Source: Armatimonadota bacterium (lineage in GTDB: Bacteria > Armatimonadota > SYMT01). Taken from it: a DNA stretch of 64,000 bases. The notes under the pieces are model-generated. The model ran no database searches. It was not told the DNA's origin and saw only the letters and a program-made list of their open reading frames with translations. Below are positions 1 to 64,000 of this stretch, piece after piece. The stretch lies in contig JBKBRF010000020.1 in assembly GCA_046292385.1 (NCBI GenBank), positions 1-64,000 of the forward strand, read 5' to 3'. Position 1 is the stretch's first letter; each line of letters begins with the position of its first letter. The position numbers and the translations under genes were made by a program.

Positions 1-5
1 CTTGA

Positions 6-272
6 GAAACCCGGCCCGCGCCGCTGGGGGGCGGCGCGCCGGAGATCTTCCGGAACACCGGTCTGCCGCGCGAGCTCGGCTTCGACGGGGAGACCTGGAC
101 CGCGCAGGAAGTGCGCCCCATTACGCAGGGCGCCACGACCCTTCGCAGCCTCGGCCCGGTGGCCGACGACGGCACCGAGCTGTTCGTCCGTCCGGAAGCG
201 GCCGAGCCGTATACGGAGCTGTTCGCGCCGGTGCCGGGTGAGACGGACCGGTACGTCCGCTACGTCCGGTAA
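6..272 (+). CDS. 3' end of an unknown protein (partial, frame +3; not in the ORF track)
   Basis: Frame +3 reads ETRPAPLGGGAPEIFRNTGLPRELGFDGETW...DRYVRYVR to TAA at 270-272 with typical GC3-rich codons, but an in-frame TGA sits at 3-5; G6 run at 26-31. Confidence 0.45.
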   Translation, partial: ETRPAPLGGGAPEIFRNTGLPRELGFDGETWTAQEVRPITQGATTLRSLGPVADDGTELFVRPEAAEPYTELFAPVPGETDRYVRYVR

Positions 273-287
273 CTGGGTTCCGTGTTC

Positions 288-372
288 GCAGGTTGACAGG
301 TTGCAGGTTTGCAGGTTGGGAACCCGGCTTCAGGGACCCGGCCTGGAACCTGCTAACCTGGAACCTGCAACC
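288..372. repeat. Inverted heptamer-repeat element (GCAGGTT)n...(AACCTGC)n, copy 1
   Basis: About four GCAGGTT-like units, a GGGAAC core, then about four AACCTGC-like units; between convergent genes; related copy at 55565-55654. Confidence 0.8.
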
Positions 373-378
373 GCGCTC

Positions 379-2691
379 TCAGGCGCGGGTTGACTTGGTC
401 GACGGGTCTGCCGGGGTGATGGTGCGGCGGGTCCGGCGGCGGGCGGCGGTGCTGGCGGGCTTGTCCGGCGGGCCGGGGCGGGTAACGGAGATGACGTCCG
501 GGATCGATCCGATCACCCGCATCACCTGGCGCAGCTCGTCCACGTTCTCGACATCGACCACCAGCTCCCACACGGCGCTCTTCCCGGGCCGGGTGCGGAT
601 CGAGGCCGACTCGATGTTCACCTTCCGCTCGCTGAAGGCACTCGAGACTTCCGCCATCACCCCCGTGCGGTCGAGCGTCTCGATCAACAGCGGCACCGAG
701 AGCTTCTCGTCCTTCTGGTGCACCCAGTCGACGTGCTGGATGCGGTCTGCCTCGTGGATCATCGCCTCGCGGATATTGGGGCAGCCCTCCCGGTGGATGG
801 TGATGCCTTTGCCGCGGGTGATGTAGCCGACCACCTCTTCGCCGGGCAGCGGCAGGCAGCAGCGAGAGCGCCGGATGTAGAGCCCGTCCATGCCGTCCGC
901 GGTGATGCGGAGGCGGGACTCTCCAAGCGGCCGCCCGGTGATGAGCTGCGATTTCGGCGCGTCCTGCGTCCGCAGCTTGTTCAGGACGTTGGAGGGGGCC
1001 ACGTAGCCGTGGCCGATCGCCGCGAGCAGGTCCTGCTCGTGACTGTAGTGCATCTCCTGCGCCAGCTTGAGCAGGTGGTCCGACTTCAGCACCTCGCGCG
1101 AGTCGACGCCGGTGCGCGCGCACTCCTTCTCCAGCAGCTCCCGGCCGCGCGCCACGTTCTCGGAGTGGCGCTGCTTGCGGAACCACGCGCGGATGCGGCT
1201 CTTGGCATGACTCGTCTTGACCAGGCTCAGCCAGTCGTAGCTCGGCTGGGCGCTGGGCCGGGTCATGATCTCCACGATGTCGCCGTTGCTGAAGCGGTAG
1301 CTGAGCGGCACCAGCTTGCCGTTCACGCGCGCGCCGGTGCAGCGGAGCCCGAGCTCGCTGTGGATGCGGAACGCGAAGTCGATCGGGCCGGAGTTGACCG
1401 GCAGGTCGATAACGTCGCCGCGCGGCGTGAAGACGAAGACCTGGTCCGTGAAGAGGTCGTCGACCACGGAGCGCAGGAACTCGGTGTCGGACGAGGAGTC
1501 GTGCTGCCAGTCGAAGAGCTGCTGCCGGAGCCAGGTGAGCTTTTCTTCGAAGCGCCGGTCCGGCCGGCCGCCCTCTTTGTAACTCCAGTGCGCCGCGATG
1601 CCGAAGTCGGCGGTGCGGTGCATCTCCCAGGTGCGGATCTGGATCTCGATCGGCTCTCCACGCGGCCCGATTACCTTGGTGTGGAGCGACTGGTACATGT
1701 TCGGCTTCGGACGCGCGATGTGGTCCGAGAAGAGCCCGGGGATCGGCAGCCACTCCGCGTGGACGAGACCGAGCACGTGATAGCACTCCGCGTGGGTGTT
1801 CACGATGACGCGGACCGCGGTGAGGTCGTAGAGCTCTTCCAGCCGCAGCTTCTGCTGGCTGATCTTGTTCCAGATGCTGTAGAGGTGCTTGGCGCGCCCT
1901 TGCACCTCCGCCTTGATCCCGTGCTCCGCCAGCCGCTCCTGCAGGAGCCGCCGCACCTCCGCCACGTCGGCCTCGCGCTCCGCCCGGGTGCGGGCCAGCG
2001 CGTCGGCGATCTTGTCGTGCTCCTCGCGGTTCGTGTACTTGAAGGAGAGGTCCTCGAGCTGCCACTTGAAGTGCCAGATCCCGAGGCGGTGGGCGAGCGG
2101 GGCGAAGATCTGCAGCGTCTCCTCCGCGATGCGCTTCTGGCGCTCCGGGTCGAGCCCGTCCAGCGTGCGCATGTTGTGGAGGCGGTCGGCGAGCTTGATG
2201 ATCATCACCCGCACGTCCCGCGCCATCGCGAGGAAGATCTTGCGGATGTTGGCGGCGCGCTCCTGGGCCTTGCCGGGAGCCACCGGCTCGTCCTCGTCCC
2301 GCTGTGCCTCCTCCAGCGCCCGGCGGAACAGCTCCGCCTGGGAGAGCTTGGTGACGCCGTCGACGAGCCGCTCCACCTCTTCGCCGAACTCGTCGCGGAT
2401 TACCTCCAGGTCGACACTGGTGTCTTCCACCACGTCGTGCAGCAGGCCGGCGACGATGGTGGGGAGGTCGGACTGGAGGTCGGCCAGGATCATGGCGACC
2501 TGCAGCGGGTGCTCGATATACGGCTCGCCGCGGTCCCGGAGCTGGCCTGCGTGCGCCCGCTCCGCGCGATCGTAGGCGCGGCAGACCATTCCCAGGTCGG
2601 CATCCGGCAGGTAGGTGCGGATGCGCTCCACCAGGGGATCGACGGTCGGAGCCGGTCTAACGATCGTCTCGCTCATTGCGGGCGCGGCCAT
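379..2691 (-). CDS. rel: Bifunctional (p)ppGpp synthetase/hydrolase, long RelA/SpoT homolog
   Basis: HD motif LLHDVVEDT, IKLADRLHNMRTL, synthetase GRAKHLYSI/YQSLHT/EIQIRT, TGS (VFTPRG...IDFAFRIHS), C-terminal CC and ACT domains. Start 2691 or 2676; the ORF track's longer N-terminus is a shadow of recJ. Confidence 0.96.
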   Translation of the reverse strand: MAAPAMSETIVRPAPTVDPLVERIRTYLPDADLGMVCRAYDRAERAHAGQLRDRGEPYIEHPLQVAMILADLQSDLPTIVAGLLHDVVEDTSVDLEVIRDEFGEEVERLVDGVTKLSQAELFRRALEEAQRDEDEPVAPGKAQERAANIRKIFLAMARDVRVMIIKLADRLHNMRTLDGLDPERQKRIAEETLQIFAPLAHRLGIWHFKWQLEDLSFKYTNREEHDKIADALARTRAEREADVAEVRRLLQERLAEHGIKAEVQGRAKHLYSIWNKISQQKLRLEELYDLTAVRVIVNTHAECYHVLGLVHAEWLPIPGLFSDHIARPKPNMYQSLHTKVIGPRGEPIEIQIRTWEMHRTADFGIAAHWSYKEGGRPDRRFEEKLTWLRQQLFDWQHDSSSDTEFLRSVVDDLFTDQVFVFTPRGDVIDLPVNSGPIDFAFRIHSELGLRCTGARVNGKLVPLSYRFSNGDIVEIMTRPSAQPSYDWLSLVKTSHAKSRIRAWFRKQRHSENVARGRELLEKECARTGVDSREVLKSDHLLKLAQEMHYSHEQDLLAAIGHGYVAPSNVLNKLRTQDAPKSQLITGRPLGESRLRITADGMDGLYIRRSRCCLPLPGEEVVGYITRGKGITIHREGCPNIREAMIHEADRIQHVDWVHQKDEKLSVPLLIETLDRTGVMAEVSSAFSERKVNIESASIRTRPGKSAVWELVVDVENVDELRQVMRVIGSIPDVISVTRPGPPDKPASTAARRRTRRTITPADPSTKSTRA

Positions 2692-2798
2692 TCCTTCACC
2701 ACGGGGACTACGCAGCAGGTCCAGCGTGCGGCTGTACCTATCTTCACATGCTACCCGGCTGAAAGAGGCAGTGCAACGGCGGGGGCTCAGGCCGGGGC

Positions 2799-4535
2799 TC
2801 AGGCCGGGGTGGAAGGACGCAGGTCGAGCAGCCGGAGCTGGAGAGACTGCGTGCCGCCGTACTGGTTCACTTCCAGCGCGTAGCAGGTGTCGATGCGGGT
2901 ATCGACCGGGCACTCGGTGGAGCGGAGCCAGTTGCGCCAGAAGACCGCCTCCAGGCCACGAGGGAGCGCCGGGTGCCGCAGGCGGAGCTTCAGGTGGTCG
3001 CGCTCCGCCCCCGCCTTGTTGGAGAGGCGGCGCTGCTCCAGCACGGAGAGCCCGCGGGAGACGAAGACCGGCTCCCGGTTGCCCTGGCCGTACGGCTCCA
3101 GCAAGGAGAGCTCTTTCACCAGCGGCAGGCTCAGGTCGGCCAGCGGGATCTCGGCGTCGATCCGCACACACGGCTGCAGCAGCTCTTCGTCGAGCCCCTC
3201 CACCGCCACTTCCTGCAGCTTCGCGCGCAGCTCCTCCAGCCGCTGCGGCTCGATCTCGAACCCGGCCGCCGCCTGGTGCCCGCCAAACCGGACCAGCAGC
3301 TCCCGGCACTGCTCCAGCGCCTGGAGGATGTGGAACCCCTCCACGCTGCGGCACGAGCCGCGGGCGGTGCCGGCCTCTTCGTCGATGGCAACCATCACCG
3401 TCGGCCGGCAGAGCGACTCCGCCACCTTGCTGGCGGCGATCCCGATAATCCCCGGATGCCACTTCGGGGAGCCGAGGACGAGAATGCGGTCGTCGACGTA
3501 GTGGCTTGCCTGGCGCATCGCGTCCTGCAAGAGCCGCTCCTGTTCCTGCTGCCGCTCTCGGTTGGCGTCGTCCAGCTTCTGCGCGAGCTCGGTCGCTTCC
3601 CGCTCGTCGCCCGTAAGGAGCAGCTTCAGCGCGTGCTCCGCGGCGTCGAGGCGGCCGATGGCGTTGATGCGAGGCGCCAGGACGAAGCCGAGACTGCGCG
3701 TGGAGACGGTGCGCGGCTCCTGGCCTGCCACGCGCATCAGCGCCTTCAGGCCGGCTTTGTTGGTGCTCCGGAGCACTTCCAGCCCGGCCTTCACCAGCAC
3801 GCGGTTCTCATCGACCAGCGGCATGCAGTCGGCACAGGTCGCCAGCGCTACCAGGTCGAGGAACGCGGTGCGGAAGGCGGGGCTCGTGACCCCCAGGTGC
3901 TGCACCAGCGCGGAAGTGAGCTTGTAGGCCACGCCGGTTCCGCACAGCTCCTGGAACGGGTAGGCGGAGCCGGGACACTTCGGGTTCACCACGGCAAGTG
4001 CCCGCGGCAGTCGCCCGCTCGGGTGCGGCTCGTGGTGGTCGGTGACGATCAGGTCGATCCCCAGTTCCCGCGCCGCCTCCGCGGACTCAAAGGCCAGGAT
4101 GCCGCAGTCGACCGTCACGATCACCTTCACGCCGTCGGCCGCGGCCCGACGCACCGTCTCCACCTGGAGGTCGTAGCCGTCGACCCGCCGGTGCGGCACG
4201 AAGACCTCGACGTTTCCCTTGAGCACGCGCAGCACCCGGGTGGTGAGTGCCGCCGCGCAGACGCCGTCGACGTCGTAATCGCCGTGGACCAGGATCTTCT
4301 CGCCCGCGCGGATCGCTTCCGCCAGCCGCTCCACGGCGGGGCGGGCGTCCGGAAGCAGGAACGGGTCGTGCAGGTGCTCCAGCGAGGGATGGAGGAAGCG
4401 CGCGCCCTCGTCCACGGACGAGACCCCGCGGGACCGCAGCAGGCAGCCGACGAGCGGATGCACGCTCAGTGAGCGCGAAAAAGAGTCCGCGTCGGCGGAC
4501 GGGGGATCGGGTAGGAGCCAGCGCTTGGGAGGCAT
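2799..4535 (-). CDS. recJ: Single-stranded-DNA exonuclease RecJ
   Basis: GDYDVDG, TVDCG, TDHH, DLVALAT.AD, PRINAIGRL, GSCRS, GGHQAAAG, LEPYGQGN. Confidence 0.96.
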   Translation of the reverse strand: MPPKRWLLPDPPSADADSFSRSLSVHPLVGCLLRSRGVSSVDEGARFLHPSLEHLHDPFLLPDARPAVERLAEAIRAGEKILVHGDYDVDGVCAAALTTRVLRVLKGNVEVFVPHRRVDGYDLQVETVRRAAADGVKVIVTVDCGILAFESAEAARELGIDLIVTDHHEPHPSGRLPRALAVVNPKCPGSAYPFQELCGTGVAYKLTSALVQHLGVTSPAFRTAFLDLVALATCADCMPLVDENRVLVKAGLEVLRSTNKAGLKALMRVAGQEPRTVSTRSLGFVLAPRINAIGRLDAAEHALKLLLTGDEREATELAQKLDDANRERQQEQERLLQDAMRQASHYVDDRILVLGSPKWHPGIIGIAASKVAESLCRPTVMVAIDEEAGTARGSCRSVEGFHILQALEQCRELLVRFGGHQAAAGFEIEPQRLEELRAKLQEVAVEGLDEELLQPCVRIDAEIPLADLSLPLVKELSLLEPYGQGNREPVFVSRGLSVLEQRRLSNKAGAERDHLKLRLRHPALPRGLEAVFWRNWLRSTECPVDTRIDTCYALEVNQYGGTQSLQLRLLDLRPSTPA

Positions 4536-4550
4536 GGGCGAGGATAGGGC

Positions 4551-4580
4551 ATTATACCGCCCAGCCGGGGAGGGGAGCAA
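4551..4580 (-). promoter_or_regulatory. Putative sigma70 promoter for recJ
   Basis: TTGCTC (4580-4575), 18 nt, TATAAT (4556-4551); implies a very short 5' UTR. Confidence 0.55.
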
Positions 4581-4599
4581 AGGGATTCCGAACCGTGTC

Positions 4600-4892
4600 T
4601 CACCACAGAGCACACAGAGGGCACAGAGAGGAACCAGGGGGAGAGTTGCTCCGCTTCACGTATGCCGTAATGCGGCCCCGCACCGAACCTGTTTCACCGC
4701 AGAGGACGCGGAGAGCGCAGAGGGGACGCAGAGGGGAACCAGAGGAGGAGCGGGAGGGGCCCGGTCCTTCTCACGAGTTTCGTGCTGCGGCCCGGAGTTT
4801 CTCCTTCTGGTTTCCCTCTCTGCGTCCTCTGCGCTCTCTGCGGTGAATTCCCGTTCGGTTCCTCTCTGTGTCCTCGGTGCGCTCTGTGGTGA
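4600..4892. repeat. Nested inverted-repeat element of CAGAG-rich ~9-mer units
   Basis: Outer arms 4600-4635 and 4857-4892 match 33/36 as reverse complements; inner arms 4693-4747 and 4801-4847 (TTCACCGCAGAG...CTCTGCGGTGAA). Confidence 0.9.
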
Positions 4893-4916
4893 ATCAGATC
4901 CGGAGAGCCTGCGTCT

Positions 4917-7769
4917 CTACAGCCGGCGCTTGCGGCGCGGCTTGACCTGGCCGGGGCGGCCGCCGCGCTCGGTTTCCGGGTGCTCCCCGCCGTCGGCCGG
5001 CTCTTCCAGGTCGGCCGCGGAGGCGGTGGGGCGGGTGGGGCGCTCGGTGGTGGCTACCCCGCGGCCCGGCTGCGCCTCGCGGCGCGGGGCGGCGGGCGTG
5101 CCGGCGGCAGCGGGCGTCTCCCGGCGAGTGCGGGTGGGGGTCGGAGTGCCCTCGGCAGCCCGTCCGGCGGTGGCGCGCTCAAGGAGCACCACCATCGGAG
5201 CCGCGAGGAAGATCGAGGAGTAGCTTCCGACCAACATACCGATCAACAGCGCGATGTTGAAGAGCCGGATCGACTCACCGCCGAAGAACACCATCGCGGC
5301 GATCACCATGATCACCGTGAGGTTCGTGTTGATGGAGCGGTCGAACGTCTCCGTAATCGCCTTGTCGCTCACGTCGGCGAAGGTCTCGCCTCGGGCACGG
5401 TGGACCAGGTTCTCCCGGACCCGGTCGTAGACGACGATCGTGTCGTTGATCGAGAAGCCGAGGATCGCGAGCGCCGCGGTGACGAAGAGGCTGTCCACGC
5501 GCCAGTCGGCGAGCCAGCCCATCAGCGCGAAGACGCCCACGACGATACCGACGTCGTGAACCAGCGCGACGATGGCCGCGGTCGCGAACTTCAGACCGGT
5601 CATGAAACCGCCGATAGCGAACCGGAACGCCAGGTAGAGCATGATGGCGAGCGACGCCACCAGTACGGAGGAGAACGCGTTGAGCGTAATCTCCCTCGCG
5701 ACCGACGGTCCGACCGAGTTGACCTGGTACATCGGCGCCACCAGGCCGCCGCCGAGCTTATCCAGCTCCGTCCTCAGCTTCGCCAGGGTCTCCTGGTTCG
5801 ACTTGAGGTCGCGCGAGGAGATCAGCGCCACCTGCAGCGCGTTCGTACCCTCATGCGGAACCACGTTCACCGTCACCTGTGGACTGGTCAGACCGAGCCG
5901 CTGGACGGCGCTGCGGATCTCGGCTTCGGGCACTGCGCCGGCGTACCTTGCTGTAACGGTGATCCCCTGGCCTTCGGTCTGGTACTGGAACGCGTCCGCG
6001 TCGAACGACTGGTCGAGGTTCGCCAGCGCCTCCCGGATCCGGTTTTCGGTGGTCAGGTCGGCGCCCGTCGCCTTCACCGTCACGTTGGTGAACGGCACTT
6101 CGGACTGGGCGATGCTCACGGTGGCGTCCTGTACGCCCGCGGCGCGGACCGCGCTCTCCACCTGCTCGCGGGTCACGCCCGGCTGCTGGAAGGCGGCCTC
6201 GACGGTGGTGCCGCCGGTGAAATCGATGCCCGGCTGCAGACCCTTGCCGGCGAACGTCATCAAGGTGAAGACCAGCGCCAGCACGCCCATCAGGATGCTG
6301 AGCCCGAAATAGATCTTGCGCTTGTCATAGACCCGCAGCGGGACCCCGCGACGGGCGGCCGGGAAGAAGAGCCCGAGCCAGCTCACTCCGAGACCGTAGA
6401 GCGCCGGGTTGCGGGCCCACGCCATCGACTGCACGGCGTAAAGGAGGGTGCGCGTGACGGTGATGGCGGTAAACATCGAGACCGCCACGCCGATCGCGAG
6501 GGTGATCGCGAAGCCCTTGATGATCGGCGCACCGAGCCAGATCAGGATGGCGCAGACGATCCAGGTCGTCACGTTCGCGTCCAGAATGGAGGAGAAGGCG
6601 CGGCGGAAGCCGGCGTCTACCGCGGCTTGCATCGACTTGCCGGCGCGCAGCTCTTCCTTCAGGCGCTCGAAGATGAGGATGTTGGCGTCGACCGCCATGC
6701 CGACCGACAGGATGAAGCCGGTGATACCGGGCAGGTCGAGGACGATCGGCTCGATCCCCAGGAACGGGAAGCCCTTGAAGATCGAGAAGTTAATGGCGGC
6801 GTAGATGATGAGCGCGAGACAGGCGAGGAGCCCCGGCAGCCAGTAATACGCCAGCATGAAGAGGAGCACCAGCCCGAGGCCCGCCAGGCCGGCCCGGATG
6901 CTGCTATTCACCGACTCCTGCCCCAGCGTAGCCCCGATCTGCTGCGTCTCCGCCGCGGCCATCGGGATCGGCAGGGCGCCGGAGTTCAGCAGGTTCGCCA
7001 GGAGGCGGGCTTCCGCCATGTTGGCGAAGCCGCCGGAGATCTGGCCGCTGCCGCCGGTGATCGGCTCGTTGATGTTCGGCGCGGAGATGATCTGGTTGTC
7101 GAGGACGATCGCCAGGATCTCTCCGACGTTGTTCGTGGTGAACTCCCCGAAGATCCGGCCGCCCTCCGGCTTGAACTCGAAGGTGACTTCCGGCTCGCCG
7201 GTGGCCGGGCTGATCTGTGCCCGCGACTTCGCCTCGAGCTGGTCGCCCCGCATCAGGAGCTGGGACTGCTGGATCACCTCCGCCTGCTCGACCGGCTGAT
7301 TGGTGGCGGTGTCGGTGAAGGTGTAGTTGTCCGGCTGACCGGTGGCAGGATTGCCGGGGCTGAAGTCCATCCGGTACCGCGCGCCCGGGTTGCGGCGGGA
7401 CTGAACGTTGGTGAGGTGCCGGAACTCGAGCTGCGCGACGGTGGTGAGGTTCCGGAGCGCCTCTTCGGGATTCTTGGCCCCGGGGAGGGACACGACGATC
7501 TGGTCGTTGCCCTTGAGCCGGACCTCCGCGCCGGAGAGCCCGAAGGAGTTGACGCGGTTCTCCAGAACGTCCCGCACCGTCTCCATGGTCTCGGCGTTCA
7601 CCAGTCCGACCTGATCCGGCGTCATCTGTGCGCGGTTCGGCTCCAGGGTGACGCGCATGCCGCCCTGGAGGTCCAGCCCTCGACGAATCTCGTACTTCGG
7701 ATTGAGGCTGTACCAGATGGCGGCACCGGCGAGGGCCAGCAGCGCCAGAAGTGCGGCAACGTGTCTCAA
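4917..7769 (-). CDS. secDF: Fused protein translocase subunit SecDF
   Basis: GLDLQGG, GMAVDANILIFER (SecD half); GIDFTGG, GFSINDTIVVYDRVRE (SecF half); TTG start with AGGAG upstream. Confidence 0.96.
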   Translation of the reverse strand: MRHVAALLALLALAGAAIWYSLNPKYEIRRGLDLQGGMRVTLEPNRAQMTPDQVGLVNAETMETVRDVLENRVNSFGLSGAEVRLKGNDQIVVSLPGAKNPEEALRNLTTVAQLEFRHLTNVQSRRNPGARYRMDFSPGNPATGQPDNYTFTDTATNQPVEQAEVIQQSQLLMRGDQLEAKSRAQISPATGEPEVTFEFKPEGGRIFGEFTTNNVGEILAIVLDNQIISAPNINEPITGGSGQISGGFANMAEARLLANLLNSGALPIPMAAAETQQIGATLGQESVNSSIRAGLAGLGLVLLFMLAYYWLPGLLACLALIIYAAINFSIFKGFPFLGIEPIVLDLPGITGFILSVGMAVDANILIFERLKEELRAGKSMQAAVDAGFRRAFSSILDANVTTWIVCAILIWLGAPIIKGFAITLAIGVAVSMFTAITVTRTLLYAVQSMAWARNPALYGLGVSWLGLFFPAARRGVPLRVYDKRKIYFGLSILMGVLALVFTLMTFAGKGLQPGIDFTGGTTVEAAFQQPGVTREQVESAVRAAGVQDATVSIAQSEVPFTNVTVKATGADLTTENRIREALANLDQSFDADAFQYQTEGQGITVTARYAGAVPEAEIRSAVQRLGLTSPQVTVNVVPHEGTNALQVALISSRDLKSNQETLAKLRTELDKLGGGLVAPMYQVNSVGPSVAREITLNAFSSVLVASLAIMLYLAFRFAIGGFMTGLKFATAAIVALVHDVGIVVGVFALMGWLADWRVDSLFVTAALAILGFSINDTIVVYDRVRENLVHRARGETFADVSDKAITETFDRSINTNLTVIMVIAAMVFFGGESIRLFNIALLIGMLVGSYSSIFLAAPMVVLLERATAGRAAEGTPTPTRTRRETPAAAGTPAAPRREAQPGRGVATTERPTRPTASAADLEEPADGGEHPETERGGRPGQVKPRRKRRL

Positions 7770-7913
7770 AGCTCTCTCCTGCCTCTGGGATGGTCAGGTG
7801 CGGACCATCATCGGGGATCCTGAAGACGCGCCGGGCGGACCACAATGCCGGCGGGCGCGGAGGAGTCCAGGTACGCAAACAGGCGGGCGGACTACCCGCC
7901 CAAAGTCCGCGCA

Positions 7914-7942
7914 ATTATACTGGCGACCCCGGGGTGAGTCAA
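7914..7942 (-). promoter_or_regulatory. Sigma70 promoter for secDF
   Basis: TTGACT (7942-7937), 17 nt, TATAAT (7919-7914). Confidence 0.8.
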
Positions 7943-8089
7943 GACGCGCTGGGCGTAGCTCGGCCGTGGAGTGGGCGTAGTCGGCAGGCGGATTCTGCGG
8001 TGAGAAGGTGTGCCGGAATGGAGGCTTGAAGCTATGCTGACTCCGGTACGATAAGGCGGTAGCAGCGCGTAGGGAGCGGGAGGCATGGG

Positions 8090-8551
8090 GTGAGCAAGGG
8101 CTTGGGCGGAACCGGGGGGCGCGGTAAGGAGATCGCCACGCCTGAGCTCCGGCGGGCCTGGCAGGTGATGCTGCGTGCCGCGCTGGCGGGCGCCGGTACC
8201 GCGCTCCTGTGGCTGGCGCTGTCGCTATGGATGGCCGCCGATCCGAAGCTCCGACTGGCGATGGTGCTCTTCCAGGCCGGCTACCTGCTGCTCCGCAGCC
8301 TGATCGCCTACGGGGTCTACTTCCGCGTCCGCTGGGCCGCCTGGCTTGGCGGAGTCGTCTCCGGTATGACCGTGATCAGCGGCGCACTGAGCGTCCTGAC
8401 TGGGAACCTCAATCCCGCCTGGCAGGGGAACCAGGAGCTGTTCGTCAATCCGGCGTACGGCGTGGCGCTGAGCTGGGCCGACCTGCTCATCGACGGCGCG
8501 TTCCTGACCGGGATCTGGCTGGTGCGGCGCGCGCGCCGGGCGGGAGCCTAG
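8090..8551 (+). CDS. Hypothetical membrane protein (~4 TM)
   Basis: Hydrophobic helices; GGAGG upstream; 4 nt gap to the next gene. Confidence 0.7.
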   Translation: MSKGLGGTGGRGKEIATPELRRAWQVMLRAALAGAGTALLWLALSLWMAADPKLRLAMVLFQAGYLLLRSLIAYGVYFRVRWAAWLGGVVSGMTVISGALSVLTGNLNPAWQGNQELFVNPAYGVALSWADLLIDGAFLTGIWLVRRARRAGA

Positions 8552-8555
8552 CCCG

Positions 8556-9344
8556 GTGGCGATCGAGCTTGAATATGTCGTCGCGCTCCCGTGCCCGCCG
8601 AAGCGCCGCTTCGGGGTGGAGGGGCTGCGGGAGCGGCTGCGGCTGTGCCGTGAGGCGGGGGACGACGCGGAGAGCGCTCGCCGCGCCCTGGAGGCGGAGT
8701 TCGAGCTGCGGCCGCTAGCGTTTCACTGCGGGCGGTGCCCCGCCAACCACCTGGGCCAGGAATTCGGCTGTTACGGCGAGCTCTCGGAGCCGCTCAGCGC
8801 TCCTGCCGAGGAATGGCTCGCAGACTTACTGCCGCCTTCGCTCAAGACCCGCAAGTCTGATTCGGCCGAGCTGACGGCGCAGGTCGCCGCGGTGCGCCGG
8901 CTCATCGAGGCGTTCCGCGCGGAGGGGAGCGACCTGGAGCCGGTCGCCGCGCTCCGCGAGGCCGGCGTGCTGGAGCGTCCGCAGGGCGTGCAGCGCCGCT
9001 ACGGCTGGCTCTGGAGTCGGGTGGAGATCGGCACCGACCAGCTCCTGGCGCTGCTTCTGGGGAGGGATCAGGTCCTGCCGGCGGATGCCGAGCGCCTGCT
9101 GCGGGCCCTCGGCGCCTGGACCGACGGTCCGCGCGGTCCCGAAGGGCTGCCGGAAGCGGTGTTCACCCTTCCTCCGGATCCGGAGGACCCGGCCGACCTG
9201 GTCCAGCTCAAGCAGCTCTTCTACGCGCTGATCGTCGCGTGCAGCCTGGAGGTGGCCGTGGCGATCTCCCGCCGCGAGCTCCCCGCGCCCCGGGCACCGG
9301 GGCCGGTTCCCGCACCCTCCGACGCCGCGCTGCCGGTCGACTGA
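8556..9344 (+). CDS. Hypothetical protein with a possible metal-binding Cys cluster
   Basis: LPCPP, HCGRCPANH, FGCYG; coding-like codon bias. Confidence 0.7.
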   Translation: MAIELEYVVALPCPPKRRFGVEGLRERLRLCREAGDDAESARRALEAEFELRPLAFHCGRCPANHLGQEFGCYGELSEPLSAPAEEWLADLLPPSLKTRKSDSAELTAQVAAVRRLIEAFRAEGSDLEPVAALREAGVLERPQGVQRRYGWLWSRVEIGTDQLLALLLGRDQVLPADAERLLRALGAWTDGPRGPEGLPEAVFTLPPDPEDPADLVQLKQLFYALIVACSLEVAVAISRRELPAPRAPGPVPAPSDAALPVD

Positions 9345-9622
9345 CCGCTCCCACCACGCGTGTCTGCTCCCCTCGCTTCCGGGGTGCCGAACGGTGCCAC
9401 TCCCCCCACGCCAGGCACGGGAGGTTTGGCGGCTGTAGCAAGCAGGGTAGCTTACAGCGGCCTCCTCGAGCTTCACCGCGGCTGCTTTCAGCACGTACTC
9501 GCCGACGCTCGTTTGCCTCACACGGAACCAATTCCCGTGCGCGAGGAGGCATTCTCTGTGGGCACACGGCGGCTACGGGAGCGCCTGCGGATCACCAGCG
9601 GATGGAAAGGCAAGCAATCGAT

Positions 9623-10990
<1,368 letters not shown>

Positions 10991-11019
10991 TCCCCGTCCC
11001 GCATCTCTAGAGCCGAGCG

Positions 11020-11052
11020 ACCCGCCTTCCACCCTGGAAGGCGGGTTATTCT
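11020..11052. terminator. Hairpin between convergent transcripts (glf and the radical SAM operon)
   Basis: Perfect 12-bp stem ACCCGCCTTCCA / TGGAAGGCGGGT followed by TATTCT. Confidence 0.7.
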
Positions 11053-11065
11053 GTCTGGTCGGTGA

Positions 11066-11266
11066 TTACCCTCTCCAGATGAGCCGGCAGGCGAGAAACA
11101 CCCCAGCACAGGCGCCGAAAAGACCGAGGAGCAGTGCTGTTGGAAGACTCGCGTTCGGCAGCACGAGTACGATGCTGCAGCCGCCGATCGCACCGGTGAG
11201 CGCGACCATGGTGAAGAGCACCGCGCCCAGGCAGCCCCGAAGCAGCGGAAACAGTTTATCTCTCAC
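11066..11266 (-). CDS. Small membrane protein (66 aa) with a GAIGGC motif
   Basis: Two hydrophobic helices; GTG start overlaps the upstream TGA (GTGA). Confidence 0.6.
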   Translation of the reverse strand: MRDKLFPLLRGCLGAVLFTMVALTGAIGGCSIVLVLPNASLPTALLLGLFGACAGVFLACRLIWRG

Positions 11267-11577
11267 CAGCTGCCGCTCCGGAAGTGCGGGAGCAGCGTTC
11301 CCACGCAGACCAGCGCCCAGAAGGCGGCAATCCAGAGCGGCTTGCGCAGAATGCAGCGGGAGGAGCGCTCCCCGGCGGCGTAGGCGGCGAGGAAGAAGCC
11401 GGCCGCCAGTGCCGCGACCGCCGTCAGGTGATACTGCGGAGGCAGCACCAGCCGCAAGAGCAGCAGGATCGTGCCCGCTTTGCAGAAGGTGAAGGCGATC
11501 CCCTCCAGCGCTTCACCCCGGGTCTTCTGCGTGGGCGGGGGAGCCAGGGCTTCCTCGGTCAGCGGCTCAGCGGCCAT
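11263..11577 (-). CDS. Small membrane protein (104 aa)
   Basis: About 3 TM; FTFCKAG and SRCILRKP; overlaps both neighbours. Confidence 0.7.
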   Translation of the reverse strand: MAAEPLTEEALAPPPTQKTRGEALEGIAFTFCKAGTILLLLRLVLPPQYHLTAVAALAAGFFLAAYAAGERSSRCILRKPLWIAAFWALVCVGTLLPHFRSGSW

Positions 11578-11995
11578 CCGTTTCTCCTTCGGCGGCGGCG
11601 TAGGCGGCGTCCGCGCCGGTGAGCGTCCGCGGGTAGAGGACCATGTAAGCGACCGCCATCACCGCCGCCAGGATGGTGCCGCCCAGCGCCTGCTCGGTCG
11701 AGACCAGCCCCCGCGCCAGGTAGAGGATGCCGACCAGCGCTTCCAGCACGCCGCGGACGATGCCGACCTGCACCCACACCACGTGCCGGTGCGGGTCCCG
11801 CGCCGCCGCGACGTAGCCGAGCCCCAGGGAGAAGAGGGCGCAGCCCCAGAGCGAGACGAGGAACTGAAAACCGGCGGGCACCTCCGTGAAGCCGAAGGCG
11901 GCGCCGACCCGCACCGGCACGAAGAGCAGCGCGAGCCCCAGCAGGAACAGGATCGCCGCATCGAAGACCAGCACCACCCGCAGGGTGAGAAGCAT
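11567..11995 (-). CDS. Four-TM membrane protein
   Basis: MLLTLRVVLVFDAA..., four hydrophobic segments; GGAGG upstream of ATG 11995. Confidence 0.75.
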   Translation of the reverse strand: MLLTLRVVLVFDAAILFLLGLALLFVPVRVGAAFGFTEVPAGFQFLVSLWGCALFSLGLGYVAAARDPHRHVVWVQVGIVRGVLEALVGILYLARGLVSTEQALGGTILAAVMAVAYMVLYPRTLTGADAAYAAAEGETDGR

Positions 11996-12015
11996 CTCCC
12001 TTACCTCCGGAGCTC

Positions 12016-12354
12016 CTACCGCAGGAGCCGGATCACACCGAGGAAACCTACCACCGCCAGCACGCCCGCTAGCCCGGCGATCGCCAGCATCGGCACCATC
12101 TCTCCGATCCCGCGCGTGTCGCCGGAGCCGGCCGTGATCAGGACGATGCACCCGCCCATCAGTGCGCCGCCTGCCGCGATGATGCCGCAGACCGCCGCGA
12201 GCATCGCCAGCAGCACCGCGCCGATCAGCCGGGGCAGGCTGGGAGGGGTCCGCGCTCCCGCGGAGGGCTGCGAGGCGCCGCAGTGGTAGCAGAAGCGAGC
12301 CCGCGGCGGCAGGGTGGTGCTGCAGTGGGGGCAGCGCGTCGTGTCAGCAGACAT
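12016..12354 (-). CDS. Zinc-ribbon membrane protein
   Basis: CPHC-x10-CYHCG zinc ribbon, then two TM segments containing GALMGGC. Confidence 0.8.
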   Translation of the reverse strand: MSADTTRCPHCSTTLPPRARFCYHCGASQPSAGARTPPSLPRLIGAVLLAMLAAVCGIIAAGGALMGGCIVLITAGSGDTRGIGEMVPMLAIAGLAGVLAVVGFLGVIRLLR

Positions 12355-13084
12355 GCTCGGGCCCTCCCGTTTCGGTCGCCGGCCTCGGCAGCGGCCTCGC
12401 CCGCCAGGCCGAGAGCGCCAGCGCGGCGGCTCCGGCCAGCGCCAGCTCCAGGCAGATCCACTGCGCCGTGGAGAGCCCCGCCAGGACCGGCGTGCGCTCC
12501 CGGAATAGCTCCACGCCGACCCGGCCGAGACCGAACAGGACCAGGTAGGCCCGGAAGAGATCGCCCTCCCGAGGCACCCGTCGCCGCACCGCCAGCAGCA
12601 CCCCCAACGTGAGCGCGGCCCAACCGGCGGCGTAGAGCTGCGCGGGGTGCCGCCACGCCTCGTGCTGGTAGACCGACCACGGGACGCCGGACGCTACTCC
12701 GTAGCAGCAGCCGTTGAAGAAGCAGCCGAGGCGTCCGACCGCCTCCCCGGCGGGAAGCGCCAGCGCGAAGAGGTCGCCGGTAGACCGGCGGATGCCAAGC
12801 CGCTTCTTCGCGATCTCGACGCAGACCCACCCCACCACGATCCCGCCGATCAGCGTGCGGCCGCCCAGGCGTGGGTCGAGCAACGCCAGCGGCTGGGCGG
12901 CGAGCGTGGGCCACTGGCTGACCACCCACTCGGTCAGCCGGGCTCCGGCCACACCCCCGGCCAGCCCCGCCAGCACCACCCACCCGATTCCCTCCGTGGC
13001 GAGCTTGCGCTGCCGTGCCGCGAGGTAGAGCACCAGGCCGCCGACGAAGTAGGCGAGGGTGGTGAGCAGTAGGCCCGGTGTCAT
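12344..13084 (-). CDS. Lgt-family (prolipoprotein diacylglyceryl transferase-like) protein, atypical paralog
   Basis: GRLGCFFNGCCYG, RHPAQLY, GRVGVELFRE; the HGG motif appears as TLIGG. Confidence 0.85.
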   Translation of the reverse strand: MTPGLLLTTLAYFVGGLVLYLAARQRKLATEGIGWVVLAGLAGGVAGARLTEWVVSQWPTLAAQPLALLDPRLGGRTLIGGIVVGWVCVEIAKKRLGIRRSTGDLFALALPAGEAVGRLGCFFNGCCYGVASGVPWSVYQHEAWRHPAQLYAAGWAALTLGVLLAVRRRVPREGDLFRAYLVLFGLGRVGVELFRERTPVLAGLSTAQWICLELALAGAAALALSAWRARPLPRPATETGGPEHVC

Positions 13085-13093
13085 GGCGTCTCC

Positions 13094-14638
13094 TCACGCA
13101 TCGATCCGGATCAGCTCCTCGGGAAAGTCGGCCGCGTCGGCGAAGAGCCAGCGCCAGCAGAACGAGTACCGACGCGGGTCTTCCTCGAAGGTTCCGGTAT
13201 GGACGCAGCACTGCCGGATCCGCGCCTCGTGGAAGGTGTGCGCGTCCATGAACATCTTCACCGTGATCCGGAAAGTCCTTTCGGCGGCGCGCTCCAGCGC
13301 CTGCTCGGAGTGGGAGACGCGGCTCCAGAGGCCGCCCAGTAGCTCCGGCAGGCCGGGGACGCAGTCGCACATGCGGCCGAGGTCGCGCATCAGGTCGACC
13401 GCCCCCACGCGGAGCTGCTCCGAGAAGACCCGCTGCAGCGCCCCGGAGCGGAGCAGCTCGGTCACCGGGCCGGACAGGCTGTCGAAAGTGATCGAGTTGC
13501 TCACCAGGTGGAGCCAGCGCTTCAGCTCTTCCCGGCCGATCAGCTGCGGGAGCGACTTCCACTCGTCGCGCGCGGTCCGCACCAGGTAAGTGAGGTCGCA
13601 GCAGTCCCGGTGGGAGCAGGGGAGGGGGATGAAGTCGCCGGCACTCACGAGCCCGCCGGTCTGCTCGCCCAGCCGCCGGAGCACGCCGGTGGGGGTGGCG
13701 CGGGAACGGGGATTGTAGGCGCCGATCCGGCCGGAGCCGAAGACCGGCTGAATCGCCAGCCCGGAGCAGCGGGGGGTGGCGAGGCCGAGCTTCACCAGCT
13801 CTCCGATCTCGTCCTCGTTGACGCCGCGGGCGACCGACGCGACGAGCGTGGTGAAGACGCCGGCTTCGTTCAGCCGCCGCAGCGCCTCCAGCTTTTCCTG
13901 GCCCACCTCTTCGTCCCGCAGCGCGCGGTACGTCTCCGGGCGTAGGCCGTCGAACTGCAGGTAGACCTCCACCCGGCGGCGCTGCTCCCGCAGGAAGTCG
14001 AGGAACCGGTCGTCCCGGGCGATCCTTCGCCCGTTGGTGTTCAGCATCACCCGCGTGATGTTCCGCTGCAGGACCCGCTCGACGATCTCCGGGAGGTCCT
14101 CGCGGAGGGTCGGCTCGCCGCCGGAGAGCATCAGCACCCCCAGCTTGCCGCCCTCGCGCGCCAGCATCGTATCGACGGTGCGGACGATCTCGTCGACGCT
14201 CGGGCGCTCCGGGCGCGGGACCGGGGTGCCGGGAGCGCTGGCGGACGCGTAGCAGGTGGGGCAGCCGTAGTTGCACCGCTCCGTCAGGTTGAGCAGCAGC
14301 ACGCAGGTGTGCTGTCCGTGGGAAGCCGGCAAGCCGTCCCGGTAGCCCTCCGGAAAGCCGCGCCAGTTGTCCGCCCGGTCCGGCACTATGGAGAGCGTGG
14401 GCGTGCTCCAGCCGCGGCGCGCCCGCCACAGCTCCAGGTCCTCCTCGTAGAGCGACTCCGTCTCGCCGTGCTCCGCGCAGAACCTACGCATCCAGACCGA
14501 GCCGCCATGGGAGACGAGCATCCCGTCCTTGAATACGTCCTGCTCGTCGGACCGGCGCGCGCCGCCCGCAAAGCAGGCGGGGCAGACGGTGCGGGTGTAC
14601 TCCTCGATCAGGTAGTCGCGCGGGGGAAGTCCCGACAT
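13094..14638 (-). CDS. Radical SAM enzyme, MJ0619/Tes (GDGT-MAS)-like
   Basis: N-terminal CPAC...CAEHG; CNYGCPTC SAM motif; SGGEPT; LNTNG; YLQFDG; PCSHRDCC; FMDAHTF...RQCCVH...YSFC. Confidence 0.85.
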   Translation of the reverse strand: MSGLPPRDYLIEEYTRTVCPACFAGGARRSDEQDVFKDGMLVSHGGSVWMRRFCAEHGETESLYEEDLELWRARRGWSTPTLSIVPDRADNWRGFPEGYRDGLPASHGQHTCVLLLNLTERCNYGCPTCYASASAPGTPVPRPERPSVDEIVRTVDTMLAREGGKLGVLMLSGGEPTLREDLPEIVERVLQRNITRVMLNTNGRRIARDDRFLDFLREQRRRVEVYLQFDGLRPETYRALRDEEVGQEKLEALRRLNEAGVFTTLVASVARGVNEDEIGELVKLGLATPRCSGLAIQPVFGSGRIGAYNPRSRATPTGVLRRLGEQTGGLVSAGDFIPLPCSHRDCCDLTYLVRTARDEWKSLPQLIGREELKRWLHLVSNSITFDSLSGPVTELLRSGALQRVFSEQLRVGAVDLMRDLGRMCDCVPGLPELLGGLWSRVSHSEQALERAAERTFRITVKMFMDAHTFHEARIRQCCVHTGTFEEDPRRYSFCWRWLFADAADFPEELIRIDA

Positions 14639-14903
14639 GCGATGCGTTCTCCGGAGATGCGGACCTGGGTCCAGTTCTCCGCGGCCGCCGCCGCACCTCT
14701 TCCGCGGGTCGCTGTCCAGGCCGTTCGCGGAGGATCCCTTCACCAGAAAGACGGAGTCTTGATGTGTGGGGCGACATGGACCGATAGATTTTCTCCGTTT
14801 TCGTAACTATGCAGATGAAGGACCGGTCTGCGGGGAAGGCGGCCGGCGAGGTGCGGAGTTCATCGCACCCCCAGCAGTGGCACTCGGGAGAGGATCTGCG
14901 GCG

Positions 14904-15128
14904 ATGACGCGTGAAGTAGCCCCCGAAGGTGAGAGTGCAGGCACCGTCTGTGCTTACTGCGGGCTGCGATGGGTGCTTGCAGGGGGCTCCTGCGTTCACT
15001 CCCCGACGAACCAGCACGAGCTTACGGAGAGAAAGCCGGAGAACACCTGCCGGCACTGCGGGGCGAAGTGGATCTTCGCGGGCGGCTATTGTGAGCAGTC
15101 TCCCAGCCGAAAACACGTCCTTCTCTAA
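14904..15128 (+). CDS. 74-aa protein with two tandem CxxCG-xxW-xx-AGGxC-xx-SP-xxx-H repeats
   Basis: CAYCGLRWVLAGGSCVHSPTNQH and CRHCGAKWIFAGGYCEQSPSRKH; GGAGAGG before ATG 14904. Confidence 0.75.
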   Translation: MTREVAPEGESAGTVCAYCGLRWVLAGGSCVHSPTNQHELTERKPENTCRHCGAKWIFAGGYCEQSPSRKHVLL

Positions 15129-16482
15129 CGACCGGGAGCGGGCGCTCGAGCTCCTCAAGCGCTACGGCTGGAACGCCACCTCGTTCCAATCGCTCGAGCC
15201 CGGAATCTCCTACTGGTTCGACAGCACCGGGGCGGCCTGCATCGCCTACCTGGACACTGGTGCCGCGTGGGTGGTCGCCGGAGCCCCCATCGCGCCCCCG
15301 GAGCGGTTTGCGGAGCTGGTGGAGCAGCTCATCGCAGCGGCCGGAGAGGCGGGCCGGCGCGTCTGCTTCTTTGCCACGGAGCAGCGCTTCGCCGGGGCGG
15401 TGCCGCTCTGCTCCGTCCCGATCGGCGAGCAGCCGATCTGGGACCCCTCGGAGTGGCCGGAGGCGCTGCGCGGCAGCCGCAGCCTGCGGGAGCAGCTCCG
15501 GCGTGGACGCGCGAAGGGGGTCTCCGTGCGCCAGGTCAGCCCGGAAGAGCTGGCGGAGCCGGACCCGCCGGTTCGACGCGCGGTCGAGGTGTTGATCGAA
15601 GGCTGGCTGGCACACCGGGCGATGGCGCCGATGGGGTTTCTGGTCCAGGTCTACCCGTTCGACTTCGCCGCGGAGCGCCGGATCCTGGTCGCGGAGCTCG
15701 GCGGGGAGGTGGTCGGCTTCCTGGCGATGGTGCCGGTCTACGCGCGGAACGGCTGGCTGCTGGAGGACCTGGTCCGCACCGCCGCCTCACCGAACGGCAC
15801 GGCGGAGCTGCTGATCGACGGAGCGATGCGCCTGGCCGCGGCAGGAGGGAGCCGGTATGTCACGCTCGGCCTGGCGCCGCTCTCCGGGCGGGTCGGGTGG
15901 CGGCTGCGGCTGGCGCGGGCGCTCGGCTCGCCGCTCTACAGCTTCGCGGGGATCCGCGCGTTCAAGGCCCGCCTTCGGCCCGGCCACTGGGAGCCGATCT
16001 ACCTGAGCTACCCGGCGGGTCAGAGCCGGACGCTCACCTTTTACGACGTCCTCGCCGCCTTCGCGCCGGGCGGTCTCCTGCGCTTCGGGATGGAGACACT
16101 CCTCCGGCGGCCGGAGCTGCCGGTCCGGCTCCTGGCGCTGCTGCTGATCCCGTGGACGCTGCTCCTCGCCACCGCGGAAACCGCACGCTGGTTCCCCGCG
16201 CTGTGGGTCCAGGCGGGGTGGGTGGTGTTCGACGCCGGGCTCCTGGCGGGGCTCTTCGCCCTGGGCGCCCGCTGGCGCCCCTCCCTGGCGACGGTGCTCG
16301 CCTCGCTCATCTCCGCGGACGCCCTGCTCACGCTCCTCCAGGTAGTGGTCTACAACCTGCCCCGCGTCCGAGGCCCGCTGGACTGGCTGGTGCTCGCCGT
16401 CGCGCTCGCCGGTCCCACCCTCGCCGCGCTCTTCCTCTGGTCCGTCCTCGGCCGGAGCGGCTCCGCCCGTTACGACGTCTGA
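15091..16482 (+). CDS. DUF2156 / aminoacyl-phosphatidylglycerol synthase catalytic-domain protein with C-terminal TM helices
   Basis: VAGAPI, RVCFF, IGEQPI, PMGF, SPNGTAELLI, TLGLAPL, LYSFAGIRAFKARL (MprF C-terminal-like); about 4 TM at the C-terminus; start uncertain (GTG 15091). Confidence 0.8.
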   Translation: MSSLPAENTSFSNDRERALELLKRYGWNATSFQSLEPGISYWFDSTGAACIAYLDTGAAWVVAGAPIAPPERFAELVEQLIAAAGEAGRRVCFFATEQRFAGAVPLCSVPIGEQPIWDPSEWPEALRGSRSLREQLRRGRAKGVSVRQVSPEELAEPDPPVRRAVEVLIEGWLAHRAMAPMGFLVQVYPFDFAAERRILVAELGGEVVGFLAMVPVYARNGWLLEDLVRTAASPNGTAELLIDGAMRLAAAGGSRYVTLGLAPLSGRVGWRLRLARALGSPLYSFAGIRAFKARLRPGHWEPIYLSYPAGQSRTLTFYDVLAAFAPGGLLRFGMETLLRRPELPVRLLALLLIPWTLLLATAETARWFPALWVQAGWVVFDAGLLAGLFALGARWRPSLATVLASLISADALLTLLQVVVYNLPRVRGPLDWLVLAVALAGPTLAALFLWSVLGRSGSARYDV

Positions 16483-16623
16483 CGGAAAGCGGGAGCAGAC
16501 ATGCCAACCAGGCGGGCGCTCATTTCATAGCGCTGGAAACAAGGAGTTCGGAGCGGAGACATCCCACATTATCTCGCCACCGCAATTCACGGTGCAGCCG
16601 CAAATAGGGAGTCGTGCGGTCTG

Positions 16624-18564
16624 ATGCCGGACGGCGGGAGGAGAACGGGATTGGAGCGTTCAGGGAGTTGGGGATTCGCGCGCCGGAGCGTTGCCGCGTG
16701 GGTTGGGGTGTTCTTGGGGGCTGTGCTGCTCGCAGGCCCGGCAGCTCCCGGCACAATCGCGAATGAGGATTGGATTCGTCCCATGGCGCCGGCAGCGGGC
16801 GGAGAGCACGCTATGGCGGTGGACGACGCGGGGAACGTCTACGTAACCGGCTCGGAGCCCTATTCGTCGATCGTCGTCACCGCGAGCTACGCTCCGGCTG
16901 GGACGGAGCGGTGGGTGCGCCGGTACGACGCGGGAAATGGCCCGAACTATTCCGGCGTGGCGGTGTTCGTCACGCCGAACGGCAGCGTCTACGTCGCCGC
17001 TTCTTCCGAGGAGTGGCCGGGGGGCGACTACATCGCACTCAAGTACGCCGCCGTAGACGGCGCCGAGGAGTGGGTGCGGCGCTTCCCGGCGCAGGGGAAC
17101 GCCCGAGCGGCCGCGCTCGACCAGGAGGGGAACCTCTCCATCATCGGCTGGTCGCGCGCGCGCTCGGAGCAGCAGGACCTCCTGACGGTTAGCTTCGGAC
17201 CCGATGGTGCGGAACGCTGGGCTCGCTGGTACACCGCTGCGGAAGCGACTACCGAGTATCCGGTCGGCATCGCCGTGGACGATCACGGCGGGGTCTACGT
17301 GGCGGGCACCTCCGCCACCGATCCGGTGACGAGCGACTATGTCACCGTCGCCTACTCCACGGATGGAAGCGAGAGGTGGGTGCGCCATTACGATGGACCG
17401 GGCGATAGTCGCGACTCGGCACGGGACATCGCGATCGACGGGGCTCAGCTCTACGTCACCGGCGACTCCTGGCCGGCGCTCGAGCTGCAGAGTGCGGCGA
17501 CCGTTTGCTACGGCCTGGATGGCACCGAGCTCTGGGTGCGCCGTTACAGCAACGAAGAGCGCAGAGTTTCCTACGTCAGCGCCGTCGAGCCGAATGGCCG
17601 GGGTCAGGTCTATGTGGTTGGCACATGCTGGACCTCGAGTACTACGCTGCTGCTCATGCTCGTGTATGGGCCCGATGGAACACTCCTGGACGAGCGCGTC
17701 TTCCCGCAGTTTCAGGGGATCCACACGGCGACCACCGATGCCGCGGGCAATCTTTACGTGCTGGGAGCCGATCCGCGGGATTGGACCGGCTGCCAGACGG
17801 CGAGTTTCAGCGTCGAAGACGGCGCGCTCCGCTGGAGCCGCCGGTACTTCAGCCAGAAGGACCAGAGTCCTGTGGCGCGGGCGTTTGCCATCGACTCCGC
17901 AGGAAACGTCTTCGTCGCGGTGCAGGAGCTCGGACCGATGCTGATCAAGTACTCGCATCGGCCCTCGGACACCCTCGCTCCGCAGCTCGAGCCTCGCTGG
18001 GGCGCTGATGGGCTCGATCTCATCGCCACCGACTCCGGCAGCGGCGTAACGCGGGCGCGGCTGAGCTCCCGCAGTCGGAGCTGCTTCCTGGAATGGGAGC
18101 GCCCGGAAGAGACGCGGCGCGTGCCGATCGGAGCCACTCTCACGCTCGACCCTCCCGCCGAGCGAGCGCTCCTGCGTGTGGTGGTGCCCTCCCGCTTTCC
18201 GGCCCGAGCGGAGTTGAAGATCGAAGACGCGGCCGGGAACACCGACGTCGTCCGTGGGGTGATCAGCTCGTTCTCCCCGCGGTCGGGACGGGTATTCACC
18301 CAGACCTTCAAGCGATTGACCCGCGGCGAGCGGTATCTGACGTTCCGTAATAGCGTGCAAAGAGCTTACAAGAGGCTCAGGGTGCGCGTGAATGGGAAGA
18401 CTGCCATCGCGAAGGGTATTGGGCGCGGTCAGGATCTCAAGCTCGACTTGGAGCCTTGGATGCGCCCCGGAAGTAACAACACGGTGCGGATCAGCGGTGA
18501 AGGCGAGAAGCGCGCCAGCGCCTTGGTGACGATCCTCAGTCGCCCCTTCGCGGTCTCCCCGTAA
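16624..18564 (+). CDS. Secreted SBBP-type beta-propeller repeat protein with C-terminal beta domains
   Basis: Signal-like N-terminus; repeated AVD..GNVYVTG and Y..DG.E.WVRRY units. Confidence 0.8.
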   Translation: MPDGGRRTGLERSGSWGFARRSVAAWVGVFLGAVLLAGPAAPGTIANEDWIRPMAPAAGGEHAMAVDDAGNVYVTGSEPYSSIVVTASYAPAGTERWVRRYDAGNGPNYSGVAVFVTPNGSVYVAASSEEWPGGDYIALKYAAVDGAEEWVRRFPAQGNARAAALDQEGNLSIIGWSRARSEQQDLLTVSFGPDGAERWARWYTAAEATTEYPVGIAVDDHGGVYVAGTSATDPVTSDYVTVAYSTDGSERWVRHYDGPGDSRDSARDIAIDGAQLYVTGDSWPALELQSAATVCYGLDGTELWVRRYSNEERRVSYVSAVEPNGRGQVYVVGTCWTSSTTLLLMLVYGPDGTLLDERVFPQFQGIHTATTDAAGNLYVLGADPRDWTGCQTASFSVEDGALRWSRRYFSQKDQSPVARAFAIDSAGNVFVAVQELGPMLIKYSHRPSDTLAPQLEPRWGADGLDLIATDSGSGVTRARLSSRSRSCFLEWERPEETRRVPIGATLTLDPPAERALLRVVVPSRFPARAELKIEDAAGNTDVVRGVISSFSPRSGRVFTQTFKRLTRGERYLTFRNSVQRAYKRLRVRVNGKTAIAKGIGRGQDLKLDLEPWMRPGSNNTVRISGEGEKRASALVTILSRPFAVSP

Positions 18565-18622
18565 GGTCCCGCCTCGTTCATCGCCCGGGCGCCAGGGTCG
18601 GTGCGGTGCCCGGGCTGCGGCG

Positions 18623-19654
18623 TCAGCCCTTGACGCCGCCGACGACCATGCCTTCCACCATCGCGCGCTGGCTCAGGAAGTAGATCACCAGCACCGGGAG
18701 GAGCATCAGCGTGGCGCCGGCCATCAGCATCGGGATGTCGGTGCCGTAGGCGCCCTGGAACTTCGCCAGCGCCAGGGAGAGGGTGCGCTTGTGGTCCGAG
18801 TTCAGATAGATGAGCGGGGAGAGAAACTCGTTCCAGGCGCCGAGGAAGGTGAAGACGGCGACGGTAACGGTGACCGGCTTCGCCAGCGGCAGCAGGATCG
18901 TCCAGTAGGTGCGGACCGGCGAGCAGCCGTCCATCTTCGCCGCCTCGTCCAGCTCCAGCGGGATCGAGAGGAAGTACTGCCGGTAGAGGAACGCGAAGAA
19001 GGCGCTGCCGAAGAACGCCGGCACGATGAGCGGTAGGAACGTATCGATCCAGCCGAGCTGCCGGAAGATCATGAACGACGGGATCATGCCGATCTGGCCG
19101 GGGATCATCATCGTCGCCAGCATCACCATGAAGAGGACGTTCTTCCCGGCGAACTGCAGCCGCGCGAACCCCCAGCCGACGAGCGAGCTGGAGAGTACCT
19201 GCCCGATCACGCTGAGCCCGCAGATCAGGAGCGTGTTGAGCAGGAAGCGGACGAAGTCGTCGTCGCTGGAGCCGGCCCTCGGCGTGAGGATGCGGGTGTA
19301 GTTCTCGGTCCGCAGCTCCACGCGCCGCTCTTTCACGAGCTCACGGCCCGGCACCCAGTCGGTGCGGCCGTCCGGGAGCCGCACCTTGGCGCGCTCGCCT
19401 TCCACCAGCACCACCACCTCCTGCCGGCCCGTGGGGGTGGCGATGTAGGTGCGGACATTGGTCGGGATCCAGCGCGGCGGCATCTCCGCGACCATCTCCT
19501 TCGTCTTGAGCGAGCTGGAGAGCATCCAGACGAACGGGATCAGGATCGGAATGGCGCCGGCGATCAGCACCGCGTAGAGCAGCGCCGGCGCCAGGAAGCG
19601 GCGCGGGCTGCGGGCGCCGCGGCGCGGTTTGGGCGGGACGAGGGGAGCGCTCAT
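18623..19654 (-). CDS. Carbohydrate ABC transporter permease (MalG-like)
   Basis: SIPLELDEAAKMDGCS EAA loop, AWNEFLSPLIYL; overlaps the upstream stop. Confidence 0.92.
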   Translation of the reverse strand: MSAPLVPPKPRRGARSPRRFLAPALLYAVLIAGAIPILIPFVWMLSSSLKTKEMVAEMPPRWIPTNVRTYIATPTGRQEVVVLVEGERAKVRLPDGRTDWVPGRELVKERRVELRTENYTRILTPRAGSSDDDFVRFLLNTLLICGLSVIGQVLSSSLVGWGFARLQFAGKNVLFMVMLATMMIPGQIGMIPSFMIFRQLGWIDTFLPLIVPAFFGSAFFAFLYRQYFLSIPLELDEAAKMDGCSPVRTYWTILLPLAKPVTVTVAVFTFLGAWNEFLSPLIYLNSDHKRTLSLALAKFQGAYGTDIPMLMAGATLMLLPVLVIYFLSQRAMVEGMVVGGVKG

Positions 19655-22011
19655 CGGGCCGTCTCCTTCTGGCTCTCGTAGTAGACCCAGAACGAGGACG
19701 AGCGGAAGACGAGCGCCGTGAAGGCGAGGATGATCACGAAGAGGACCCAGGCGAGCGCGGAGCCGTAGCCGACTTGGAACTGCTCGAATGCCTTGCGGTA
19801 GAGGTAGAAGCTGTAGAAGAGCGCCGAGTCTTCCGGTCCGGAGCCGCCGCCGAAGAGCACGAAGGCGGAGGTGAAGACCTGGAAGGCGCCGATGATCCCC
19901 ATCACCAGATTGAAGAAGAGCACCGGGGAGAGCATCGGCAGGGTGACGGCGCGGAACTGCGCGATCGGCCCGGCGCCGTCGATGCGGGCCGCCTCGTAGA
20001 GCTGCACCGGCACGTTCTGCAGGCCCGCCAGGTAGATCAGCATCCCGCCGCCCACGCCCCAGAGTGCCATCAGCACCATCGCGGGGATCGTCCACTGGGG
20101 GTCGCCCAGCCAGTCCGGCATCTGCCGCATCGGGACCGTCCCGAAGCCGCCGGCCACGTAGTTCAGCACGCCGTCCTGTCCCAGCAGCCAGCGGAAGAGC
20201 ACGGCGGAGGCGACCGCCGGCATCACCGCCGGGAGGTAGTAGAGCGTGCGGAAGCCGTTGATGCCGCGCAGCTTGCTGTTCATCAGCAGCGCCAGGAGCA
20301 GGCCGGCGACCAGCCCGCTCGGGACCATCAACACCGTGTAGTAGAAGGTGGTCTGGAGCGCCTTCAGGAAGAGCTCGTCCTGGCCGGTGAGCAGGGTGGA
20401 GTAGTGGTCGAAGCCGACCCACCGCGCGGTGGAAGGCGGCGCCAGGCTGCTCCACCGGGTGAAGCTGAGGAAGATGGAGAAGAGGATCGGGCCCAGGCCG
20501 AGCAGCAGGAAGCCGATCAGCCACGGGGAGATGGCGAGGTAGCCCCACACCTGCTCCGCCCGCATCAGCCGGGAGCGGCGGGCGGCACGGACCACCGAGA
20601 CGACCCACCAGGCGCCGAGCAGCCCCAGAACCCCGGCGGTGCTCCCGATCGCGAGGCTCCAGTTCATCGGCACGCCCTGGTAGGTCGCGCGGTCTTCCGC
20701 CAGGATCGTCTCCGCCTTCGCGTCGATCTCTTGGCAGACGCTCTCCGCCGTCTCTCCCGCCTTTGGGCGCCCGAAGAGGAAGCTCCCGAGCTTCGCGTTC
20801 AGCGCGTCGTCGTTGACGTCTTTCCAGCGGTCGCCGGACCAGGGCGGCACCACGCCCCACGGGCGGCGGCCGTCCCGGTCGTCCATCATCGCCACGAGCG
20901 CGTACTTGTTCTCCGGGAGGCCGGGCGCGTTCAGGAAGCGATCGGAGAGCGCCACGCTGCGGCGGGAGGGCACGAACAGGCCGGACTCGGCGAGGATCTG
21001 CTGCCCCTCTTCGCTGCCGAGGAACCTCACCAGCTCCCACGCCTCGCGCGGGTGCTTGCTCTGGGTGGTGACGCCGAACGCCAGGGGGGCGACCATGGTC
21101 CCCTTGCCGCTGGGGCCCGCCGGGACGTTGGCGAGGTCCCAGTCGACCTTCTCGAACGTGCGGTACGTGGGGATGTAGAAGGAGCCGGTCGGGCCGTGCA
21201 TCGCCATCCGGCCCGCCTCGAAGAGGCCCATGCCGACCTGCTTCGGCTTGTTCGTCTCCGTCGGCATCACCCGGTCGCGGCGGGTGAGTGTCTCCAGGAA
21301 GGCAACTGCCTCCACTACTTTCGGATCGTCGAACGTCGCCTGCGTGCCGTCCTCGTTCAGCACCCGGCCGCCGTTCTGGTAGATCCAGGAGTAGTAGCCC
21401 TCCTGCCACTGCGCGAAGGAGGCGCCGAACTCGTCGGTGACGCCGTCGCCGTCGGTGTCGTGGGTCAGCGCCTTCGCCGCACGGCGGTAGTCGTCCCAGG
21501 TCCAGCCGTCGCGCGGGTAAGGGACCCCGTACTTGTCGAACAGGTTCTTGTTGTAGAAGAGGACGAACGGGACGTAGCCCCACGGCAGCCCGTAGACCCG
21601 CTCACCCTGGCGGAACGGCCCCGTCGCGACCGGGAAGTAGCTGGAGAGATCGGCACGGTCCGCGTCGCTCATCAGCGGCGCGAGATCCCGCAGCACCCCG
21701 GCGCGCACGAAGTAGTGGGAGCGGTCGAGCCCGTACTCCAGGATGTCCGGCGCGTCGCCGCCGGCGATCATCGTCTCGACCTTCCGCCCCTCGTTCTGCT
21801 TGATGAACTGGATCCGGATGCCGGGGTGCTTCGCCTCGAAGGCGTCGCGGGCGGCGCGCGCGAAGACCTGGTCTCGCTCCTGGGAGTTGACCACCCAACG
21901 CAGCACCACGCCGTCGCCCCGCTGCTCCGGAGAGCGCTCCAGGACGACCCACAGGGCCGTCAGGGCGAGGAAGAGGACGGGCAGCCAGGCGGCGCGGAGG
22001 AAGGACAACAT
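19651..22011 (-). CDS. Fused sugar solute-binding protein plus MalF-like permease
   Basis: SBP family 1 motifs (AGGDAPDI, VLFYNKNLFD, HPREAWELVRFL), then permease (GFRTLYYLP, LYEAARIDGA, GYGSALAW). Confidence 0.9.
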   Translation of the reverse strand: MLSFLRAAWLPVLFLALTALWVVLERSPEQRGDGVVLRWVVNSQERDQVFARAARDAFEAKHPGIRIQFIKQNEGRKVETMIAGGDAPDILEYGLDRSHYFVRAGVLRDLAPLMSDADRADLSSYFPVATGPFRQGERVYGLPWGYVPFVLFYNKNLFDKYGVPYPRDGWTWDDYRRAAKALTHDTDGDGVTDEFGASFAQWQEGYYSWIYQNGGRVLNEDGTQATFDDPKVVEAVAFLETLTRRDRVMPTETNKPKQVGMGLFEAGRMAMHGPTGSFYIPTYRTFEKVDWDLANVPAGPSGKGTMVAPLAFGVTTQSKHPREAWELVRFLGSEEGQQILAESGLFVPSRRSVALSDRFLNAPGLPENKYALVAMMDDRDGRRPWGVVPPWSGDRWKDVNDDALNAKLGSFLFGRPKAGETAESVCQEIDAKAETILAEDRATYQGVPMNWSLAIGSTAGVLGLLGAWWVVSVVRAARRSRLMRAEQVWGYLAISPWLIGFLLLGLGPILFSIFLSFTRWSSLAPPSTARWVGFDHYSTLLTGQDELFLKALQTTFYYTVLMVPSGLVAGLLLALLMNSKLRGINGFRTLYYLPAVMPAVASAVLFRWLLGQDGVLNYVAGGFGTVPMRQMPDWLGDPQWTIPAMVLMALWGVGGGMLIYLAGLQNVPVQLYEAARIDGAGPIAQFRAVTLPMLSPVLFFNLVMGIIGAFQVFTSAFVLFGGGSGPEDSALFYSFYLYRKAFEQFQVGYGSALAWVLFVIILAFTALVFRSSSFWVYYESQKETAR

Positions 22012-22101
22012 CAGGAAACCGTACGAACTGAGGCGGTACGTCACTAACGTTATCAGGATACGAAAAGCGGCGCCGGACCATCGCCGGCCGGGAGGTGGAA
22101 G

Positions 22102-22971
22102 ATGCGGCTGCCCGGACTCGCTCGGAACGGCGCGGTTGGAGGAGGCACGCTCCGCCTCGCCGGGCTGCTCGCGCTGTTGCTCTCGATCCTCGCGCTCGTT
22201 AGCGCAACTGCGTCCCACGCACAGGACGCCGCCGCGGGCTCCCGCCGGGCCGAGCCGCGGATGCAGCTACTGGTGCCGGCCTACTTCTATCCCGCGGGTA
22301 AGGGGCTGGAGGACTGGAACCGGCTGATCGAGGCCGCCAAACGGGTGCCGGTCACCGCGATCGTCAATCCTGCCACCGGGCCTGGCGAGAAGACCGACCC
22401 GACCTACACGGCCGTACTCGACCGTGCGGAAAGGGGCGGCGTCCGGCTGATCGGATATGTCAGCACCTCCTACGCCCGGGTCCCCACCGACCAGGCCCGC
22501 AAGGACATCGACGTCTGGACGCGGCTCTATCCCCAGGTCCGGGGGGTCTTCATGGACGAGCAGGTGAGCGCCGCCGACCGGATCGATTACTACCGGGAGC
22601 TGTACTCCCACGTCCGCCGGCGATATCCGGAGGGGCGCAGCTTCAGCAACCCGGGAACGCTCTGCGATCCCGGCTACCTCACCCGGCCCGCCACCGACGT
22701 CGCGTGCCTCTTCGAGAACCGGACCGGCTTCGACGCCTTGCAGCTGCCCAACTGGGCTCGCGCGATCGGGCGGACGCGGATCGCCGCCCTGGCCTACCAG
22801 GTCCCGGACGCGGCACAGATGACGCGCTACTTCGCCAAGGCATCGAAAGAGGGGATCGGCCACTTCTACGTCACCGACGCGGCGGGCGTGAACCCCTGGG
22901 ACCGGCTCCCCTCCTACTGGAACGAGGAAGTCGCGCTGGTCGAGCGGACGAACCGGGCGGCCGGGCGCTGA
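22102..22971 (+). CDS. Spherulin-4 family (GH135-like) secreted glycoside hydrolase
   Basis: PAYFYP, IVNPATGPG, IGYVSTSY, GVFMDE, NPGT, PWDRLPSYW; signal peptide. Confidence 0.85.
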   Translation: MRLPGLARNGAVGGGTLRLAGLLALLLSILALVSATASHAQDAAAGSRRAEPRMQLLVPAYFYPAGKGLEDWNRLIEAAKRVPVTAIVNPATGPGEKTDPTYTAVLDRAERGGVRLIGYVSTSYARVPTDQARKDIDVWTRLYPQVRGVFMDEQVSAADRIDYYRELYSHVRRRYPEGRSFSNPGTLCDPGYLTRPATDVACLFENRTGFDALQLPNWARAIGRTRIAALAYQVPDAAQMTRYFAKASKEGIGHFYVTDAAGVNPWDRLPSYWNEEVALVERTNRAAGR

Positions 22972-23125
22972 GGCGGGTAGGGCGCCCGGAAACCCAACAA
23001 CAGGCCAACCGGGTTGCTGCCGGAACAGCGGTAACACGGCGGCGCTGCGGTCGACCTAACCTCGTGTCACCCGCCTCCCGGGAAGTGGAAGCGGGTCCCC
23101 GCCGCTTTCTGGAGGAGCTGGAAGG

Positions 23126-24616
23126 ATGAGGACGTTGACCTGGCTGCTTGCGCTCGGGCTGCTCGCCCAGCTTCCCTCCGTCGCCGGCGGGCAAACCGAC
23201 CGCCGCACGGCCCGCCAGTGGGAGCCGGTGGAGTGGCGGTTCCTGAATGCCTCGCGCGAGGGCAATCCGTTCGACCTCGTCGCGGAGGCCGAATTCCGGC
23301 ACGAGGGCGGCCGGCACCGGATCTCGACCGAGCTCTTCTACGCGGGCGGAGACGCGTGGGTGCTGCGCTTCACCGGAACGGAGCCGGGGAAGTGGTCGTT
23401 CACCACCCGCAGCAGCGATCCGGATCTGGATGGAAAGCGCGGCGAGGTGCGGGTCGAGCGCAATCCCGGCGCGGCGGGGTTCGTGACCGCCTTCGGCAAC
23501 AAGTGGGGGCGTACCGGCACCGGGGAAGCTTTCGTCCCGCAGATCGTCAGCTACGCAGCGCCGGTCGACTACTACCAGAAGCCCGAGAAGGTCGAGAAAG
23601 ACCTGGAGACCTGGTTCGAGGGGCACGGCTTCAACGGGCTGCACACCTTCGTCGGGATGGCGTGGTTCGACCTCCACAAAGGGGGGAGCGGCTACGACGA
23701 CCTCCCCGCGGACCCGAACCCCGATCCGCGCACCTTCGAGGCGCTCGAGCTGCTCATCACTCGCGCCCAGCGGGCCGGCGGGATGGTCCACCTCTGGGCC
23801 TGGGGCGACGAGCAGCGAGAGATGACGCCGGTCCGCTGGGGGATCAACGGCAAGGTGGACCGGCGGCTGCAGCGCTATCTTTGCGCGCGGCTCGGTCCGC
23901 TGCCGGGCTGGTCGATGGGATACGGCTTCGACCTGCAAGAGTGGGTGAAGCGTGAGGAGCTGCGGGAGTGGCACCGGCACATGCACGAGAAGCTGGGCTG
24001 GCCCCACCTGCTCGGCGCGCGCGCTCCCGACATGGAGCAGATCTACGACGGGCTCGACTACTCCTCGTACCAGCAGTGGCGTCCCACGTACGACACCTAC
24101 GTCGAGGCGCTGGAGAAGCGATCCCCCGGTAAGCCGGTCTTCATGGAAGACCGCTTCCGCGTCCGGGTGAACGTCTACCCGGAGAAGGACTACGACCTCG
24201 ACATGACGCGCCGCGGGATGTGGCACTCCACCATGGCCGGCGGAGCCGCCAACATCTGGGCCTATCTGATCAACGCGCCGAAGGACGGCAGCTCGGGCCT
24301 CTATCCGAACCGCGAGCAGCTCCTCACCTACTCCCGCTTCTGGAAGGACCGGTTCCTCAAGGAGATGGCTCGCGACAACGCGCGCACCGATGGCTTCTGC
24401 CTGGATGCCCCCGGCAAGCTGAGGGTGTTCTACAAGGAAGACGCGGAGGCGGTTCGCATGGATCTCTCCGGGATCAAGTCCCCGTTCCGGGCGGTAGCGG
24501 TCGACACCCGCGCCCCGTACCGGGAGATCCCGCTCTCCGATTTCAAGGCCGCCGCCGGCCAGCAGTTCCGGGCTCCGCACCGCTCCGACTGGGCGATCGC
24601 GGTGAGCCGCCGGTGA
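23126..24616 (+). CDS. Secreted DUF5060 plus putative glycoside hydrolase (apiosidase-like architecture)
   Basis: QWEPVE...GNPFD...FY.GG..W..RF...EPGKWSFTT.S N-domain; C-terminal APHRSDWA; signal peptide. Confidence 0.7.
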   Translation: MRTLTWLLALGLLAQLPSVAGGQTDRRTARQWEPVEWRFLNASREGNPFDLVAEAEFRHEGGRHRISTELFYAGGDAWVLRFTGTEPGKWSFTTRSSDPDLDGKRGEVRVERNPGAAGFVTAFGNKWGRTGTGEAFVPQIVSYAAPVDYYQKPEKVEKDLETWFEGHGFNGLHTFVGMAWFDLHKGGSGYDDLPADPNPDPRTFEALELLITRAQRAGGMVHLWAWGDEQREMTPVRWGINGKVDRRLQRYLCARLGPLPGWSMGYGFDLQEWVKREELREWHRHMHEKLGWPHLLGARAPDMEQIYDGLDYSSYQQWRPTYDTYVEALEKRSPGKPVFMEDRFRVRVNVYPEKDYDLDMTRRGMWHSTMAGGAANIWAYLINAPKDGSSGLYPNREQLLTYSRFWKDRFLKEMARDNARTDGFCLDAPGKLRVFYKEDAEAVRMDLSGIKSPFRAVAVDTRAPYREIPLSDFKAAAGQQFRAPHRSDWAIAVSRR

Positions 24617-24754
24617 TACCGGAGTGCGGCTCTAGAAGCTTCCAATCCCAGGTCAACACCGGTCGAGGTGAAAGAGCGAAACCGCTCTCCTTGAGCGCGG
24701 ACATAACTTCTATCCCCCTGGTAGTGACGTAACCCCGGACCGGAGAGCGCAGGC

Positions 24755-27382
24755 ATGAGTTTTCGATCCCATAGGCCGCCGCCGCCTCGTCTCGGCTCGA
24801 TCCGGATCGGGGTGGCGGTGTCGATCTTCTGCCTGGCGCCGCTCTTCGCCGGAATTGCCCTCAGCGCGACCCAGGCGGCTCCCGGCAGCGCCGCCGCGGC
24901 GTTCGAGGACCAGGTCGCGCCGCTGCTCTCGCGCCACTGCCTGGCGTGCCACAACTCCGACGCGAAACAGGGCGGACTCGATCTCTCGCGCAAGGCCGCC
25001 GCGCTCGCCGGGGGGAAGAGCGGGAAGGCGCTGGTCCCCGGCAAGCCGGCGGAGAGCCTGGCGTGGAAGCACGTGGAGTCGGGCACCATGCCGCCGAAGG
25101 ACCGCCCCCGCCTCTCCGAGACGGAGAAGCGGGCGCTGCGGGCCTGGATCGAGGGAGGCGCGGTCTGGTCGGCGGAGACGATCGACCCGACGGCGCACCT
25201 GCGCGACCGCGCGGTCGCCTCCAACTGGATCCGCCGCCTCACGGTGCCGGAGTACGTGGAGACGGTGCGGAGCGCGGTCGGGATCGACATTGCAGAGGAC
25301 GCGCAGCGCCTGCTGCCGCGCGACCTCCGGGCCGACGGCTTCAGCAACACCGCCTACAGCCTGGCGGTGGACCTGGGGCACGTGGAGGCGTACTCGCGCC
25401 TGGCCCAGATCATCGCGGCGCGAGTCGACGCCGGCGCGTTTGCGGCGCGGTACTCGCCGAGCAAGGAGCTCAGCGACGCCAACATGCGCCGGGTGATCTC
25501 CGGCATGGGCAAGTGGCTGCTGCGGGGGCCCCTCGACGAGCGAGAGCTGAGCGGCTTCCTCCGGGTTTCCACCGCGGTAGCGGAAGAGGGCGGGACCTTC
25601 CCGGATGCGGTCCGCTACGTCCTGGAGGCGATGCTGCAGTCGCCGCGCTTCATCTACCGGGTGGAGCGGCAGGACGGCGACGGCAAGCCCCGGGCTGCCG
25701 GCCCGTACGAGCTCGCCTCCCGCCTGAGCTACGCGCTCTGGGGCGCGCCGCCGGATCAGGAGCTGATGCGCGCCGCAGACGCCGGCGAGCTCTCGAACCG
25801 GGCGAAGGTGGCGGCGCAGGTGCGGCGGATGCTGCAGGACCCGCGGACCGTCACCCGCTCCTCGCGCTTCATCCAGGAGTGGCTCGACCTGGACCGGCTG
25901 GGCAGCCTGCGGCCGAACGCGCAGCGGTTCCCCACGTGGGACGCTTCCCTGGCGGCCGACATGCGGCAGGAGACGCTGGCTTACTTCGACGAGGTGGTCT
26001 GGAAGCAGAAGCGTCCGCTTTCGGCGTTGTTGAACACCCAGGTCGCCTTCCTGACGCCGCGCCTCGCCGCGCACTACGGTCTCCCGCCGAGCTTCCCCGA
26101 GGCCGCGAAGGAGGGGCTGCAGGCGCTCTATACCTTCGAAGAGGGGAGCGGGAACACGATCCGCGATCGCTCCGGCGCGGGCGAGCCGCTCGACCTCACG
26201 ATCGAAGACCCGGCGGCGGTGAAGTGGCAGCAGGGGCAGCTCTCCATTCAGAAGTCGACCCTGATCGCCACCGCGGCCCCGCCGAAGCGGCTGATCGACG
26301 CCGTCAAGAAGTCGAAGGCGATCACCCTGGAAGCCTGGATCACGCCCGGAGGGGCGAGCCAGAGCGGCCCCGCCCGCATCCTCACCCTCTCTTCCGGCCC
26401 CAGCGAGCGGAACTTCACCCTCGGCCAGGAGGGAGACCGCTTCGACGTCCGGCTGCGCCGCCAGGGATCCGATGCGAACGGACTTCCGTCGCTCGGGAGC
26501 TCCCCCGGCCAGGCCGGAACGCGGATCACGCACGTGGTCTACACCCGCACCGCATCCGGTGAGGCGACGCTCTTCGTCAACGGCGAGGAGCGGGGGACGC
26601 TGAGCCAGGCGGGTGAGCTCTCGAGCTGGAGCGACAACTTCCGCCTGGCGCTCGGCAACGAGACTTCGAAGGACCGTCCCTGGCAGGGCACCTTTCACCG
26701 GGTGGCAATCTACAGCCGGCCGCTCTCGCACGGGGAGATCCAGGCGAATGCCCGCGCCGTGACCCGCTACGACCTGGCGAAGGTGCCGGGCCGCGGCGGG
26801 CTGCTGACGCAGGGCAGCCTGCTGACGGTCGGCGGTGACGGGGCGTCGATGGTCGCCCGCGGTCTCTTCGTGCTGCGCGACCTGCTCCACAGCGAGGTCG
26901 GCAGCGCGCCGCCGGGAGTCGATACCACGCCCGTCCCCCCGAAGCCGGGATTGTCGCGCCGCGGGGCCGCGGAGGCGCGGCTGGCGAACCCCGCCTGCGG
27001 GGGGTGCCACCTCCGCTTCGAGCCGCTCGCCTTCAGCCTGGAGAAGTTCGACGGGGTGGGGGCCTACCACGAGACCGACGAGCACGGCAACAAGCTCCGG
27101 GAAGACGGCAGCATCCTCTTCCCCGGCGCGAGCAAGCCGGTGCCCTATAAGACGAGCGCGGAGTTCATGGACCTTCTCGCGGGCAGCGACCGCGTCCGGA
27201 AGACCCTGACGCGCAAGCTGACGCAGTACGTGCTCGGCCGCCCGCTGGTGCAGGCGGACGCGCCGATCGTAGAAAAGGTCCACCAGGAAGCCCAGAAGGG
27301 CGGCGGCACCTACCCGAGCCTGATCACCGCGATCGTGATGAGCGACCTGGTGCTGATGACGCGAACGGAGGCAGCGCGATGA
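24755..27382 (+). CDS. Planctomycete-type cytochrome c / DUF1592-DUF1588-DUF1585 protein with a LamG/ConA-like insertion
   Basis: HCLACH...MPP; RRLT..EY; LQSPRFIYR; YELASRLSYALW..PPD; ITLEAWI...THVVYT...LFVNG; RGGLLTQ; CGGCH. Confidence 0.85.
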   Translation: MSFRSHRPPPPRLGSIRIGVAVSIFCLAPLFAGIALSATQAAPGSAAAAFEDQVAPLLSRHCLACHNSDAKQGGLDLSRKAAALAGGKSGKALVPGKPAESLAWKHVESGTMPPKDRPRLSETEKRALRAWIEGGAVWSAETIDPTAHLRDRAVASNWIRRLTVPEYVETVRSAVGIDIAEDAQRLLPRDLRADGFSNTAYSLAVDLGHVEAYSRLAQIIAARVDAGAFAARYSPSKELSDANMRRVISGMGKWLLRGPLDERELSGFLRVSTAVAEEGGTFPDAVRYVLEAMLQSPRFIYRVERQDGDGKPRAAGPYELASRLSYALWGAPPDQELMRAADAGELSNRAKVAAQVRRMLQDPRTVTRSSRFIQEWLDLDRLGSLRPNAQRFPTWDASLAADMRQETLAYFDEVVWKQKRPLSALLNTQVAFLTPRLAAHYGLPPSFPEAAKEGLQALYTFEEGSGNTIRDRSGAGEPLDLTIEDPAAVKWQQGQLSIQKSTLIATAAPPKRLIDAVKKSKAITLEAWITPGGASQSGPARILTLSSGPSERNFTLGQEGDRFDVRLRRQGSDANGLPSLGSSPGQAGTRITHVVYTRTASGEATLFVNGEERGTLSQAGELSSWSDNFRLALGNETSKDRPWQGTFHRVAIYSRPLSHGEIQANARAVTRYDLAKVPGRGGLLTQGSLLTVGGDGASMVARGLFVLRDLLHSEVGSAPPGVDTTPVPPKPGLSRRGAAEARLANPACGGCHLRFEPLAFSLEKFDGVGAYHETDEHGNKLREDGSILFPGASKPVPYKTSAEFMDLLAGSDRVRKTLTRKLTQYVLGRPLVQADAPIVEKVHQEAQKGGGTYPSLITAIVMSDLVLMTRTEAAR

Positions 27383-28803
27383 CGCAGAGACGGATCAGCC
27401 GGCGGACGATGCTCAAGGGCGTGGGCACGGTGGCGATCGGGCTGCCGCTGCTGGAGGAGATGCTCGTCTCCAGCGCGCTCGCCGCCCCGGCCGGGCAGGT
27501 GCCGGTCCGCGCGTTCAACGTCTTCTTCGGCCTCGGCATTCCCGCGCCGCTCCACGCGGAGGGTTTCGCCGGGGTATTCGAGCCGCTCAAGCCGCTCGCC
27601 GCCAAGCTGTTGATCATGCGGAACGTCGACCACGTCCGCTGCGACGAGCCCGGCATCAACGCGCACTACGACGGCGCCGCCGCCGCCTTCGTCGCGATGC
27701 CGCCGAACGGCACGGCGCGGGCCGGCGGCGCGTCGCTCGACCAGGTGATCCGTGCCGCTCACTATCCGAAGGGACTGCCGACCGGCATGATCCCCTCGCT
27801 CGTGGCGGGCACCTATTTCCGCCGGAATGACCGCGTCGTACGGTACGTCCACAGCTTCACTGAAGAGGGAACCCCCGCCGGCTCGATGCAGGAAAGCCCG
27901 CGCCAGCTCTTCGAGCGGCTCTTCGGCTCCGTTCCCGCGGCGGCCGCCGACCCGAAGAGCCAGCGGCTGAAGAAGAGCATCCTCGACTCGGTGGCGGACC
28001 AGTACCAGTTCTACACCGGGCCGCGGTCGCCGCTCGGAGCCGCCTCCAAGGCGCGCGTGGCGGAGCACCTGGAGCGGATCCGGGAGTTCGAGCAGCGGGC
28101 GTTCGACCTGGAGCAGCGGAAGGTGAAGCGGCCCTCGCCGCCGCCCGAGTCGAAGCTGATCCACGGCACGGAGGCCGACCCCGGCGGCGAGGGGATCGAC
28201 ATCGCGCTGGCCGACCTGGTCGAGGAGTGGCGCCTGCAGGCCGACCTCTACGCGCTCGGCATCCAGTGCGACCGAGCCCGCTTCGGCTCGATCACCTTCC
28301 TGGCGGCCGGGGAGCGGATCCGACTGAAGGGAAAGTACGAGTACGGCGGCCGGACCGTCTTCGAGTTCGACGACGGCGGCCAGCGCCGCACCGCCGGCGC
28401 CCTCGGCTGCAGCCACGAGTGGTGGCACGACTTTGACGAGTCGAAGAAGAACGAGCAGCTTCGCGCCCACGCGCACCTGAAGCTGCGGGAGATCGCCTAC
28501 TTCCTCCAGCGGCTCGACGGACCCGACTCGGTGGAGGCGAACGGCAAGACGATCCTGGAGAACTCGCTCTTCACCATCTCCACCGAGTCGGGCGATGGCC
28601 GTCACAACGACGTGAAGCGAGAGCTTTCCGGCATCTTCCACGCGATCACCGGCGCCAACGGCCGCTTCAAGACGGGGCAGATCATGGAGGTCGGCGCCGA
28701 GGGGATCGACGTCTACAACACGCTCATCGCGGGAATGGGCGCCTCGGGACGGCTCGGGCCCAAGGACCGGCAGCCGAGCGCCGTCGACCGCATCCGCGCG
28801 TGA
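27379..28803 (+). CDS. DUF1552-family Tat-exported protein
   Basis: ISRRTMLKGVG..IGLPLLE, SLDQVI, SPRQLFERLFG, KSILD, HLERIREFE, GKTILENS; ATGA overlap with its partner. Confidence 0.88.
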   Translation: MTQRRISRRTMLKGVGTVAIGLPLLEEMLVSSALAAPAGQVPVRAFNVFFGLGIPAPLHAEGFAGVFEPLKPLAAKLLIMRNVDHVRCDEPGINAHYDGAAAAFVAMPPNGTARAGGASLDQVIRAAHYPKGLPTGMIPSLVAGTYFRRNDRVVRYVHSFTEEGTPAGSMQESPRQLFERLFGSVPAAAADPKSQRLKKSILDSVADQYQFYTGPRSPLGAASKARVAEHLERIREFEQRAFDLEQRKVKRPSPPPESKLIHGTEADPGGEGIDIALADLVEEWRLQADLYALGIQCDRARFGSITFLAAGERIRLKGKYEYGGRTVFEFDDGGQRRTAGALGCSHEWWHDFDESKKNEQLRAHAHLKLREIAYFLQRLDGPDSVEANGKTILENSLFTISTESGDGRHNDVKRELSGIFHAITGANGRFKTGQIMEVGAEGIDVYNTLIAGMGASGRLGPKDRQPSAVDRIRA

Positions 28804-28913
28804 GCTGACATGTCGATGCAGTACGAGCCGCGCGGACAAGGCAGCCGGCGGGCGGTCCACCCTCGAGCGCCAGGCTGCCCGGGCACAGCGGCTTGCTCGC
28901 CGGGAGATCGACC

Positions 28914-31421
28914 ATGCGCGCAATGCGAGACCGGACTCTCTCCTTCGCGGTCTTCGTCCTGCTGGCGGTCCTGTGGATACCGGGCCGCGCCGCGGCCGCG
29001 GATTACCACCTGGCGCCGACCGGAGACGACGCCAACGCCGGCACCGGAAGCGCCCCATTCCGCACGCTCAAGAAGGGCATCAGCGTGCTGAAGCCGGGCG
29101 ATACGCTCCACGTGAAGAACGGGACCTACCCGGGCGTGGTGGAGTACGGGGCGTTCCGCTCCGGCACTTCGTGGGAAAAGCCGGTGCGGGTGGTGGCGGA
29201 GCCGGGGCATCGCCCGGTGATCGTTCCGCCGGCCGACGGTGAGGCGTGTCTCTATTTCGTCGACACGCGGTACTTCGTCCTGGACGGCTTCGTCCTCGAT
29301 TCCGCTCCCAACGGGCAGGGCGTGGCGATCACGTGGGGCACCGGCTTTCCGCAGGCGCACCACATCGAGCTGCGCAACTGCGAGATCAAGAACTCCAAGG
29401 GACAGGGAATCGGTACCGGCGGCGACGGCTGCCGGTTTATCAACCTGGACGTCCACCACAACGGGCTCGGCTCTCCCGACCCGCAGCTGCTCCACGGGAT
29501 CTATCTCACCGGGGACGACTGCCTCATCGAGGGCGGCAGCTATCACGACAACGCCGGCCACGGCATCCACGTCTACACCGGCAAGCCGCCTCACCCCGAC
29601 CGGAACGTCGTCCGCAGCGTCCGCGCCTTCGGCAACCGCCAGGGTCCCGGCATTGGCGTCTACTGGGGCACCGGCAACCGGATCTACAACAACCTCGTCT
29701 GGTCGAACGACGGTGGGATCCGCTCCAACGGTGTCGACTCCCTGGTCGCGCACAACACCGTGTACAAGAACTCGCGCTACGGCATCTACGTCGACAACCG
29801 GGGAAGCACGATCCGGAACAACATTGCGTACCTGAACCAGGACGAAGACCTCCACAACGACGAGTCGAAGGGCGCGAACACCGTCTCCCACAATCTCGTG
29901 GGCCAGGATCCGAAGCTCGTAGATGCGGCTGCCGACAACTTCCGCCTCCAGCGGGAAAGTCCCGCGATCGACGCCGGGGTGTCCGTGCCCCAGGTGAAGC
30001 GGGACATCGAAGGAACGGCCCGCCCGCAGGGAGCTGCGGCGGACGTGGGTGCTTTTGAATACCGGGCGGCTCCGCCGGTCCGGCCGGCCGGTCGGAGCGC
30101 CCAGCCTCCGGTTCGAGCCCGCGGCCCGCGCCGCGTACACCCGGACAACCCGCGCTACTTCACCGACGGATCTCGAGGCACGGATGGACGGCTGAAGGCG
30201 GTTTACCTCACCGGCTCCCACACCTGGAACGTGCTTCAGGATAACCCCGGCTCCCCGCCGTTCGACTACGCCTCCTACCTCGCACTCCTTGGAGAGCACG
30301 GCCACAACTTCTTCCGTCTCTGGATCAGGATGGGAACCGGCGGGGGGCCGCCGGCGGCCGAGCCGACGATCTACGCGCGCACCGGGCCGGGTCTGGCCGG
30401 CGACGGCAAGCCGAAGTACGATCTCTCCCGCTTCAACGAGGCGTTCTTCCAGTGCCTCCGCTCTCGGGTGAGGGCGGCGGGGGAGCGGGGTGTTTACGTC
30501 GCGGTCATCCTCTTCGGCGGGGACAACGTAGAGTTCCGCGGCGGTAACCCCAACTGGCCGCTTCATCCGTACCATCAGGACAACAACACCAACGGCCTGA
30601 ACGGCGACGCTAACGGAGACGGCCAGGGACTGGAGTGCTACCGGCTGGAAGTTCCGGAGCTCACCCGCTTTCAGGAAGCCTATGTCCGGAAGGTGATCGA
30701 TACGCTGGGCGACCTGGACAACGTGCTCTGGGAAGTAGGCAACGAGCTGCCCGGCACGCTCGAGTTTCAGAACCATATCGTCCGGGTGATCCGGCAGTAC
30801 GAGGGGAGGGGTAGTCGCAAGCGCCATCCGGTGGGGATCAGCACGTTCGCGGACGCTAAACCGCCGATGAAGGAGCTCCTGGAGAGCGCCGCCGACTGGA
30901 TCACCCCGGACCTGAGCGGCGGGGACTACCAGCACGATCCACCGTCTGCGAGCGGGAAGAAAGTCGTCGTGAGCGACACGGACCACCTCTGGGGGGTGGG
31001 CGGCGGTCCGGACTGGGTCTGGAAATCGTTCACCCGTGGGCTGAATCCGATCTACATGGACCCGCTGACGTGGGACCGGCGCCCGGAGGGGGGTCAGGCG
31101 GAGATGGAGGGCGCTCGCCGGGCGATGGGGCAGACCCGCCGGCTGGCGCAGCGGATCGACCTGGCGTCGATGCTGCCACAGGGCGAGCTCGCGTCGACCC
31201 GGTTCTGCCTGGCCAACCCAGGAACGGAGTACGTGGTCTATCTACCGCGAGGAGGCGAGATTACGGTCGACCTGACCGGCTCGCCGGGAGAGCTCGTCGT
31301 CAGGTGGATACACCCCACCGACGGTACCGAGGCCCCGGCGGAGCCCGCCAGCGGGGGCGGAAGGCGCGCCTTCAAGGCCCCGATCGAAGGCGCCGCCGTC
31401 CTGTACTTACGAAAGCGCTGA
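28914..31421 (+). CDS. Secreted right-handed beta-helix fused to a putative glycoside hydrolase domain (DUF6298/DUF4038-like)
   Basis: APTGDDANAGT..APFRT...PGDT...GTY; N-rich helix repeats; SPAIDAG...DVGAFEY; HPDNPRYF, LTGSHTW, WEVGNE, DTDHLWG. Confidence 0.8.
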   Translation: MRAMRDRTLSFAVFVLLAVLWIPGRAAAADYHLAPTGDDANAGTGSAPFRTLKKGISVLKPGDTLHVKNGTYPGVVEYGAFRSGTSWEKPVRVVAEPGHRPVIVPPADGEACLYFVDTRYFVLDGFVLDSAPNGQGVAITWGTGFPQAHHIELRNCEIKNSKGQGIGTGGDGCRFINLDVHHNGLGSPDPQLLHGIYLTGDDCLIEGGSYHDNAGHGIHVYTGKPPHPDRNVVRSVRAFGNRQGPGIGVYWGTGNRIYNNLVWSNDGGIRSNGVDSLVAHNTVYKNSRYGIYVDNRGSTIRNNIAYLNQDEDLHNDESKGANTVSHNLVGQDPKLVDAAADNFRLQRESPAIDAGVSVPQVKRDIEGTARPQGAAADVGAFEYRAAPPVRPAGRSAQPPVRARGPRRVHPDNPRYFTDGSRGTDGRLKAVYLTGSHTWNVLQDNPGSPPFDYASYLALLGEHGHNFFRLWIRMGTGGGPPAAEPTIYARTGPGLAGDGKPKYDLSRFNEAFFQCLRSRVRAAGERGVYVAVILFGGDNVEFRGGNPNWPLHPYHQDNNTNGLNGDANGDGQGLECYRLEVPELTRFQEAYVRKVIDTLGDLDNVLWEVGNELPGTLEFQNHIVRVIRQYEGRGSRKRHPVGISTFADAKPPMKELLESAADWITPDLSGGDYQHDPPSASGKKVVVSDTDHLWGVGGGPDWVWKSFTRGLNPIYMDPLTWDRRPEGGQAEMEGARRAMGQTRRLAQRIDLASMLPQGELASTRFCLANPGTEYVVYLPRGGEITVDLTGSPGELVVRWIHPTDGTEAPAEPASGGGRRAFKAPIEGAAVLYLRKR

Positions 31422-31581
31422 AGCCGGTGAGCGGTAGACTGGAGGATCATTGATGCAGAGCCAGAGATTCCCGGCACCTCTCGTTTTCGTCCCCGCAGCA
31501 TCGCTGCAGGCCGCTTCGGCGCGATGTCCAAAGACTGTCAGCCCGACGCGGTAGACCGCATCCGCTACGGGTGACTCCGCA

Positions 31582-33099
31582 ATGATGCGTGTGAAGCGAA
31601 GATCTCTTCTACAAGCGGCGACCACGGGCGCTCTTGCACTGGTGAACCTGATGGATCCGACACCGGGGCGCCTGGCAGCGAGCGTCTTCCGCGGTGCCGG
31701 AGCGGCGTCCGGTCCGGCGAAAGGACCGCTGCGGGTCCATCCCGATAATCCGCGCTACTTCACCGACGGAGCTGCGGGTTCGGATGGCCGGTTGAAGGCC
31801 GTCTTTCTGACCGGCTCACATACCTGGACCAACCTGATCGACCGCGGCCCTTCGGATCCGCCGCCGGCCTTCGAGTTCGAGCGGTACCTCGACCTCCTGC
31901 AGCGGCACCACCATAACTTCATCCGGCTCTGGGGCCGGCAGTTGAGCTGGTATCGGGAGTACGGGACGCGTGAGCTGCGCGCCGGCCCTCTCGCGTGGCC
32001 GCGGACCGGTCCCGGCCTGGCGCTGGACGGCAAACCCCGCTTCAATCTGGCAAAGCACGATCCCGCCTACTTCCAGCGCCTTCGGGAACGAGCCCAGGGC
32101 GCCGGTGAACGGGGGATTTACGTGTCGGTCATGCTGTTCGGCGGCTACCAGGAGGCCGAAGCGGAGTGGGCCGGGAGTCCGTTTCACCGGGATAACAACG
32201 TCAACGGCATCGACGGTGACCCCGATCAGGACGGCCTGGGGAGGGAGACACAGAGCCTCGCGGAGCTTCCCGCCGCCGTGGCCGAGCTGCAGAAGGCGTA
32301 CGTCCGGAAGGTGATCGACACGGTCGGCGATCTGGACAACGTCCTATACGAGATCTCGAATGAGAGCGGTGGCTATTCCGTCGAATGGCAGAATGACCTG
32401 ATCCGGTTCATCAAGAGCTATGAGAAGACGAGGCCGAAGCAGCACCCGGTAGGCCTCACGGCGGTGGATCTGCCTCTGGACCGGGTACGTGCGGAGCTGG
32501 ACGCCAGCCCGGCCGACTGGGTGTCGTACCTGTTTGCCGCGAAGCCGCTGGCCGGATTGGAGGCATTCGACCCTCGCAATCCCTTCGTGGCGAGCGGGCG
32601 CAAGGTCAGCATTCAGGACTCGGACCACTGGTGGGTGAAGGAGCTCTACGGCGACGCCGAGTTCGGCCGGGACTGGGTGTGGAAAGGCTTCTGCCGGGGC
32701 CACAACCCGATCCTGATGGAGCACCTCCCGCCGGTTTCGTTCCTCGACGCCGACTACCCGCTCTCCTCCACTGACCCGGGATACTCGGCCTCCCGCGAGG
32801 CGATGGGGCAAACCCGCCGATACGCGGAGCGCGTGAACCTGGCGGCCATGGCGCCGTTGCCAGACCTCGCCTCCACGGGGTACTGCCTGGCGGATCCGGG
32901 CCAGGAGTATCTCGTTTACCTCCCCGCTGGAGGCGCCGTAATCGTGGACCTGTCGGCGGCTGCGGGAGAGCTGACAGCGGAGTGGCTCAATCCGGTGGAG
33001 GGTGGAACGGCCGCCGGAACGGTTCCGGGGGGTGCGCGCCGGGAGCTGCGGGCTCCTTTCTCCGGTCCGGCTGTCCTCTACCTCGTCAAACGGAGTTAG
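31582..33099 (+). CDS. Tat-signal putative glycoside hydrolase, paralog of the C-terminal half of the upstream gene
   Basis: KRRSLLQ; HPDNPRYFTDG, LTGSHTW, YEISNE, DSDHWW, LASTGYCLADPG.EYLVYLP. Confidence 0.8.
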   Translation: MMRVKRRSLLQAATTGALALVNLMDPTPGRLAASVFRGAGAASGPAKGPLRVHPDNPRYFTDGAAGSDGRLKAVFLTGSHTWTNLIDRGPSDPPPAFEFERYLDLLQRHHHNFIRLWGRQLSWYREYGTRELRAGPLAWPRTGPGLALDGKPRFNLAKHDPAYFQRLRERAQGAGERGIYVSVMLFGGYQEAEAEWAGSPFHRDNNVNGIDGDPDQDGLGRETQSLAELPAAVAELQKAYVRKVIDTVGDLDNVLYEISNESGGYSVEWQNDLIRFIKSYEKTRPKQHPVGLTAVDLPLDRVRAELDASPADWVSYLFAAKPLAGLEAFDPRNPFVASGRKVSIQDSDHWWVKELYGDAEFGRDWVWKGFCRGHNPILMEHLPPVSFLDADYPLSSTDPGYSASREAMGQTRRYAERVNLAAMAPLPDLASTGYCLADPGQEYLVYLPAGGAVIVDLSAAAGELTAEWLNPVEGGTAAGTVPGGARRELRAPFSGPAVLYLVKRS

Positions 33100-33187
33100 T
33101 CGTGGGCGCTCACGGGCAGCGCTGGAAGGAGCGCAGGAGCCGGACGACTAACACACGCTTGCTTGATCGTCAACAGAGGGTTTCGCG

Positions 33188-33640
33188 ATGCCGGAATTCG
33201 ACGGAGTGCTTACGGGACAGGGCTGGGTCTTTATGGAGATCCCGTTCAGCGTGGAAGCGGAGTTCGGCTCGAAGGCGCGGGTGCCGGTGCGGGGCACGAT
33301 GAATGGCTTTCCGTTCCGGAACTCGGTCTTTCCCAAGGGCGACGGGACGCACCAAATGATGGTCTGCAAGGAGATCCAGCTCGGCGCCGGCGCGCGGGCC
33401 GGCGATACCGTCCGGGTAGTGATGGAGATCGACACCGATCCCCGGGTGGTGGAAGCGCCGGAGGACCTGGCGGCGGCGCTGGCGGAGAACGAGGACGCTG
33501 CCGCGGCCTGGGACCGGCTTGCTCCTTCGCACAAAAAGGAGTATGTCCGCTGGATCGAGGAAGCGAAGAAGCCGGAGACCCGCGCCAACCGCATCGCCAA
33601 GATGATCGAGAGGGTCGGCGCGGGCCAGAAGCTGAAGTAA
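33188..33640 (+). CDS. DUF1905 plus YdeI/OmpD-associated domain protein
   Basis: RVPVRGTMNG, PEDLAAAL, SHKKEYVRWIEEAKKPETRANRI. Confidence 0.88.
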   Translation: MPEFDGVLTGQGWVFMEIPFSVEAEFGSKARVPVRGTMNGFPFRNSVFPKGDGTHQMMVCKEIQLGAGARAGDTVRVVMEIDTDPRVVEAPEDLAAALAENEDAAAAWDRLAPSHKKEYVRWIEEAKKPETRANRIAKMIERVGAGQKLK

Positions 33641-33708
33641 GGCGGTCAGCGTTCGAAGGTGCGGTAGGCAGTCGCTCCGGCCCCGTGCGCGGCTCCGCGT
33701 GAAAAGAG

Positions 33709-34704
33709 CTACTTCGGGAGTCGCATCAGCGTCTCGATCTCTTCCGCTACGATCTCCACCGGGCGCTTCTCGACCAGGTACTCGTGGTCGCGGTCGTCGC
33801 GGACCCAGTGGTTGGCGCCGGTCTTCGGATCGACGACGGTGCTGCCCTCCTTGCGGAGCATCCAGAGCGGCTCGGCGCCGCGGACGGCCGCCAGCAGGGC
33901 GGTCTGGTCCCAGCTCTCCCGCGCCTTGCCGGGGCCGACGTAGAGCTCGTAGGCCGCTTTCACCGGGTGGTCGCTCGGAACGGTCTCCTGGAGGGTCTTG
34001 CCGGTGAAGACGCGCGAGCCGATCTCCCAGCCGCTGAAGCGGATCGGGGTCGGCCAGTCCGCCGCCACCCGCTGGGCCGCCGGCGGATCCTGCTCGAAGT
34101 TCCACTCCTTGCCTTCGGGGAAGCGGCCGCCCATCACGCTGAGCAGGCGCACCTTGCGCGCGACCAGCGCGCGGCCGTCGAGCGGGCTGTGCTCGTCCGG
34201 GCCGGAGTCGAGGAGGCGCGGGAGGTTGCTGAGCGGCCCGACGGCGCAGACGACCACGCTCCGGTCCGGCTGGCGGCTCAGGATCTGCCGGTAGACCTTC
34301 GTGGCGTCCGGGGCGCGGTCCCCGTGCTGCAGGTCGTTCGGGAACCGCTTCGCCACCGGCTCCGCGTACTTCGACTCCACCAGGAACCCGGGCCTGCCCT
34401 TGAGGGTGCCGATCGCGATATCCGGGCGGCCGTAGTAGGTGTTCAGCGCGTCGAGGCAGGGAGCGCCATAGGGGTTGGAGGTGCAGCAGAGCATCCCCAG
34501 GATCTTCGCCTCGCCGCGCTTCGCCAGCCCGTGCAGCAGCGCCACCGTGCCGGCATCGTCCACGTCCGGCCCGATGTCGGTATCCAGGATGATCGGCACC
34601 GCGGACCGCCGCTGCGCCTCGCTGGCGGTGCTTCCGGCCAGGAGCAGAGCGGTCGCGGCCAGTGCCGCCGCGGCCAGGATGGAGCGCGTTCCCCTTCGAA
34701 GCAT
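33709..34704 (-). CDS. Secreted nucleoside hydrolase-like protein (IU-NH family)
   Basis: ILDTDIGPDVDD, VGPLSNL, MGG, EWNF, SWD; signal peptide. Confidence 0.85.
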   Translation of the reverse strand: MLRRGTRSILAAAALAATALLLAGSTASEAQRRSAVPIILDTDIGPDVDDAGTVALLHGLAKRGEAKILGMLCCTSNPYGAPCLDALNTYYGRPDIAIGTLKGRPGFLVESKYAEPVAKRFPNDLQHGDRAPDATKVYRQILSRQPDRSVVVCAVGPLSNLPRLLDSGPDEHSPLDGRALVARKVRLLSVMGGRFPEGKEWNFEQDPPAAQRVAADWPTPIRFSGWEIGSRVFTGKTLQETVPSDHPVKAAYELYVGPGKARESWDQTALLAAVRGAEPLWMLRKEGSTVVDPKTGANHWVRDDRDHEYLVEKRPVEIVAEEIETLMRLPK

Positions 34705-34812
34705 GCCTCGTCGCCTTTCGTCCGGACCTACCGCGCCGCCGGAGCCGGGGCGGGGGTCTTCACCTTCTCGTAAGGATTACACCGGCGGTGGGGAGGAAGC
34801 CTGCCGCAGACG

Positions 34813-34841
34813 AAAAAGGGGAGCCGCGGGTGCGGCTCCCC
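34813..34841 (-). terminator. Intrinsic terminator
   Basis: 10-bp stem GGGGAGCCGC/GCGGCTCCCC with U5 on the minus strand, downstream of 34867-35205. Confidence 0.8.
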
Positions 34842-34866
34842 CCTTTGAATCGAACTGCCTGCGGCG

Positions 34867-35205
34867 CTACTCGTCGTCGCCTTTGAACTCTCGCGTCAGG
34901 TCCGCCAGCAGGTCCGGCTTGTCCAGGGAGAAGTGGAAGTCGATCTCCTCGTCCACCGAGATCTTGCCGAGCTTCTGGAACTGCTTCCGCTCGTCGGTGG
35001 AGACCTCGGACGGGATCTCCCGGAGGATCGTGTCGTCCCACTTGTCCTGCTCGATGAACTTCTCGCCCATCCGTTTGCAGCGGGAGCAGCGATACTTCAG
35101 GTACATGAAGCTGGGACCGAACACCCGGACGTACCAGCTCCGCTGCATCACGTCTTTCGCTACGATCCGCTGGCCGCAGTGGCACCGGATGAGTGTCGTC
35201 TTCAT
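34867..35205 (-). CDS. Small zinc-ribbon hypothetical protein
   Basis: RCHCG...YRCSRC; strongly biased codons; own extended -10 (TGCTATAAT, 35308-35300) and terminator. Confidence 0.8.
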   Translation of the reverse strand: MKTTLIRCHCGQRIVAKDVMQRSWYVRVFGPSFMYLKYRCSRCKRMGEKFIEQDKWDDTILREIPSEVSTDERKQFQKLGKISVDEEIDFHFSLDKPDLLADLTREFKGDDE

Positions 35206-35349
35206 TCTCAGCGATCCTTCCAGAGAAGGGGACCGGCCCCGGAATCAGGCGTCCGCGGAGGCGGCAAGGCGAGATTCCGGTATACCAAACTTACTTGAGA
35301 TTATAGCACGGGGTTTGGCGTGGGCCAAATGGGGGGTAGTATCGAATCT

Positions 35350-36231
35350 TCAGCGCTTCTTCGGTGAGGGGTCGGTCTTCCGCTCCTCGCGCAGCAGGAA
35401 TTGCCGCATCTGGCGGGGGGGCAGCTTGCGCTCCTGGCAGAGCGCGACCAGCGAGGCGGGGACCGTTTCCTCCAGGGATGCTTTCTCGTCGCTCTGCACC
35501 AGCACGGTGCGGCCCCGCTTCATCTCCTCGCGGGCGACCGGCTCGTGGGTGACGATCAGGACCTCTTTCCGGACGGCGAAGCGCCGGGTGCGGCGCTCGG
35601 TGCGGATCGTGATCGGCGTGAGGGCGGTGAGGATGCCGACGACCGGCTTCTCGTGGTCTTGCGGAAGTCCCACGCCGCCCAGCTCCTTGACCTTGAAATA
35701 GGGATCCGCGGCTTTGAGCAGCGCCCGGGCGGTCTTCGTGTCCTCCTGGGTCGGGAGCGCGTCTCCGGCGGGCCAGAGGCGCAGCAGCGCACGGACGGAG
35801 GGACGACGCGCCGGCTCCTGCGCCTCCAGCGCTTCCTCTTCCTTTTCCTTCTGCGCATCCGCCGCGGTGGGGGTGGCCTCGTCCGGGTCGGGCTGGGGAG
35901 GGGTGGGAGGCTTCGGGATGATCGGCATCACCAGCACGGCGTCGCCCACCTTCAGGTCGGACCACTTCCCCCGCTTCTGTCGCAGGTACCGCGTCTCGGG
36001 ACCGGTCTCCACGTTCACCCGCCGCGGCAGCCTGGGATTCCAGGGCCGCAGCTCCAGTCCCGCCTCGGTCCCCGTGGTAATCTCGCCGATCAGCACTTCG
36101 CGCTCCCGCTTTCCTTTACCGGCGCTCTCCGGCTCCGGCTCCTGCGCGGCGGTGAGCGCCGGCAGGGGGGCAAGGGCGGCCGTGAGGGCCAGGGTCGCAG
36201 TCGTCAGCAGGATAGGGGTGTACCACTTCAT
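35350..36231 (-). CDS. Secreted hypothetical protein with two similar beta-rich modules
   Basis: Signal peptide; related WSDLKVGDAVLV and REEMKRGRTVLV segments. Confidence 0.65.
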   Translation of the reverse strand: MKWYTPILLTTATLALTAALAPLPALTAAQEPEPESAGKGKREREVLIGEITTGTEAGLELRPWNPRLPRRVNVETGPETRYLRQKRGKWSDLKVGDAVLVMPIIPKPPTPPQPDPDEATPTAADAQKEKEEEALEAQEPARRPSVRALLRLWPAGDALPTQEDTKTARALLKAADPYFKVKELGGVGLPQDHEKPVVGILTALTPITIRTERRTRRFAVRKEVLIVTHEPVAREEMKRGRTVLVQSDEKASLEETVPASLVALCQERKLPPRQMRQFLLREERKTDPSPKKR

Positions 36232-36446
36232 AGATCGGCTCCTGGCTCCAGTCTAGCGAAATTCACCACTCCGTGAAAGCCGGCGCTGCGGGACTAAACA
36301 CGGGGGAACCGGGGCGCGGCGCGCGGGTCTTTAGTCGCGGTAAACCGATTTGGGGGCCAGATAGCTCCCGCTTGATTGGGGTAACACTCTCCAGATAATG
36401 GTCGGCGCCCCGGGCGAGCGGCCGGAGAGTGAGTGAGGATAACGAG

Positions 36447-37253
36447 ATGCGAAAGCAGTGGATGAAATACCTCTTGCCGATCCTGATGGTCGGAGCGCTC
36501 GTAGCGCCGGCCGCGCCGGCGGCGGCCCAGCGCAGCCAGGATATCGGCCAGCAGATGGAGCAGGAGTACGGCGTGCTCGGCAGCAACAGCCGCGAAGGCC
36601 GCATGTGGAACAGCATGCTGGATAACGTGGTGGACCGGGTGGTCGGCGCGGTGAACAGCCAGAAGGACCAGGGCGACTTCCGCCTGCGCAGCGCCAAGAT
36701 CCTCGGCGGCCGCAGTGAGAAGCACGACCGCGTCATGAATGCCTTCGCGCTCCCGGACGGCCGTATCTACGTCACCCTCGGCCTGCTGCGGGCCCTGCAG
36801 GACAGCCAGAAGCCGGAAGATGAGCTGGCGTTCGTGGTCGCCCACGAGGTGACGCACGTGGCGGAGCGCCACAGCCAGAACCAGCAGCAGAAGGCGATCG
36901 GCGCCGGCCTTCTCGGCGCGGTGCTGGGGGCGGTGACCAAGAGCCGGGCGGTGGACCAGGTGATCGGCCTCGGCGCGAACGCCTACGTGAGCCATTACAG
37001 CCGGGAAGACGAGTACCGCGCCGACAAGGGCGGCCTGAAGGCGATGCACCGCGCGGGGTACGATACCCGCTACGCGGCCACCATGCTGAAGCGCCTCGAG
37101 TCGAAGGGCGAGTCCCAGAACGGCTTCATCAACGGTCTGTTCGGCTCCCACCCGCTGACGCAGAACCGTGTGAACCGGGTTAAGGAGATGTCGTCGAACC
37201 TCGAGGCCGGTCGCAATATCGACGGCAAGGAGCGCCGGAACCGGCGCCGGTAG
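36447..37253 (+). CDS. Peptidase M48 family metalloprotease
   Basis: NAFALPDG, ELAFVVAHEVTH, YSREDEYRAD, SHP; signal peptide. Confidence 0.92.
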   Translation: MRKQWMKYLLPILMVGALVAPAAPAAAQRSQDIGQQMEQEYGVLGSNSREGRMWNSMLDNVVDRVVGAVNSQKDQGDFRLRSAKILGGRSEKHDRVMNAFALPDGRIYVTLGLLRALQDSQKPEDELAFVVAHEVTHVAERHSQNQQQKAIGAGLLGAVLGAVTKSRAVDQVIGLGANAYVSHYSREDEYRADKGGLKAMHRAGYDTRYAATMLKRLESKGESQNGFINGLFGSHPLTQNRVNRVKEMSSNLEAGRNIDGKERRNRRR

Positions 37254-37281
37254 ACGGTAAACGGCTGGTGCTACAATTGGG

Positions 37282-37322
37282 GAGAGGCGGTGCCGGACGA
37301 TCCGCACCGCCTTTCTTCTTTG
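37282..37322 (+). terminator. Terminator-like hairpin between the M48 gene and tpiA
   Basis: AGGCGGTGC...GCACCGCCT followed by TTCTTCTTT. Confidence 0.6.
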
Positions 37323-37357
37323 TACAGCCCTGACCTTTCGGTTCGGAGGATTCCCGC

Positions 37358-38158
37358 GTGCGCACCCCCATCATTGCCGGTAACTGGAAGATGAACAAGA
37401 CGGCCTCCGAGGCCGGCTCCCTGGTCAGCGAGATCGCGGAGGCCGCCGCGCAGTCGGCCGCGGAGGTGGTGGTCTGCCCGCCGTTCACCAGCATCCCGGC
37501 CACGCTCGCCGCCGCGGAGGGCACCGGGATCGGCGTGGGCGCGCAGGATCTCTTCTGGAAGGAGAGCGGCGCCTATACCGGCCAGGTCGCTCCCGGCATG
37601 CTGACCGACCTCGGCGTGAAGTACGTCGTCATCGGTCACTCGGAGCGGCGGGGGCGGTTCGGCGTCCCGGAAGAAGGCTTCACCCCGGAGGTGCTGGCGC
37701 TCTTCGGCGAGTCGGACACCACCGTGAACCTGAAGACGCGCGCCGCGCTGAAGCACGGGATCCAGCCGATCGTCTGCTGCGGCGAGACCCTGGCGGAGCG
37801 CCAGGCAGGCCAGACCGACGCGGTGGTGGCGGGCCAGATCGAGCGCGGCCTGGCGGAGCTCACCGCGGAGCAGGCGGCCGGGCTGGTGATCGCGTACGAG
37901 CCGGTCTGGGCGATCGGGACCGGCGAGACCTGCGCGGCGGAAGAAGCGGACCGCGTCTGCGGCGTCATCCGCGCGGAAGTCGGGCGGCTCTTCGGCCAGG
38001 AAGCGGGAGACCGGGTCCGCATCCAGTACGGCGGCAGCGTGAAGCCGGACAACGCCGCGGACCTGCTCTCCCGCCCGAACATCGACGGCGCGCTGGTGGG
38101 CGGTGCCAGCCTGAAGGCGTCGGATTTCAATGCAATCCTCCAGGCCGCCCGCGCGTAG
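37358..38158 (+). CDS. tpiA: Triosephosphate isomerase
   Basis: AGNWKMN, GHSERR, AYEPVWAIGTG, YGGSV, DGALVGGAS. Confidence 0.98.
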   Translation: MRTPIIAGNWKMNKTASEAGSLVSEIAEAAAQSAAEVVVCPPFTSIPATLAAAEGTGIGVGAQDLFWKESGAYTGQVAPGMLTDLGVKYVVIGHSERRGRFGVPEEGFTPEVLALFGESDTTVNLKTRAALKHGIQPIVCCGETLAERQAGQTDAVVAGQIERGLAELTAEQAAGLVIAYEPVWAIGTGETCAAEEADRVCGVIRAEVGRLFGQEAGDRVRIQYGGSVKPDNAADLLSRPNIDGALVGGASLKASDFNAILQAARA

Positions 38159-38290
38159 GAGTGATTTCGTGGAGCCGACGGACGGAGCTGTTGAGACAGA
38201 GATGAGCGGCACCTGCGTCGCTTTATACGGCTCCGTCCGTCGCCTCGTCGACGGGCATTCCCGCGGTCGCGGGGCCTCGACGGGAACGCC

Positions 38291-39469
38291 ATGAGCGACC
38301 CGCTCCTCCGGATCGAAAGCGGAGAGCCGGTGCTGGGCATCGGGTTGATGTCCGGCACCTCGGCGGACGGGATCGACGCGGCGGCGGTGGCGCTGTGGCG
38401 GGAACCCGGCGCGCCGGACCGCGTGCGGGCCGAGCTGCGAGCGTTCCAGAGCCGGCCGTACCCGGCCGAGGTGCGAGAGCTGCTCTTCCGCTGCTTCGCG
38501 AATGAGCTCCGCGTGAAAGAGCTGTGCCTGCTCGACGCGCGGCTGGGGGAGCTGTTCGCGGAGGCTGCTGCCGCCGTGGCGGCGGAGGTGGGTCCGGAGC
38601 CGCCGCTCGCCTTTGTGGCGTCGCACGGCCAGACGGTCTGGCACCAGCCGGAGGCGGTGCCGTGCGGGGACGCGCTGGCCCGCGGCACGCTGCAGCTCGC
38701 GGAGGCGGCGCGGATCGCGGAGCGGCTGCGGGTGCCGGTGGTCTCCGACTTCCGCCAGCAGGACGTGGCAGCGGGCGGGCAGGGCGCGCCGCTGGTGCCG
38801 TACGTCGACTACTTGCTCTTCGGGGGCGCGGACGAGAGCCGCGCGCTCCAGAACCTCGGAGGCATCGGGAACGTCACCTACCTTCGCGCCGGGGGGCGGC
38901 TGGAAGAGGTGCTGGCGTTCGACACCGGGCCGGCCAACGCGTGGATCGACGCCGCCGCGAAGCTGGTCACCGGCGGCCGGCTGGCGTGCGACCTGAACGG
39001 CGAGCTCGCCGCCTCCGCGCCGGTCGACGCGGAGCTGCTCCGGCGGCTGCTCTCGGAGCCGTACTACTCCCAGCCGCCTCCCAAGAGCACCGGCCGGGAG
39101 CTGTTTACGGAGGGGCGGGTCCGGGAGCTGTGGGACGCCGGCTACCGCGGCGGCGCGCTCGTCTCCACCCTGACCCAGCTCACGGTCGAGACGGTCGCCC
39201 GGGCGTACCGGGACTGGCTCGGGCCGGTCGACGCGGCGGTCCTCGGCGGCGGCGGCGCCAGGAATCCGGAGCTGGTGCGGCGCCTGCGCCAGGCGTTGCA
39301 GCCGGCGCGGGTGCTGCTGAGCGAAGAGCTGGGGATCGACGCGGAGGCGAAGGAAGGGGTGGCCTTCGCCATCCTTGGGTACCAGACCCTCCGCGGAATC
39401 TCCTCGAACGTCCCCTCCGCCACCGGAGCCGCCCGGCCGGTGGTGCAGGGGAAGATCACGCTTCCGTAG
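38291..39469 (+). CDS. anmK: Anhydro-N-acetylmuramic acid kinase
   Basis: GLMSGTSADGIDA, SHGQT, DFRQQDVAAGGQGAPLVP, NLGGIGN, FDTGP, PKSTGRELF. Confidence 0.96.
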   Translation: MSDPLLRIESGEPVLGIGLMSGTSADGIDAAAVALWREPGAPDRVRAELRAFQSRPYPAEVRELLFRCFANELRVKELCLLDARLGELFAEAAAAVAAEVGPEPPLAFVASHGQTVWHQPEAVPCGDALARGTLQLAEAARIAERLRVPVVSDFRQQDVAAGGQGAPLVPYVDYLLFGGADESRALQNLGGIGNVTYLRAGGRLEEVLAFDTGPANAWIDAAAKLVTGGRLACDLNGELAASAPVDAELLRRLLSEPYYSQPPPKSTGRELFTEGRVRELWDAGYRGGALVSTLTQLTVETVARAYRDWLGPVDAAVLGGGGARNPELVRRLRQALQPARVLLSEELGIDAEAKEGVAFAILGYQTLRGISSNVPSATGAARPVVQGKITLP

Positions 39470-39531
39470 CACCTGATAGCGGAGGCCTCTCGCCGGCGCT
39501 CGATCGTGGTCCGGCGCCCGCACCCACTGGC

Positions 39532-40734
39532 ATGAGCATCTCACAGCGCGGCTCGAGCGAGCCGTTTCCCGAAGTCACGGTCGGCGACGTCCTGGAGGCG
39601 CTCGACTGCGCGGCGGTCGTCTTCGATCGCGGCGGCATCCTGGTGGCTGCCAACGGGCGGGCGGCAAGCTGCCTGCAGACCGGCGGCTCGGAGCTTCTCG
39701 GGCTCACGCACGACGCCTGGCGAGCGCGTCTGCGGGAGCGGTTCAGCCCGGGCCGCGCCGGGGCGCGCGGGGGGGAGGAGTGGTGGCTCTCACTGGGTCA
39801 CCCGACCCGGCTCTACCTGCTTTGCGTGCAATCACTGCCGGACGGACGGGGTATTCTGGAGACACTGCGGGAGGCGGGCGAAGAGGACGGCGAGGACGCG
39901 CTGCGCCGCACCGAGGAGCGGCGCTCCCGGGAGGTGGAGGCGCTGGAGAGCCGCCTGGAGCAGGTAGAGCGGTTCAAGATCGAGCTCACGGCCAACGTCA
40001 CGCACGACCTCCGCACGCCGATCGCCAGCATCAAGGCGGCAGTCTCCGGCCTGCTGGCGGGAGACGTGGCGTACGATCCGGCGGCGCTGCGGGAGACGCT
40101 GACGCTGATCGAAGAGGAATCCGACCGGCTGCAGCGGCGAGTCCAGAACCTCCTCTCCATGTCGAAGATGGAAGCGGGAGACTCGGTGGAGAGCCGGGAC
40201 TGGGTCGATCTCCAGGACGTCGTCTACTCCGCGCTGGAATCGCTGCGCTCGGTCCGGGCGGACCGGGCGGTGAAGCTCGACTTTCCGGACGACCTGCCGA
40301 TGGTACTGGGGGATTACCACCAGCTCCAGATCGCCATCCAGAATCTGGTAGAGAACGCGTTTCTTTACTCGCCGAAGGACCAGCCGGTTGAGATCAGCGC
40401 GCGCGTTGGGCTGGGACAGGTCCGCCTGCGGGTGCGGGACTACGGCGCCGGCCTGATGCCGGATGAATCGGAGCAGATCTTCGAGAAGTTCTACCGGGGG
40501 AGATCGGCGCGCCGCATCCCGGGCACGGGCCTCGGGCTGCCGATCTGCCGCGGGATTGCGGAGGCGCACGGCGGCCGGCTGTGGGCGGAGCACGTGCCGG
40601 GGGGCGGAGTCCAGTTCGTGGTCTCCTTACCGCTGGATGAGCAGCCTCCGGAGCTGGAATTGGCCGGAGTAGAGGGCGAGGCGCCGGAAGACGGAGCCGG
40701 GCAGAATGAAGAAGATAAAGATCCTGGTAGTTGA
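39532..40734 (+). CDS. Soluble sensor histidine kinase (KdpD-like transmitter, PAS-like N-terminus)
   Basis: THDLRTPI, NLVENA..YSP, DYGAG, FEKFYRG, GTGLGLPIC; no TM. Confidence 0.88.
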   Translation: MSISQRGSSEPFPEVTVGDVLEALDCAAVVFDRGGILVAANGRAASCLQTGGSELLGLTHDAWRARLRERFSPGRAGARGGEEWWLSLGHPTRLYLLCVQSLPDGRGILETLREAGEEDGEDALRRTEERRSREVEALESRLEQVERFKIELTANVTHDLRTPIASIKAAVSGLLAGDVAYDPAALRETLTLIEEESDRLQRRVQNLLSMSKMEAGDSVESRDWVDLQDVVYSALESLRSVRADRAVKLDFPDDLPMVLGDYHQLQIAIQNLVENAFLYSPKDQPVEISARVGLGQVRLRVRDYGAGLMPDESEQIFEKFYRGRSARRIPGTGLGLPICRGIAEAHGGRLWAEHVPGGGVQFVVSLPLDEQPPELELAGVEGEAPEDGAGQNEEDKDPGS

Positions 40735-41410
40735 CGATGAGCCGCAGATCGGTCGGATGCTCCGGACGCAGCTTTCCGCCCGAGACTACGACGTGGTCCA
40801 CGTGCCGACCGGCGCCGAAGGGCTCGTGGCGGCCGGCGACCAGCAGCCGGACCTGGTCCTGCTCGACCTCGGCCTGCCGGACCTGGATGGGCTGGAGGTA
40901 GCCCGCCGCATCCGGGAGTGGAGCGCCGTCCCGATCATCTTCCTCACGGTGCGAGACGACGAGCGGACCAAGGTCCAGGCGCTCGACATCGGCGGCGACG
41001 ACTATGTCACCAAGCCGTTCGGCATCCCGGAGCTGCTCGCCCGCGTCCGCGCCGTGCTGCGCCGCAAGACGGAGCAGCCGTCGGCGGCGTCCTCCGTCTT
41101 CGAGAGCGGGGATCTCAAGGTCGACTTCACCGCGCGGCAGGTGACCGTCGGCGGCAAAGAGGTGCGCCTCACCCCTACCGAGTACGAGCTGCTCCGTCTC
41201 TTCATCCTGCACGCGGACAAGACGCTGACCCACCGGCAGCTCCTGACGCAGATCTGGGGGCCGCAGTCGACGCAGGAGACGCAGTACCTCCACGTCTTCA
41301 TCCGCCAGCTCCGCCGCAAGCTGGAGCAGGATCCCGGCAGCCCACGCCACTTCGTTACGGAGCCGGGCGTCGGCTACCGCTTCCGCACCCAGGGCGGCGC
41401 GGTCGGCTAA
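40706..41410 (+). CDS. OmpR-family response regulator (KdpE-like)
   Basis: LLDLGLPDLDG, DDYVTKPF, LTPTEY, LTHRQLL..IWG, TEPGVGYR. Confidence 0.93.
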   Translation: MKKIKILVVDDEPQIGRMLRTQLSARDYDVVHVPTGAEGLVAAGDQQPDLVLLDLGLPDLDGLEVARRIREWSAVPIIFLTVRDDERTKVQALDIGGDDYVTKPFGIPELLARVRAVLRRKTEQPSAASSVFESGDLKVDFTARQVTVGGKEVRLTPTEYELLRLFILHADKTLTHRQLLTQIWGPQSTQETQYLHVFIRQLRRKLEQDPGSPRHFVTEPGVGYRFRTQGGAVG

Positions 41411-41654
41411 CCGGAGCGCCTCCCTGGGTGCACTCGGCCCGAGTCACGTTCGGGGCTCGCCGAATCGCGTCTCTGCCCTGGAGCCGCCTCGGCGCCTTGG
41501 CTGCCGGTGCGACTCCCTACCTCGCCAGCGTGGCGTCTTTCTTCTTACTTCTTTCCTCTCCCATCTTGCTAATTGGTACGCGGCTTGCCATGGGAGGAAG
41601 CGAGGGACCGGCCAACAATATGGATGAGAAGCATCCGACTCTCCCTCTACCCGC

Positions 41655-42941
41655 ATGAGACCCACTTCTCCCCGCGCACCTGTCTTTCTGGCGCTTTCGG
41701 CGGCCGCCGCCTGCGTCGTCGCGCTTCCGGCGTCGGCGGATGAGACCGCTCTGCTAAGCGGAGAGGCGGCCCCTCGCCGGGAGGACCGGCGCGGCGGCAT
41801 CCTGGGCACGCGGCTCAGCCTCGGCTCCGCTGCCACCCTGCAGGAGGGAATGCCGCAGCCCGGTGATGGCGGCGAGGCCGGGGAGCCGGAGGAGGTGGTC
41901 GATCTGACCCACCTCTCCCTCGAAGAGTTGATGGAGATCGAGATCACTCCCATCAACGTCCTCGGGAGCCACACGCACCTCGCCGGCGAGTGGATGTTCG
42001 GCTACCGGTACATGTACTCGTTCCAGGATGGGCTGCGGGACGGTACCCGGAGCGTGAGTCCGGAGGAAGTGCTCCGCACCTTCCGCTCCACGCCGACCGA
42101 AATGACGATGAGCATGCACATGCTCGAGCTCATGTACGCCCCCACCGACGAACTCTCCCTGATGGCGATGCTGCCGTGGTCGCGCATGCGGATGACGCAC
42201 CTGGCGGGACCGAACAGCATCCACGGGGTACGCGGCGGGCACGGGGGACACGGCGGGCACGGGGGACATGCGGTGCGGCCGAACGGGGTGGGCGCCGGCC
42301 GGGGGCCGCGAGTCCGGCTCGAGCATGTCTCCGAGGGGCTGGGTGACCTGGAGCTGATGGCGCTCTACAACCTCCTGGGAAACCCGCGCGGCCACGGGCA
42401 GCGGCTGATCGTGAACGGCGGCCTGGTGCTGCCGACCGGCTCGATCGACGAAAGCTCCGGCGGACGTCGGATGGAGTATATGATGCAGCCCGGCTCCGGG
42501 ACATTTGGGCTAATGCCGGGGCTCACCTACCTGGGCGAGTCCGAGCTCTGGTCCTGGGGTGCGCAGGCGATGGCCACCGTCCGCCTGGGCCGGAACGACA
42601 ACGGTTATCGGCTCGGCAACCGCTACCGGTTGAACGCGTGGGGCGTTTATCGTCTTAAGGATTGGGTGGCTCCCTCGGTTCGGCTGGACGGCCAGTTCTG
42701 GGGCAACGTGCACGGCGCGGATCCGGTGCTGGATCCGCGCGAGTCTCCCGCGGAGGATCCGGACCTCCAGGGTGGGCGGAGGTTGGACCTGGTACTCGGA
42801 TTGAACTTCTATGCAGACCGCGGTAGATTGAAAGGGACGCGCCTGACAGTGGAGGGCGGTTTCCCCGTTTACCAGTCTCTGAAGGGACCCCAGCTCGAGA
42901 CCGATTGGCACCTGATGGTCTCCGTGACTTTTACGAAGTAG
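41655..42941 (+). CDS. Putative outer-membrane beta-barrel, His/Met-rich, with an N-terminal LSLEELM peptide
   Basis: Signal peptide; DLTHLSLEELMEIEI; GSHTHLAGEWMFGYRYM; MTMSMHMLELMYAP; (GGH)4 loop; GLGDL; MQPGSGT; amphipathic strands. Confidence 0.75.
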   Translation: MRPTSPRAPVFLALSAAAACVVALPASADETALLSGEAAPRREDRRGGILGTRLSLGSAATLQEGMPQPGDGGEAGEPEEVVDLTHLSLEELMEIEITPINVLGSHTHLAGEWMFGYRYMYSFQDGLRDGTRSVSPEEVLRTFRSTPTEMTMSMHMLELMYAPTDELSLMAMLPWSRMRMTHLAGPNSIHGVRGGHGGHGGHGGHAVRPNGVGAGRGPRVRLEHVSEGLGDLELMALYNLLGNPRGHGQRLIVNGGLVLPTGSIDESSGGRRMEYMMQPGSGTFGLMPGLTYLGESELWSWGAQAMATVRLGRNDNGYRLGNRYRLNAWGVYRLKDWVAPSVRLDGQFWGNVHGADPVLDPRESPAEDPDLQGGRRLDLVLGLNFYADRGRLKGTRLTVEGGFPVYQSLKGPQLETDWHLMVSVTFTK

Positions 42942-42984
42942 GCGCCGCGCGCCGGTACCTGGTCGGTGGGCAGGTAGACGTACC

Positions 42985-43566
42985 ATGGGTCGCAACGAGA
43001 GATCCGCCGTGAGAACGGCGTGCAGACGACGGGGAGTGTCGCTCGCATTGGCGGCACTGCTCGCCGCTGCCAGCGGGCTCCTCTGCCTCCCCCGGGCGGA
43101 AGCGCAGGATCCGCGCGAGTACTCCATCAAGGCCGCGTATCTCTACAACTTTGCCCGGTACGTCGATTGGCCCCAGCAAGCGCTGCCGGAGAATGGCAAC
43201 CTGGTGGTCGGCGTTATCGGCAAAGACCCGTTCGGCCCGGCGCTCAACACGCTGAGCGGCAAGAACGTGAAGGGTCGGAACGTGGTGGTCCGCCGGTTTG
43301 ACACCCCGCGAGAAGCCAGCCGCTGTCACGTGCTCTTTATTCCCGAGTCCGAGCGCTCGCGACTCCCGCAGATCCTGGAAGCGGTGAAGGACGAGAGCGT
43401 GCTGACGGTGAGCGACATCAGCGGCTTCGCCCGCAGCGGCGGCATGATCAACTTCAAGTCGGAAGACAACCGGATTCGTTTCGAGATCAATCCCGGCGCG
43501 GCCGAGCGCGCCAAGCTCTCGCTCAGCTCACAGCTCCTCAAGCTGGCGAAGGTGGTCCGGACCTAG
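42985..43566 (+). CDS. YfiR-family (DUF4154) periplasmic protein
   Basis: [51 protein letters not shown]. Confidence 0.93.
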
Positions 43567-43685
43567 ATCGAAGTCGGGCGGCGCGGGCATTCCCCGCCGC
43601 AGTCTCGCCGCCGCAGTCCCTCATCGATCGCTGCCAGCTCCGCGCCGCTCCGGCGGAGGCGGCCGCGGTCCACACAGCCCTCCCG

Positions 43686-46001
43686 ATGGTCGCCTTTCGC
43701 AACGCCTCCATTCAGCAGAAGCTGACGGTGATCACCATGCTGACGAGCAGCGTGGTGCTGCTCGTCGCCGGCCTCTGCTTCATCCTGAACGACGTCGCCA
43801 CCATGCGGCAGTCGAAGGAGCGCGATCTCACCGCCCTGGCGCAGATCATCGGCACGAACGCCGCGTCCGCGGTGACCTTTCAGGACCAGGAAGCGGCGCG
43901 GCAGACCCTCGCGGCGTTGAGCGCTAAGCCGCGGGTAGCGGCCGCCGGGATCTACACCGCGGACAACCGGGCCTTCGCGGCATACGGCCGGCCGGGGCAC
44001 CCGCCGCCGCCCTCACTCACCCGTTTCCGGAGCGACGGCCGGTATTACGAGGACGATCATCTCTCGCTCTACCAGCCGATGATGGTCGACGGCGAGCGGA
44101 TCGGGACGATCTACGTCATCGCCGACCTCCAGGATATCGAAGCCCGCGTGAAGCAGTCGCTGCTGATCGTGGGGATGATCTTCCTCGTCTGTCTCCTCGT
44201 CGCCTTCGCCCTTGGCTCCCGGCTGCAGCGCGTCATCTCCGGCCCCATCCTGGAGCTCGCCCGGGTGGCGCGCGTCGTCTCGCACGACAAGGACTACTCC
44301 GTCCGGGCGCCCCGGGGCAACAAAGACGAGATCGGCCTGCTGATCGACGGCTTCAACGAGATGCTCTCGCAGATCGAGAAGCACGACCATCACATCCAGC
44401 AGGTCAACGAGCAGCTTATGGATTCGGAGCAGCGGGCGCTCGCGGCGAACCAGGCGAAGAGCCTCTTCCTCGCCAAGATGAGCCACGAGCTGCGCACGCC
44501 GCTGAACGCGATCATCGGCTACTCCGAGATGCTGCAGGAAGAGGCGGAAGACCTGGGTGAGGAAGACCTGATCCCGGACCTGCAGAAGATCAACTCCGCC
44601 GGCAAGCACCTCCTGGCCCTCATCAACGACATTCTCGACCTCTCCAAGATCGAGGCGGGCAAGATGGAGGTCTACCTCGAAGAGTTCGAAATCGCGCCGC
44701 TGATCGAGGAAGTGGTCTCCACGGTGCGGCCGCTGGTCGACAAGAACGCCAACCGGTTGGAGGTCCGCTGCGGCGAAGGCCTGGGCACGATGCGGGCCGA
44801 TCTCACCAAGGTCCGCCAGGCGCTCTTCAACCTCCTGAGCAACGCGAGCAAGTTTACCGACCAGGGCACGATCACGCTGGAGGTGGAGCGGGAGCCGGTC
44901 TCCTCCGGAGACTGGATGCGCTTTCGCGTGTCGGACACCGGCATCGGGATGACGCCGGAGCAGATGGCGGGCCTCTTCCAGGAGTTCACCCAGGCGGATG
45001 CCTCCACCACCCGCAAGTACGGCGGGACCGGCCTCGGCCTGGTGATCAGCCGCCGCTTCTGCCAGATGATGGGTGGGGATATCAACGTCTCCAGCGAGTT
45101 CGGCCGGGGCTCTACCTTCACGATCCGCCTTCCCGCCTTCGTTCCGGACCCGGAGCCAGAAGCGGATGAGGAAGCGGCTGCCGAGGCGGAGGGTGATCGC
45201 CAGGCCGTCTCCCCCGTACCCGCGAACGGCGCCGTCGTGCTGGCAATCGACGACGACCAGAGCACCCTCGAGCTGCTCCAGCGGTTCCTCGGCCGCGAAG
45301 GCTTTACGGTCCACACCGCCGCCTCCGGCGACGAAGGACTGCGGCTGGCGCGGGAGCTGAAGCCGGCCGCGATCACGCTCGACGTGATGATGCCGGTCCG
45401 GGATGGATGGTCGGTCCTGACCGCCTTGAAGGCCGATCCGGAGCTCTCCGACATTCCGGTGGTGCTGCTCACGATCGTAGACGACCGGAACATCGGCTAC
45501 GCTCTTGGCGCTTCCGACTACATGACGAAGCCGGTCGACTGGGGACGGCTCGCCTCCGTGATCCGCAAGCACCTGCCGCACGACCGCGGCCCTTCCGTGC
45601 TGGTGGTGGAGGACGACGCCAGCCTGCGCGAGCTGCTGCGGCGCCTGCTGGAGAAGAACGGCTGGTCGGTCACCGAGGCCGCGAATGGGCGGGAGGCGCT
45701 GAACCGGGTGGCGGAGCAGGAACCGGGGCTGATCTTGCTCGATCTGCTCATGCCGGAGATGGACGGCTTCCAGTTCGTGGAGGAGCTGCGGCACCGGGAC
45801 GAGGGCTGTTCCATTCCGGTGGTCGTCATCACCGCGAAGGACATGACGGCGGAGGAGCGCGAGCGGCTGAACGGCTGCGTCGAGCGGATTCTTCAGAAGG
45901 GTACCTACACCCGCGACGAGCTGCTGCGGGAGGTCCGCACGCTCGTGACGACCTACGCTCGGGACGAGCAGCCCGCCGTGCCGGCAGCTCCGGCGAAATA
46001 A
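43686..46001 (+). CDS. Hybrid histidine kinase (CHASE8-like, HAMP, HisKA, HATPase, REC, REC)
   Basis: [54 protein letters not shown]; two receiver domains. Confidence 0.94.
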
Positions 46002-46025
46002 CGCGAGGAACGGGAGAGAAGTCCA

Positions 46026-46400
46026 GTGGCCAGGATCCTGTTGGTCGAAGACAACGAGATGAACCGGGACATGCTGTCGCGCCGCCTGCAGCGCCGCGGC
46101 TACGAGGTGGTGCTGGCGGTCGACGGACAGGAAGGGGTCGACGCCGCCCGCCGGGAGCAGCCGGACCTGGTGCTGATGGACATGAGCCTTCCGGTGCTGG
46201 ACGGCTGGGAGGCCACCCGCAAGCTGCGGGAGCAGCCGGAGACGCAGGCGCTGCCGATCATCGCCCTGACGGCGCACGCGATGGCGGGGGACCGCGAGCG
46301 CGCCCTGGAGGCGGGCTGCGACGATTACGATACCAAACCGATCGAGCTGCCCCGGCTGCTGAGTAAGATCGAGGCGCTGCTCGGGAAGGCCGAAGCGTAA
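46026..46400 (+). CDS. Single-domain response regulator (DivK-like)
   Basis: ILLVEDN, LMDMSLP, ALTAHAM.GD, TKPI. Confidence 0.93.
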   Translation: MARILLVEDNEMNRDMLSRRLQRRGYEVVLAVDGQEGVDAARREQPDLVLMDMSLPVLDGWEATRKLREQPETQALPIIALTAHAMAGDRERALEAGCDDYDTKPIELPRLLSKIEALLGKAEA

Positions 46401-48037
46401 TGCAGGCCGACGAGAGCGTCCGGGGAGAGGCCGGAGCCGGCGGCGCCAGCGCCGACCGGACCGCCGCCGCGCTGGTGGCGCACATGCGCCACGAGTTGCG
46501 CACTCCCCTGAACGCGATCATCGGCTACAGCGAGATGCTGCTCGAGGACAGCCTGGAGGAAGCGGACGAGCAGTTCTCCACCGGCCTCGCGCGCGTGCGG
46601 GACGCCGGCCGCAACCTGCTCCACCTGGTGAACGAGCTGCTCGACCCGAGCCACTCGCCCGCCGTGAGCTTTGACTTCGCCACCTTCAGCGGAGACGTGC
46701 GCCACGCGCTGCGCGATCCGCTCAACGCCGCGCTCGGCTACAGCGACCTGCTCCTGGACGATGCCCGCGTCCTCGGGCGAGACGAGTACGTGCCGGAGCT
46801 GGAGAAGATTGTCGCCGCGGGAAAGCGCCTGCTCTCCCTGGTCGATGAGATCGGCCGCCTCTCAGACTGCGGGCCGGGCGGCACGGCCGCCGCGCCGGTC
46901 GCCTCCGCCCTGGCGAACGACGTCGCCGGTACGATGGTGCAGCTCGACGAGGCGGGGCGCGCCGCGCCGCATCACGGCGGCGGCCACGTACTGGTGGTCG
47001 ACGACAACGACGTGAACCGCGACCTCCTCTCCCGCCGGCTGGCGCGGGAGGGCTACTCCGTCACCACCGTGGAGTCGGGCCGGCTGGCGCTCCAGCTCCT
47101 GCAGGAGCAGCCGCACGACCTGGTGCTGCTCGACATCATGATGCCGGAGATCAACGGCTACCAGGTGCTCCAGCAGATGAAGGCCGACGAGCAGCTCCGG
47201 CACATCCCGGTCATCATGATCTCCGCGCTGGACGACATGGGGAGCGTGGTCCGCTGCATCGAGCTCGGCGCCGAAGACCACCTCCACAAGCCGTTCGATC
47301 CGGTGCTGCTGCGTGCGCGGGTGGGGGCCTGCCTGGAGAAGAAGCGGCTGCGCGACCGCGAGGTGCTCTACCTGCAGCAGATCGAAGAGGAGAAGCGCCG
47401 CGCCGACGAGCTGCTCCACGTGATCCTGCCGGACCAGATCGTGACCGAGCTGAAGGAGCACAACACCGTCAAGCCGCGCCACTACGAAAACGTGGCGGTG
47501 CTCTTCTGCGACGTCGTTGGCTTCACCCCGTTCTGCGAGCGCCGGACGCCGGAAGAAGTGATGGCGGTGCTGCAGGAGCTGATCGAGGCGTACGAGGAGC
47601 TGGTCCTCCGCTACGGCATGGAGAAGATCAAGACGATCGGCGACTCGTTCATGGCCACCGCCGGGCTCCTCCAGCCCAGCGAGAATCCGGTCCTTACCTG
47701 TGTCCAGTGCGGCCTGGAGATGATCGAGATCGCGCAGAGGCTGCCGTCTCGCCTGATGGTTCGCGTCGGCGTCCACGTCGGCTCCGTGATGGCGGGCGTG
47801 GTCGGCCACCGCCAGTACCTCTTCGACCTCTGGGGCGACACCGTCAATACCGCCGCCCGGGTGGAATCGCACGGCGCGAACGGCTACGTGAATGTGAGCG
47901 GCGCGGCGTGGCAGCAGGTCTCGGACTACTGCCGCGGCGAATCCCTCGGGCTGATCCTTTTGAAGGGCAAGGGCGAGATGGAGCTATTCCGCATCGAAGG
48001 TCTCCACTCGCCCGCGCCCGACCCGGCGACCGCCTGA
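46400..48037 (+). CDS. Class III adenylate cyclase with two DHp(HisKA)-like segments and a receiver domain
   Basis: [68 protein letters not shown]. Confidence 0.9.
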   Translation: MQADESVRGEAGAGGASADRTAAALVAHMRHELRTPLNAIIGYSEMLLEDSLEEADEQFSTGLARVRDAGRNLLHLVNELLDPSHSPAVSFDFATFSGDVRHALRDPLNAALGYSDLLLDDARVLGRDEYVPELEKIVAAGKRLLSLVDEIGRLSDCGPGGTAAAPVASALANDVAGTMVQLDEAGRAAPHHGGGHVLVVDDNDVNRDLLSRRLAREGYSVTTVESGRLALQLLQEQPHDLVLLDIMMPEINGYQVLQQMKADEQLRHIPVIMISALDDMGSVVRCIELGAEDHLHKPFDPVLLRARVGACLEKKRLRDREVLYLQQIEEEKRRADELLHVILPDQIVTELKEHNTVKPRHYENVAVLFCDVVGFTPFCERRTPEEVMAVLQELIEAYEELVLRYGMEKIKTIGDSFMATAGLLQPSENPVLTCVQCGLEMIEIAQRLPSRLMVRVGVHVGSVMAGVVGHRQYLFDLWGDTVNTAARVESHGANGYVNVSGAAWQQVSDYCRGESLGLILLKGKGEMELFRIEGLHSPAPDPATA

Positions 48038-48104
48038 CTTTACCTCCCCCAAGCCCCCACCCCCGGCCAGCTTAGCTGCCGGGCATGAACCCAGGAGATC
48101 CCAA

Positions 48105-48734
48105 ATGGAACGCACCCAACCTGAAGCGGCGGAGCCGCTTGCCAGCACTGCAAGCGTACGGCCGCGCCTCAACCGGTCGACCGCCCTGATCGGCGCCGGG
48201 CTGATCGCCACCTTCGCGCTGGTAAACCTGGCGATGAACCGCGCCGAGTCGGCTCCCGGCGCCAAGGAGGCGAAGATCGGCCTCCGGATCTCGCCGGTGC
48301 CGATGAAGACGAACAAGAAGAACAAGACGCTGGTCGGCCTCGGCAGCTACATCGTGAACGCGCAGTCGGCGTGCGCCGACTGCCACACTAGCGGTCTCTA
48401 CCAGGAAGGTGGGGATCCGCACCAGGGCCAGCCGATGCAGATCAACACCGAGAACTTCCTGGCGGGCGGGCAGACCTTCGGCCCGTTCGTCTCCACCAAC
48501 CTCACCCCGGATGAGAACGGCCTGCCCGGCGGACTCACGTTCCATGAGTTCGACTCGCTCATGCGCACCGGCCGGCACCCGGAAGGGCACGAGCACTTCC
48601 GTCCGGAGCACAGCGGGCCGATCCTGCAGGTGATGCCGTGGCCCGCCTACAAGAACATGACCTCCCAGGACATGAAGGCGATCTACGCCTACCTCAGCTC
48701 CATCCCCCACGCGGACCCGCCGGCGGCGGAGTAA
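48105..48734 (+). CDS. Exported monoheme c-type cytochrome
   Basis: CADCH heme motif, NLTPD, VMPWP.Y; N-terminal hydrophobic segment; AGGAG RBS. Confidence 0.85.
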   Translation: MERTQPEAAEPLASTASVRPRLNRSTALIGAGLIATFALVNLAMNRAESAPGAKEAKIGLRISPVPMKTNKKNKTLVGLGSYIVNAQSACADCHTSGLYQEGGDPHQGQPMQINTENFLAGGQTFGPFVSTNLTPDENGLPGGLTFHEFDSLMRTGRHPEGHEHFRPEHSGPILQVMPWPAYKNMTSQDMKAIYAYLSSIPHADPPAAE

Positions 48735-48760
48735 GCGCACTCCGAACCGGAAGAACTCGC

Positions 48761-48794
48761 ACGGCCGCTCCTCCACACCGGGAGGAGCGGCCGT
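48761..48794. terminator. Hairpin after the cytochrome c gene
   Basis: Perfect 14-bp stem ACGGCCGCTCCTCC/GGAGGAGCGGCCGT with a 6-nt loop. Confidence 0.65.
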
Positions 48795-48850
48795 TCCGTA
48801 TTGCGGCCCCACAGGCCTCTCGTCTCCGCGTCGTTTTCCCTGCGTTCGAA

Positions 48851-49022
48851 CGCCGGGCCCTGAAGGCCCCGGCTGTATCCCAGGAAAGCACGCTGAAGCG
48901 CGCTGAGGGATGTTGGGCTTGCCCGTTTCCAGGCCGTCCGGGATCTCCTTCCGTCTGTAATCGGGCAGCCTGCTTCAGCAGGCTTACCCAAAAGGATCAG
49001 CCGGGTCCTTCAGGGCCTGGCG
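48851..49022. repeat. REP/REPIN-like four-palindrome element, copy 1
   Basis: Outer arms 48851-48875 and 48998-49022 (23/25 complementary); inner palindromes 48885-48904 and 48966-48985, all centred on TGAA/TTCA. Confidence 0.85.
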
Positions 49023-49090
49023 TCGGTTGCGAGCTCCCGCGTCGCATAACCGCTTCGGCGTCTCTCCGTCCCTCTGTCTCTCCGAGGAGG

Positions 49091-50146
49091 CTACTCCGCC
49101 CCCACCGACTCCCGGGTCGGCAGCGGCACCTCGCGCCCGACTGCCCAGGCGATCCGCTGGACCTCGTCCATCATCTGCGTGAACTGATCCGGGCGGAGCG
49201 CCTGGCCGCCGTCGGAGAGCGCCTGGGCGGGGTTGGGGTGGACCTCCACGATGAGCCCGTCCGCGCCGGCGGCGACTCCCGCGCGGGCGATGGGGGTGAC
49301 CCAGCGGGTATGGCCCACGGAGTGGCTGGGGTCGAGGATCACCGGCAGGTGCGACCACTGCTTGAGCACCGGGATCGCGTTGATGTCGGTGGTGTTCCGG
49401 CAGGCGTCGTCCCAGGTGATGATGCCGCGCTCGCAGAGGATGACCTGGTGGTTGCCGCCGATCATGATGTACTCCGCGGCCTGCAGCATCTCCCGCAGCT
49501 TGGCGGAGGGGCCGCGCTTCAGCAGCACCGGCTTCCGCAGGTTGCCGAGACGCTGCAGCAGGCGGAAGTTGCTCATGTTGCGCGCGCCGACCTGGAAGAT
49601 GTCGGTGTACTGCGCCACCGTGTCGAGGTCTTCCGGATCGAGGATCTCCGTCACGATCGGCAGCCCCGTCTCCTCGCGGGCGCGGGCGAGGATGCGGAGC
49701 GCATCCACTCCGAGTCCCTGGAAGCTGTAGGGAGAGGTCCGCGGCTTGAAAGCGCCGCCGCGCAGCAGCTTGCCGCCGGCCGCCTTCACCGCGTGGGCGG
49801 TCTCCAGCACCTGCTCCTCCGTCTCCACGCTGCAGGGGCCGGCGATCACCACCACCTCGGCACCGCCGATCCGAACGTCGCCGACCTGCACCACGGTATC
49901 GTCCGGGTGGTAGTTGCGAGACGAGAGCTTGTACGGCTCGGAAATGAGCTGGACCCGCTCCACGCCGTCCAGCGCCTCGAACTTGTCCGCGAGGTTCGCC
50001 TTCTGCGCATCGACCAGGCCGAGAACGGCGATGACCTGGCGCTCCACCCCCGGGTTAACAAACGGGGTGAGGCCCTCCTTCTGGACGGTGTCGATCACCG
50101 TCTCCACCTGCGTAGCCGTTGCGCCGTGCTGCATGACGATTACCAT
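49091..50146 (-). CDS. aroF: DAHP synthase, type I-beta with an N-terminal regulatory (ACT-like) domain
   Basis: IAGPCSVE, RGGAFKPRTSPYSFQG, QVGARNM, LCERGI, DPSH, EVHPNP..ALSDG. Confidence 0.96.
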   Translation of the reverse strand: MVIVMQHGATATQVETVIDTVQKEGLTPFVNPGVERQVIAVLGLVDAQKANLADKFEALDGVERVQLISEPYKLSSRNYHPDDTVVQVGDVRIGGAEVVVIAGPCSVETEEQVLETAHAVKAAGGKLLRGGAFKPRTSPYSFQGLGVDALRILARAREETGLPIVTEILDPEDLDTVAQYTDIFQVGARNMSNFRLLQRLGNLRKPVLLKRGPSAKLREMLQAAEYIMIGGNHQVILCERGIITWDDACRNTTDINAIPVLKQWSHLPVILDPSHSVGHTRWVTPIARAGVAAGADGLIVEVHPNPAQALSDGGQALRPDQFTQMMDEVQRIAWAVGREVPLPTRESVGAE

Positions 50147-50209
50147 GACCTTCGTTCCTGCCTGCCTCTTAAGAGAGCGAGATGGGGGAGAGTAGGGATC
50201 CGGGTTGAG

Positions 50210-50248
50210 AAAACAAAAAAGCCGCACGGCCCGTAGGCCCTGCGACTT
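50210..50248 (-). terminator. Attenuator terminator upstream of aroF
   Basis: Minus strand AAGUCGCAGGGCC-UACG-GGCCGUGCGGCUU-UUUUGUUUU, about 65 nt before the aroF ATG. Confidence 0.9.
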
Positions 50249-50279
50249 CGCTGCTGATTCCGGCTGCTTTTCCTGAGAC

Positions 50280-50390
50280 TTATCGGTGGGTCAGGGTGCG
50301 CTCCGGACGCGACGCAGGGCCCCGCCGCCCAAACCAGGGGCGGCGGCCGGTAAAGTACCAGGCCTGGAAGCTGTCAGTGCCGAAGAGCAT
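50280..50390 (-). CDS. aroF leader peptide (36 aa) MLFGTDSFQAWYFTGRRPWFGRRGPASRPERTLTHR
   Basis: Hand translation from ATG 50390 to TAA 50282-50280; 7 aromatic residues in the first 20, including tandem W-Y-F; lies between promoter and terminator. Confidence 0.85.
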   Translation of the reverse strand: MLFGTDSFQAWYFTGRRPWFGRRGPASRPERTLTHR

Positions 50391-50419
50391 GTTCTAAAGG
50401 AGCCGGACGAATTATCGGA

Positions 50420-50448
50420 AGTATAGCGGGGTGCCGGAGCAGCGTCAA
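50420..50448 (-). promoter_or_regulatory. Sigma70 promoter of the aroF leader
   Basis: TTGACG (50448-50443), 17 nt, TATACT (50425-50420). Confidence 0.85.
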
Positions 50449-50772
50449 CGCGCCGCTTTACGGTGCCTCCGCTTCCGTGTTAAACTTCGCGGGTGCTCCG
50501 GCCATGTCCTGCATGGCCGTCCTCGCCGGCTTTCGTAAGAAAGCCGCGCGAGCCGAAATGGGGACCGATCCCGCGAGGATCGTACTCCCTATCTCGCTCC
50601 AGGCCGGCTTCTCTCGGGAAGTCTCGCGCATACCGGAGCCGCATTTACTCATTCCGCACCTCTCCGGATGGTCGCGCCGGTGCCGGCCCACGCCTCTGCG
50701 TGGAACGGTGGCCCGACCGTGGAAGGAGGGGGAGGGCGGGTCCTCTGGACCCGAGAACCACAGGAGACGACC

Positions 50773-51633
50773 TTGTCCGCAGTACAGATGAAGGAGCTGC
50801 TCGAAGCCGGCGTGCACTTCGGGCACCACACTCGCCGCTGGAACCCCAAGATGCGGCGGTACATCTACGGATCCCGAAACGGGATCTACATCCTCGACCT
50901 GCACCAGACGATCAACCTGTTCGACGACGCCGCCAAGTTCCTGCAGAACGTGGCGAGCAACGGCGGCACCGTGCTGTTCGTCGGGACCAAGAAGCAGGCG
51001 CAGGAGCCGATCCGCATCGCCGCGAAGCGCTCCGGCTCGTCGTGGGTGAACCAGCGCTGGCTGGGCGGCATGCTCACCAATTTCCCCACCATCCAGGGCC
51101 GTATCCAGCGCCTGAAGGAGCTGGAGCGCTGGGAGACCGACGGCACGATGGAGCGCTTCCCCAAGAAGGAGCAGCTCCGCCTGCGCGAGCAGAAGAACAA
51201 GCTGGAGCGGTTCCTGGGCGGCATCAAGGACATGAAGGGGCTGCCGGACGTGCTCTTCGTGATCGACACCCGCCGCGAGCGCATCGCGATCGACGAAGCG
51301 CGGAAGCTCGGCATCCCGGTGGTGGCGATCGTCGATACCAACTGCGATCCGGACGACGCCGATTTCCCGATCCCGGGCAATGACGACGCGATCCGCGCCA
51401 TCCAGCTCCTGGTGGGCCGCGTGGGCGACACGCTGGTCGAAGTGACCGGCGAGCAGTGGTCCCCCGAGGAAGAGGTGGAAGAGTACGACCAGGAGACCTC
51501 GGAGTACCTGGCGCAGGCTCCGGACGCCGAAGCCGGCGACGAGAGCGGCGAGGGCTACGAGGCCGCGCCGGCTCCCCGCGTGAGCGAGGACGCGGTGGAA
51601 GCCTCCGAAGGGCGCGAAGAGGACGAGGAGTAG
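50773..51633 (+). CDS. rpsB: 30S ribosomal protein S2 with an acidic C-terminal tail
   Basis: [52 protein letters not shown] start with AGGAG. Confidence 0.98.
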
Positions 51634-51640
51634 AGAAGAA

Positions 51641-52240
51641 ATGTCGATTACAGCAAAAGATGTTCAGGCGCTTCGGGAAAAGACCGGCGCCGGCATGATG
51701 GACTGCAAGAAGGCGCTGCAGGAGTCCGGCGGCAACATGGACGAGGCGGTGAAGTACCTTCGCGAGAAGGGGATCGCCTCCGCCACGAAGCGGGAAGGCC
51801 GCAGCGCCTCCGAAGGCACCATCGGCACCTACCTGCACCACACCGGCAAGATCGCCGTGCTGGTGGAGCTGAACTGCGAAACCGACTTCGTGGCTCGCAA
51901 CGAGGAGTTCCAGGCGCTGGCGCGGGAGCTGGCGCTCCAGGTCGCCTCCGCCAACCCGACCTACCTTCGCGCGGAAGACGTGCCGGAGGACGTGCTGACC
52001 CGCGAGCGTGAGATCGCGGAGAACCTGGCGCGCAACGAGGGCAAGCCGGAGGCCGCGCTTCCCAAGATCGTGGAAGGCCGCGTGCGGAAGTGGCTGGAGG
52101 AGAACTGCCTCCTGACCCAGGCTTCGATCCGCGACCCGAAGAAGCAGGTGGGTGACCTGGTGCAGGACCTCCGCGCCAAGCTGGGTGAGAACGTCCAGGT
52201 GCGCCGCTTCGTGCGGTACAAGGTCGGAGAAGAGGCCTGA
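51641..52240 (+). CDS. tsf: Elongation factor Ts (short form)
   Basis: [26 protein letters not shown]. Confidence 0.98.
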
Positions 52241-52244
52241 TCCG

Positions 52245-53003
52245 GTGAGCGACGACTCGCAAACTCCGGCTGCGCCCCTGCGCTGGAAGCGAGCGCTGCT
52301 GAAACTCAGCGGTGAGGCATTTGCGGGCGGTCAGGGCATCGGGATCGATGCCCCGACCGTCCGTCGCATCGCCGAGGAGGTCAGCGGGGTCGCCGCGCTG
52401 GGCGTGGAGCTGGCCGTGGTGGTAGGCGGCGGCAACATCATCCGCGGCGGGCTCGCCAGCGCCGCCGGGATCGAGCGCACCACCGGCGACCACATGGGCA
52501 TGCTCGCTACGGTGATCAACTGCCTCGCGCTGCAGGATGCGCTGGAGAGCATGGGGATCCCGGTGCGGACCCAGACCGGCATCTCCATGAGCCAGATCGC
52601 GGAGCCGTTCATCCGGCGCCGCGCCATCCGTCACCTGGAGAAGGGCCGGGTGGTGATCTTCGGAGCCGGCACCGGCAACCCGTACTTCACCACCGATACC
52701 GCCGCCGCGCTGCGGGCGCTGGAGATACGCGCCCAGGTGATCCTCAAGGCGACCAACATCGACGGCATCTACGACCGTGACCCTCGCAAGCACCCGGACG
52801 CCGTGAAGTTTACGGAGCTCTCCCATGAGGAAGCGTTCCATCGGCGGCTGGCGGTGATGGACCTGACCGCCTTCTCCCTGAGCATGGAGAACGGAATCCC
52901 GATTGTCGTATTCGACATGAACGAGAGCGGGAATATCCGGCGCGTGCTGCAGGGCGAGCCGGTCGGAACGGTGGTCGGAACCCGCTCCGGCGACGCCGAC
53001 TGA
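52245..53003 (+). CDS. pyrH: Uridylate kinase
   Basis: [43 protein letters not shown]. Confidence 0.98.
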
Positions 53004-53051
53004 CCGGAAGCTCCGGCGACCGATTCCTGCCCGGAGACAGGAGACGCAGAA

Positions 53052-53624
53052 ATGGCAGACGAGAACTTCGGAAAGAACCTGCTGCGCGATGCCGACGACC
53101 GGATGCGGAAGAGCATTGAGTCGACGCAGCACGACCTGCAGGCGATCCGCACCGGCCGCGCCAACCCGGCGCTGCTGGAGCGGGTAGAGGTGGAGTATTA
53201 CGGCAGTAAGATGCCCCTCCCGCAGGTAGCCACCGTCACCGCGCCGGAAGCGCGCATGCTAGTGGTCTCCCCCTGGGACCGCGGTGCCCTCCCCGCCATC
53301 GAGCGTGCGATCATGAAGTCGGACCTCGGTCTCAACCCGAGCAGCGACGGCCAGATGATCCGCCTCATCGTGCCGCAGCTCACCGAGGAGACGCGCAAGG
53401 GCCTGATCAAGCAGGTCCACAAGCGGATCGAGGAGGGGAAGGTCGCCATCCGCAACATCCGCCGCGACGCGATCGAGCAGCTTCGCTCCGCCAAGAAGAA
53501 CAGCGAGATCGGCGAGGACGAGGAGAAGCGGCTGGAAGGCGACGTCCAGAAGTCGACCGACAAGTTCGTCGCGGAGCTGGACGCGATCCAGAAGCACAAG
53601 GAAGCGGAATTGATGGAAGTCTGA
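53052..53624 (+). CDS. frr: Ribosome recycling factor
   Basis: IRTGRANP, SDLGLNP, LTEETRK, VAIRNIRRD. Confidence 0.98.
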   Translation: MADENFGKNLLRDADDRMRKSIESTQHDLQAIRTGRANPALLERVEVEYYGSKMPLPQVATVTAPEARMLVVSPWDRGALPAIERAIMKSDLGLNPSSDGQMIRLIVPQLTEETRKGLIKQVHKRIEEGKVAIRNIRRDAIEQLRSAKKNSEIGEDEEKRLEGDVQKSTDKFVAELDAIQKHKEAELMEV

Positions 53625-53651
53625 GCCTCGCTCAGCTCCATCCACCTCGAG

Positions 53652-53680
53652 GGGCTCCGGCGGCAACGCCGGGGCCTTTT
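53652..53680 (+). terminator. Intrinsic terminator of the rpsB-frr operon
   Basis: GGCTCCGGCG-GCAA-CGCCGGGGCC-TTTT. Confidence 0.8.
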
Positions 53681-53804
53681 CCGCTTAGCCTCGCCAGGGC
53701 CAGTCGTGAGCCGAGCGCCGGCCACCCCCGAAGGAACGGGTTCGAGGAGCGCGAGCAGGCCGCTTCCGGCAGCCCTTTCGGTGGAGGCACCGCTCCCCGA
53801 GTTC

Positions 53805-53963
53805 GTCATTCTGAACGCAGTGAAGAATCTCGGCAGCCGTCCTGGTCCGGTGCACGCATCTTCGTGACGAGGACCCAAACAGGCGAGGCGCTCCCGAACG
53901 TGTGGGCCCGGCGTACTCCCGGAGAGCCGAGTGACGTAGATCCTTCACTGCGTTCAGGATGAC
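53805..53963. repeat. Palindromic element with 26-bp terminal inverted repeats (GTCATTCTGAACGCAGTGAAGAATCT)
   Basis: 53805-53830 versus 53938-53963: 24/26 complementary. Confidence 0.85.
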
Positions 53964-54154
53964 CTCCGGGGGCGGAGCCGTGCTCAAGCTGGGCTCACGC
54001 CGATCCGATGGGACCGGTTCGCGGCAAAACCCCACGCGACGCCCTTCAGTGCAGCGCCCCATAGAGGGCGGGGAGCGGCCGGGCGCTAACGTAGCTGCGG
54101 CCGGTATACTCTCCGCGCCGCGCGTGCGGCTCACCCGCTCTACGGAGACCCTCG

Positions 54155-55459
54155 ATGCCTCGACTTCCGCTTCGCTTCTTTTGCCTGCTGCTGCTTGGCT
54201 GGACTGCAGTCGGGCTGGCCGGCACGGCCGGCGCCCATCCAAGCCACGATGACGACCACCTCCGCATAGGGATCCTCGCGCCGGTCACCGGCAGTGCGGA
54301 AGCGACAGGTAGAGAGATGCTCCACGGCGCTGCGCTGGCGGTGGAGCAGATCAATGCCGCCGGTGGGGTGCGGGTCGGCAAGAAGCGGATGGAGCTGGAG
54401 CTGGTTACCGGCGACACGCAGTCGACCGCCGAGGGGGGAGTCGCGGCGGCGAACGCGCTGATCCAGCAGCAGGTCGTCTCGTTCATTGGGGCCTACGGCA
54501 GCGCGACCACCCTCGCGGCGCAGGTGCCGATCTCCGCCGCGAAGCTGCCGTACCTGGTGAGCGGCGCCAGCACGCCGCGCATCACGCGCCGCACCGATCT
54601 GGACACCAGCCGGATGTTCCACCTGCACGAGCTGGGCCCGTGGGATGGGGCCGCCGCCGCGCGGTTCCTGGCCGAGGCGGCGCGGCCGGCGCTGGCACCG
54701 AAGCGGAACCTCCGCGTGGCGGTGCTGTATCAGGACACCGCGTTCGGGCAGGACTTCCTGAACGGCCTGCCCGGCCTGGGCCTGCAGGGCTACACGGAGG
54801 CGCGAGGGCTGCCGCTGGACCTCGTGGCGGTGGAGCCGTTCGCCAACGGCGCGACCGACTTCGAAGAGCAGCTCCTCCGGGTGCGGGATGCGGACCCGGA
54901 CATCATCGTCCCCGTCGCCCTGGTGGCGGAGGCGATTCCCATGCTGCACCAGGCCGTGAACGAGCTCGGGATGAGCGTTCCCTGGGGGCCGGTCAACAAG
55001 GTTTGCGAGTCCCCCGCGTTCTACGAGGCGATCGACGACCTCCGAGTCCCGATCTTCATCGGAACCTACTTCTCCGTCTGGGACACCCCGCGCGGCAAAG
55101 CCGGACGCCACCTCGATAGCTTCCGCGGCCAGTACGTGGTGCGCTGGGGTGAGCTGCCCGGCCTGGAGGCGGCGCTGCAGTACGAGGCGATCTACACCCT
55201 CAAGGCGGTCTACGAGCGGGCGCGCACCCTGCGACCTGCGAAGGTGACGCAGGCGTTCCGCAGCCTCAACACGCCGAGCCGGATCTTGCCGACCGTGAAG
55301 CGGAAGATCCGCTTCGATAAGAACCGCGAGGTCCGCTTCGATCTCTTCGTGACGCAGCTCTTCTTCGACGAGGAACTCGGCCGGATGCGCTCTCGCATCG
55401 TCTGGCCCGCGTCCCTCGCTACCGGTCCGCTGGACCTGGAGCCGGAGCCCCGGGGATAG
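54155..55459 (+). CDS. Orphan ABC substrate-binding protein (LivJ-like, branched-chain amino acid type)
   Basis: RIGILAPVTG, LAVEQINAAGGV, IGAYGS, TDFEEQL; signal peptide. Confidence 0.85.
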   Translation: MPRLPLRFFCLLLLGWTAVGLAGTAGAHPSHDDDHLRIGILAPVTGSAEATGREMLHGAALAVEQINAAGGVRVGKKRMELELVTGDTQSTAEGGVAAANALIQQQVVSFIGAYGSATTLAAQVPISAAKLPYLVSGASTPRITRRTDLDTSRMFHLHELGPWDGAAAARFLAEAARPALAPKRNLRVAVLYQDTAFGQDFLNGLPGLGLQGYTEARGLPLDLVAVEPFANGATDFEEQLLRVRDADPDIIVPVALVAEAIPMLHQAVNELGMSVPWGPVNKVCESPAFYEAIDDLRVPIFIGTYFSVWDTPRGKAGRHLDSFRGQYVVRWGELPGLEAALQYEAIYTLKAVYERARTLRPAKVTQAFRSLNTPSRILPTVKRKIRFDKNREVRFDLFVTQLFFDEELGRMRSRIVWPASLATGPLDLEPEPRG

Positions 55460-55564
55460 CCGCTCACGTCCGGCCCGCTGCGCTTGCCGCCGCGCACGGG
55501 CCGGGCGTGAGATAATCGAGACGAAGTAGTCGTTAGTCAAGCCGGGATCGACGGGGGAAGCTCT

Positions 55565-55654
55565 GTTGCAGGTTTGCAAGTTGGCAGGTTGCAGGTTGGG
55601 AACACGGGAGGCGGGGTTTGGAACCTGCAACCTGTTAACCTGCAACCTGGAAAC
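55565..55654. repeat. Inverted heptamer-repeat element (GCAGGTT)n...(AACCTGC)n, copy 2
   Basis: Shares GCAGGTTGGGAAC and TGGAACCTGC with 288-372. Confidence 0.8.
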
Positions 55655-55775
55655 AGACGGGGAGCGAGCTGCCCTTTCCCCGCTCTCCCTTGCTCCCGCT
55701 CCCTGCCGAAAGCGGTAGCTTGACACACCCGAAATGTGGCGTCCGGCCGCGATCCGATCCGCGAGAGAGAACCCC

Positions 55776-57299
55776 ATGAGCTCCAGCATTGCCCCTGTCC
55801 TGATCGCCGGCGAATGGCGGTCGAGCCACTCGACCGGCACCTTCCAGGCCGATAACCCGACCCTGGGGAAGGCGCTTCCGGAGAGCTATCCGGTCTCTTC
55901 CCGCGAGGAGGTGCTGGAGGCGATCCGCGCCGGCTGCGAGGCGGCGGATGCCCTGCGACGGACGCCGGGTGAGGCGATTGCCCGCTTTCTGGAAGCGTTC
56001 GCGGACGGCATCGAGGCGCGGCGCGCCGACCTGGTGGCGCTGGCGCACGCGGAGAGCGGGCTGCCGGAGAAGCCGCGCCTGAAAGTGGTGGAGCTGCCGC
56101 GCACCACCAACCAGCTGCGCCTGGCGGCGAAGGCGGCGCGAGAGGGCACCTGGCGCGAGCCGATCCGGGACGAGGCGGCCGGCATCTACTCGGTGCGCGC
56201 GCCGCTCGGCGGCCCGGTGGTGGTGATGGGGCCGAACAACTTCCCGTTCGCGTTCAATTCCGTGGCCGGGGGCGACTTTGCCGCCGCCCTCGCCGCGCAC
56301 AACCCCGTCATCGCTAAGGCGAATACCAGCCATCCCGGTACCACCCGGCTGCTCGCTGAGATCGCGCGAGAGGCGGTGGAGAGCGCCGGCCTCCATCCCG
56401 CCACCGTGCAGCTGATCTACCGGACGCCGCGGGAGGTGGGGCTGGAGCTGGTTTCGCACCCGCTGGTCGGCGCGACCGGCTTCACCGGCAGCAAGGCGGC
56501 CGGTCTGCAGCTCAAGGACGCGGCGGACCGCGCCGGCAAGCCGATCTACCTGGAGATGTCGAGCGTCAACCCGGTGGTGGTGCTGGAAGGCGCGCTCCGC
56601 GAGCGGGGCGAGGCGATTGCCGAGGAGTTCTTCGGCTCCTGCACCATGGGCGCCGGCCAGTTCTGCACCAATCCCGGGTTCCTGGTGCTGCCGGACAGCG
56701 AAGCGGGCCGGGCGTTCGTCCAGGCGGCCTGCGCGAAGTTCGCGGCGGGCGCCCCGGGCGTGCTCCTGGGCAAGGGCGGCCGCTCGGCGCTGGTGGAGGC
56801 GGTCGGCACGCTCCGCGCGGCCGGAGCGACGGTGCTGGTCGGCGGCGAGCCGGCGGAAGGTCCCGCCTACCGGTTCCAGAACACGCTGCTGCAGGTGACC
56901 GGGGAGCAGTTCCTGCAGAACCCGCACGACCTCCAGACCGAGGCGTTCGGGCCGGTTTCGCTGCTCGTCATGTCGAGCAGTACGGCGCAGACGGTCGAGA
57001 TCCTCCGCCGGCTCGAAGGCAACCTCACCGGCACGATCTATTCCGATACCGCGGGCAGCGACGACGCCGACTATGCCGCGATCGAGCCGCCGCTCCGCCA
57101 GCGCGTGGGCCGGCTGCTCAACGACAAGATGCCGACCGGCGTGGCGGTGAGCCCCGCCATGAACCACGGCGGCCCGTACCCGGCCACCGGCCACCCCGGC
57201 TTCACGGCCGTCGGTCTCCCGACCAGCATAAGCCGCTTCACCGCGCTGCACTGCTACGACAACGTCCGCCCCGAGCGCCTCCCCGAGGACCTGCGCTGA
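55776..57299 (+). CDS. Aldehyde dehydrogenase, alpha-ketoglutaric semialdehyde dehydrogenase-like
   Basis: NFPFAF...GGDFAAALAA, GFTGS, EMSSVNP, GQFCTNPG, EAFGP, PTGVAV, HGGPYPAT. Confidence 0.9.
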   Translation: MSSSIAPVLIAGEWRSSHSTGTFQADNPTLGKALPESYPVSSREEVLEAIRAGCEAADALRRTPGEAIARFLEAFADGIEARRADLVALAHAESGLPEKPRLKVVELPRTTNQLRLAAKAAREGTWREPIRDEAAGIYSVRAPLGGPVVVMGPNNFPFAFNSVAGGDFAAALAAHNPVIAKANTSHPGTTRLLAEIAREAVESAGLHPATVQLIYRTPREVGLELVSHPLVGATGFTGSKAAGLQLKDAADRAGKPIYLEMSSVNPVVVLEGALRERGEAIAEEFFGSCTMGAGQFCTNPGFLVLPDSEAGRAFVQAACAKFAAGAPGVLLGKGGRSALVEAVGTLRAAGATVLVGGEPAEGPAYRFQNTLLQVTGEQFLQNPHDLQTEAFGPVSLLVMSSSTAQTVEILRRLEGNLTGTIYSDTAGSDDADYAAIEPPLRQRVGRLLNDKMPTGVAVSPAMNHGGPYPATGHPGFTAVGLPTSISRFTALHCYDNVRPERLPEDLR

Positions 57300-57310
57300 G
57301 TCAGGCAGAT

Positions 57311-57510
57311 GTGTAAGAAGGGGGATAAGGGGATAGGGGGGATAAGGGGATGGACATGCTCCAGGCTCGCCTGACGCAGATCCGGTGCGGCCCCGACGGT
57401 GCTGAGAGGTTGGTGGCCATCAGCCTGACGGGTTCGTAGCAGCACCGTTCTTCTGTTTGGTCCGGTTTATCCCCCTATCCCCCTTCATCTCCACATCTCC
57501 TTTCTTACAC
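57311..57510. repeat. Inverted element with GGGGATA-type units and GTGTAAGAA termini
   Basis: GTGTAAGAAGGGGGATAAGGGGATAGG... at 57311 and ...TATCCCCCTATCCCCC...TTCTTACAC ending at 57510. Confidence 0.75.
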
Positions 57511-57519
57511 AAGCGTCGA

Positions 57520-58689
57520 ATGCCGAAGTCAGCTCCTGTCGTTCAGAGGTTCTTTGCTCCCTGCCCGCGCGGGTTGGAGGAGTCGCTTTCGGAGGAGCTG
57601 GAGGGGCTGGGGGCGCGGGAGGTGGAGCGGGTGCCGGGCGGGGTGCACTTTCGGGGCGACTGGTCGGTCTGCTACCGGGTGAACCTGCACAGCCGCATCG
57701 CCACCCGCGTCCTCTGGCGCGTGGCGCACGCACCGTACCGCGTCGAGCCGGAGGTCTACCGCGCCGCGTTCGACGCTCCCTGGCGCGACTGGTTCGATCC
57801 GGCGCAGACGATCCGCGTCTACACGACGGGGGTGCAGTCGCCGCTGCGGAGCCTCGACTACATCACGGTCCACATCAAGGATGCCATCTGCGCCCGCTTC
57901 ACCCAGGACTGCGGCGAGCGGCCGAGCGTAAACACCGAGGCACCGGACGTGCGAATCCACGCGTTCCTGGACGCGCGGACGGTGACGCTCTACCTCGACA
58001 CCTCCGGCGAGCCGCTCTTCAAGCGCGGCTATCGCCGGACCACCACCGAGGCACCGCTGAAGGAAAACCTGGCGGCCGGCATCCTGCGCCTCACCGGCTG
58101 GCAGCCCGGGACGCCGCTCCTCGACCCGATGTGCGGCAGCGGCACGTTTCTGCTGGAGGCGGCGCAGATCGCGCTGAACATCGCGCCGGGAAGCGCGCGC
58201 CGGTTCGGGTTCGAGAAGCTGAAGTGGCATCAGCCGGCACTCTGGTCGCGCATCCAGGCGGACGCCCGTGCGAAGCAGCTTCCGCCCCGCCCGCTCCCGA
58301 TCTACGGCTGCGATCTCCACAACGGGGAGCTGGAGGCGGCGCGCCGCAACCTGGCGGATGCCGGGCTGGGGGAGGTCGTGCGGCTCAAGCAGGCCGACAT
58401 CCTGCGCGTCTCCGCGCCCGCCGAGAGCGGCGTGATGGTGACGAACCCGCCGTACGGCGTCCGCCTGGGGGAGCAGGAGGAGCTGGCGCGCTTCTACCCG
58501 CGCCTGGGCGACGCCCTGAAGCAGAACTTCGCGGGGTGGGACTGCTTCATCCTGAGCGCCGATCCGCGCCTGCCCAAGCTGATCCGCCTCGGCACGAGCC
58601 GCCGCATCCCGCTCTTCAACGGCGCGCTGGAGTGCCGCCTGCTGGAGTACCGCATGGTCGCGGGCCCTCGGAAAGGCCCGGCCGACTGA
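57520..58689 (+). CDS. THUMP-domain RNA methyltransferase (RlmL-like)
   Basis: GEPLFKRGYR, APLKENLAA, DPMCGSGT, TNPPYG, LFNGALEC. Confidence 0.92.
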   Translation: MPKSAPVVQRFFAPCPRGLEESLSEELEGLGAREVERVPGGVHFRGDWSVCYRVNLHSRIATRVLWRVAHAPYRVEPEVYRAAFDAPWRDWFDPAQTIRVYTTGVQSPLRSLDYITVHIKDAICARFTQDCGERPSVNTEAPDVRIHAFLDARTVTLYLDTSGEPLFKRGYRRTTTEAPLKENLAAGILRLTGWQPGTPLLDPMCGSGTFLLEAAQIALNIAPGSARRFGFEKLKWHQPALWSRIQADARAKQLPPRPLPIYGCDLHNGELEAARRNLADAGLGEVVRLKQADILRVSAPAESGVMVTNPPYGVRLGEQEELARFYPRLGDALKQNFAGWDCFILSADPRLPKLIRLGTSRRIPLFNGALECRLLEYRMVAGPRKGPAD

Positions 58690-58714
58690 GCCGCCGCGCC
58701 GGCGGAGAACCGCC

Positions 58715-59524
58715 ATGCTCCCGATCATCGAGCTCCCGCTCGTCAGCGAGGACTGGGTCTACCCCTGCTCCGCCGACGACCTCCGCGGGCGGCTGTCGAC
58801 CGTCCCGGAAGCGGACTTGAACGGCCTGCGCCGCATCCTTCTCGCGCCCTCCACGCGGAAGGACCACACTTCGAACGGGAGCTATCGCTACTCCCCAAAG
58901 CCGGAGATCCGGATCTACTCCCATCCACGGTCGCTCCGGCATAAGCTGCCCTCCTGGACCGGGACGCGGCACCTCCCGTTGTATGCGGTCGAGCGGCAGT
59001 ACGGGATGACGGTGGAGCAGGTGGGGAGCCGCTACTTCTGCTGCTGGGAGCCGGAGGCGCTGCGGCGCTTCATCGTGGAGCACGTGCTGCTGCACGAGAT
59101 CGGCCACCACGTCTACCACCAGCAGCGGCGGATCGCCGGCTGCGAACATCGGCCCAACACGCGAGAGTCGGAGCAGTTCGCCGAAGCCTACGCGCTTCGG
59201 CACTCACGCGAACTGGGTCCACGGTGGGGGAGCGGGAACGAAGTAGAGCCGCAGGTCTCGGAGGTGGCTCGACGCGGAGACCACGTTCGTCCACACCGCG
59301 GCAGTGAGGAGGAGCGACCACCAGCCACGCCGTCGCAGCGTGGACCAGCCCTCCCGCTTCGGGATCCCGAACCACGCGCGTGCCTGGAAGAAACTCACCG
59401 TCAACCAGAGAATGCTCCCGGTGGCGGCGGTCTGACTGACAAAACCCGGAGCGAGCAGCGGCAGTCCCGAGGTGACCACCGAAGTAGCCAGGCCGGCAGT
59501 GGTGACGGCACTCGTCACGAATAG
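58715..59524 (+). CDS. Putative zincin-like metalloprotease (HExxH); 3' extent doubtful
   Basis: VLLHEIGHH and E.FAEAYA; protein-like to about 59210, then runs antisense into the next gene. Confidence 0.65.
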   Translation: MLPIIELPLVSEDWVYPCSADDLRGRLSTVPEADLNGLRRILLAPSTRKDHTSNGSYRYSPKPEIRIYSHPRSLRHKLPSWTGTRHLPLYAVERQYGMTVEQVGSRYFCCWEPEALRRFIVEHVLLHEIGHHVYHQQRRIAGCEHRPNTRESEQFAEAYALRHSRELGPRWGSGNEVEPQVSEVARRGDHVRPHRGSEEERPPATPSQRGPALPLRDPEPRACLEETHRQPENAPGGGGLTDKTRSEQRQSRGDHRSSQAGSGDGTRHE

Positions 59525-59803
59525 GGCGGCCATCAGCGGAGCCCAGGCGCCGGCGTCTCCGGGGATGAGTCCCGGCAGGCAGACCCGCGCGAGGACGAGG
59601 ATCCACGTGATGATCACCGTGCCGGCAACTCCAAGCTGATAGTCCACGAGGAACAGCACCGGCAGTGCCGCGACGGCTACGAGCGCCATCATCCCCAGGA
59701 AGATGAGGCCCACCGCCAGAATCCGAACGCACGCCGGCGGGTCCGTGTGCGGCGAGGTGCTCTTGCTCGCCGGATCCCGATCAACTGGGCGCTCGGTGGA
59801 CAT
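59204..59803 (-). CDS. Hypothetical membrane protein
   Basis: Several hydrophobic segments; AAGGAG upstream of ATG 59803. Confidence 0.55.
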   Translation of the reverse strand: MSTERPVDRDPASKSTSPHTDPPACVRILAVGLIFLGMMALVAVAALPVLFLVDYQLGVAGTVIITWILVLARVCLPGLIPGDAGAWAPLMAALFVTSAVTTAGLATSVVTSGLPLLAPGFVSQTAATGSILWLTVSFFQARAWFGIPKREGWSTLRRRGWWSLLLTAAVWTNVVSASSHLRDLRLYFVPAPPPWTQFA

Positions 59804-59854
59804 TGACACTCCTTCGCCCGGTCTCTGTTGCTCCCGTGTCCGGGACCCACCCGA

Positions 59855-60736
59855 TCACCGCAGGAAGGCGAGGGTGGCGTCGGTGCCCCATTTGCCTTCG
59901 ACGAAGGCGGTCACAGAGTCGAGTTCCACGCCTTCTCCGCGGAGGTCCTGCAAGACCCCGAACATTCGCTGCAGCATCGCGTCGTTCTCGCGGTCCTCGC
60001 GGATGCCGCCGATCTCGTCGATGCCGAGCGCAAGGGCGGGCCGGCGGAACTCCCGAAAGTAGCGGCGGAGGGAGTCGACAGCGCCGTCGAAGTCCCGGTC
60101 GCGCCCGACGAACCAGGTGCAGGAGACGACGTCCACGTAGTGGTCTCCCGGCCAGTAGTCGCGGATCATCGCGTAGCGGTCGCCGCGGATGTCGGAGCGG
60201 ATGGCGGGGGAGAAGGCGAAGCGGACCTCCGGCGCCCGGAAGCGGAACACCTCGCGGACCATCGGGAAGGTGCGGCGGTAGTCGTCCGGGCGGCGGCCCC
60301 AGACCTGGGACGGGGTGGGAGAGTCGTTGAACTCCGAGGCGTAGCGGATTACGATCTCCAGCCGCTTCCCGGCGGCCCGGGCGAGCTGCTGATACGCCTC
60401 CAGCTCCGCCGCCAGGCCGTGAAGGAGGTCGAGATTCCGCTCCACCCGCCTATACGGATCGGGAAGCTGGTAGGGGAGCAGGGCCAGGTTGAGCGTCTTG
60501 CCGGGTTGCTCGCTCGCGCGGAGGGAGGCGAGGAGCGCGTCGAAGAAGCGCTGGTGGTGCGGCCGCAGCGCGCGGCCGTGCCGGGCGAAGTAGCCGGCGG
60601 CATCCTCGTTGACGCCGTAGTAGAAGTTCGTTCCCTCCGGCTCGAAGCCGTAGCGCGCCCGCGCCGCCTCCTGCGGGAGCACCTCCGCGCCGTCCTTTCG
60701 GAAGAGCAGCAGCCGGCGGATGTTCGTGGGGCGCAT
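59855..60736 (-). CDS. GH26-like glycoside hydrolase domain protein
   Basis: IRYASEFND, FAFSP, YWPGDHYVDVV, IDEIG. Confidence 0.7.
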   Translation of the reverse strand: MRPTNIRRLLLFRKDGAEVLPQEAARARYGFEPEGTNFYYGVNEDAAGYFARHGRALRPHHQRFFDALLASLRASEQPGKTLNLALLPYQLPDPYRRVERNLDLLHGLAAELEAYQQLARAAGKRLEIVIRYASEFNDSPTPSQVWGRRPDDYRRTFPMVREVFRFRAPEVRFAFSPAIRSDIRGDRYAMIRDYWPGDHYVDVVSCTWFVGRDRDFDGAVDSLRRYFREFRRPALALGIDEIGGIREDRENDAMLQRMFGVLQDLRGEGVELDSVTAFVEGKWGTDATLAFLR

Positions 60737-60751
60737 GGGTTTGCCAGGTGT

Positions 60752-61044
60752 CAGGGGCCAGGGGCCAGGGGCCAGGGGCCAGGGGCCAGCGACGCCTGCC
60801 GTGAGGGAGGCAATGATTTCGGCACCGCACGGCGGGCCGTGAACGACCCGCCTGTCTCTTCGGAAAGCACCCTGAAGGGCGCTACTTTCCCGAGAACCCT
60901 CAGTCACGCCGATGAGCCAGCCTGCTTCAGCAGGCTTACACAAACTCCAGCCGGCTCCTTCAGGGGCCGGCGCGGCGTTAGAGAAGGGACGCATCGCACG
61001 GGGGAGCCGCCCTGATCCCCGACCCCTGACCCCTGACCCCCGAC
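60752..61044. repeat. Composite element: (CAGGGGC)5...(GACCCCT)~5 enclosing REP/REPIN-like copy 2 (60831-60972)
   Basis: Five exact CAGGGGC at 60752-60786; near-complementary heptamers at 61010-61044; the internal element shares the 22-mer CAGCCTGCTTCAGCAGGCTTAC with 48966-48987. Confidence 0.85.
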
Positions 61045-61050
61045 CGAAAG

Positions 61051-62658
61051 CTACTTCCCGACCAGCACCCGCTCCGGCGGCTCGTTCAGGAACTGGACCT
61101 TCTGGTGCTGCTCGGCCATGTAGTTCAGGCTCCAGTCGCCGTCGAAGAGCCCGGCCGGCTGGCCCTCGACGTCCTCCACGCGGCGGGAGCCGTGGAACCA
61201 GCGCATCGCCTTCAGCTCCGCGGGGTCGGCGTCGAGCCAGCGGACGTGCGAGTAGGGGAGTGGCTCCAGGACGGTCTCCACGCCGTATTCGCTGCGGAGC
61301 CGGAACTGCACCACCTCGAACTGCAGGCGGCCGACCGCCCCCAGGATCGGCTCGCGGCGGGCGGCGTCGACGTCGTAGAAGACCTGCACCACGCCTTCTT
61401 CGCCGAGCTGGTCGATTCCCTTCTGGAACTGCTTGTACTTGTCGATCCGGGTGTTCCGCAGGATGGCGAAGTGCTCCGGCTGGAATCGCGGGATGCCGCG
61501 GAAGCGGACCGGGGTGCCGGTGTAGAGCGTGTCCCCGATGTTGAAGACGCCGGGATTGGTGAGCCCAATGATGTCTCCGGGATACGCCTCTTCCATGATC
61601 TCGCGGTCTTGCGCGAAAAGCTTCTGGGGCCGCGTCAGGCGGACGGAGCGGCCGAGACGGGCGTTCTGCACGCTCATGTCGCGCTCGAAGCGGCCGGAGA
61701 CGACGCGCATGAAGGCGATGCGGTCCCGGTGGTTCGGGTCCATGTTCGCCTGGATCTTGAAGACGAAGCCGCGGAAGTGCGGATCCTCCGGAGTGACTTC
61801 CGCGTCTTCCCCGGCCAGGTACGGGCGCGGCGCCGGGGCCATGCGCACGAACCAGTGCAGGAACGGCTCCACGCCGAAGTTGGTCACCGCGCTCCCGAAG
61901 AAAGCCGGGGTCACCTCGCCGGCGTCGACGCGCTCCTGGTCCAGCTCCTCGCCGGCCACGTCGAGCAGCTCGATCTCCTCGCGGAGCCGAGTATAGCGGA
62001 CGTCGCCGAGGTGCTTCGCCAGGACCGGATCGTCCAGGTCGGTCACCTTCAGCGGGGCGCGATAGGCGCCGCGGTCGGTGCGCTCGAAGAGGTGCACCTC
62101 CTTCGAGCGCCGGTCGTAGACGCCGCGGAAGTCGGAGCCGTCCCCGATCGGCCAGTTGATCGGCACGGAGGAGATGCCGAGCACCTCTTCGATCTCCGCC
62201 AGAAGCTCCAGCGGCTCCTGACCGGGCCGGTCCATCTTGTTGATGAAGGTGAAGATCGGGATGCCGCGCTGCCGGCAGACGTGGAAGAGCTTCCGGGTCT
62301 GCGGCTCGACCCCCTTGGCGTTGTCGATCAGCATCACCGCGCTGTCGGCCGCCATCAGGGTGCGGTAGGTGTCCTCGCTGAAGTCCTGGTGGCCCGGCGT
62401 GTCGAGGAGGTTGAGGACGTGCCCCTCGTACTCGAACTGCAGCACGGTGGAGGTGATGGAGATGCCGCGCTGCTGCTCCAGCGCCATCCAGTCCGAGGTC
62501 GCCTTGCGCTGGTTCTTGCGCGCGCTCACGGAGCCGGCCAGCTGAATGGCGCCGCCGTACAGCAGGAGCTTCTCCGTTAGCGTGGTCTTCCCCGCGTCCG
62601 GATGGGAGATGATGGCGAAGGTGCGTCGCCGCTGGATCTGCTCGCGGTGCTGGCTCAT
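61051..62658 (-). CDS. prfC: Peptide chain release factor 3
   Basis: [53 protein letters not shown]. Confidence 0.98.
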
Positions 62659-62799
62659 CGGGTCGCTTCAGGCACAAAAAGGGCCGGCGCACATCGCCGG
62701 ACAACGCCGCATCATAACACTGCAGGGCAACCCGGCACAACGAGCGCCCGCGTCTCGCCCCGAGCGGCGACCGCCGGGCCGTAAGCCGCCGCGAGGCTA

Positions 62800-62829
62800 T
62801 TGACGCGCGCGCCGGGCACCTGCTACGAT
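62800..62829 (+). promoter_or_regulatory. Sigma70 promoter for tRNA-Cys
   Basis: TTGACG (62800-62805), 18 nt, TACGAT (62824-62829) with an extended TG. Confidence 0.7.
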
Positions 62830-62865
62830 AAGCCACCCCGGTATGCGGCTCCGTCCGCGCCGTGC

Positions 62866-62937
62866 GGCGGCGTAGCCAAGTGGCTAAGGCAGGAGTCTGC
62901 AAAACTCCCATCAGCGGTTCGATTCCGCTCGCCGCCT
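62866..62937 (+). tRNA. tRNA-Cys(GCA)
   Basis: Acceptor GGCGGCG/CGCCGCC, anticodon arm GGAGT-CTGCAAA-ACTCC, T arm GGTTCGATTCC, U73 discriminator; CCA not encoded in register. Confidence 0.96.
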
Positions 62938-62954
62938 TCCCAGCTCTGGAACCG

Positions 62955-62988
62955 CGAAGCCCCAGCCGTCAGGCCGGGGCTTCTTTCG
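62955..62988. terminator. Hairpin downstream of tRNA-Cys
   Basis: GAAGCCCC...GGGGCTTC followed by TTT. Confidence 0.7.
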
Positions 62989-63008
62989 TAATGGATGTTC
63001 ACGGCCGG

Positions 63009-63794
63009 TTAGCGGTTCTGGTTTCCGGCGCTGCGGCTCCGGCTGCTGGAGCCGGATTTACTGGGCGTGACCGACGCCGGGACCGGAATCGGCCCGCGCG
63101 CTTCCGGGTCCAGCGCCGCCAGGATCGCCCCGCTCTCCGCCGGTCGGAAGCCGGCCGGCCATTTCGTGCTCGCGTTGTAGAGCGCGCTCTCCAGGATCGC
63201 GCCGGAAAGGATCGCCTCGGAGAGGTTGGCGCCGCGGAGGTCGGCGCCGGTCAGGTCTGCCTCGCTCAGGTCCGCCCGGGTCAGGGTGGCGCGCTCCAGG
63301 TTCGCGCCCTGCAGCTTCGCGCCGGTCAGGCGGGCGCGGTGCAGGCTCGCGCCGGTCAGCACCGCGTCCTTCAAGTCCGCGTCGGTCAGGATCGCCTCGC
63401 CCAGGATCGCCTGGTAGAGCTTCGCGTCGGTGAGATTGGCGCGGGCGAAGCGGGAGCGGGAGAGATTGGTGCGCTCCAGCACCGCCCGGGTCAGGTCCGC
63501 CTCCGAAAAGTCGGCGTCGGTTGCCAGCGATCCGGTCAGCACCGCCTCGGTCAGGATCGCGCGCGAGAGGTCGACCCGGGGCATCCGGACGCTGATCAGA
63601 ATCGCGCGGGTCAGGTCGGCGCCGGCGAGATTGCGGCCGCGCAGGTCGTCGAACGAGCGGTTCTGCTCCACAAAGCTCGGCAGCGCCGGCGGCGCCTGCT
63701 CCGGGAGCATGCGCTCTCCGGCGGCGGCAGACACCGCCGCTCCGGCGATCAGCAGTCCGCCGGCGAGCGCCGGCAGGGTCCGTCTCCAGGTCAT
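63009..63794 (-). CDS. Exported pentapeptide-repeat protein
   Basis: Long A(D/N)LxX repeat run; signal peptide; YN..TKWP.GF C-cap. Confidence 0.92.
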   Translation of the reverse strand: MTWRRTLPALAGGLLIAGAAVSAAAGERMLPEQAPPALPSFVEQNRSFDDLRGRNLAGADLTRAILISVRMPRVDLSRAILTEAVLTGSLATDADFSEADLTRAVLERTNLSRSRFARANLTDAKLYQAILGEAILTDADLKDAVLTGASLHRARLTGAKLQGANLERATLTRADLSEADLTGADLRGANLSEAILSGAILESALYNASTKWPAGFRPAESGAILAALDPEARGPIPVPASVTPSKSGSSSRSRSAGNQNR

Positions 63795-63809
63795 CCTCGT
63801 CTCCCGCGG

Positions 63810-64000
63810 CTACTCGCTGCCGCTCTCCGCCTCTTCCACCGCGCGCATGGCGCCCTGGAAGCCGATCCGGCTGTGCGTGCCGTCGCAGAACGGCTTCTTG
63901 ACCGAGGCTCCGCAGCGGCAGAGCGCGATGACCGGCTTCTCCAGCCGAATCGTGTTCCCCTCGTGATCCACCAGCTCCACCGGTCCGCTCACGATGTAGG
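63810..64000 (-). CDS. CDGSH iron-sulfur domain protein (5' end outside the window)
   Basis: ALCRCGASVKKPFCDGTH. Confidence 0.9.
   Translation of the reverse strand, partial: YIVSGPVELVDHEGNTIRLEKPVIALCRCGASVKKPFCDGTHSRIGFQGAMRAVEEAESGSE

Follow-up and report, generated by a model that had tools for sequence, protein, structure and literature searches.

A radical SAM enzyme encoded with an Lgt paralog and cysteine-bearing membrane proteins in Armatimonadota: a candidate cassette for attaching and remodelling lipid on dedicated proteins

The window analysed here, a stretch of 64,000 nucleotides from an Armatimonadota bacterium (GCA_046292385.1, contig JBKBRF010000020.1), contains six tightly packed, co-oriented ORFs on the minus strand which end at a hairpin. 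The first gene encodes a radical SAM enzyme (rSAM; 13094-14638; 514 aa) and the second an Lgt paralog (Lgt2; 12344-13084; 246 aa) with seven predicted transmembrane helices. They are followed by the gene for a zinc-ribbon membrane protein, ZnR (12016-12354; 112 aa), the proposed acceptor substrate, and by three genes for further small membrane proteins: TM4 (11567-11995; 142 aa, about four transmembrane helices, ATG start at 11995), TM5 (11263-11577; 104 aa, about three helices) and TM6 (11066-11266; 66 aa, two helices, GTG start), the last being the weakest gene call. The junctions from rSAM to TM6 are +9, -11, +20, -11 and -4 nt, and the hairpin (11019-11047) has a 13-bp stem with 8 G-C pairs, in agreement with the first-pass annotation, which had described six co-oriented genes with overlaps or gaps of at most 20 nt and a hairpin at the end. 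The hairpin is in the stretch where the operon and glf converge, with the TM6 stop on one side and the glf stop at 10990 on the other. No T-run was found after the stem on the operon strand, and the region holds 4 terminator-like sites compared with 1.8 ± 1.2 in shuffles. Purine-rich GGAG-type stretches are found upstream of the starts of the operon genes, and the third-position GC is 0.88-0.93 in five of them (0.92 in TM4) and 0.72 in TM6.

The rSAM belongs to the HMPTM/Tes/TrsS superfamily; in it, a Cys3His ribbon at the N-terminus precedes a CxxxCxxC core, and an auxiliary-cluster domain forms the C-terminus. The N-terminal metal site and C-terminal Cys motifs named in the first-pass annotation were all found in the sequence (CPAC...C54-x2-H57-G58, CNYGCPTC, PCSHRDCC and FMDAH...RQCCVH...FC), and in a superfamily alignment of 40 rows each of their Cys and His residues is either invariant or conserved to 90% or more, with all cluster ligands kept. 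The Pfam matches are Radical_SAM (91 bits) and Zn_ribbon_HMPTM (33.5 bits), and PDB entry 7tol is matched with 134 bits. The AF2 model (pLDDT 89) matches 7tom in Foldseek with E 5.6e-37 over 522 columns and TM-scores of 0.75/0.78, a full-length resemblance to the Tes/GDGT-MAS enzyme of M. jannaschii (7TOL/7TOM; NF045702). The identity to that enzyme is however only 23%, and against the Tes equivalog model NF045702 the rSAM scores 190.5 bits, below the curated cut-off of 450, with profile positions 2-313 of 486 aligned. The best NCBIfam match is another equivalog of the same superfamily, TrsS (NF045646), yet here too the score (225.5 bits) is below the curated cut-off of 490. TrsS is listed as a selenoprotein in a review table, where its function is not given (PMC13188914).

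In a 95-row tree, obtained with a rapid LG+G4 search and rooted at the midpoint only, Tes and TrsS together form a 25-row clade (SH-aLRT 99), in which the TrsS-labelled representatives make up their own clade next to Tes, and the window rSAM is placed in another 13-row clade (SH-aLRT 100), outside both the clade of above-cut-off Tes sequences and that of TrsS. The proposed membership of the MJ0619/Tes family is therefore upheld for the domain layout and the fold, but not by the curated scores or the tree. Fusions of superfamily members to methyltransferase, MobA-like, AMP-binding and DUF5714 domains are also seen, and as the rSAM is placed in neither the Tes nor the TrsS clade, and its superfamily is fused to such varied domains, tail-coupling chemistry should not be assumed for it.

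Lgt2 passes the Pfam LGT family (PF01790) with 116 bits against a gathering score of 24.9. Its AF2 model (pLDDT 91.4) has the seven-TM Lgt fold, and E. coli Lgt (5azb) is its only PDB match at E ≤ 0.001 (TM-scores 0.70/0.62). The equivalents of Lgt Y26 and H103 are not kept. R118, R188, E192 and R195 of Lgt2 correspond to R143, R239, E243 and R246 of the E. coli enzyme and are invariant in 37 rows of homologs; in E. coli Lgt the active site faces the periplasm and R143 and R239 are catalytic (PMC4728403). Lgt2 differs from Lgt in being a second, shorter copy away from lspA, with a score of 78.9 bits against the equivalog model TIGR00544, below the curated cut-off of 118.9. A separate canonical lgt, whose presence the first-pass annotation had regarded as informative, does exist in the genome: it adjoins lspA on another contig and scores 186 bits versus 116 for Lgt2. 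Lgt2 is thus a dedicated extra copy, and the rSAM-linked Lgt is the extra copy in five of five other genomes tested as well. The Lgt signature G-R-x-G-N-F-x-N-G-E-x-x-G reads GRLGCFFNGCCYG in Lgt2, Cys taking the places of N146 and E151. The same region of the housekeeping Lgt reads GRIGCLLNGCCYG, which suggests that the Cys-rich signature goes with the lineage and does not mean that function is lost; the feature is not peculiar to Lgt2, which the first-pass annotation had called atypical.

Of the 151 genomes compared within the phylum, 35 contain the rSAM, 35 a close Lgt2-like match and 33 both, counts which overstate independence since related genomes are compared, and for which the Lgt2-like cut (>100 bits) was chosen post hoc to fall in the gap that separates scores of 108.7 and 97.6 bits. 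In 30 of the 33 genomes with both, the two genes are on the same strand at most 2 kb apart, and in genomes G133, G021 and G138 they are on separate contigs. Lgt2 is downstream on the same strand in 52 of 60 close species-representative loci, five of the eight misses having less than 300 nt of flank, and in distant loci (32-37% identity; Ktedonobacterales, Phycisphaerae, Xanthobacteraceae and Chthonomonadales) an Lgt is found upstream in 9 of 12. Distant rSAMs with an adjoining Lgt paralog are also found in Chloroflexota, Planctomycetota and Pseudomonadota. Of the rSAM homologs sampled in Chloroflexota, most (13 loci, main clade) are without an Lgt at a distance of up to 1.4 kb, and no Lgt is present at L077, a distant locus whose flanks are complete. 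Natural fusions of LGT, zinc ribbon and rSAM make up 2 of 13 long representatives; 57 of 120 matches to one such fusion, among those listed, carry all three Pfam domains, and the fused parts are closest to Lgt-linked unfused pairs. The rSAM-Lgt linkage suspected from the window is accordingly conserved. That a spare Lgt and an unrelated rSAM are chance neighbours, and the small ORFs unrelated or spurious, gains something from the many chance ORFs in high-GC DNA and the weak coding signs of TM6, but is hardly credible in view of the four-phylum linkage, the natural fusions and the nested phyletic patterns.

ZnR consists of a zinc ribbon (C8, C11, C22 and C25) matching Pfam zinc-ribbon families, a first transmembrane helix ending in G67-G68-C69, a loop, a second transmembrane helix and a basic tail. 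Its family comprises 107 ORFs from 45 sources, with one to seven tandem paralogs per locus, and in its own genome no protein other than ZnR matches the family model over the full length. The family alignment (A1) was hand-picked from short ORFs (40 of 55) with motif-less ORFs excluded, and G-x-C is present in 80 of the 107 family tails, compared with 16.4 ± 3.5 in shuffles (maximum 26), and missing in 27. The Cys most often follows the last charge after 19 uncharged residues. This bears out the first-pass claim of Cys-bearing small proteins; the Cys is conserved, and the geometry is lipobox-like. The helix with the motif is preceded by varied N-domains: a zinc ribbon, a GYF domain or, in Chloroflexota, a helical domain.

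The basic residues, the stretch of about 19 hydrophobic residues, the small residues and the Cys are all shared with classical lipoprotein precursors (L-[ASTVI]-[GAS]-C). The small proteins differ from these in having G at position -2 in 71 of 98 family members, as against 13% of the genome's own lipobox-like ORFs, the commonest box of which is LAGC, and in having a folded cytoplasmic domain before the helix. At position -1 the family has A, G or S in 60 of 98 members and L or T in 28. Bacterial lipoprotein precursors follow a PROSITE-type rule in which the Cys is at residues 15-35, after basic and hydrophobic stretches, with [AGS] at -1. ZnR fails this rule, its Cys being residue 69 and behind the zinc ribbon, although the local geometry (basic residues, 19 hydrophobic residues, Cys) fits. 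Such an internal G-x-Cys behind a cytoplasmic domain would distinguish the proposed acceptors of Lgt2 from those of Lgt. A further difference from classical precursors is that the Cys is followed by a second transmembrane helix with a basic tail in Armatimonadota, or by just 7-13 residues in Ktedonobacterales. The short tails of the latter, the precursor-like copy number and sequence diversity and the presence of lspA in the genome might suggest that signal peptidase II cuts before the lipidated Cys and releases short lipidated peptides. We consider this very unlikely, since it is the helix before the Cys that is conserved while the part after it is free to vary, the Armatimonadota proteins carry a second helix and basic tail at this place, and the core cassette is without a protease or exporter.

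The predicted Lgt2-ZnR complex gives weak support for a direct interaction, with a median score of 0.40 against 0.00 for the best of three controls. The three runs share at least 93% of contacts, and the partner pLDDT is at least 80. Of 80 solved complexes 58 attain the mark used, as do 2 of 110 mismatched pairs, but with scores of at most 0.60 only 7 of the 80 solved complexes and both mismatches pass, and a pass in this range is rated more often wrong than right. TM5 has invariant A-F-x-F-C-K, T-[RK]-C and P elements (C32, K33, C75 and P80 invariant in 27 rows), and no family for it was found in Pfam or Atlas. Its homologs, in 48 loci, are cassette-specific; within the phylum TM5 is present in 26 of 151 genomes, all 26 rSAM-positive, and it adjoins the rSAM in three Chloroflexota genomes as well. 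TM4, with no match in Pfam or NCBIfam and a single homolog among the related loci (L052, 51% over 123 aa), is an accessory gene outside the conserved core. For TM6 no BLAST homolog was found in 72 loci; its sole support is A-I-G-G-C, separated from R10 by 19 uncharged residues in accord with the ZnR-family pattern, and TM6 is possibly a ribbon-less second substrate.

From gene content, linkage, fusions, folds and conserved residues we infer two chemical steps, their order and a product. ZnR, and probably TM6 too, would insert into the membrane with the N-domain and basic residues in the cytoplasm, which would bring the G-x-Cys at the helix end to the outer face of the cytoplasmic membrane, where Lgt2 could move diacylglyceryl, or a related lipid, from phospholipid onto it. 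The rSAM would work from the cytoplasmic face, being attached at the Lgt C-terminus in the natural fusions, and its radical chemistry would act on lipid tails reaching the bilayer midplane, either closing them into a macrocycle or coupling one to that of a second lipid. A protein with a cross-linked or membrane-spanning lipid anchor would result, and TM5, with its two invariant Cys, may be an additional membrane subunit. That Lgt2 S-lipidates the small-protein Cys and the rSAM then remodels the attached tails is a proposal to which we give about even chances. The archaeal Tes works alone, on free diether lipids (PMC8941075), whereas the window rSAM is bacterial, and it and its relatives are encoded beside an Lgt paralog, in some cases as one fusion protein, and beside small proteins that bear Cys.

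The rSAM could instead modify the protein and not lipid tails, for instance by forming a thioether, or another kind of cross-link, that involves the conserved Cys or its surroundings, in the style of sactipeptide maturases, with Lgt2 acting before or after. Tandem precursor-like genes together with an auxiliary-cluster rSAM are the usual grammar of peptide maturation, the superfamily is chemically diverse, and SkfB is the second-best structural match, over the core only. We find this unlikely nevertheless, as the peptide-maturase matches cover only the core (TM-score 0.35) while those to GDGT-MAS are full length, the Cys would be at the outer membrane face, far from a cytoplasmic enzyme, and no RiPP-recognition domain was found in a Pfam domain search of the operon proteins.

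In a pathway of lipids only, the rSAM would make tail-coupled lipids of the diabolic-acid or branched-tetraether type, Lgt2 would move or re-head lipids without a protein acceptor, and the small proteins would be scaffolds or regulators. The full GDGT-MAS fold is in line with this, and so is a gene with an aminoacyl-phosphatidylglycerol synthase domain which adjoins the cassette in the window. This neighbour is however conserved in 0 of 72 loci, the rSAM falls outside the Tes clade, transfer to a protein thiol is to our knowledge the sole chemistry of Lgt, and small proteins that stand in tandem and diverge fast, with one Cys conserved, resemble a substrate set; we therefore regard the lipid-only pathway as fairly unlikely. 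Bacterial Tes homologs have been proposed as synthases of branched GDGTs (PMC8941075), a role described elsewhere as still unconfirmed (PMC11868695).

Returning to lipidation of the small proteins followed by tail remodelling, the operon suggests that lipid is attached to dedicated proteins, and then remodelled, in a manner not yet described. It is tempting to extend this to a second protein-lipidation pathway in several phyla, in which an Lgt paralog lipidates an internal Cys and a Tes-like rSAM welds the tails to another lipid from the opposite face, the protein being riveted through both leaflets; this wider reading is possible, but doubtful. Branched tetraether lipids serve as climate proxies and their makers are an open question in lipid geochemistry. 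Surveys of genomes and metagenomes widely take bacterial Tes homologs for candidate producers, though none of these has a proven function (PMC8941075, PMC11868695). In several clades of these homologs there is a genetic tie, sometimes a fusion, with an Lgt paralog and with small proteins that bear Cys, which offers an alternative testable hypothesis for those clades and advises caution in taking every Tes homolog for a tetraether synthase. If the wider reading is true, many of the homologs from which branched-tetraether production is deduced would instead be modifiers of protein-lipid. Lipoprotein biology would gain an Lgt dedicated to particular substrates and, after lipidation, a radical step. 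A literature search found no description of such an Lgt-rSAM lipidation cassette. The natural fusion proteins could serve directly in experiments. Cultured or completely sequenced carriers of the cassette include Ktedonosporobacter rubrisoli and Abditibacteriota IAD-21.

The pairing of the radical SAM enzyme (rSAM) with a neighbouring extra Lgt paralog (Lgt2), which the first-pass annotation had taken as a candidate lipid or lipoprotein modification system, is conserved. In the window the two genes belong to an operon on the minus strand, in the order rSAM (13094-14638), Lgt2 (12344-13084), the zinc-ribbon small membrane protein ZnR (12016-12354) and the small membrane-protein genes TM4 (11567-11995, with an ATG start at 11995), TM5 (11263-11577) and TM6 (11066-11266). 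The junctions from rSAM to TM6 are +9, -11, +20, -11 and -4 nt and a 13 bp hairpin (11019-11047) lies between the operon end and the convergent glf gene; the six head-to-tail, co-oriented genes with a terminal hairpin were correctly described. GC3 is 0.72 in TM6 and 0.88-0.93 in the other five genes; the GC content of the window is 0.65-0.73, the source genome is 7.0 Mb in 91 contigs, and the closest protein matches of the window carry the source names Armatimonadota, Abditibacteriaceae or Fimbriimonadaceae.

Linkage was assessed at 72 species-representative loci with an rSAM relative (L082, which matched at 30% across 111 residues, was dropped). At 52 of the 60 close loci (at least 50% identity) an Lgt paralog lies downstream on the same strand within 2.5 kb, and the eight others comprise five with less than 300 nt of flank, one with 1.3 kb and two with full flanks. 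The distant loci (32-37% identity) have an Lgt homolog upstream on the same strand in 9/12 cases; two of the remaining three have no upstream flank and one (L077) has full flanks. In 151 evenly sampled genomes of the phylum rSAM is present in 35 and an Lgt2-like match above 100 bits, a cut chosen after the fact where the scores drop from 108.7 to 97.6 bits, also in 35. Both occur together in 33 genomes, in 30 of these within 2 kb on one strand, but these counts do not represent independent events since the sampled genomes are kin. The Lgt2-like gene stands alone in G103 and G130, and rSAM in G061 and G141; an apparent adjacency by coordinates in G141 was discarded because the weak Lgt match is actually on another contig, and no Lgt was found in the 10 kb covered of the contig that carries the G141 rSAM.

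The linkage is also seen as natural fusions, found by searching from the rSAM side: LGT, ribbon and rSAM domains share one chain in 2 of 13 long representatives, and among the matches listed to one such fusion all three domains are present in 57/120, some from sources named Tepidisphaerales or Verrucomicrobiota. Both halves of that fusion are most similar to an unfused, Lgt-linked pair of a Phycisphaerae genome. A search of longer proteins with Lgt2 as query gave two weak matches and no fusion, in a word-filter search that is a weak test. A Chloroflexota sample of 151 genomes contained 22 rSAM loci in 21 genomes, and in the main Chloroflexota clade no Lgt lies within 1.4 kb at any of 13 rSAM loci. 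The rSAM-Lgt linkage is thus specific to certain clades.

Lgt2 is above the Pfam LGT threshold (116 bits) and under the TIGR00544 equivalog cut-off (78.9 vs 118.9). A separate canonical lgt, as expected if Lgt2 is a dedicated paralog, is indeed present in the genome: it scores higher (186 bits) and lies on contig 25 (G000 C25:79792-81403) directly after the only lspA match of the genome, a few hundred bases away. In all five of the other carriers checked, which have two or three copies, the linked one is likewise the weaker. Alignment with E. coli Lgt indicates that the equivalents of R143, R239, E243 and R246 are kept in Lgt2, and they are invariant in 37 homologs; these residues are described as the catalytic centre of the E. 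coli enzyme, whose active site opens to the periplasm (PMC4728403). The AF2 model of Lgt2 (pLDDT 91.4) has seven helices and 5azb as its only significant PDB match. The signature motif GRLGCFFNGCCYG has Cys at the N146 and E151 positions, and had been considered as the mark of a special catalytic site. This idea was dropped, since a Cys-rich signature is also found in the housekeeping Lgt (GRIGCLLNGCCYG) and is thus a trait of the lineage and not of the paralog.

The small Cys-bearing membrane proteins, proposed as the acceptors of the lipid, form a family in which the Cys is conserved. In Armatimonadota 1-7 tandem genes lie between Lgt2 and TM5, with products of about 90-120 aa in which a CxxC...CxxC ribbon is followed by two helices, joined by a short loop, and by a basic tail. 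Among the 107 ORFs of this ZnR family, from 45 sources, G-[AGLTSVC]-C follows the ribbon in 80, compared to 16.4 +/- 3.5 (maximum 26) in 500 shuffles of the tail residues. A distance of 19 uncharged residues between the last charge and the Cys is the most frequent (29/80) and puts the Cys at the distal end of a helix with a cytoplasmic start. For the 98 members whose Cys lies close to the first hydrophobic stretch, G is at -2 in 71; at -1, A occurs in 31, G in 17, L in 16, and T and S in 12 each. This differs from the classical lipobox of the window's own genome, where 451 lipoprotein-signal-like ORFs, collected by a crude rule that includes false positives, have LAGC as the commonest box and G at -2 in 13%. 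The hand-picked family alignment (40/55 short ORFs) left out the motif-less ones, which biases both the "invariant" G and the Cys conservation of at least 90% to the motif. The ZnR of the window carries G67-G68-C69 and is the only full-length match of the family model in its genome, and TM6 has the box and the spacing of the family without the ribbon.

Other lineages carry related arrangements. Three Chloroflexota genomes, with an rSAM 45% identical to that of the window, have the gene order Lgt, 3-4 paralogs, rSAM and TM5 homolog, the paralogs combining a helical N-domain with L-G-G-[ALT]-C. In a Chthonomonadales locus (L067:622-3237) five tandem small proteins lie between Lgt and rSAM, all with an N-domain like GYF_2 and four with a zinc ribbon as well, and a Xanthobacteraceae locus encodes 2-TM proteins with P-G-L-C. 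The Ktedonobacterales small proteins, some of them ribbon-bearing, show R-x-[FYW]-[IV]-G-Y-G-L-L...P-x5-[GA]-C with 7-13 residues to the end, and 8/9 members of their cluster have the Cys. An ArsP_1-family permease (PF03773, 117-127 bits) follows rSAM in Ktedonobacterales (L070:7437-8339 and L071:7565-8485), and this adjacency may point to a connection of that version of the cassette with thiols or metalloids.

TM5 is present in 26/151 genomes of the phylum, all 26 of which have rSAM, and C32, K33, C75 and P80 are invariant in it; it matched no known family in Pfam (E up to 1), NCBIfam or the ESM Atlas. Pfam (E up to 1) and NCBIfam returned nothing usable for TM6 or for TM4, the TM4 query being slightly long (11567-12007). 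Only one homolog of TM4 was found at the 72 loci, and TM4 is probably local. No NCBIfam model names TM5 or the ZnR-family proteins. The module is undescribed in the listed titles and abstracts on bacterial or Armatimonadota Tes homologs, Lgt1/Lgt2, Lgt with radical SAM, and radical SAM lipoproteins or thioethers, and in the library searched we found no paper that pairs Tes, the archaeal tetraether synthase (GDGT-MAS), with Lgt; supplementary homolog lists could include this clade. In the literature TrsS was found only in a table, and a term search of a 2026 review of lipid-modifying rSAM enzymes gave no mention of Lgt or lipoproteins.

The assignment of rSAM to the Tes/MJ0619 type holds for its layout, ligands and fold. 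Pfam recognises Radical_SAM and an HMPTM-type zinc ribbon, and GDGT-MAS (7tol, E 5.7e-38) is the only solved relative beyond the rSAM core, in an alignment that extends from the N-terminal ribbon through the core to the C-terminal FMDA...CC.H...FC motif. The AF2 model (pLDDT 89, pTM 0.90) matches 7tom/7tol over the whole length (E 5.6e-37, TM 0.75-0.78), and the next structural matches, SkfB and MoaA, cover only the core (TM about 0.35). In a 40-row alignment spanning the superfamily C19, C22, C54, H57, the CxxxCxxC triad, C341, C346, C477, C478, H480 and C494 are invariant or at least 90% conserved.

Membership of the Tes family did not hold. The best NCBIfam matches, TrsS (225.5 bits, cut-off 490) and Tes (190.5, cut-off 450), are both far under their cut-offs. 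An exhaustive search of 1.84 billion representatives gave 5508 relatives at E<=1e-3, of which 305 remain at E<=1e-30; of the 91 full-length representatives (400-600 aa) labelled among the 150 matches listed, 18 reach the TrsS cut-off, one more is short by 0.1 bit, and three reach that of Tes. A tree of 95 rows was made from 81 of these 91 (ten left out), the window protein and 13 locus-derived rSAMs; as it was a quick search without mixture model or outgroup, only its starred splits are relied on. The three Tes and 19 TrsS rows fall within one 25-row clade (support 99) and the window rSAM in a different one of 13 rows (support 100). Two further clades hold the Ktedonobacterales and the Xanthobacteraceae/Phycisphaerae rSAMs. 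The enzyme thus shares its structural template with Tes, and belongs to neither Tes nor TrsS. Other fusions in the superfamily (P0185, P0243, P0252, P0270, P0205, P0263 and P0223) join methyltransferase, MobA-like NTP-transferase, AMP-binding or DUF5714 domains, and the chemistry of the superfamily is probably broad.

The gene set is conserved and also occurs fused, the folds are recognisable, and both enzymes keep their catalytic residues. The conserved Cys is placed within possible reach of the periplasm-facing site of Lgt, and we infer that Lgt2 would lipidate this Cys in the small proteins. The rSAM would necessarily be cytoplasmic, attached in the fusions to the last helix of Lgt, and by analogy to GDGT-MAS and archaeal tails it may work on lipid tails at the bilayer centre. 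The separate clade and the varied fusion partners in the superfamily count against a simple Tes-like reading of this step. The predicted Lgt2-ZnR complex has a median score of 0.40 (best control 0.00), with contacts agreeing at least 93% across three runs and a partner pLDDT of at least 80. The score mark is reached by 58/80 solved complexes and 2/110 mismatched pairs, and passes at 0.60 or less came from only seven of those 80 and from both of the mismatched pairs, so that the tool rates such a pass as more often wrong than right; the model thus lends weak support to an Lgt2-ZnR contact.

The window rSAM shares 63-73% identity with rSAMs from another family of the phylum but only 43-44% with those of two genomes from the family it belongs to (G005 and G021 vs G059, G124 and G003), which suggests that the cassette has moved laterally within the phylum. 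One rSAM gene has an in-frame TGA (G106:C24:32890-34386), and two linked Lgt homologs have in-frame stops (G052:C2:1044568-1045179, TGA; G154:C1:6003476-6004144, TAG). Pseudogenes, sequencing errors or recoding could each account for these stops; the TrsS relatives are selenoproteins.

The UDP-galactopyranose mutase gene that converges on the operon (GLF, 261 bits; 9617-10990, +) encodes a long C-terminal tail that is Ala/Pro/Asn-Gly-rich and acidic. The divergent gene on the other side (15127-16482, +) has an LPG_synthase_C (phosphatidylglycerol lysyltransferase C-terminal) domain at its N-end and then a hydrophobic C-terminal region, which we take to be the reverse of the usual MprF order. 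Both had been considered as cassette members and are placed outside it, since none of the 72 related loci gave a match to either. The gene at 16624-18564 (+) encodes a protein of 646 aa that carries SBBP beta-propeller repeats.
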